Source of the DNA: a virus
Lineage: Duplodnaviria; Caudoviricetes
Length of the DNA: 25,271 nucleotides
Virus record (IMG/VR): IMGVR_UViG_3300037755_000321
Span: 1-25,271 of that record
Reading direction: 5' to 3' (one strand)
Within the stretch, counting starts at the first letter, position 1, and each line of letters starts with the position of its first letter. A program made the position numbers and the translations under genes. Positions 1 to 25,271 of this stretch are shown here, piece by piece. Under the pieces are notes generated by a model. The model was not told the origin of the DNA and made no database searches. It was given only the letters and a program-made list of their open reading frames with translations.

Positions 1-242
1 CGCAACAGGTGCAGCGCACGAAGTCCTGATACCCACATGGCCGCAGCTAGCACCAGGAGCACAGTGGGGAATACCCATGGGTGCTCGTGCATGAACTGCT
101 CTCGCGGAGTCCAATGCACCATGTCGATAGTGTCGTTCGACAGTTTCACGGCTACCGCCAGTCCGATTACCGTGGTGAGCGTGCACAGCACCGAACCGCC
201 CGCCCACGCCGATAGTTCAACTTTGAACCGATACCAGTTCAT
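1..242 (-). CDS. Small membrane protein, truncated at the window edge (MNWYRFKVELSAWAGGSVLCTLTTVIGLAVAV...)
   Basis: Translated by hand, not in the ORF track. ATG at 242 overlaps the TGA of 239..475 (ATGA). Two hydrophobic segments; frame stays open to base 1. Confidence 0.75.
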   Translation of the reverse strand, partial: MNWYRFKVELSAWAGGSVLCTLTTVIGLAVAVKLSNDTIDMVHWTPREQFMHEHPWVFPTVLLVLAAAMWVSGLRALHLL

Positions 243-475
243 CGGAGTCGACGCGCCTTCCCGTTGTCCTCGAAGCGTTGCGCCAAGCGCTCAGCGTGTC
301 GAACGGAGCGGCACGAACGCGTGTCGATGGCCTTGGTCCCCCACTTATCGTCAACAGACTGTACCCACAAATTCGCCTTACCGGTCGTCGTCGTCAGCAG
401 GATGAACCTGTACCTGAAACTTTCCGCGTTGTACCTGTTCGGGCTCTCAGCGTCTTTCTGCCATTCGAGTCTCAT
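239..475 (-). CDS. Hypothetical protein, 78 aa
   Basis: ATGA overlap with the translocase stop, GGAGG upstream, coupled at both ends. Confidence 0.75.
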   Translation of the reverse strand: MRLEWQKDAESPNRYNAESFRYRFILLTTTTGKANLWVQSVDDKWGTKAIDTRSCRSVRHAERLAQRFEDNGKARRLR

Positions 476-2298
476 CGGTCATTCCTCCTGTTGAACGCTG
501 CTTCAAGCTTATCTCTGCGGTATCCGCGAGCCTTCTCACCGTTGCCCATCGCGAAGGCGTTCGGTTCGACCTCAACGCCATGCACGCGCATACGCACGTG
601 CACCTCAGTGTCAGCGACGCCGAGCGCAGTAGCGAGCCGAGCCGTTGACACACCTTGCAGACCTTCGGACAGCTCAAGCGCGACCACAAGCGCATCCTTC
701 GCGTCGACCACGGGGGCGAGTGTCTTCGCCCGACGCCAAGGCGAACGCGGCTCAAGCGCCTTTACGTGCTCTTTCGTCATGTGCCACACGCGGGTAGGGT
801 CCGGTGTCCGGTCCTCACCCTGCACGCGGACAAGTGACCACCCGCCCTTGAGGAGGTCTTCTGCGTGCCAGCCCTTAGCGGTGGCATCCTCGCCAAGCAC
901 GTTGCGAGCCTCGGTAGGGGACGATACAGCCATGCACACCTGCGAGGTCAGCTGAGCCGAGATAGCGGAGTCGAGACCCTTACCGGGGCCGGTCACCGTG
1001 GGTTTCTGCGTAGCCCACCAGAGCGGAATCTGTGCCGACCGCGCGCGGCGAGCGATCGAACGCAGGCCGGTCACGGCGTCGGGAACCTCCGACATCAGCT
1101 CCGCACCCTCGTCAACGACGACGACGATACGCGGACGCTCAGGCGTAGGCTCCCAGGTGTCGAGGCTTTCGGTACGCATGATCGCCTCACGCTCTTTCAT
1201 CTCGGCCACTAGATCGTCAATGACCGACTGGATACCGTCCGCCTCGGATTCGACGCGAGCGACGTGTGCCCAGAGCGCGCCTTCTACTTTCAGGTCAATG
1301 ATGACGATCATGGTGTTCGGGAACGCGAGCGCTTCCGCCATGAGCACGCGCAACGCCACCGATTTGCCAGCGCCGGACATGCCCGCGACACTGAGCCGGT
1401 CGGTCACGTCGACACTGACGACTTCGCCCGTGTCGGCATTGAGCCCGAGGCCCTTGCGATCCGGCGACCAGGTGAGGTCCAGGTCTCGCACGCGGGTGCG
1501 GATACGGAGCACGGCCCGGTCTGCGGTACCTCCCGGCTTGACTTGCGTCTTGACCTCATCAGGAACCGCGAGCAGTGCTCGCAGTTGATCCACCTGGGTG
1601 TCCAGTTTCGCTGGCGTCCACAGTCCCGCGAACTCCATGGGGATCAGGATGCCGGACTCATCGATGACCGGCGAACCCGGGAACACCTCGTGCAGCTTGC
1701 GATCGGTTGCGTTGGCCTCCCAGGTGTGCACCCGGTCGATGATCGCTGATTCCTGCCCGTTGGGCTTGAGTCCCGCCTCAGCGTGTTTCCGGGAGAACAG
1801 GCGCGTCTTCTCTTCGGCGGGGGCGAGCGTGGTCACCGACTGCACCGGCGCTTTGTCGTCGCGGTGCGTCCACCCGAGCCATGCCAAGTACCCGTACGCG
1901 GCAGGCCATGCAAGGAGCGCGCCCGGGTTGCCTTCGATGGACACCCATGGCGGCACGATGAGCGCGCACGCAGGGACAGCGATCGTGAGCGCGCATCGGA
2001 GCGCGCGCGTGCCGAATGCGCGCGTGCTCACCTCAATGTCTGTGAGCGCGTGCGCGCGCGCAGGGGGCGCGCTGTGTGCGCGCCTGTTCTTCGACATGCG
2101 CGCGTGCGCGCGCATCGCCCGTTGGTGCTGCGCGCTGAGCGCGCGCGCATCTTGTTCACGGATGTGCGCCTCGATGCCTTCCGCGCGCGTCCATGCGCGC
2201 GCATCTTCGGCGAGCGCGCGCGCACCCCGCAGGGTGTAACCCCACGAGGTGCGCGCCATGCGCGCGTATGCGCGCTCGTTGTTCTCTTCGGCGCTCAT
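472..2298 (-). CDS. traB: FtsK/SpoIIIE-family DNA translocase, Streptomyces TraB-like conjugative transfer protein
   Basis: N-terminal hydrophobic segments, Walker A GMSGAGKS, IIDLK, Walker B VVVVDEGAE, ATQKP motif, and a C-terminal winged-helix-like region (STARLATALGV...RGYRR). This is the TraB domain order. Confidence 0.85.
   Translation of the reverse strand: MSAEENNERAYARMARTSWGYTLRGARALAEDARAWTRAEGIEAHIREQDARALSAQHQRAMRAHARMSKNRRAHSAPPARAHALTDIEVSTRAFGTRALRCALTIAVPACALIVPPWVSIEGNPGALLAWPAAYGYLAWLGWTHRDDKAPVQSVTTLAPAEEKTRLFSRKHAEAGLKPNGQESAIIDRVHTWEANATDRKLHEVFPGSPVIDESGILIPMEFAGLWTPAKLDTQVDQLRALLAVPDEVKTQVKPGGTADRAVLRIRTRVRDLDLTWSPDRKGLGLNADTGEVVSVDVTDRLSVAGMSGAGKSVALRVLMAEALAFPNTMIVIIDLKVEGALWAHVARVESEADGIQSVIDDLVAEMKEREAIMRTESLDTWEPTPERPRIVVVVDEGAELMSEVPDAVTGLRSIARRARSAQIPLWWATQKPTVTGPGKGLDSAISAQLTSQVCMAVSSPTEARNVLGEDATAKGWHAEDLLKGGWSLVRVQGEDRTPDPTRVWHMTKEHVKALEPRSPWRRAKTLAPVVDAKDALVVALELSEGLQGVSTARLATALGVADTEVHVRMRVHGVEVEPNAFAMGNGEKARGYRRDKLEAAFNRRNDR
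1915..2276. repeat. GCGCGC-rich patch 1, in the 5' part of the translocase gene
   Basis: About 18 separate GCGCGC-containing runs in ~360 bp, counted by eye. Confidence 0.9.
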
Positions 2299-2759
2299 CA
2301 GAATCCGCCAAGAGCCTCAGCAACGAGACCCTGCACAATGACCGTCAGGCCGCCGTACAGCACCTGAGCGAGCCCGAAAACCCACCCGTCCGCGCCGTGC
2401 GCAGCGATGGGACCGATCAGCAACGCCCAAATAGCGGCGTTGTTGTAATCGGGATCGTTCCAGATGTCGGCCACGGTCGCCACGATGGCGAGCACGCAGA
2501 TAACGCCCATGACGGCATGGGCGGGCACGACATCGAAGTTGCCCAACAGGCTGGTAAAACGGTCTGCGAGCCACGTTGACCACGTGGACGCGTAGATGAG
2601 GAACGAGGCGAAGATACCAAGCCCGAGAGCCACGTACGCCGCCTTCGTGCCACGGCCCCACTTGTAGTTGATGATGTGCGCGGCGATGAACAACACCACG
2701 GCAATCGGGCCGGTAGTGGGGTTGTTCGTGGCGTCTACAGCTGCCATAACTTCCATCAT
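2298..2759 (-). CDS. Multi-pass membrane protein, putative transfer/spread accessory
   Basis: 153 aa, 4-5 hydrophobic helices, GGAAGGA RBS, stop overlaps the translocase start. Confidence 0.8.
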   Translation of the reverse strand: MMEVMAAVDATNNPTTGPIAVVLFIAAHIINYKWGRGTKAAYVALGLGIFASFLIYASTWSTWLADRFTSLLGNFDVVPAHAVMGVICVLAIVATVADIWNDPDYNNAAIWALLIGPIAAHGADGWVFGLAQVLYGGLTVIVQGLVAEALGGF

Positions 2760-2794
2760 TTCATCCTTCCGTCTAGGTCTTAGGTCTGCATTAA

Positions 2795-2800
2795 ATTATA
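2795..2800 (-). promoter_or_regulatory. Putative -10 box (TATAAT) for the membrane protein-translocase operon
   Basis: Perfect TATAAT ~36 bp upstream of the start, followed by CAGACCTA. The same arrangement occurs at 7846-7851. Confidence 0.6.
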
Positions 2801-2809
2801 CACCCGCCT

Positions 2810-3081
2810 GGCACGGCACACCAGGTGGGATGCCCTCGTGGTTGCGGTGACCTGCGGAAACGCTTCGAGAGCGGTGCTCTCGGCACACCGTGCCGCTGTG
2901 CCAAAACAGTGTTTCCGCAGGTCAACCGTGGTTTAGCGATGTTCCAGTGGGTGTGCCGTTGGCACGACTCCGGCACACCTTCCCTAAGGGTGTGCCGGTC
3001 GCTGTGCCGCTAGTACCCGAGCGCCTTGCGGACCGGCGTGATCCACCTGGCGACGTGGTTGGGCACCCGCTGTGCGGGCAC
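2810..3081. repeat. GGCAC/GTGCC repeat cluster with a 14-bp inverted repeat (clt-like or operator array)
   Basis: 12 GGCAC/GTGCC copies. TGACCTGCGGAAAC (2848-2861) is inverted at 2911-2924. CCGGCACACC/GGTGTGCCGG hairpin at 2970-2998. Confidence 0.75.
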
Positions 3082-4251
3082 TGCAAGCTCGCCGCGCGTG
3101 GGAAGCTTGCCATTCTTCTCCACGTACTCAAGCATCCATGCCTTCATGTCCACAGGCGCGGGGCTGTGCTCTTTGATCGCGTCGATCAGTTCGGACACAG
3201 GATGCGCGCTCACGACGGGAGCAGGCGCGCGCACCTCTTCGACATGCGCGCTCGTCTCGGTGAGCGCGCGCGCGTCGCCCGGAACATGCGCGCTCTCTTC
3301 GAGTGCGCGCGCGGGAGGCGCGCTCACCGGGCGCACAACGCGCGCGCTGTGAGTGCGCGCGCTCGTCGACGCGCGCTCATTCCATGGGTTCATGTGCGCG
3401 ACCGCTTCGGGAGCGAGCGCGCGCGCACCGGCATAGCGCGCGGCGATGCGCGTCTGAATGCGCGCGCGCACCTCGGGAGTAAGGATGCCGAGCGCGTCCG
3501 CGCGCGCCCATGCGCGATCGTATGCGCGCTCATGGAACGCGCGCATCCACTTGTGCCCGACGTTCACGGCGTAGGCGTGGTTCACAATCTGGGTGATGAG
3601 TCGTTCAGTGACGACCGTGCTCGCATCCTGCGAGGTAGCCTTGCCGCGCTTCATGCGGTACCAGGTGACCAGTGGAGAAGTCTTGTGCGGGCGCCCGAAG
3701 GTGATGACCACGTGCCACGCGACGGCAGCCAGGAGAGGCCACAGCGCGAAGATGGGGCTGTCACCACCCCACCAGGCGATGACACCCATGAGCGACGCCA
3801 TCGACCACACGCCAGCCTCATACCGGTTGAAGCCTTCACCCTTGGTCATGTGCCGCAGGGACAGCGCGCCAAGGATCGCAAGCCAAGCCTCGAACACGAT
3901 CACAGCGGAGATCGCTGCGTCAAGCGAGGTGAGGCCGATGTGCTGGATAGCGGTGATCGTCGCGTGCGCGCTCAGGTTCGTTGCCGCGAGCGCAACGAGC
4001 GCGACTGCGCTCATGAGCGTGACGCGCAGGCGCGCGTCCGCGCGCGCGCCTGATGCGCGCGCATCGGCCTTGCGCTGCGCGCGCGCTTCCATGTCGGGGC
4101 GCTTGATCTCGCCCCAGATGCGCGCGCGTTCCCGTGCGCGCTCGCGCGCGCCTTGGGAGGTTCGCCAGAAGATGAGCGCGAGCATGAGCGCGCCCAGCGC
4201 GCACGCGCTCATGAGTGCGCCTGACGGTGTTGACGTAAAATCTTCCATCAT
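3010..4251 (-). CDS. Membrane protein with Spd/DUF2637-like architecture (TM bundle, Pro/Ala-rich linker, C-terminal HTH-like region)
   Basis: Several TM segments, low-complexity linker, C-terminal LPTRGELAV...VARWI. GAAGGA RBS favours a start at 4251 or 4248 over 4281. Upstream of the translocase on the same strand. Confidence 0.7.
   Translation of the reverse strand: MMEDFTSTPSGALMSACALGALMLALIFWRTSQGARERARERARIWGEIKRPDMEARAQRKADARASGARADARLRVTLMSAVALVALAATNLSAHATITAIQHIGLTSLDAAISAVIVFEAWLAILGALSLRHMTKGEGFNRYEAGVWSMASLMGVIAWWGGDSPIFALWPLLAAVAWHVVITFGRPHKTSPLVTWYRMKRGKATSQDASTVVTERLITQIVNHAYAVNVGHKWMRAFHERAYDRAWARADALGILTPEVRARIQTRIAARYAGARALAPEAVAHMNPWNERASTSARTHSARVVRPVSAPPARALEESAHVPGDARALTETSAHVEEVRAPAPVVSAHPVSELIDAIKEHSPAPVDMKAWMLEYVEKNGKLPTRGELAVPAQRVPNHVARWITPVRKALGY
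3203..3545. repeat. GCGCGC-rich patch 2
   Basis: About 16 GCGCGC-containing runs in ~340 bp, counted by eye. Confidence 0.9.
3961..4210. repeat. GCGCGC-rich patch 3
   Basis: About 10 GCGCGC-containing runs in ~250 bp, counted by eye. Confidence 0.85.
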
Positions 4252-4286
4252 GAGTCCTTCATCTTGGGGGACTCCCACCATAGCAC

Positions 4287-4325
4287 GAAAGAAAGCGGGT
4301 ACCCCTTGGGTACCCGCTTTCTTTC
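4287..4325. terminator. Bidirectional intrinsic terminator
   Basis: Perfect 18-bp inverted repeat GAAAGAAAGCGGGTACCC-ctt-GGGTACCCGCTTTCTTTC with a T-rich tail on both strands. Confidence 0.85.
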
Positions 4326-4400
4326 ACCGTACGGAACTCACGCCTAGCTTTCACTGCCAGCAGGCACCTTATAGACCGGTTCCGAACTCTTTATCAATTA

Positions 4401-4748
4401 TCAGTGCCAGAACGCCAGCACGACCGCGATACGAATCGCGATGAAGACCGAAGCAAGAACCACGGTTACGGTGGTGAGTACTCGATACGGCTTGTTGATG
4501 TCCTTGAGATCGATCAGCCACGGAACCCACATGAACCCGAGCATGAAGTACTTGGCACACAGCGAGGTCAGATCAGGCGTTTCCCACCAGAGCATGAACG
4601 CGATTGTGAACAGCCCATACAAGAAGGCTGCCGAAGCGGTCCCGCTTCGCCGGTTGTCGCCTTCCGGCTGCCTGCCGATCAAAGCGAAGTTGAACGCGCC
4701 AATCAGCAGGTACAGCGTGGTGTGCACAATCAGAATCGCAGTGTCCAT
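4401..4748 (-). CDS. Small four-TM membrane protein
   Basis: 115 aa hydrophobic ORF with ACGACGAAAGGA RBS. Confidence 0.8.
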   Translation of the reverse strand: MDTAILIVHTTLYLLIGAFNFALIGRQPEGDNRRSGTASAAFLYGLFTIAFMLWWETPDLTSLCAKYFMLGFMWVPWLIDLKDINKPYRVLTTVTVVLASVFIAIRIAVVLAFWH

Positions 4749-4773
4749 CTTTCATCCTTTCGTCGTAATTGCG

Positions 4774-4846
4774 TGGACCGTGTCGGATTCGAACCGACAA
4801 CCCTCTGCTTGCAAAACAGACGCTCTACCGTTGGAGCTAACAGCCC
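4774..4846 (-). tRNA. tRNA-Ala (UGC)
   Basis: Cloverleaf GGGCTGT/ACGGTCC-A with the G3:U70 alanine determinant, anticodon loop TTTGCAA, T loop TTCGAAT. CCA not encoded. Confidence 0.95.
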
Positions 4847-4963
4847 TAGGGAGAACAAGCCTCGCGAAGACTCACCCTCCCAGATGTTTGGAGATGTGGT
4901 ACACCAAAACCACATGACGGCACTTAACCCGCCTATACCAACGTCGCGACATCCGGCGTCCCG

Positions 4964-5036
4964 TACACCGTGAGGGAGTCGAACCCCCGACCCGCTGTTT
5001 GTAAGACAGCCGCTCGTTCCACTGAGCTAACGGTGC
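4964..5036 (-). tRNA. tRNA-Val (UAC)
   Basis: GCACCGT/ACGGTGT-A acceptor, GCTGT-CTTACAA-ACAGC anticodon arm, GTTCGAC T loop. Confidence 0.93.
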
Positions 5037-5169
5037 TTGCGGGGCACATGCCTAGATGTCGTTTAAGACTACGGATCTCCATCCGAGTCCCCCTGTTGGC
5101 GAACACCCAGCCGGTTACGGCTGTCATTCACACCCCGGAAGGTACCTCCCGAGGTCCTGTACCCCGCAA
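5037..5169 (-). ncRNA. Candidate multi-stem structured RNA (~133 nt), family unknown
   Basis: 12-bp closing stem TTGCGGGGTACA/TGTGCCCCGCAA encloses three hairpins. G-U pairs favour the minus strand. Abuts the 5' end of tRNA-Val. Confidence 0.6.
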
Positions 5170-5222
5170 GCGTACGCACTATCACTAATGCGCCCTACAC
5201 GGTGCTGACCGGTACCTCATTG

Positions 5223-5289
5223 CGTGCTGCCGGGGACTTGAACCCCGCACCTCCATTACCTGGTGCTCTGCCAACTGAGCTAGCAGCAC
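5223..5289 (-). ncRNA. tRNA-like RNA with a truncated anticodon arm (67 nt)
   Basis: Perfect acceptor stem GTGCTGC/GCAGCAC, D arm GCTC-AGTTGGCA-GAGC, T arm CGGGG-TTCAAGT-CCCCG, but the anticodon arm is only CCA-GGTAA-TGG. Confidence 0.85.
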
Positions 5290-5403
5290 TACCCCGAAAC
5301 CACTCGGGGCCTTTGTATCCGCGTCGGGAGCTACCCGACCGAACCTGAGTCCGTGACGCTGGTTAAGCGCTGTCGACTTGTGGTGTACGGACTAAACACA
5401 CCG

Positions 5404-5479
5404 TAGCGAGTGCAGGATTTGAACCTGCGGTCTTCAGTTTATGAGACTGACGAGGACAACCGGACTCCTCTAACCCGCT
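5404..5479 (-). tRNA. tRNA with CAU anticodon (Met; Ile2 or initiator status not resolved)
   Basis: AGCGGGT/ACTCGCT-A acceptor, TCAGT-CTCATAA-ACTGA anticodon arm, GTTCAAATC T loop. Lacks the three G-C pairs and the 1:72 mismatch of a canonical initiator. Confidence 0.9.
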
Positions 5480-5519
5480 ATGTGCCGGACCGAAGTCCGG
5501 CCTCACTATCCTACCGCGC

Positions 5520-5804
5520 CTAGCTTCGGTCGTCGCGTCCATGCCGCAAGCCTTCCCGAAGCACTCGGCGGATCGTGTCGGGGTGGTTGGGTCCCTCCGG
5601 CAGGCGGGGCTCAATAACGGCGTAGACGCCCTTGTGCGTGCTGTACCGGTCGCCGGTGTAGTGCAGGAATCCGTGAATGACAGTCACGTGTCCGATTACC
5701 ACCGGGTATTTCTTACCGACGCTCTGAGCGGCGTCAATGACCTGGTAGTCAGTCATGCCCATGCGGTTGACGGTGATCTCTTCGGCGTAAGCGGTGATGT
5801 TCAT
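5520..5804 (-). CDS. Hypothetical protein
   Basis: ORF downstream of a strong promoter. AAAGGA spacing favours ATG 5804 (alternative 5813). Confidence 0.75.
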   Translation of the reverse strand: MNITAYAEEITVNRMGMTDYQVIDAAQSVGKKYPVVIGHVTVIHGFLHYTGDRYSTHKGVYAVIEPRLPEGPNHPDTIRRVLREGLRHGRDDRS

Positions 5805-5849
5805 GTCGTTCATCCTTTGTCTTTGGCCTTCGTTCTTGCTGATAAGAGA

Positions 5850-5878
5850 ACACTATCAGTGTCCCCCGGGGCTGTCAA
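5850..5878 (-). promoter_or_regulatory. Principal-sigma-type promoter, probably driving the tRNA island
   Basis: TTGACA-17 bp-TAGTGT with a TGn extension; AAGAAAGTT lies 11 bp upstream of the -35. Confidence 0.75.
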
Positions 5879-5909
5879 CCCCGGGGTCAAACTTTCTTGT
5901 TCCCGCAGG

Positions 5910-6428
5910 TCAGACCAGGTACCACAGGTACTTGGTACCTTCGGTGTTCTCCATGCGAACCTTCCCGTCACTCTGGAGGCGGCGCAGCGACGTGTACACG
6001 TTCGCCTCCTTCTCGCGGAGTTCCGTAGCGAGCTGTGGCTTCGAGAGACCTTCGGGGTTCTCGGCGAGCAACTGGAGGATCGTCGCGTTCCGCTTCGCCA
6101 CAGCGGCGGACATCGGACGGCCACGCTTCGGCTCAATGGCTTCGCTCACCTGCTCAGGGCTGGCGGGGTCGAATTCCGGAAGAGGTGTTCCGCTGGTGGG
6201 GTCCAGCTCCACAGGCAGTTCTGTCACAGGCTCAGGCGCCGAAGCGTGAACGAGTGCAGCCGCTTCCGCAGCCGCAGCTTTCATCGCTTCGAGGTCAGGC
6301 TTCGGCTCCGCGACCGGGGTGGGCGTCGCGCGAGGCGCAGCCTTAGGTGCGGGTTCCGCTGCCTTCCGCTGCATCTCCGCTCGCTTCTCGAACGCGTTCT
6401 TTTTCTGTCGGTTTGTCGCCACGTACAT
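5910..6428 (-). CDS. Winged-helix DNA-binding protein with an AT-hook-like motif
   Basis: Pro/Ala-rich N-terminus, PKRGRP, then ILQLLAENPEGLSKPQLATELREKEANVYTSLRRL. GGAGGT RBS. Confidence 0.75.
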   Translation of the reverse strand: MYVATNRQKKNAFEKRAEMQRKAAEPAPKAAPRATPTPVAEPKPDLEAMKAAAAEAAALVHASAPEPVTELPVELDPTSGTPLPEFDPASPEQVSEAIEPKRGRPMSAAVAKRNATILQLLAENPEGLSKPQLATELREKEANVYTSLRRLQSDGKVRMENTEGTKYLWYLV

Positions 6429-6449
6429 GAGTTTACCTCCAAAGAGTGA

Positions 6450-6475
6450 AAGGGGACCCCAGTCGGGGTCCCCTT
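6450..6475 (-). terminator. Intrinsic terminator-like hairpin after the SSB gene
   Basis: AAGGGGACCCC-4 nt-GGGGTCCCCTT followed by a short T-rich tail on the minus strand. Confidence 0.65.
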
Positions 6476-6481
6476 GGGTGT

Positions 6482-7009
6482 TTAGAAGCCGGGATCGATC
6501 GTGCTGCCACCGGCCATAGCGGGAGCGCCGCCACCGACAGGCGGGAACTCGGTGACCGCCATGGCCCCGTCACGCGGAGCCTTGAACGACCAGGCAACTT
6601 CGATCTGCGGGTTACCCTCGCGGTCGGTCTGCGCTTCACCGTTGCGCTTGGCAACCTGCGTCTTCGCGGTCACGGTCTTGCCGATGATGGCGCGGGCGAT
6701 CTGGTCAAGCGTCGGACGCTGGCTGACGAGGACTTCATCGGAGATCCCGAACGCCTTCATGTTCTGCATGAACATCGACGCGTTGGCCTCGGTCATGTAG
6801 ATGCGGTGGGCGTACGTCGTCGGACGCTTGCCCGCGTGCTCGCCTTCGGTGATCTTGAGTCGCATCTCGATCTGCGGCGTTTTCTTCTGGCTGGACTCGC
6901 CGGACTCGGCGGATTCGACGCGGACCTGATAGGTACCGATCGGCGCGCACTCGGTGAATCCTTCGGTCTTGGCCTTCGCGACAAGGACATCCCACGGGAC
7001 AGTAGTCAT
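6482..7009 (-). CDS. Phage single-stranded DNA-binding protein (DUF669-like)
   Basis: PIGTYQVRVESAE...IEMRLKITEGEHAGK pattern, flexible tail ending DPGF, directly downstream of a Sak4-like ATPase. Confidence 0.7.
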   Translation of the reverse strand: MTTVPWDVLVAKAKTEGFTECAPIGTYQVRVESAESGESSQKKTPQIEMRLKITEGEHAGKRPTTYAHRIYMTEANASMFMQNMKAFGISDEVLVSQRPTLDQIARAIIGKTVTAKTQVAKRNGEAQTDREGNPQIEVAWSFKAPRDGAMAVTEFPPVGGGAPAMAGGSTIDPGF

Positions 7010-7021
7010 GATGTGTGTTCC

Positions 7022-7816
7022 TTACTCCGACTTGAAGCCGGGGAAGATCTGGCCCATCATCTCGGTGATGTTGGGGTTTTCGATGGCGTTCGTCGTGAAC
7101 CGGTCTTCGAAGTGCGAACCGGTGATGTAGTTCGGGTTCGGCTTCACCATAAGCGAGCGAACCAACGGGCTGTCAGCGGCAATGATGCCATCCGCGTTCG
7201 GGACCTGCTTGACCGTGAGGCAAGCCGTGGTGTTCATCCAATAGGCGATGCCCTTGCGGAGCGCGCCTTCCATGTTCGGAACGTACTTGCCATCCTGCCG
7301 GAGGTCGCCTTCGGCGGTGAACACCGCAACCCGGAACGGATTGCGAACGTCCTTCACCATGTCGCGGAACCGCTGCACCTTCTCAGACATGCGGGTCAGG
7401 AGCTGCCCCCAGTCCGAATACTGCTGGTTCCCGGATTGGAACCCCGGAAGCGCCTCCTTGCAGCGTTTCTGGAGTTGCGTCACGGAGTCGACCACGATGG
7501 ATTGGAACGGGTGATCAGGCTGGATGGTCCACTGGATGACCTGTTCGACGGTTTCCCATCGAAGCACGTCGACCACGCAGATGTCCCAGGTTCCGTCAGC
7601 CTTCGGGGGAGCCTCTTTCGGGTCCCACCACACGACGCGGTAGGGCTGGTTCGGGTTGTTGGGGTTCTTGCGCCCCTCGAACGCGTTCCAGCTGCCTTCG
7701 GCGTCGAGTGCGAGCACCGGCCCGGGGCAGCTCGCCCCGAGCGTCGACTTTCCGCGCTTGGTTTCGGCGTACACGAGAAACGTCGCGTTATGGCGCGGGT
7801 TTCTGTCTTCGGTCAT
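7022..7816 (-). CDS. AAA_24/Sak4-like ATPase (single-strand annealing)
   Basis: Degenerate Walker A YAETKRGKST, LALDAEGS, Walker B IVVDSVT, YSDWG. Confidence 0.8.
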   Translation of the reverse strand: MTEDRNPRHNATFLVYAETKRGKSTLGASCPGPVLALDAEGSWNAFEGRKNPNNPNQPYRVVWWDPKEAPPKADGTWDICVVDVLRWETVEQVIQWTIQPDHPFQSIVVDSVTQLQKRCKEALPGFQSGNQQYSDWGQLLTRMSEKVQRFRDMVKDVRNPFRVAVFTAEGDLRQDGKYVPNMEGALRKGIAYWMNTTACLTVKQVPNADGIIAADSPLVRSLMVKPNPNYITGSHFEDRFTTNAIENPNITEMMGQIFPGFKSE

Positions 7817-7845
7817 CTTGTCCTTCCTCTTTGTCCTAGGTCTGA

Positions 7846-7854
7846 ATTATATCA
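7846..7854 (-). promoter_or_regulatory. Extended -10 promoter (TGA-TATAAT) for the ATPase-SSB genes
   Basis: TGnTATAAT followed by CAGACCTAG and an RBS. Confidence 0.6.
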
Positions 7855-8808
7855 TGCCGCGTATCTGGCGAGCGGGTCACGCTCTGCGAACTCCTCCCGC
7901 ACCATGTCCTCAGCTCGTGACCCGTCGTCATAAAGCGGGCATAGTGTGAAAAACTGACACTTCCAAGAACATGAGTCATCGGGGCTCGGCTCCGCAATGT
8001 GCGCCTGCTCTTCGACTGTGGCGTCCTTGAGCAACGCCTCAAGCTCGAAAATCTTTGTGATCTTGCGCTTCATGTGCAACTCGTACGAGGCGATCTGGTC
8101 TTCGTTGTGGTTCACCTCGTATCGAGCGTAGAACGGAGGCTTCGCCTGCTTGCCGCGTTTGACCTTCTTAAGCACGTTGTACAGCGCGCCATCGCTCCAT
8201 GTACCCGCCGGTTGCGTCATGCGTTCCAGCCACGCGTAATGGAGCATCTGGGGATTCATGTGCAACGTACTGAGTGCGGAGACAAGGCTAGCAGCCGTCT
8301 TGTGGTCTACAAAGAGCCGCGCGCCGTCCATGAGCCGGAGGATACGAGCGTCGAGCTTGCCGACGACTTCGAACTCTCCGAACTTCGACACGATCTCAGG
8401 TGCGAAATCCGAACCGCGAACCGACACGATTTCCTCAATCGCGGTGAACTCGATACCGGCGTCAACGCCTGACTCCGCAACCCAGTCTGCGTAGCCTTCC
8501 AGCATCGCGCGCTCAAGCTCGGAGTCTTTCTCGAACGCTTTCGCCACTTCGACATCAGGATAGGTACCGAGTTCGGTGCAATTATCCAGATACGCGTTCC
8601 AGTCATTGTCCTGCTCGGACTTGAGTTCGTTAAGGTACGTCTCCGGATCGGGTCCGTAAAACACCTCGAGCGCGGCGTGTACGCGGCTGCCGGACTTGAG
8701 TGGCCCCGAAGGGTTAAGCGTGATCGGTGACAGCCTTCGGTAGCTGGACAAATACCAGCGTCGGTTGCACTGGAACTCCTTAAACTCACTCTGGCTGAAC
8801 CGTCTCAC
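7852..8808 (-). CDS. Cas4/RecB-like PD-(D/E)XK exonuclease
   Basis: N-terminal C..RW and GSRVHAALE, catalytic GKLD...VDHKT, QMLHY, C-terminal CSWKC...C cysteine cluster. Confidence 0.85.
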   Translation of the reverse strand: MRRFSQSEFKEFQCNRRWYLSSYRRLSPITLNPSGPLKSGSRVHAALEVFYGPDPETYLNELKSEQDNDWNAYLDNCTELGTYPDVEVAKAFEKDSELERAMLEGYADWVAESGVDAGIEFTAIEEIVSVRGSDFAPEIVSKFGEFEVVGKLDARILRLMDGARLFVDHKTAASLVSALSTLHMNPQMLHYAWLERMTQPAGTWSDGALYNVLKKVKRGKQAKPPFYARYEVNHNEDQIASYELHMKRKITKIFELEALLKDATVEEQAHIAEPSPDDSCSWKCQFFTLCPLYDDGSRAEDMVREEFAERDPLARYAA

Positions 8809-8953
8809 GTTCCCTCTCCTCCTTCACTTCAGCCTCGTACCTCGGTGCCCAGCGTTCCACAAACGTTTTGAGGTTCGCGATGCGTTTGCGCTTCTTCTCT
8901 TTGGCGATGTACTCCGCTGTGGCGCGCGGGTCGTTGTAATTTAGGCTTGGCAT
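8786..8953 (-). CDS. Small hypothetical protein, 55 aa (MPSLNYNDPRATAEYIAKEKKRK...)
   Basis: Translated by hand. Fills the helicase-exonuclease gap, GGAGG RBS. Confidence 0.7.
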   Translation of the reverse strand: MPSLNYNDPRATAEYIAKEKKRKRIANLKTFVERWAPRYEAEVKEERERETVQPE

Positions 8954-8954
8954 C

Positions 8955-10880
8955 CTATCCTCCCATCAATCCGGTAGCTTCGATCCGGGCCGCTTCCGCG
9001 TCCAGATCATCCGTGGTCTTGCCGAGTGCGAGGAGCTTAGCGCGGTCTCGCACGATCTCCTCAAGCCGCTCAGCCTTGTCGTACAGCCTTTCGAGCTGCG
9101 ACTCCTCGATCGTGCCAGCGGCAACGAGGTCGATGATGGTCACCTTGTCGTGCACTTCGGAGCCGATGCGGTGGATGCGGTCGACACCCTGGTTATTGTC
9201 GATGGCGCTCCAGCTTCTCTGAAGTCGAACCATCGTGTCCGCGCGCGTCAAGTTGAGCCCCACTCCGCCCGCTTTGTATGTGAACAGGATATGGTCGATC
9301 TTCCCGTCCTGGAACGCCTGAACCGCAGCGTCCCTCTCGTCCCCTGACACGCCACCGGTCACCCGAGCGAACGGGATACCGGCATCGGTCATACGCGTGG
9401 CCGCGAGGTCGATGAGCTGTCGGTGTTCGGCAGCGATCACCATCGGCTTGTCCGGTTCGTCTTCGATGATCGACATGAGTTCATCGATCTTCGAGGACTT
9501 CGGACTGTCGGTAAGCGACACGATCCACGTGGCGGGGTCTTCGGGAGTCTCCCCCTGTTCGACCTCGCAGTAGGCGGACGCGAATTGCAGCAACCGGGTT
9601 GCTCCGGCCAGGTTCCCGTTGGCAACGAGCACCGTGCCGTCCTCAAGCACCGTCACGAGCTGTTCGGCGATGTCCTTGTACGCCTTCGCCTGCTTGGGGC
9701 TCATCTCGACATCGCGTCGCATGAACACCTTATCGGGCAACTGCTTGAGGACATCGGCCTTGATCATGCGTCGGAAGTGCGGGTCAAGGATCTTGAAGAA
9801 CTCCTCTTTGTTTTCCGGCTTGAGGCCGACAATCGACATGCCACCGAAGTGGTTGTATTCGATCTGGGCGTATCGGTCGATGAAGGCCGACTTTGCCGGG
9901 TAGGTCTCCGGTGCAATCGCGTGCATGATCGACCACAGGTCACCAGGGTGGTTCGCCACGGGCGTGCCAGTGAGCGCCCAACGGTATTCGACAGTCGGAC
10001 CGTGGAACACGTTCCAGATGGCGCGCGTCTGCAAGGCGTTCGGGTCCTTCACCCGGTGCGCTTCGTCAAGCACGCACACTCGGAACGGGATGCGGTTGAG
10101 TTCCTTTTCATGTACCTCGCAGGCGGACTCTTTCAAGTCCGGCGTTCCCGGCTGTGTCTTCGTCTCGCACTCCATGCAGCGCTTGAGGCGCGTCGAGCCG
10201 TATGAGGACAGGCGGGAGTGCAGCTTCATCGCTTCGATGTTCACGATGATGACGGCGTTGTCCGCTTCGGCAGCCTCGTCGATCTGGACGCGTCGCTTCG
10301 CGGCGCTGCCCTGGATCACGAACGGGTTCGCCTCAGGCAGCCATCGCTTGATCTCGCGTTCCCAGTTCCGTTTCAGTGAGTTGGGGCAGACGATGAGAGC
10401 GGGGTACGCTTTGTCCATAGTATCCGCTACGCGTAGGGCTGCTAGGGTTTGTAGGGATTTTCCCGTACCCATTTCGCACCCCATGAGTGCGTTTGTCGCT
10501 TTTACGAGGAAGTCACGGCCGGGAACCTGGTACGGGTACAGGATGTCATCGTGGTCATTGGAGAACTCAGAACGCTCACCAAGCGACAACGCTTCACGCA
10601 GTGCCAGCACTTCATCGCGCCTGCCCCGCTCCGAACGCGCCCAAGCGGCGATCTCCGGCTCGACCACGATTCGATCCCCGAACAGCTCACGCAGCACGAT
10701 GCACGCGGCGTACGACTTCGGCAGCGTCCAGCGCTTGTTCTTCCGATCCCACTTCTTGCCGGGGATCATCTTGATCTGATAGGAGTCGTTCCACAGCGTT
10801 TCGTCGGGTTCGCCATCCGCCTTGCGGCTGAACAAGACGATGCGGTCGTTTTCAACCAGCTCGGCATAGATTAGGTTCAT
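8955..10880 (-). CDS. SNF2-family (SF2) helicase
   Basis: EMGTGKS, VCPNSL, LDEAH, LTGTP, GGVGLNL and QGVDRIHRIG motifs. Cys-rich insertion CMEC...CEVH. Confidence 0.93.
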   Translation of the reverse strand: MNLIYAELVENDRIVLFSRKADGEPDETLWNDSYQIKMIPGKKWDRKNKRWTLPKSYAACIVLRELFGDRIVVEPEIAAWARSERGRRDEVLALREALSLGERSEFSNDHDDILYPYQVPGRDFLVKATNALMGCEMGTGKSLQTLAALRVADTMDKAYPALIVCPNSLKRNWEREIKRWLPEANPFVIQGSAAKRRVQIDEAAEADNAVIIVNIEAMKLHSRLSSYGSTRLKRCMECETKTQPGTPDLKESACEVHEKELNRIPFRVCVLDEAHRVKDPNALQTRAIWNVFHGPTVEYRWALTGTPVANHPGDLWSIMHAIAPETYPAKSAFIDRYAQIEYNHFGGMSIVGLKPENKEEFFKILDPHFRRMIKADVLKQLPDKVFMRRDVEMSPKQAKAYKDIAEQLVTVLEDGTVLVANGNLAGATRLLQFASAYCEVEQGETPEDPATWIVSLTDSPKSSKIDELMSIIEDEPDKPMVIAAEHRQLIDLAATRMTDAGIPFARVTGGVSGDERDAAVQAFQDGKIDHILFTYKAGGVGLNLTRADTMVRLQRSWSAIDNNQGVDRIHRIGSEVHDKVTIIDLVAAGTIEESQLERLYDKAERLEEIVRDRAKLLALGKTTDDLDAEAARIEATGLMGG

Positions 10881-10883
10881 CGT

Positions 10884-11420
10884 TTATCCTTCCGTCGTAG
10901 GTTCCATCTTAGCATCCCGCACCAGTTCTGACCAGCGGGGATAGTCAACGTCCTTGAGGAGCGCGAACGCCTGTCGGGCGGCGTCGTTGGCATGGCGCAT
11001 TCCGGGCGTTGACCACCCGATGGAACGCAGCATGTCATCCGAGGCGAACTTAAGGTTCGCCTTCGCGTACTGGCGAACGTCGGTCACGCCGTGAAGCGCG
11101 GCGATAGCTTTCACCATGCCGGTGACCTCAAGCGCTTCGGTCTGCTGCGACAGCTTCGCAGTTTTCGGTGTGATGATGTAGCGCTCGATTGCCACGTGGA
11201 TGTTCTCAGGTGGCGTGATACGGCACCACCCGACCATCTCGTTCCAGAACCGATCCGGGAACGTGTCGGCTTCAATGTGCAGCCCTTCGAACCACGGGTA
11301 TAGCTTCTCAGTCGCTCTGTTAGCGACGAAACCAGGTGCGGGCATCCCGGAATGCCAGGTGTACACGCCGGTCATGAGTCCGGGATCGACCCCTATGATA
11401 ACTTTTTCGCTAAATGTCAT
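10884..11420 (-). CDS. RuvC-like Holliday junction resolvase
   Basis: IIGVDPGLMTG, VAIER and HANDAAR acidic motifs. Start trimmed to avoid overlap with the polymerase (alternative 11432). Confidence 0.75.
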   Translation of the reverse strand: MTFSEKVIIGVDPGLMTGVYTWHSGMPAPGFVANRATEKLYPWFEGLHIEADTFPDRFWNEMVGWCRITPPENIHVAIERYIITPKTAKLSQQTEALEVTGMVKAIAALHGVTDVRQYAKANLKFASDDMLRSIGWSTPGMRHANDAARQAFALLKDVDYPRWSELVRDAKMEPTTEG

Positions 11421-11439
11421 TTCGTAGCACATCTTTCTA

Positions 11440-13251
11440 CTAGATGTCGGATTTCTCGGCCCAGCGCTTGGCCGTTGCGCCACCCGCTGTGAGCGGTAGG
11501 GACAACAGGGTGTTGTCATTCATCACGTCTTGCATGGTCGCGATCGCGTCTGGTACCTGATCGTCCGGAACGTCAGCGATAGCCTCATCGTGTACCACGA
11601 GGGCTAGGTAATCACCCAGACCGGCCGCGTCGAGTTCGAGGAGTTTCATCTTCATGATCTCCGCTGCCATTTTTTGGATTTGGTGGTTGACCAACTGGTA
11701 CATCAGGTTCGGGTTGTGGCACAGCGACCGGCGTCCGGTAAGCGGCGAGATCACGTACCCCATCCCTTCATCGCGGTACCGCCGCCTGGCAACCTGTTGG
11801 ATGGCATTCTGGAACGCAGGCACTCCAGGGTAGCTACTGGCGAAGTCCCGTGACAGCTGCTCGATTTCGGCAAGTGGGCGCTTCGTCGTGGTCGCGAGCG
11901 TGTCGTTGCCCGAACCGTAGATGGTGGCGTAACCGTACGACTTCGTAACGTTTCGCCTCGGGTCCTTTTTCGTGATCGTCTCGTCCTGGTACACCTTCCG
12001 CGTCAACGTCACGAAAAAGTCTTCATCGCTCGCGAACGCCTCGAACAGCCCTGGGTCCTGGGACAAATGCGTCATAATACGCATCTCGATTTGATCGAAG
12101 TCGAACAGCAACAGCGTGTGACCTGATGAGGCAACGATGCAGTTCCGGGCGATCATGCTCAACGGATCGTCAGCGTTGACGCGGGTAAGCTGCTGCAAGT
12201 TCGGCTCACTCATGGACATACGGGACGTTTTGACTCCGAACGCTCCGGCTTTCTGCTCGTTGAACCCGAGCGGGTTGATCGACGGGTGGATACGCCCGTC
12301 GTACTCCGAGTACTGCAAGAACCTCTTGAGGTACACCGAGTTGATTTTCTCCGCTTTAGACCGGTATTGCAACAAATGCACCAACGGGTGGTCAATGCCT
12401 TCAAGTGCGAACTTGTCTAGTGACCATGCGCCCCCGTCCGTACGCTTCCACAGCGGCACCTTATCGTCCACGAGACGGTCAATCACCTGCTGAGCCGAAC
12501 CGAGACTCACGCCGAACTCGTCATGACCGCGCTTCGTGAGGTCTTCATGTAGTTGTGTCAGTTCGTCGCGGCGATCTTGGGTGTACTCGCGGTCGCAGGC
12601 TACGCCCTTCTTTTCCATGCGGTCAGTGAGGTTCCCTGTGGCTACCTCAAGGTCATACGCCTTTGAGGCGGTCGGCAGGACGTTCGGTGCGTGGTGCTCC
12701 CACAGGCGCACCGTCAACACGGGGTCGAGTGCTCCGTAAAGCCAAAACACGGCACAGGGACCGGTCGCAGTGATCGGGATCGTTCGCCACGTGTACCCGC
12801 CTGAGTGCATGACCGCATCAAGCTGCGACTGCATGGCAGCGGCGCGCGCGTCGATGTGCTTAGCGCATTGCTGCTTGAGGCCGATCGACACCGTTGAGTC
12901 GGCGATGTGCGCTAGTGGCATCGTGTCGTCCACCAGGTGCGCGGGCACGATGATACCGATGTTCGCGAGGTGCCGGACATCGAACCACGCGTTGTGGCCC
13001 ACGAACCTCCCCATGCGCGACCAACGCGCAACGATTTCCTGAACGAGCCCGTACCAGCGGTCAACGGGGATAGACCAGCCCTGGAACCGGTCACCGAACT
13101 GCGCCAGCCGCGGCCTGTCGTGGATCTTGTCGAGTCCGGTCGTCTCGCAGTCGAACCCGAGGTGCGTGCAGGTGAGCCCCGCAAGCCAGTTCAGGCAGTC
13201 GTTCACGTCTTCGATAGTCTCGACTAGGTGAAGCTCTACACCTTCCAACAT
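11440..13251 (-). CDS. polA: Family A DNA polymerase (3'-5' exonuclease plus polymerase, no 5' nuclease)
   Basis: Exo motifs FDCETTG, HNAWFD, YGALD; PNLQQ; motif A DFDQIEMR; motif B RNVTKSYGYATIYG; motif C VHDE. Confidence 0.96.
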   Translation of the reverse strand: MLEGVELHLVETIEDVNDCLNWLAGLTCTHLGFDCETTGLDKIHDRPRLAQFGDRFQGWSIPVDRWYGLVQEIVARWSRMGRFVGHNAWFDVRHLANIGIIVPAHLVDDTMPLAHIADSTVSIGLKQQCAKHIDARAAAMQSQLDAVMHSGGYTWRTIPITATGPCAVFWLYGALDPVLTVRLWEHHAPNVLPTASKAYDLEVATGNLTDRMEKKGVACDREYTQDRRDELTQLHEDLTKRGHDEFGVSLGSAQQVIDRLVDDKVPLWKRTDGGAWSLDKFALEGIDHPLVHLLQYRSKAEKINSVYLKRFLQYSEYDGRIHPSINPLGFNEQKAGAFGVKTSRMSMSEPNLQQLTRVNADDPLSMIARNCIVASSGHTLLLFDFDQIEMRIMTHLSQDPGLFEAFASDEDFFVTLTRKVYQDETITKKDPRRNVTKSYGYATIYGSGNDTLATTTKRPLAEIEQLSRDFASSYPGVPAFQNAIQQVARRRYRDEGMGYVISPLTGRRSLCHNPNLMYQLVNHQIQKMAAEIMKMKLLELDAAGLGDYLALVVHDEAIADVPDDQVPDAIATMQDVMNDNTLLSLPLTAGGATAKRWAEKSDI

Positions 13252-13299
13252 CTTTGATCCTCTCGTCTTTGTAGCGTGGCCCCGAAGGGCCCCGTATCC

Positions 13300-13614
13300 C
13301 TAGCTTACCGCATTGGCAGCCGCGCGGCTAGCCAGCCATAGCGGGTACGAGACCGGCCAGAGCGCGGCGAGTCCGACCGTAACGAGAAGCGTAGCCCAGA
13401 TCTCGTCCTCTTCGGTGTTGCGGTGCGTGGAGACGGGCGAAGTGCCCATGATGACGTTAACAGAGTGAAAGAGGATAACGCCAGCGCCGACGCTGGCAAG
13501 TACATAACCGAGGACAAAAAGGGCAGACCAAAACACGGCGGATTCCTTGCAGAGCTTGCGGACGGTACCCCAAGCATAGGGAAGCCCCGACGCCGTAGTG
13601 TCATCGGGGCTCAC
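13300..13614 (-). CDS. Two-TM membrane protein
   Basis: Hydrophobic ORF packed between the BldC homologue and the polymerase. Confidence 0.65.
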   Translation of the reverse strand: MSPDDTTASGLPYAWGTVRKLCKESAVFWSALFVLGYVLASVGAGVILFHSVNVIMGTSPVSTHRNTEEDEIWATLLVTVGLAALWPVSYPLWLASRAAANAVS

Positions 13615-13617
13615 GCG

Positions 13618-13797
13618 TTATTCAGCTTCACCGTTCACGATCGCTCGGATATCCTCCGCATACAGGCGGGTCTGGCCGCCCGGAGTCTTGATCCCCCGGA
13701 GCCTGCCCAGGGTCACCCAACGTGTGACTGTCTTCGCGTCAACTTTCAACGCCTTCCCGACCTCACTCGGTGTCATGAGTTCCTTGGTTTCGCTCAC
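13618..13797 (-). CDS. BldC-family (MerR/Xis-like HTH) DNA-binding protein
   Basis: LMTPSEVGKALKVDAKTVTRW...GRL..IKTPGG closely parallels Streptomyces BldC as I recall it (LLTPAEVA..FRVDPKTVTRW...GKL..IRTLGG). GTG start at 13797 with AAGGAGG RBS. Confidence 0.85.
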   Translation of the reverse strand: MSETKELMTPSEVGKALKVDAKTVTRWVTLGRLRGIKTPGGQTRLYAEDIRAIVNGEAE

Positions 13798-14021
13798 GTC
13801 GTCCCTCCTTGTGTCTTCGACATGCACGGAATGCACAGGTCTGCCTGTAGCAATCTGACAATGTACTGCCGGTTGCCTGGTGCCGTAAGGCCGGTATCGT
13901 CCGGAATCTCTCCGTTAACGAGTCGCCTGGTGTCGCCTTGCAGCTCACAGTGCCAGTAGTTCGAGTACGCCTCACTCACGATGATCTGTCTACAGCCGTC
14001 ACAGCGGATTTCGGTTGACAT
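13794..14021 (-). CDS. Small putative Zn-binding protein (CDGC...CIPC)
   Basis: Two CxxC motifs, GGAGG RBS, overlapping start/stop at both ends. Confidence 0.7.
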   Translation of the reverse strand: MSTEIRCDGCRQIIVSEAYSNYWHCELQGDTRRLVNGEIPDDTGLTAPGNRQYIVRLLQADLCIPCMSKTQGGTT

Positions 14022-14155
14022 TACTGCCTCCCGATCCACTGCCCGGCTTCGAACAGGATCACGAGCAAGAACCACGCTACAGCCAGCGCGAACGGCGCGA
14101 GTACGCAGATCACGGCGATAGCGCAGCCGTTGAGTTTCTGTTTGTCGTCTGCCAT
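14021..14155 (-). CDS. Small membrane protein, 44 aa (MADDKQK...)
   Basis: Single TM segment, coupled to both neighbours. Confidence 0.65.
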   Translation of the reverse strand: MADDKQKLNGCAIAVICVLAPFALAVAWFLLVILFEAGQWIGRQ

Positions 14156-14373
14156 CAGTTGCTCCCCGACCGGGACGCACCAAAGGCAAGCCCCATCATG
14201 AACGACAGCATGAAGCTGACCTTCACCGCGCTCCAATACCCGATCGTCGGCATTTCGGTCAACCACTCCCCGTGGATAACGCCTACGGTGAGCATGAGCA
14301 TCCACCCGCCGAACAGCGCGCCCGCTGCGAGCACGATCGGTGCGACAATGCACCATTTCCACACGTTGAACAT
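14155..14373 (-). CDS. Small membrane protein, 72 aa (MFNVWKW...)
   Basis: Two TM segments, GAAAGGA RBS. Confidence 0.7.
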   Translation of the reverse strand: MFNVWKWCIVAPIVLAAGALFGGWMLMLTVGVIHGEWLTEMPTIGYWSAVKVSFMLSFMMGLAFGASRSGSN

Positions 14374-14384
14374 CTTCCGTCCTT

Positions 14385-14513
14385 TCATCGTTTCCACCGC
14401 TGCCCGTTGACAGCGATCAATACGCCTAGTGGGATGATCCCATAAGCGGGAAGGCCGCCGAGCGTGAGCACGACAGCCAACCCGATCAACGCTCCTGCGA
14501 GCCACCTAGGCAC
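14385..14513 (-). CDS. Small membrane protein, 42 aa (MPRWLAGALIGLAVV...)
   Basis: Translated by hand. GTG start overlaps the upstream stop and the ORF fills the gap; RBS weak. Confidence 0.55.
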   Translation of the reverse strand: MPRWLAGALIGLAVVLTLGGLPAYGIIPLGVLIAVNGQRWKR

Positions 14514-14829
14514 TGGTACCCGATTCCGTAAGCCAGTATTTCCCGGTAGACGACTCGTGTTCTACACCGTGGCCCGCGAACAACACGCATTGGTAGTCAA
14601 TGAACCCCCTCGGGAGGTCACGAACGCCTCGGCTCAGCCACTCCGGGCAGCGCACAGGCGCAGCTGATTCGACCTTCGGCGCGGCCTTCGCCAGTTCGGC
14701 GTACACGACAGCAATGGCAGTGATCCGACTGCACTTAGCGGGGTCATAGCCGTTCAGTCTGTCCGCCTCGTCAAGGTACTGCTCAGCCTGTTCCGCGTAG
14801 TAACGGAAGTCTTTCAGTTCGTCACTCAT
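14506..14829 (-). CDS. Hypothetical protein, 107 aa
   Basis: Coupled ORF starting MSD. Confidence 0.7.
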   Translation of the reverse strand: MSDELKDFRYYAEQAEQYLDEADRLNGYDPAKCSRITAIAVVYAELAKAAPKVESAAPVRCPEWLSRGVRDLPRGFIDYQCVLFAGHGVEHESSTGKYWLTESGTSA

Positions 14830-15055
14830 CGTTCATCGCTTTCTTTCCGAAGAAAAACACCAGTCGGTGTTCCTTCCCACTACTGTCCGTAAGGCTAAAT
14901 ACGCTGCCCTTAGACAGCTCGGCGTCCATGAATGCGTACATGCTGATCGCCCGGTTAACGAGGTCGGTCTTTCTCACTCCGGTCCGCTCCGTAAGCGAGC
15001 GCAACGCTTCCGATGCATCGCTGGTGAGCTTCGCATTCACTCGCTCGTCACTCAT
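14822..15055 (-). CDS. Ribbon-helix-helix (CopG-like) DNA-binding protein
   Basis: ERVNAKLT...ALRSLTERTGVRKTDLVNRAI fits the strand-helix-helix pattern. Confidence 0.7.
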   Translation of the reverse strand: MSDERVNAKLTSDASEALRSLTERTGVRKTDLVNRAISMYAFMDAELSKGSVFSLTDSSGKEHRLVFFFGKKAMNDE

Positions 15056-15263
15056 CGTTGTTCGTCTCCAGTTCGCAGTTGTCCGGGCAGCACATGTGAA
15101 ACTCGCGCGGGGTGAGCGTGACTGAACAGTGCAGGTATTGGTGCCCCTGATAACCAGAACACCCGCCACACCGACCGCAGTGATACGCGTAGTTGTGGCA
15201 TCCTGACTTGCAGTTGTCGTTGGGACCCTGCGTAGCGATCGGGCCTCGGTATCGGTCACTCAT
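15048..15263 (-). CDS. Small Cys/His-rich protein, 71 aa
   Basis: Nine Cys and several His; coupled at both ends. Confidence 0.7.
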   Translation of the reverse strand: MSDRYRGPIATQGPNDNCKSGCHNYAYHCGRCGGCSGYQGHQYLHCSVTLTPREFHMCCPDNCELETNNDE

Positions 15264-15412
15264 CGTTTCTTCGCCTGCTTCCGCATCATGCGCTCGACCT
15301 TGGTCATGTCCCGGTGTTCGATCCATTTCAGGATTCCCCAAAAGGCCGGAACCGACAGCACGAGACCTATGCAACCACCGATCAGCGCCGCTAGCAGTCC
15401 GATGTCACTCAT
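15260..15412 (-). CDS. Small membrane protein, 50 aa (MSDIGLL...)
   Basis: One TM segment plus a basic tail; GGAG RBS. Confidence 0.65.
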   Translation of the reverse strand: MSDIGLLAALIGGCIGLVLSVPAFWGILKWIEHRDMTKVERMMRKQAKKR

Positions 15413-15755
15413 CTTCGGTGTCTCCCGTCTTCTCGATCCACAGCACCTGGTAGGCGACCGGGGTTCCCCGGAACACGAGACGCGTCGAGTGCTGCATCGT
15501 ACCCTCGTGCTCAACGTCGTCCGTCTCCACATACCACGCCGTAGCATCCCCCTCAACCTCGGCGCGAAGCATCATGGTCAAGTCTTTGAACTCGGATCGG
15601 GCCGCGTCCTGGTCGTCGTTGATAACGCAGTACGTGATGTCGAACCGTCCGACGTTCAGCGGGAGGTCTACTGCGTAGTGCAGGAATGAGGCAGCGGATT
15701 GCAGCCCGCGCACGAGCTGGTCACGCTTGGTGGGTTCGGCCTCGAAGTCATACAT
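15405..15755 (-). CDS. Hypothetical acidic protein, 116 aa (MYDFEAE...)
   Basis: GACGGAAGGA RBS supports the start at 15755. Confidence 0.75.
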   Translation of the reverse strand: MYDFEAEPTKRDQLVRGLQSAASFLHYAVDLPLNVGRFDITYCVINDDQDAARSEFKDLTMMLRAEVEGDATAWYVETDDVEHEGTMQHSTRLVFRGTPVAYQVLWIEKTGDTEDE

Positions 15756-15928
15756 GGTGTGTCCTTCCGTCTTTGATCGTGATCGTAGGATGACGTTGTC
15801 GGGAGCCATCTCCACCCCATAAAGATGGCTCCCTCTGGCGGATAAACGCCAGATCCTTCGCCCGAAAGCTATGGAGAGACCTGTCAAACCTAGCATGATG
15901 CGCCGTTGCGTGCAACATGGGGCCGGTG

Positions 15929-16504
15929 TCACGCGAACATGTCATCTTCGGGCACCAGCGGCACGATGTCCTCGAAGCGTTCCAGCACGCGGTCAATCGA
16001 CTTGTCGACAGCGGCAGCGGCCCGAAACGCGGTGGCGTTCGGCAGCGGGATCTTCGGCGGGTGCCCGTTCTTGCTCTTGACGTACAGCGACTTCAACACC
16101 TCAAGCGCGTCAGGCGTCCACGTGGTGCTCACACGCTGGTCCTCACCGGGGATCGTGGACTTGCCGATGGTCAGCACGAGGAACATGTGCACGTTGTCGT
16201 CAGTGTTCACGCCCATGATCGCAACATCCGCCCAGCGGCACGCAGAGCAGGTCTGACCACGGGGCAGCGTCGTGCCAGGCATGTGTCCATTGTGGGTGCC
16301 GTTCCGATGGCGCGAGGACCCGAAACCCAGTACCCGCCCAGTGAACGCCTGCCCGGAAACGGTGAAGTCCTTCACGGTGGGGTCGTCGTATTCGCACTCT
16401 TCGGCAGCGAACTCGGCGAACTCGTCCGAAACCACGTCCAGGGTTTCGCTCCACGTACCCTTGACGGCAGCCTCGAACGCCTCATCATCTCGGTACACAT
16501 CCAT
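15929..16504 (-). CDS. Hypothetical protein, 191 aa (MDVYRDD...), with a CSACRW motif
   Basis: GAGGAG RBS supports the start at 16504. Confidence 0.75.
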   Translation of the reverse strand: MDVYRDDEAFEAAVKGTWSETLDVVSDEFAEFAAEECEYDDPTVKDFTVSGQAFTGRVLGFGSSRHRNGTHNGHMPGTTLPRGQTCSACRWADVAIMGVNTDDNVHMFLVLTIGKSTIPGEDQRVSTTWTPDALEVLKSLYVKSKNGHPPKIPLPNATAFRAAAAVDKSIDRVLERFEDIVPLVPEDDMFA

Positions 16505-16505
16505 G

Positions 16506-16637
16506 CTAGTTCTCCTCATCTTCGTGTCGTTCGTCGGTTTCGTACCAGTCGTCCTGGTGAGATTCGCGCGCCTGCTCGGCAAGGTGTTCCCTGATCGCTT
16601 TGAGCACCGCAGGGTCCTCATACAGTCCCATGTCCAT
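16506..16637 (-). CDS. Small acidic protein, 43 aa (MDMGLYEDPAVLK...)
   Basis: Translated by hand. GAGAGGGA RBS; stop immediately precedes the next start. Confidence 0.6.
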   Translation of the reverse strand: MDMGLYEDPAVLKAIREHLAEQARESHQDDWYETDERHEDEEN

Positions 16638-16748
16638 GTTTGTTCCCTCTCATCATCTTCGATCATCTGTCAATCGTCAGCGGGTTGTCCCTGCTAGACG
16701 CAAGCGTATCAGACGCGGTAAGCTGGTACAACAACGACTGATGACAGG

Positions 16749-17639
16749 ATGACGCATGTGACGACAGTATCTTTCAACCACACGGCCGCAGGTGGGCAGG
16801 CTCCCAGCGCGGGAGCGGTCGCGTACGCCTGCTCGCAGCTCGGGTTCAAAGTCTTCCCGCTCGTGCCAAATTCTAAGCGACCCGCCATCGAGGGGTGGAA
16901 AGAGCGCGCTACCACCGACCTCGACACGATCCGCGATTGGTGGGCAGGTGGCGAGTTCACCGGCTGTCCGGTCGGCATCGCCACGGGGCCTGGTTCGGGG
17001 GTGTGGATCTTGGATATCGATATCAAGCACGGTATCAACGGGTTTGCGGTGTTCCGCGACATCGCAAGGGCCAACGGGGCTAGTGTCGAAGAGTTCACCC
17101 GAACCATGACCGTCGCCACACCTTCGGGCGGGGCGCATCTCTACTTCCGGTGGGACGAGATCGCAGACGCCGAACGCGGCGTTCGCAGCGATTCATCCGG
17201 CCACCTGGCACCAAACCTGGATGTGAAGGGCATCGGGGGACTCGTCAAAGCTCCCGGCTGCGGTGGCTATCAAGTGGTCCCGCGCGACGGTATCAGGCGT
17301 ACGATGATCCTCCCGGCCCCCGATTGGCTGGTTGCGCTCACGCGGAAGCCTGAGCGTGAGGAACGGGCGGAAGTCCAGTACGAACCAGGCAGCGCCGCAG
17401 CCGAGCGCGAAGCGGAACGGGTACTTGACCGTCTCGGGAGCTCGGCACCGGGAACCCGCAACAATGAGTTGAACGTGGCTGCGTACCGGCTCGGGAAGAT
17501 GGGCACCATGAGTGCGGATGCAGCGTGGTCAGAGCTTCGGACCGTGATGTTCTCCATCGGCGCGAATGATGACGAGTCATCCCAACGTCGGACCTTTGAA
17601 TCCGGTTGGGAGGCGGGCAGGCGGGCGGGGAACGTGTGA
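16749..17639 (+). CDS. Bifunctional primase/polymerase (Prim-Pol domain) protein
   Basis: VFPL.PNSKRP, ATTD...I.DWW, VGIATG, ILDID, TPSGGAHLYF, and a C-terminal GTRNNEL helical domain. Confidence 0.9.
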   Translation: MTHVTTVSFNHTAAGGQAPSAGAVAYACSQLGFKVFPLVPNSKRPAIEGWKERATTDLDTIRDWWAGGEFTGCPVGIATGPGSGVWILDIDIKHGINGFAVFRDIARANGASVEEFTRTMTVATPSGGAHLYFRWDEIADAERGVRSDSSGHLAPNLDVKGIGGLVKAPGCGGYQVVPRDGIRRTMILPAPDWLVALTRKPEREERAEVQYEPGSAAAEREAERVLDRLGSSAPGTRNNELNVAAYRLGKMGTMSADAAWSELRTVMFSIGANDDESSQRRTFESGWEAGRRAGNV

Positions 17640-17667
17640 TAGGATGCATTCTAAGGAGGTGACGCGC

Positions 17668-17835
17668 ATGAACAAGGAACAACGCGTCTCACGTGCTCGC
17701 ACCGCTGCCGCTGCAAGGTGGGCAGGCAAGACCAGCGACGACAAGCGGCAGCAACGCCTCATCATGCTGCAAGCGCAGGCGGAAAACCTCGGGTATCGTC
17801 TGGTACCCGTTGACGACGACACGAAAGAAGACTGA
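17668..17835 (+). CDS. Small basic protein, 55 aa, paralogue A
   Basis: TAAGGAGGT RBS; RARTAAAARW motif. Confidence 0.75.
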   Translation: MNKEQRVSRARTAAAARWAGKTSDDKRQQRLIMLQAQAENLGYRLVPVDDDTKED

Positions 17836-17838
17836 ACG

Positions 17839-18057
17839 ATGAAGCGTGAACTCAGCGGTTCACCCGACTGCCAGGACTACGGGAGCGAATACGACCCGTG
17901 CTCTCCGGGCTGCACGGTGTCCCGATGCGCGGCCAGTGACCCCCACCTGTACCCGGAGCCTGACGCAAGCGGCTGGGATGATCGGACCATGTTCAACACT
18001 GACGGCTACTCGACCCCCGACACCGTTCGTGGTGCCGACTGGAAGAAAGAGGACTAG
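17839..18057 (+). CDS. Small Cys-containing hypothetical protein
   Basis: Tightly packed ORF in the rightward operon. Confidence 0.6.
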   Translation: MKRELSGSPDCQDYGSEYDPCSPGCTVSRCAASDPHLYPEPDASGWDDRTMFNTDGYSTPDTVRGADWKKED

Positions 18058-18060
18058 AAG

Positions 18061-18213
18061 ATGGCACTCTGGCACAACCGACAGCCCAACGACAACAGCA
18101 CGCCCCGACCCGCACGCGACGACCGCGCTGCGAAGCGCGACGTCAAGCGCGAGACGCGCACCGAGAACGCCAAGCGGGACATGCACCGCAGGCCGTTCGA
18201 AGAGGGGCGCTGA
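18061..18213 (+). CDS. Small basic hypothetical protein, 50 aa (MALWHNRQ...)
   Basis: Translated by hand; GAGGA RBS. Confidence 0.55.
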   Translation: MALWHNRQPNDNSTPRPARDDRAAKRDVKRETRTENAKRDMHRRPFEEGR

Positions 18214-18250
18214 CGTGCTCTCCGGACGTGACAACCCCTAGACGCAACAG

Positions 18251-18287
18251 TGCCCCGGCTTCGGGTGAGGAGCCGGGGCACAGCTTT
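18251..18287 (+). terminator. Terminator-like hairpin
   Basis: TGCCCCGGCT...AGCCGGGGCA followed by a short T run. Confidence 0.6.
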
Positions 18288-18383
18288 ATCATACCCGAGG
18301 AGGACACGCGCGCGGCGTGATAGTGTATACACTAACGAGCCGGAAGCCGCAGCGCCTACGGCGACGACGAAGGGATAGTCTCT

Positions 18384-18563
18384 GTGGCACTCACCAGAGC
18401 GCAGCGGTCCGAGAGGGCACGCAACGCCGTGAACGCCCGGTGGGCGAAGCACGGCGAAGACGGGAAGCTGCGTCAGCGCCTGACGATGGTCGAAGCGCAG
18501 GCTCGACAGCTCGGCTACCGGCTCGAACCCATCGACTGCAACGAAGAGAAAGAGGGACAGTGA
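18384..18563 (+). CDS. Small basic protein, 59 aa, paralogue B (MALTRAQRSERARNAVNARW...)
   Basis: Translated by hand. ACGACGAAGGGA RBS, GTGA overlap with the next gene, clear similarity to 17668..17835. Confidence 0.8.
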   Translation: MALTRAQRSERARNAVNARWAKHGEDGKLRQRLTMVEAQARQLGYRLEPIDCNEEKEGQ

Positions 18564-19030
18564 ACGAAGAGCAGGTCACAGAACTTTTGATGCATCTCCG
18601 CGAGATCGTTGGGATGGAGAACGCACGCAATGTCGCCTTGGCGGGCAACGACCTCCGGTCGCCCGTAGGGGAATCCATCCTCGCCGGTGCCTCAGACATC
18701 TCGTCAGCCATTTCCGAACAGTCGCCGCTCTTGAGTGGTGACGAGATCGCGCAGATCATCGAAGCACTCCAGATCATGGCGGGCATCAAAGGTCCGCGCG
18801 CCACAAACCCCGCAGAGGGGATCGCTTCCGCTATCCGCTCGATCTCCCATGGCGGCACCACAGGGCCCGAGGGGCTGGAAATGCTCAGCATGTCCATGTC
18901 GGGGGAGGGCACCGGAACGCCGGTCGGCCCCGCCATCGAAACGGGCCTGGGCGAGATCGCCGAAGCCGTTCGGGAGGGCATGTCCGAAATTGCCTCGGCC
19001 ATCAGCGGGCTTGGCGGCAACAGCTCATAG
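18560..19030 (+). CDS. Hypothetical protein, 156 aa, with repeated amphipathic helices
   Basis: GTG at 18560 with RBS. PVGESILAGASDISSAI resembles PVGPAIETGLGEIAEAV...EIASAI. Confidence 0.7.
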   Translation: MNEEQVTELLMHLREIVGMENARNVALAGNDLRSPVGESILAGASDISSAISEQSPLLSGDEIAQIIEALQIMAGIKGPRATNPAEGIASAIRSISHGGTTGPEGLEMLSMSMSGEGTGTPVGPAIETGLGEIAEAVREGMSEIASAISGLGGNSS

Positions 19031-19036
19031 GCAGCA

Positions 19037-19067
19037 AGAAACCCCCGGGCTCACACCCGGGGGTTTC
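19037..19067. terminator. Terminator-like inverted repeat
   Basis: GAAACCCCCGGG...CCCGGGGGTTTC. Confidence 0.65.
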
Positions 19068-19119
19068 CCATCCCGCTGTACTTCATGCGTCGACTGCAAC
19101 GACAACGAAAGGAACGTAC

Positions 19120-20766
19120 GTGGACAACGATACCACGCCATCGAACAACGGCAAAATGGGCGAATTTGACCTGCAACAATACATGCTCGGTGAACTCGCA
19201 CCGAAGCAGCCCGCCGAACCCGTGCCCACCAGCACCGGTGGTGACCAGCTCACCATGACTGCGGACGGGCACCTCACCACACATATCACTATTCCTGACA
19301 CGCTCAAACTCCTCCCTCGGTGCCTCGACTTCGGCGAGCCCGTTCCCGGACCCCACAGGCCGGGAGCGGTCGCGCGTCTCATCGCGCACATGCTCGCCGA
19401 TGACGAGGGTGTGCACCTCAGGCACTGGCGGGACGGTTGGTACATCTGGCGGGACCAGCGGACCGGAGGGCGATACCGACCATTCGGGCAGGTGGACAAC
19501 AAATACGCCGTGCCTGACATGGTTCGCGCGCTCATGGACAACGCCACCTATCAGCACGAGACGCAGCGAAAAGGCGTAGAAGTCAAAGACTGGGACCCCA
19601 ACAACCGGAGTGTCAAAGAGGTCACCGACGCTCTCGCCGCTGCCTCTCGCCCCGATGAGACCATGTCCGCTGGGACGTGGATCGGCAACGATGCCGTGGC
19701 GCGCGAACTCGAAACACCCGGCAACGAGGTCACCTGCGTCGCCAACGGGTTGCTGTGGTGCCCGCCTTCGAAAGGTGCGGAGTCCCGCAAACTCATGCCG
19801 CACACTCCCGCGTTCTTCACCGACGCAGCCGTAGCCGTCGACTACGATCCCGAAGCCGAATGCCCGCTGTGGCTGAAATTCCTGAACGAGCTGTGGCCTG
19901 ACGACCACGCCTCGCAACGGCTCCTGCAGGAATGGTTCGGATACGTCCTCACGCGCTCGACATCACTACAGAAGATCCTGGTCCTTGTCGGCCCGCGCCG
20001 TTGCGGCAAGGGAACAGCCGCGTGGGTGCTCGAGGAACTGCTCGGCGGTCGCAGCGAAGTCGATCACCCGCTCATGTCCACGTTCGGTGACAAGTACGGG
20101 CTGTCGAACATGCTCGGGAAACGCCTTGCCATTTTCGGTGACGCGCGCATGGAGAAGTCCGAGGCGTCGATCGTGGAAAAGCTCCTCATGATCTCAGGTG
20201 AGGACCCCGTGACCGTGGAACGCAAGTACCTTTCGCCGGTCATCACCAAGCTTGACGTGCGGATCATGATCATGTCCAACTCCATGCCCGACCTCAGAGA
20301 CACCACGGGTGCCCTGGCCGGTCGATTCCTGCCGCTGCCCATCAGGATCGAGGGGTTCTACGGCAAGGAGGACCGGACCTTGAAGCACAAGCTCGGGTCG
20401 GAACTCACCGGCATTCTCAACTGGGCGCTGGAAGGCGCGGACCGGCTGTGGGCCAACGACGGGAAGTTCACCGTGGGGGAGAACGTCAAGGACGCCATGA
20501 GCAAGGCCGACCGGTCCGGTAGCCCGCTCAAAGCATTCGTCATGGACCGGCTCGTGTTCGAGGCGGGCTCCGCTGCCACCAAAGACAGTGTGTACTGGGC
20601 TTACGAGGCGTGGTGCGAGGCGGAGGGCTACCACAGGAAAGGAAAGAACGTGTTCTTCCGGGAACTGTTCGCCATCTACCCGAGCCAACTCGGCGACGGG
20701 AGGCACACGATCCGGGGGAAGCAGCAGACGGTGCTCACCGGGGCCTATCTCGGCTCCGAATTCTGA
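19120..20766 (+). CDS. P4/D5-family SF3 replicative helicase
   Basis: D5_N-like ANGLL...PHTP..F...YDPEAECPLWLKFL, Walker A GPRRCGKGT, LAIFGD, ISGED.VTVERKY, MSNSMP, C-terminal winged helix. Confidence 0.92.
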   Translation: MDNDTTPSNNGKMGEFDLQQYMLGELAPKQPAEPVPTSTGGDQLTMTADGHLTTHITIPDTLKLLPRCLDFGEPVPGPHRPGAVARLIAHMLADDEGVHLRHWRDGWYIWRDQRTGGRYRPFGQVDNKYAVPDMVRALMDNATYQHETQRKGVEVKDWDPNNRSVKEVTDALAAASRPDETMSAGTWIGNDAVARELETPGNEVTCVANGLLWCPPSKGAESRKLMPHTPAFFTDAAVAVDYDPEAECPLWLKFLNELWPDDHASQRLLQEWFGYVLTRSTSLQKILVLVGPRRCGKGTAAWVLEELLGGRSEVDHPLMSTFGDKYGLSNMLGKRLAIFGDARMEKSEASIVEKLLMISGEDPVTVERKYLSPVITKLDVRIMIMSNSMPDLRDTTGALAGRFLPLPIRIEGFYGKEDRTLKHKLGSELTGILNWALEGADRLWANDGKFTVGENVKDAMSKADRSGSPLKAFVMDRLVFEAGSAATKDSVYWAYEAWCEAEGYHRKGKNVFFRELFAIYPSQLGDGRHTIRGKQQTVLTGAYLGSEF

Positions 20767-20799
20767 CTACACAGAGTGACGAAAACGGGGGTCGGTGCC

Positions 20800-21128
20800 T
20801 TGCAGGGATCGACCCCCGATCCCTGCAAGCTATCCCTGCAAGTTGGGGTATTTGGCCTCAGAGCGTTAGCGACTCGAAGCTGTATGTAGTGTACTGAAAA
20901 GGCTACATAGAGTAGGCGAGCTGGTTTTGGGGCCTTGCAGGGATGCTTGCAGGGATACTGCAGGGATGCTTGCAGGGATAAAACACCCTCTGACCTGGTA
21001 CTTGCAGGGATTGCAGGGATAAAACCTAACCAGTTCAGGAGTGTGTAAATATACAGTGTACGGAGTAGTGTTGTTCTGTATAGAGAGAACAATGCAAAGT
21101 ATCCCTGCAATCCCTGCAATCCCTGCAA
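20800..21128. repeat. Iteron array, putative replication origin
   Basis: 12 copies of TGCAGGGAT (7 forward, 5 reverse) around an AT-rich spacer, immediately downstream of the helicase. Confidence 0.85.
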
Positions 21129-21170
21129 GGCGAAGCCCGAAATCCGGTTACAGAAAGTGAGAATTTTGCC

Positions 21171-21686
21171 GTGGCGATTCGAGATCTACGACAGCAGATG
21201 CCCGTTGACGGCGAAGTCAGCGTGAGCCCTTGGGAATCGATCCTTACCGAGGTTCGCCGCTCCGCGTACCGGGCATCGTGGGTCGATGAGCGAGTTGAGC
21301 AGGAGGCGCAGCGCGAACGCGAGTTGGAAGCGCAGGCGCACGACTGGGACCCCAAAGACTTCGAGATTGCACGAGCTCGACAGGGCCGCGAGCTGAGGGA
21401 GTGGGTCAAGCTGAGCCGCGAGGAACGCGCCCATGGGGCACAGGTTGCGTCTGCCGCCGTCCGTGCGGGCCTCTCAGAGCGCTACATCGAGTCGGTGCAG
21501 GCTGAGGCACGGAACATCGCGAGCGTGCTCCAGAGAGCCCTACAGGCCGCCGAGTTGAGCGATGAGCAGTGGGCCGCTGCGACCGGCGAGCTGAGGCTTG
21601 GGCTGGCGGAGATGGGCCGAGAGTTGAGCGCAAGGCACTCAAGTATGGGCGGCCGGTTCCCGGAGCGCCCAGGGATCGAATCTTGA
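21171..21686 (+). CDS. Helical protein resembling actinophage terminase small subunit-like proteins
   Basis: ILTEVRRSA...W and EER....VASAAVRAGLSER pattern, recognised from memory. No large terminase is adjacent, so the function is tentative. Confidence 0.5.
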   Translation: MAIRDLRQQMPVDGEVSVSPWESILTEVRRSAYRASWVDERVEQEAQRERELEAQAHDWDPKDFEIARARQGRELREWVKLSREERAHGAQVASAAVRAGLSERYIESVQAEARNIASVLQRALQAAELSDEQWAAATGELRLGLAEMGRELSARHSSMGGRFPERPGIES

Positions 21687-21773
21687 CAGTGTCTAGCCAG
21701 TAGGTCACAGAACGATAACTTGCGGGAACAACACTTCCCATGGGTAATCCCGACTATGCGGTATACTGGGGAA

Positions 21774-22013
21774 ATGGAAGAAACAGACCCGAGACACTCC
21801 GCAACTCTCCACTTGCAGGGGTACTTTGTGTACGATCACCTGCCTCATCACCTTCAGACAGTTTCGCGCCCATTTGGGCAGTTGGCGAACCTCATGATTG
21901 CGTCACTGCCTGATGGGCCCGAGTTGACAGCGGGACTTCGCAAGCTTCTCGAAGCCAAAGACTGTTTTGTACGTGCCGCCGTGGACGACGAACGGCGCAG
22001 GGCCGAACTCTAG
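21774..22013 (+). CDS. Small helical-hairpin protein (Y.HLP..LQ.VS.PF...LP.GPE....LRKLLEAKD), possibly Acb2/Tad1-like
   Basis: Recognisable phage motif. TATACT 6 nt before ATG 21774 suggests a leaderless transcript. Confidence 0.7.
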   Translation: MEETDPRHSATLHLQGYFVYDHLPHHLQTVSRPFGQLANLMIASLPDGPELTAGLRKLLEAKDCFVRAAVDDERRRAEL

Positions 22014-22201
22014 GAGCCTGCCAGCGCGGGCCGTTGTCCTAGCCGTGCATAGCCCGTCCGGCCTCTGTGCGGAACGCTGACGGCCTCACATGTCGTATGC
22101 CTACACGGGTTAGGGTATGCGGGTATAGGCGCTTAGAGAGCTACACAGGGCATAGCAAAGGGGCACCCCATGGCGGGATGCCCCTGTGTGCAGCTATGTA
22201 G

Positions 22202-22423
22202 TTACGACCCGAACATGCCTGTGTCGATGACGCCGTTGTCCCCCTCATTGCGCTTGAGTGCGCGACGTTGCCTGCCTCTCCTTGTCCGGTCGTTGGCTGC
22301 CTGGTCTTCCCCTCGCGCCCTGCGCTTGTCCATCTCGGCGCGCTTGGCGTTGGGGTCACCCTTGGTGCTCTTGAGGCCCTTCATGACCTTGTCGAACGTG
22401 TCATCTTTCTTGGCCATCATCAT
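22202..22423 (-). CDS. Small basic hypothetical protein
   Basis: ACGACGAAAGGA RBS; the exact start among three consecutive ATGs is uncertain. Confidence 0.7.
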   Translation of the reverse strand: MMMAKKDDTFDKVMKGLKSTKGDPNAKRAEMDKRRARGEDQAANDRTRRGRQRRALKRNEGDNGVIDTGMFGS

Positions 22424-22598
22424 GTCCTTTCGTCGTGAACGTCCAGGGTAGCACAGCGCGAGGGAGAGCGGTGGTCAGGGTCGATGTCCGATTTGAAAGG
22501 GTTTTTCTTTTTCGGGCGATTGGTCGGTGCAGAGCCCATTTCCGGTTGGCGCGCGAGGTCACTCCCCCGTCTGGCAAGCGCTTACACGTTTACCCGAG

Positions 22599-22623
22599 GA
22601 AAAGGCCACCCCGGAGGGTGGCC
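22599..22623 (-). terminator. Intrinsic terminator, repeat copy 1
   Basis: GGCCACCC-TCCG-GGGTGGCC-TTTTC. Confidence 0.8.
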
Positions 22624-22628
22624 TCCAC

Positions 22629-22976
22629 CTAGATCTGGTACGTGCGGCTCAGGTCCGACATGAACCCGTTGCCTACCGGCTCGATAGCCCACAAGGCATT
22701 CTCTGCGTTCGCCTGCGACGCCCGCTGTGTTTCGATGGGCGAGCGCTCCGCCCACACGATTGCGGGCAGCTGGTAGCACGCACTGGCAAGGAGCTTCCGC
22801 GCCATGGTGTCGTTCCAACCCCAATCGGAGGCGCTGAACAGTGTCGAGAGGCTGTCGGAGTAGGTGAGGTGCCACGGGGTGAACTTCTGCGGCACTTTGT
22901 AACCCACCCCGGTGGGGAAGGCGGTGTGTTTGGTCCGGAACGTGATGGTGATGGTTCCGCGCATGTCTCGGTGCAT
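22629..22976 (-). CDS. Hypothetical protein, 115 aa
   Basis: ACGACGAAAGGG RBS favours ATG 22976 (alternative GTG 23021). Confidence 0.7.
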   Translation of the reverse strand: MHRDMRGTITITFRTKHTAFPTGVGYKVPQKFTPWHLTYSDSLSTLFSASDWGWNDTMARKLLASACYQLPAIVWAERSPIETQRASQANAENALWAIEPVGNGFMSDLSRTYQI

Positions 22977-23017
22977 CGTTGGCCCTTTCGTCGTTGCATC
23001 AACGATAGCACACGGGG

Positions 23018-23746
23018 TCACATTCCCTCGATGAGGTCCCGAATCCGTTCCGCCTCCCGGACACGGGCAACGGCCGTTGCGGTGTAGCCGGGGTCAAGCT
23101 CGATACCGACCGTCTTACGGCCTGCGAGAATCGCCGCGACGCATGTCGAGCCGGAGCCCATGAAAGGATCGAGTACGACCTCACCCGGCCGTGACGACGA
23201 CTCGACAAGCTGCGAGAGGAGCGCTACCGGCTTTTCGGTGGGGTGGTTCTTAACGCCACGGCCTGTTTTTCTGTTCTGCCGGATAATAGACCCGTTACGA
23301 ATACGGGCGGACAAAGCGCCACCGCCTACGGCCCTTTCGGCCTTAGACGTGTATACGGCCCCAAACAATATTTTTTCATGTTGGCTACCCCAAGGTAGTG
23401 ATAGGTTGCCCATACCTATTTCTCCTTTGTCCCAGATGAGTTCAGCGGTTGAACTCATCGGGAGAACAGTGGAGAGTTGTTCAGCGGAGAACCCGAAAAC
23501 ATACGCATGACGATGTTTCAGTAGGACACGGGGAACCAGCGCCAACGCGGATAGTGCGGCGCTGGTGTCGTGGTCACCGATGATCTGAGGAAATGTGTCC
23601 GGACGCATACCACTCTGATACGACACCCCGTAAGGCGGATCGGTCACCAATAGATCAGCGCTGCCCTTTTCCAGTGTTGGCAGCACTTCCATGCAGTCAC
23701 CGAGGTACAGGGTTGCACGTTCGGACTGGTAGGCGATCTCTGACAC
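23018..23746 (-). CDS. DNA amino-methyltransferase (N4-C/N6-A, beta class)
   Basis: LYLGDC, catalytic TDPPY, HPTEKP, SAM-binding LDPFMGSG, GIEL. GTG start with GGAAGGA RBS. Confidence 0.92.
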   Translation of the reverse strand: MSEIAYQSERATLYLGDCMEVLPTLEKGSADLLVTDPPYGVSYQSGMRPDTFPQIIGDHDTSAALSALALVPRVLLKHRHAYVFGFSAEQLSTVLPMSSTAELIWDKGEIGMGNLSLPWGSQHEKILFGAVYTSKAERAVGGGALSARIRNGSIIRQNRKTGRGVKNHPTEKPVALLSQLVESSSRPGEVVLDPFMGSGSTCVAAILAGRKTVGIELDPGYTATAVARVREAERIRDLIEGM

Positions 23747-23786
23747 GGCATCCTTCCGTCTTGCGTCGTGTTTGTCCAGGATACCA

Positions 23787-23811
23787 GAAAAGGCCACCCC
23801 GGGGGGTGGCC
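23787..23811 (-). terminator. Intrinsic terminator, repeat copy 2
   Basis: GGCCACCC-CCCG-GGGTGGCC-TTTTC; one mismatch to copy 1. Confidence 0.8.
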
Positions 23812-23816
23812 CGTTC

Positions 23817-24101
23817 TTACTGCTGGCTGTACCAGTGCTTACGCCCGATTCGCTCAGGCGAAAGGTGGAATTCGTACCCCGACGCGTGTTCGATCCGCTG
23901 TGACATGTTGTCAAGCCACTGTTCGCAAGCCGACTCGGCGAACGTACGCGCCTCATCCGCGGACATTCCGGCCTGCCGGGTGAGCATGTCGGCCACCATG
24001 AGGGACACGCCGGTCATGGTAGGAGTCGTGTTCGAGACTGCGTATTGACCAGAGGGCTTGCGGAATCGGAAAGTGTATCGGGTCTCGTTTTTCTCTGACA
24101 T
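23817..24101 (-). CDS. Hypothetical protein, 94 aa
   Basis: Has its own promoter, RBS and terminator. Confidence 0.75.
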   Translation of the reverse strand: MSEKNETRYTFRFRKPSGQYAVSNTTPTMTGVSLMVADMLTRQAGMSADEARTFAESACEQWLDNMSQRIEHASGYEFHLSPERIGRKHWYSQQ

Positions 24102-24137
24102 GGTGCTGTCCTTACGTCGTTGGTCTTTGTAAGGACA

Positions 24138-24167
24138 ACTCTAGCACCCCCTCGCACTATGGTGCAA
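24138..24167 (-). promoter_or_regulatory. Principal-sigma-type promoter
   Basis: TTGCAC-18 bp-TAGAGT with TGn; AAGAAAGTT 11 bp upstream of the -35. Confidence 0.65.
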
Positions 24168-24190
24168 GGGGGTGGCCGAACTTTCTTGAG

Positions 24191-24424
24191 TTAGTCTTTG
24201 AGCTGGGCTCTTACCTCGTTCCACTCGTCCATGATCTCGCGAACCGCTTCCAGCCCGCGCCGTGACGCGGCCTCACGCTCTTCGGCTGTCATGGACTCAC
24301 GAACGGCTGCGGTCTTTGCGTCGCACTCGGCGGCGAGCTGCTTACGCCACGTGGCGTAGTCACCGCCCGTGCGCCGCTGGTAGGCTTTCCACTCTTCACC
24401 GGGAAGTTTGTCGGTCATCGCCAT
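24191..24424 (-). CDS. Hypothetical protein, 77 aa
   Basis: GAGAGGA RBS. Confidence 0.7.
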   Translation of the reverse strand: MAMTDKLPGEEWKAYQRRTGGDYATWRKQLAAECDAKTAAVRESMTAEEREAASRRGLEAVREIMDEWNEVRAQLKD

Positions 24425-24434
24425 ATCCTCTCTA

Positions 24435-24626
24435 CTACGCGTTGGTTAGGCCGCTAAGCACGCGACTTAGGTTCAGCTTGAAGGCGGGGCGAGATTTGGC
24501 AAACTCCCAGTGGTCTTTACCAGCCCATTTGAGCCGGTAGTCGTCGCTGGCGATAAAGTACCCCGTGTGCGTCATCTGCTCGTCTAGGTAGGTGTAAGTG
24601 GCCGTTTCGCTGAGAATCTTGGTCAT
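24435..24626 (-). CDS. Hypothetical protein, 63 aa
   Basis: GAGAGGA RBS. Confidence 0.7.
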   Translation of the reverse strand: MTKILSETATYTYLDEQMTHTGYFIASDDYRLKWAGKDHWEFAKSRPAFKLNLSRVLSGLTNA

Positions 24627-24649
24627 CTTCGTATCCTCTCATTGTTACC

Positions 24650-24675
24650 GAAAAAGCCGCTCCCCGAAGGGTGGC
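24650..24675 (-). terminator. Intrinsic terminator, diverged copy 3
   Basis: GCCACCC-TTCG-GGG...GGC-TTTTTC. Confidence 0.6.
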
Positions 24676-24688
24676 CCGTTCCAACGGA

Positions 24689-24943
24689 TCAGGAGAGCAG
24701 CTCTCTCACGTACGCGGTGAGACGACGCTTGCCCTCTTCGACATCCTTGCAGACGGCGAAGTAGTTGTACGGAGCGGAGAGGTGGTGGCCGGGGATGCCG
24801 GATGCCTGCAACGGCTTAGCGGTGATCGAGTACCGGTATTGCGGCCGGTCGTCGTCGTGGATCTCCAGTCGCATCACGTCGGTGTCGCAGGTGAGGAGTT
24901 TCCGGCCCCGCAGGTCGGTGGTTTCTGCCCATTTGAGTTCCAT
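24689..24943 (-). CDS. Hypothetical protein, 84 aa (MELKWAE...)
   Basis: GAAAGG RBS supports ATG 24943. Confidence 0.7.
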   Translation of the reverse strand: MELKWAETTDLRGRKLLTCDTDVMRLEIHDDDRPQYRYSITAKPLQASGIPGHHLSAPYNYFAVCKDVEEGKRRLTAYVRELLS

Positions 24944-24978
24944 GATGTTACCTTTCATCGTTGGTCTTTGTACACTCA

Positions 24979-25007
24979 ACATTACCCGCCACTTCGCCAG
25001 AGCGCAA
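24979..25007 (-). promoter_or_regulatory. Principal-sigma-type promoter
   Basis: TTGCGC-17 bp-TAATGT. Shares the leader TACAAAGACCAACGA with the 24138 promoter. Confidence 0.6.
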
Positions 25008-25033
25008 GCCCCGTGGCAAGAAACTTTGCTTGA

Positions 25034-25270
25034 TTACTGATCGTCCATGTAGGCGTGCAGCCGCTCCAGTGCCAGGTATTGCGCTTCGACGTAGCCTCGC
25101 AGCGCATGTTGGAGTTCGGGACCGTCCGGAATGATGCCCGCCAAGCGCATAGCGGAGTCATGGAAGGGACGCAGGTAGCCCCGCATCCAATCGGGGTGGC
25201 GTTCGGTGTCGAGCCTGCGGAGCATATCAAGTGTTTCGGGGGAGAGGTCTTGCACAACATACCTTCGCAT
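25034..25270 (-). CDS. Divergent paralogue of the 21774..22013 protein; true start may lie outside the window
   Basis: Ungapped match of TL...P...RPF...A...PDGPEL...LR...EA. Confidence 0.7.
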   Translation of the reverse strand: MRRYVVQDLSPETLDMLRRLDTERHPDWMRGYLRPFHDSAMRLAGIIPDGPELQHALRGYVEAQYLALERLHAYMDDQ

Positions 25271-25271
25271 T

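Follow-up and report, generated by a model that had tools for sequence, protein, structure and literature searches.

Two transfer genes of this phage, encoding an FtsK/SpoIIIE-family translocase (Tra) and a polytopic membrane protein (Spd), carry three dense patches of GCGCGC runs inside their coding sequence. Our data support the view that this array is maintained by selection on the DNA itself and not on the protein; it is conserved in phage relatives and accompanied by a second, non-coding array of another word. We propose, tentatively and at somewhat less than an even chance, that the patches are a selected short-word array of binding sites for the predicted helix-turn-helix (HTH) tail of Spd, tethering phage DNA to the membrane beside a TraB-type pump. 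It is likely that they are docking sites for this predicted DNA-binding tail rather than for the pump.

Results

GCGCGC runs are concentrated in two transfer genes

Counting three or more GC units as a run, we found 44 runs (18 + 16 + 10) in 0.96 kb of patches, all coding and spread over 2.3 kb (Table 1), versus 22 runs in the other 24.3 kb of the window (the whole 25,271-nucleotide stretch analysed here), where no 360 bp held more than 3. The count agrees with a preliminary description, which had noted by eye about 18, 16 and 10 runs and a merely sporadic hexamer elsewhere. The longest run in the window has 5 units, the mean gap between runs is 21-26 bp, and run starts use all three frames (7/5/6, 5/6/5 and 3/6/1 in patches 1, 2 and 3). 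The word has a GCGC core, commonly RTG[A/C]GCGC, and is found on both strands (GCGCGC 71/71, RTGMGCGC 26/18). The same description held that the runs largely avoid the ATPase core and the transmembrane (TM) region; indeed, only 2 isolated runs lie in the ATPase core and 1 in the spd TM core, but patch 1 extends into the first of the hydrophobic helices predicted for Tra (~aa 100-120). Most sites avoid the ATPase domain, the C-terminal domains and the TM core and probably fall in stretches in which the proteins tolerate Ala/Arg/Ser/His-rich sequence.

Table 1 Features of the transfer module (positions in the window;., no strand assigned)
Feature	Position	Strand	Remarks
tra, FtsK/SpoIIIE-family translocase, 608 aa	472..2298	-	Pfam PF01580, E 1.6e-12
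Tra C-terminal domain (aa 536-607)	478..693	-	predicted three helices and beta-hairpin, winged-helix-like; conserved in relatives
Patch 1, 18 GCGCGC runs	1917..2275	.	tra codons 7-128
Small membrane-protein gene, 153 aa	2298..2759	-	translationally coupled to tra; without GCGCGC run
TATAAT hexamer	2795..2800	-	likely -10 box of small-gene/tra operon; kept in relatives
Non-coding array, 10 GGCAC(A/G) words	2810..3008	.	candidate clt
Membrane-protein gene (spd), 413 aa	3010..4251	-	~4 hydrophobic segments, then a linker and a helical domain at the C-terminus
C-terminal four-helix domain of Spd (aa 352-411)	3019..3198	-	predicted HTH; pLDDT ~88
Patch 2, 16 runs	3204..3544	.	spd codons ~236-350; conserved helical part and disordered linker before C-terminal domain
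Patch 3, 10 runs	3966..4202	.	spd codons 14-98

The tra product contains an FtsK/SpoIIIE ATPase domain with Walker A/B motifs, and among the characterised proteins found, pIJ101 Tra is the most closely related (35.6% over aa 180-526). Its structure model is poor (mean pLDDT 56); Foldseek matched it to the FtsK motor at E 1.8e-8. For the Tra C-terminal domain, Pfam gave weak hits below cut-off (HTH_AsnC, E 0.05; DUF3631, E 0.08) and hhalign against the pIJ101-type winged helix gave 0.1% with no alignment; the predicted topology fits a winged helix. A sigma-70 scan at the small-gene/tra operon found no full promoter.

The array is selected at the DNA level

With the protein fixed and the codons redrawn from 11 other genes of the window, the three patches held 27, 27 and 17 hexamers versus 4.8, 4.0 and 3.0 in the null, and none of the 5000 draws matched the observed values. 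Whole-gene tests, which sidestep the hand-picked patch borders, gave 29 observed versus 6.6 expected for tra (maximum 19 in 500 draws) and 45 versus 7.4 for spd (maximum 16); when synonymous codons were shuffled within each gene, the expectation rose to 11.1 (maximum 20) and 25.0 (maximum 37), respectively. About one sixth of the hexamers in the patches is thus accounted for by amino-acid content alone.

Synonymous sites are constrained as well. Among 29 spd and 24 tra genes, the fraction of four-fold third bases of Ala/Arg codons that match the window was 0.78-0.89 inside the patches versus 0.50-0.61 outside, and CGC made up 78-95% of Arg codons inside versus 26-53% outside. Single sites shift position among relatives while the array count holds. 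Chance is rejected by the protein-fixed nulls together with the synonymous-site constraint, and both lines of evidence bear out the earlier suggestion that selection acts on DNA rather than on protein.

The word is conserved in phage relatives

Between 18 and 28 runs are kept in spd of 30 of 31 relatives, and in three complete relatives the word clusters only at the transfer module, among the matches listed (in full for G001 and G004, in part for G005). In one relative, L086, the word is changed to GAGCGCTC in both genes, without any change to the Tra helix EVHARMR or to the GGCAC array; its Spd helix, S-E-S-Y-C-R-K-W, was found in 1 of 119 proteins. A GntR (TraR/KorA-type) repressor was found in none of the five complete relatives, and no tyrosine integrase was found in these phages. 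A scan of GTDB genomes with the family alignment confirmed no relative, and a plasmid search with Spd as query gave no match. The array supports the presence of a working conjugation-type module in phages in which no tyrosine integrase was found.

A second, non-coding array lies upstream of the tra operon

The intergenic array contains five GGCAC(A/G) words per strand (family consensus CGGCACACC), arranged around a perfect 14-bp inverted pair (2848-2861 and 2911-2924), at a density of 33 per kb versus 1.4 elsewhere. All 32 family members have 3-11 intergenic copies. This region is a compact non-coding cluster of short repeats with inverted repeats near tra, as expected of a clt, with words facing both ways. 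We therefore regard it as a candidate clt whose reader would be the Tra C-terminal domain; alternatively, it could comprise operators of the adjacent promoter. This conserved array had been overlooked in the preliminary description.

Spd has an SpdB2-like layout and a predicted HTH tail

Spd resembles SpdB2 proteins in layout, with about four TM segments (hydropathy count 4) and a soluble C-terminal part encoded beside tra. It has no Pfam match; PF10935 was hit by 0 of 15 family members at E<=1, and the pJV1 protein misses PF10935 too. Since hhalign against DUF2637-type proteins gave a probability of 1%, with no homology detectable, results from plasmids transfer to Spd by analogy of layout only. 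Foldseek on the whole model returned no significant match, VIA-align returned generic helical bundles only and barely tested the tail, Atlas matches were all <0.9, and a PDB sequence search yielded nothing informative. The HTH call for the tail is weak (hhalign 10-25%; Foldseek LexA row, E 4.3). Within the tail, helix positions G/A398, H/N399, K/R402 and W403 are constrained while the scaffold is variable; the least variable region of Spd is aa 246-293 (entropy 0.29).

Several observations on sequence variation speak against the tail as reader, whose binding is itself predicted. The window's own tail allele has the rare N398 (2/119), yet its word is the usual one. The tail is swapped as a cassette among near-identical genes with the word unchanged (5 pairs; TM distance 0.01-0.06, HTH distance 0.42-0.64), the cassette joints skipping ~3047/3058-3260/3265 in 4/4 runs, and no allele-specific 6-mer was found for four tail alleles. 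Partial Mantel tests on the word flanks of 25 members gave r values of 0.14-0.28 with the Spd HTH and of 0.30-0.46 with the Tra C-terminus; they are confounded by kinship and do not separate the two readers.

In-gene words follow the Spd helix in Streptomyces elements

We surveyed 927 ORFs in 108 loci. A top 6-mer at z>=5 was present in 18 of the 61 ORFs with 3-5 TM segments and 250-560 aa, versus 4 of 248 other ORFs of that length; of these 61 'spd-like' ORFs, 8 are shadows on the strand opposite a genuine spd gene, and the 'tra' calls include some Rep proteins, and for the helix-word comparison the correct spd and tra genes were taken by tblastn. Among loci sharing the common Tra helix GLSKxxVSK, the 11 with a GWSVGW tail have 6-12 GTGAAC, whereas in the 8 with a TSPANAR tail GTGAAC occurs 0-1 times and GGTCGA 5-8 times. 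In 33 GWS-type genes, a V/I/L helix goes with GTGAAC or GCGAAC in 25/25 and a T/S helix with GTGAGC in 7/8. An in-gene word travels with its gene, so only single-residue switches count as independent evidence: the T/S state needs three changes on the tree (from which the pSN22 gene, split in its record, was left out), two of its origins being single tips and one not flipped (L108, 8 versus 6).

The spdB2-type genes of pJV1 and pWTY27 are enriched in GTGAGC (16 versus 2.6 expected) and GCGAAC (16 versus 2.4), respectively. In both plasmids the mapped clt word differs from the enriched in-gene word, and the clt words are grouped next to traB. Nine pIJ101-type spdB genes, like that of pIJ101 itself, contained none of the words tested. 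Taken together, comparison of these sequences indicates that spdB2/DUF2637-type genes of other elements carry their own in-gene word, which follows their own Spd HTH and not the Tra/TraB helix. Literature searches that took in a minority of the original plasmid papers yielded no description of such words in spdB2-type genes.

Discussion

We suggest that the tail of Spd, if it is an HTH, would bind the GCGCGC array, and that the bound array would tether phage DNA at the membrane next to the TraB-type pump. The pump itself would load at the non-coding GGCAC array, and the tether may help phage DNA to move from cell to cell or across the cross-walls of hyphae. There is a precedent in SpdA2, which binds palindromes in its own gene (PMC4170104), and a counter-precedent in pSVH1 SpdB2, reported to bind dsDNA non-specifically (PMC4447253, PMC4170104). 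On a wider reading, possible but doubtful, the spreading proteins encoded by actinomycete plasmids, by integrated elements and by phages without an integrase would together constitute a so far unrecognised class of membrane anchors that address themselves to their own DNA. Each such protein would have its HTH operator written 10-45 times into the gene that encodes it, and one helix residue would specify one base of the word (T/S, GTGAGC; V/I/L, GTGAAC; G-to-A, GCGAAC). The window's phage family would then be the densest version, extended onto the pump gene, handing its genome to the TraB pump and spreading through mycelium without virions.

Instead, the same tail on the same array might act as a roadblock to RNA synthesis from tra and from the tail's own gene, so that genes whose products damage the membrane are autorepressed. 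Of the three patches, two lie over 5' ends of genes, the complete relatives have no GntR repressor, GntR-carrying plasmids lack the word in tra, and SpdB2 forms pores (PMC4447253). However, plasmids with GntR still have the word in spdB2, and neither the promoter-side DNA nor the first gene of the tra operon has a run. We consider this role unlikely. Equally, we think it improbable that something else reads the array, whether a host nucleoid protein, another phage protein or the middle domain of Spd (aa 246-293). Such a reader would account for free swaps of tail alleles with a constant word, and the middle domain is the least variable part of Spd; yet its conservation is partly imposed by the array carried there, and another reader leaves unexplained why words differ between elements following their HTH. 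Also encoded in the window is a 172-aa protein (5910-6428) with a C-terminus that looks winged-helix-like by eye, a candidate for another phage protein of this kind.

The preliminary description took the patches for clt-like loading sites of the translocase's winged-helix domain, inherited with the reader's gene. We too favour an array that is bound by a protein and passed on together with that protein's gene, but we do not favour the translocase as the reader. The Tra C-terminus is conserved, like the word, and within the family is the best correlate of the word flanks (r 0.30-0.46, confounded by kinship); moreover, the pWTY27 clt overlaps traA by 16 bp (PMC3583192). Against this, the expected co-variation of word and Tra helix is absent both in Streptomyces elements, where the word ignores the Tra helix type and follows the Spd HTH, and in L086, where the word changed and the Tra helix and intergenic array did not. 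A separate clt-like array exists, and clt and in-gene words differ in pJV1 and pWTY27. Mapped clts are compact and mostly non-coding loci next to traB (PMC3583192) with directional 7-9-bp direct repeats, whereas the patches are wholly coding and dispersed, with a palindromic core and about equal use of the strands. A clt is, by definition, also a site that TraB binds and that transfer needs in cis. We consider loading of the translocase at the patches to be quite unlikely.

Z-DNA, raised in the same description, and cruciforms or mRNA hairpins are very doubtful as the signal. Of the 18 alternating purine-pyrimidine tracts of at least 12 bp in the window, 14 lie in the patches (up to 22 bp), but L086 has a dense array with none, in eight further relatives the number is just 4-6, no run in the window is longer than 5 units, and the analogous words GTGAAC, GTGAGC, GGTCGA and TGAGAC are non-alternating. 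Folding is more stable for the mRNA of the patches than for control regions (-0.58 to -0.60 versus -0.43 kcal/mol per base), with a structure conservation index in 8 relatives of 0.44-0.58 versus 0.30-0.45, but the predicted pairs are not common to these relatives (Jaccard 0.00-0.09), and no conserved mRNA structure was found among them. Finally, it is highly improbable that the runs arose incidentally, through selection for an Ala/Arg-rich peptide or through slippage on GC dinucleotides: distant homologues (24-36% identity) likewise have Ala/Arg-rich N-termini and amino-acid content by itself yields 3-5 hexamers per patch, but this explanation is largely refuted by the 5- to 7-fold excess that persists over the codon-preserving nulls, the use of three frames and the constrained synonymous sites, and slippage also by the intact reading frames and short runs.

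Comparison with known systems

Cultured Woodruffvirus phages of Streptomyces (YDN12, TP1604, Xkcd426 and Mischief19) have, as here, an FtsK-like gene and a membrane-plus-HTH gene, together with a repeat in intergenic DNA (GGAACG in YDN12). They differ in that their candidate in-gene word, CGTTGC, is only weakly enriched (z 4-5; of the 71 copies in the YDN12 genome, 17 fall within the final 6.5 kb) and their tail resembles MerR. With regard to the TraB-clt/TRS systems of pIJ101, pJV1, pSVH1 and pWTY27, the FtsK-family pump of the window is a true relative. The CGGCACACC array resembles the clt words CCGCACA[C/G][C/G] of pJV1 and TGACACC of pWTY27, but it lies upstream of the tra operon with words on both strands.

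In the SpdA2-sps system of pIJ101 (PMC4170104), a palindromic word is likewise repeated in a transfer-region gene, leaves a peptide imprint (SRDD/E), is bound by the product of that gene and affects plasmid stability. There, sps is palindromic, 12 bp long and present 2-3 times, and its reader, SpdA2, is a small protein predicted to contain a zinc-finger motif. The window, by contrast, has 44 short runs over two genes encoding membrane proteins of 413 and 608 aa, and we propose as their reader a protein that spans the membrane several times and carries a predicted HTH.

The closest layout is that of the SpdB2/DUF2637 (PF10935) proteins of pSVH1, pJV1, pSN22 and pWTY27, with several TM segments, a linker and a C-terminal HTH-like domain, encoded beside tra. 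The spdB2-type genes of pJV1, pSN22 and pWTY27 also hold an in-gene word in 16-18 copies, and the GTGAGC of pJV1 is contained in the RTGAGCGC of the window's phage family. In these plasmids the word is confined to the spd gene, whereas in the window's phage it extends to tra. SpdB2 proteins are further defined by an oligomeric pore, binding to dsDNA, contact with TraB and a requirement for them in spreading. PMC4447253 reports SpdB2 homologues on some actinophages, describes SpdB2 as a non-specific DNA binder and proposes SpdA as the link to DNA. If in-gene words are operators of the Spd tail, how Spd proteins choose the DNA to spread becomes directly testable in pJV1, pSN22 and pWTY27. The arrays also show clearly how a signal in DNA can mould the protein encoded over it, which reads ARA, SAH and VSA here and VST, VNT or ANT in the plasmids.

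A selected GCGCGC array in two genes

The GCGCGC array is a real, selected feature of the window. The three patches hold 18, 16 and 10 runs of at least three GC units, exactly the counts estimated by eye in the preliminary description, and the remaining 24.3 kb holds 22. With the protein held fixed, the excess was 5- to 7-fold and 0 of 5000 draws was as high, in agreement with whole-gene and within-gene shuffles. Run starts fall in all three frames, and no run exceeds five units; since their flanks on either side are mostly AT, GT, AC or GA, the pattern RTG[A/C]GCGC matches 44 sites within the patches (26 on the plus and 18 on the minus strand) versus 6 outside. The membrane-protein gene (spd) was compared with 31 distinct relatives (about 60-92% identity), of which 30 have kept 18-28 runs. 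At Ala/Arg codons of 29 spd and 24 tra (translocase) genes, the fraction of four-fold third positions equal to the window was 0.78-0.89 inside the patches versus 0.50-0.61 outside, and single sites were gained and lost while the total stayed steady, most clearly in tra. This constraint, together with a steady total despite turnover, indicates that selection keeps the DNA word, which supports the earlier suggestion of selection on DNA rather than protein.

The virus and its gene module

The 25.3-kb virus record has an estimated completeness of 41% and encodes PolA, an SNF2 helicase, Sak4, SSB, a primase, a methylase and three tRNAs. Five complete relatives measure 58-61 kb, four of them with direct terminal repeats; searches of these five for tyrosine integrase and GntR genes found neither. 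We infer an actinomycete host because the nearest Tra relatives are Streptomyces phages and plasmids.

Several neighbouring features were also observed. Identity of the small membrane gene among relatives ranges from 28% to 97%, independent of the neighbouring genes, which suggests allele swapping, for example of an exclusion or partner-specificity factor. Immediately upstream of a TATGGT hexamer and the membrane-protein gene, a long perfect inverted repeat bordered on each side by A/T tails is possibly a two-way terminator or operator. Between the called tRNA-Val and tRNA-Met lies a tRNA-like element (T-loop-like word and acceptor stem), for which ARAGORN gave no call.

Coordinates of features in the window and, where named, in other elements
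Feature	Position	Strand	Remark
FtsK/TraB-type gene (tra), 608 aa	472-2298	-	
Small membrane gene, 153 aa	2298-2759	-	
Non-coding DNA, 250 bp			between membrane-protein gene and 153-aa gene
Intergenic GGCAC(A/G) array	2810-3008		
Inverted pair TGACCTGCGGAAAC	2848-2861 / 2911-2924		conserved within window family
Membrane-protein gene (spd), 413 aa	3010-4251	-	start picked by comparison with relatives
GCGCGC patches 1, 2, 3	1917-2275, 3204-3544, 3966-4202		
Swapped C-terminal domain	3058-3260		left joint (coding strand) at GC run 3264-3274
Long inverted repeat	4287-4325		
tRNA-like element	5224-5289	-	
Further occurrence of CCGCAGGTCA	5903-5912		
172-aa protein	5910-6428		no Pfam or PHROG match
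L210, between tra and spd	3040-3331		
L206 (viral contig)	1976-6323		CGTCCC
L054 (YDN12)	2422-3371, 4220-4337, 4905-5257		CGTTGC and intergenic GGAACG
pJV1 gene	666-1781		GTGAGC
L117	9438-9818		CCGCTAC
L153	8723-10621		CCGCTAC
L167	9745-10194		CCGCTAC
L171	9069-9413		CCGCTAC

An intergenic GGCAC(A/G) array

The preliminary description had passed over an array of ten GGCAC(A/G) words, five per strand, which surround a perfect 14-bp inverted pair and adjoin a TATAAT hexamer. The array occurs in all 32 family members, with 3-11 copies of the word in each. Its consensus, CGGCACACC, is similar to the clt words mapped in pJV1 (CCGCACA[C/G][C/G]) and pWTY27 (TGACACC), as given in PMC3583192. We regard this array as a better clt candidate than the GCGCGC patches, but the words may instead be operators for the adjacent promoter. 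At another surveyed locus, L210, a pair similar to TGACCTGCGGAAAC flanks GGAACAC repeats; its Tra C-terminal type is similar to that of the window, but inside the gene it carries TGAGAC, with 16 copies over 360 bp.

In-gene words in other elements

In-gene words are a general phenomenon that extends beyond the window family. When 927 ORFs from 108 loci, sorted into rough classes, were scanned for 6-mers with the protein held fixed, the top 6-mer reached z of at least 5 in 18 of the 61 ORFs that have 3-5 TM segments, compared with 7 of 122 for P-loop ORFs and 12 of 744 for the remainder. Among Streptomyces elements sharing one Tra helix, the word tracks the Spd tail type: GTGAAC accompanies the GWS[VI]GW tail (20 genes, 8.5 per kb) and GGTCGA the TSPANAR tail (16 genes, 5.7 per kb), and the tested words were absent in nine genes with the pIJ101-type tail. 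Across 33 GWS-type genes, V, I or L goes with GTGAAC or GCGAAC in 25 of 25 and T or S with GTGAGC in 7 of 8; placed on the TM-core tree, the T/S state requires three changes, namely one six-gene clade and two single tips. GTGAGC occurs 16 times in the pJV1 gene (2.6 expected) and 18 times in the pSN22 region, and GCGAAC 16 times (2.4 expected) in the pWTY27 DUF2637 gene, whose helix reads GWSVAW. We take these three genes to be spdB2; the records say hypothetical or DUF2637. The clt words of these plasmids are clustered beside traB, apart from the in-gene word.

Other elements have words of their own. Viral contigs carry CGTCCC in the membrane gene and tra alike (L206), CTGTCC (L187) or CGAACA/CGGAAC (L217, L218). 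The cultured Streptomyces phages YDN12 and Mischief19 (L097), potentially tractable models, show weaker clustering of CGTTGC in two genes, and YDN12 has a separate intergenic GGAACG repeat. Streptomyces integrated elements (L117, L153, L154, L167, L171) show strong enrichment of CCGCTAC (z 6-10) within and near their excisionase/integrase-like genes, where the copies are probably recombination arm sites.

Candidate readers of the array

Predicted topology and weak profile alignments point to an HTH in the C-terminal tail of the membrane protein, for which no homology to plasmid DUF2637/SpdB2-type proteins was detected. The tail is an exchangeable cassette: in five close pairs, the distance is 0.42-0.64 for the tail versus 0.01-0.06 for the TM core, and sediment-run contigs skip it in four of four runs. 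The C-terminal domain is swapped between phage populations that co-occur and between near-identical relatives. Tail alleles had no allele-specific words, and there is constraint at the positions that putatively face the DNA (G/A398 96%, H/N399 93%, K/R402 100%, W403 100%), so the alleles may share one specificity.

A natural variant bears on the identity of the reader. In L086, a divergent relative (L195 is the same contig, L192 similar), the word has changed to GAGCGCTC in both genes. The array is as strongly enriched (GAGCGC 41 versus 7.7 expected), with 7 runs of at least three units and 0 alternating tracts of at least 12 bp versus 14 in the patches of the window. Both the GGCAC array and the Tra helix have stayed as they were, and the tail helix of this relative, S-E-S-Y-C-R-K-W, is found in 1 of 119 proteins. 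The variant speaks against Z-DNA and against a Tra reader, but the shift happened only once, in a divergent lineage in which two positions of the Tra wing differ as well.

What has been demonstrated is the array, the selection on it and the correlations. Beyond them, our preferred reading, somewhat short of probable, is that the predicted HTH tail would bind the GCGCGC array, that the bound array would keep phage DNA at the membrane close to the pump, and that the TraB-type pump would load at the intergenic array. It is unlikely that the same tail reads the array as a transcription roadblock, and equally unlikely that something other than the tail or TraB is the reader, for which the 172-aa protein, winged-helix-like by eye at its C-terminus, is an alternative candidate. 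TraB itself is slightly less likely again. Partial Mantel tests on 25 members slightly favour the Tra C-terminus (r 0.30-0.46 versus 0.14-0.28 for the Spd HTH, both confounded by kinship); however, the Tra helix stayed the same in L086, and the word follows the Spd tail in Streptomyces elements with one Tra helix. We therefore do not favour the original view of the patches as clt-like sites for the translocase, the intergenic array being the better candidate. A DNA or RNA structural signal, including the Z-DNA formerly offered as an alternative, is improbable given the dense L086 array lacking long alternating tracts and predicted mRNA structures with no shared pairing among eight relatives. 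That the array is a by-product of the protein is scarcely credible.

Comparison with known systems

Known and new features were compared using PMC4170104, PMC4447253, PMC3583192 and PMC3218068. As reported in PMC4447253, SpdB2 is a four-TM, pore-forming protein that binds DNA without specificity, and homologues are present on some actinophages. In-gene words of spdB2-type genes are not described in the literature covered, the original plasmid papers lying mostly outside it. A precedent for sites within the gene of their own reader is provided by SpdA2-sps, according to PMC4170104.
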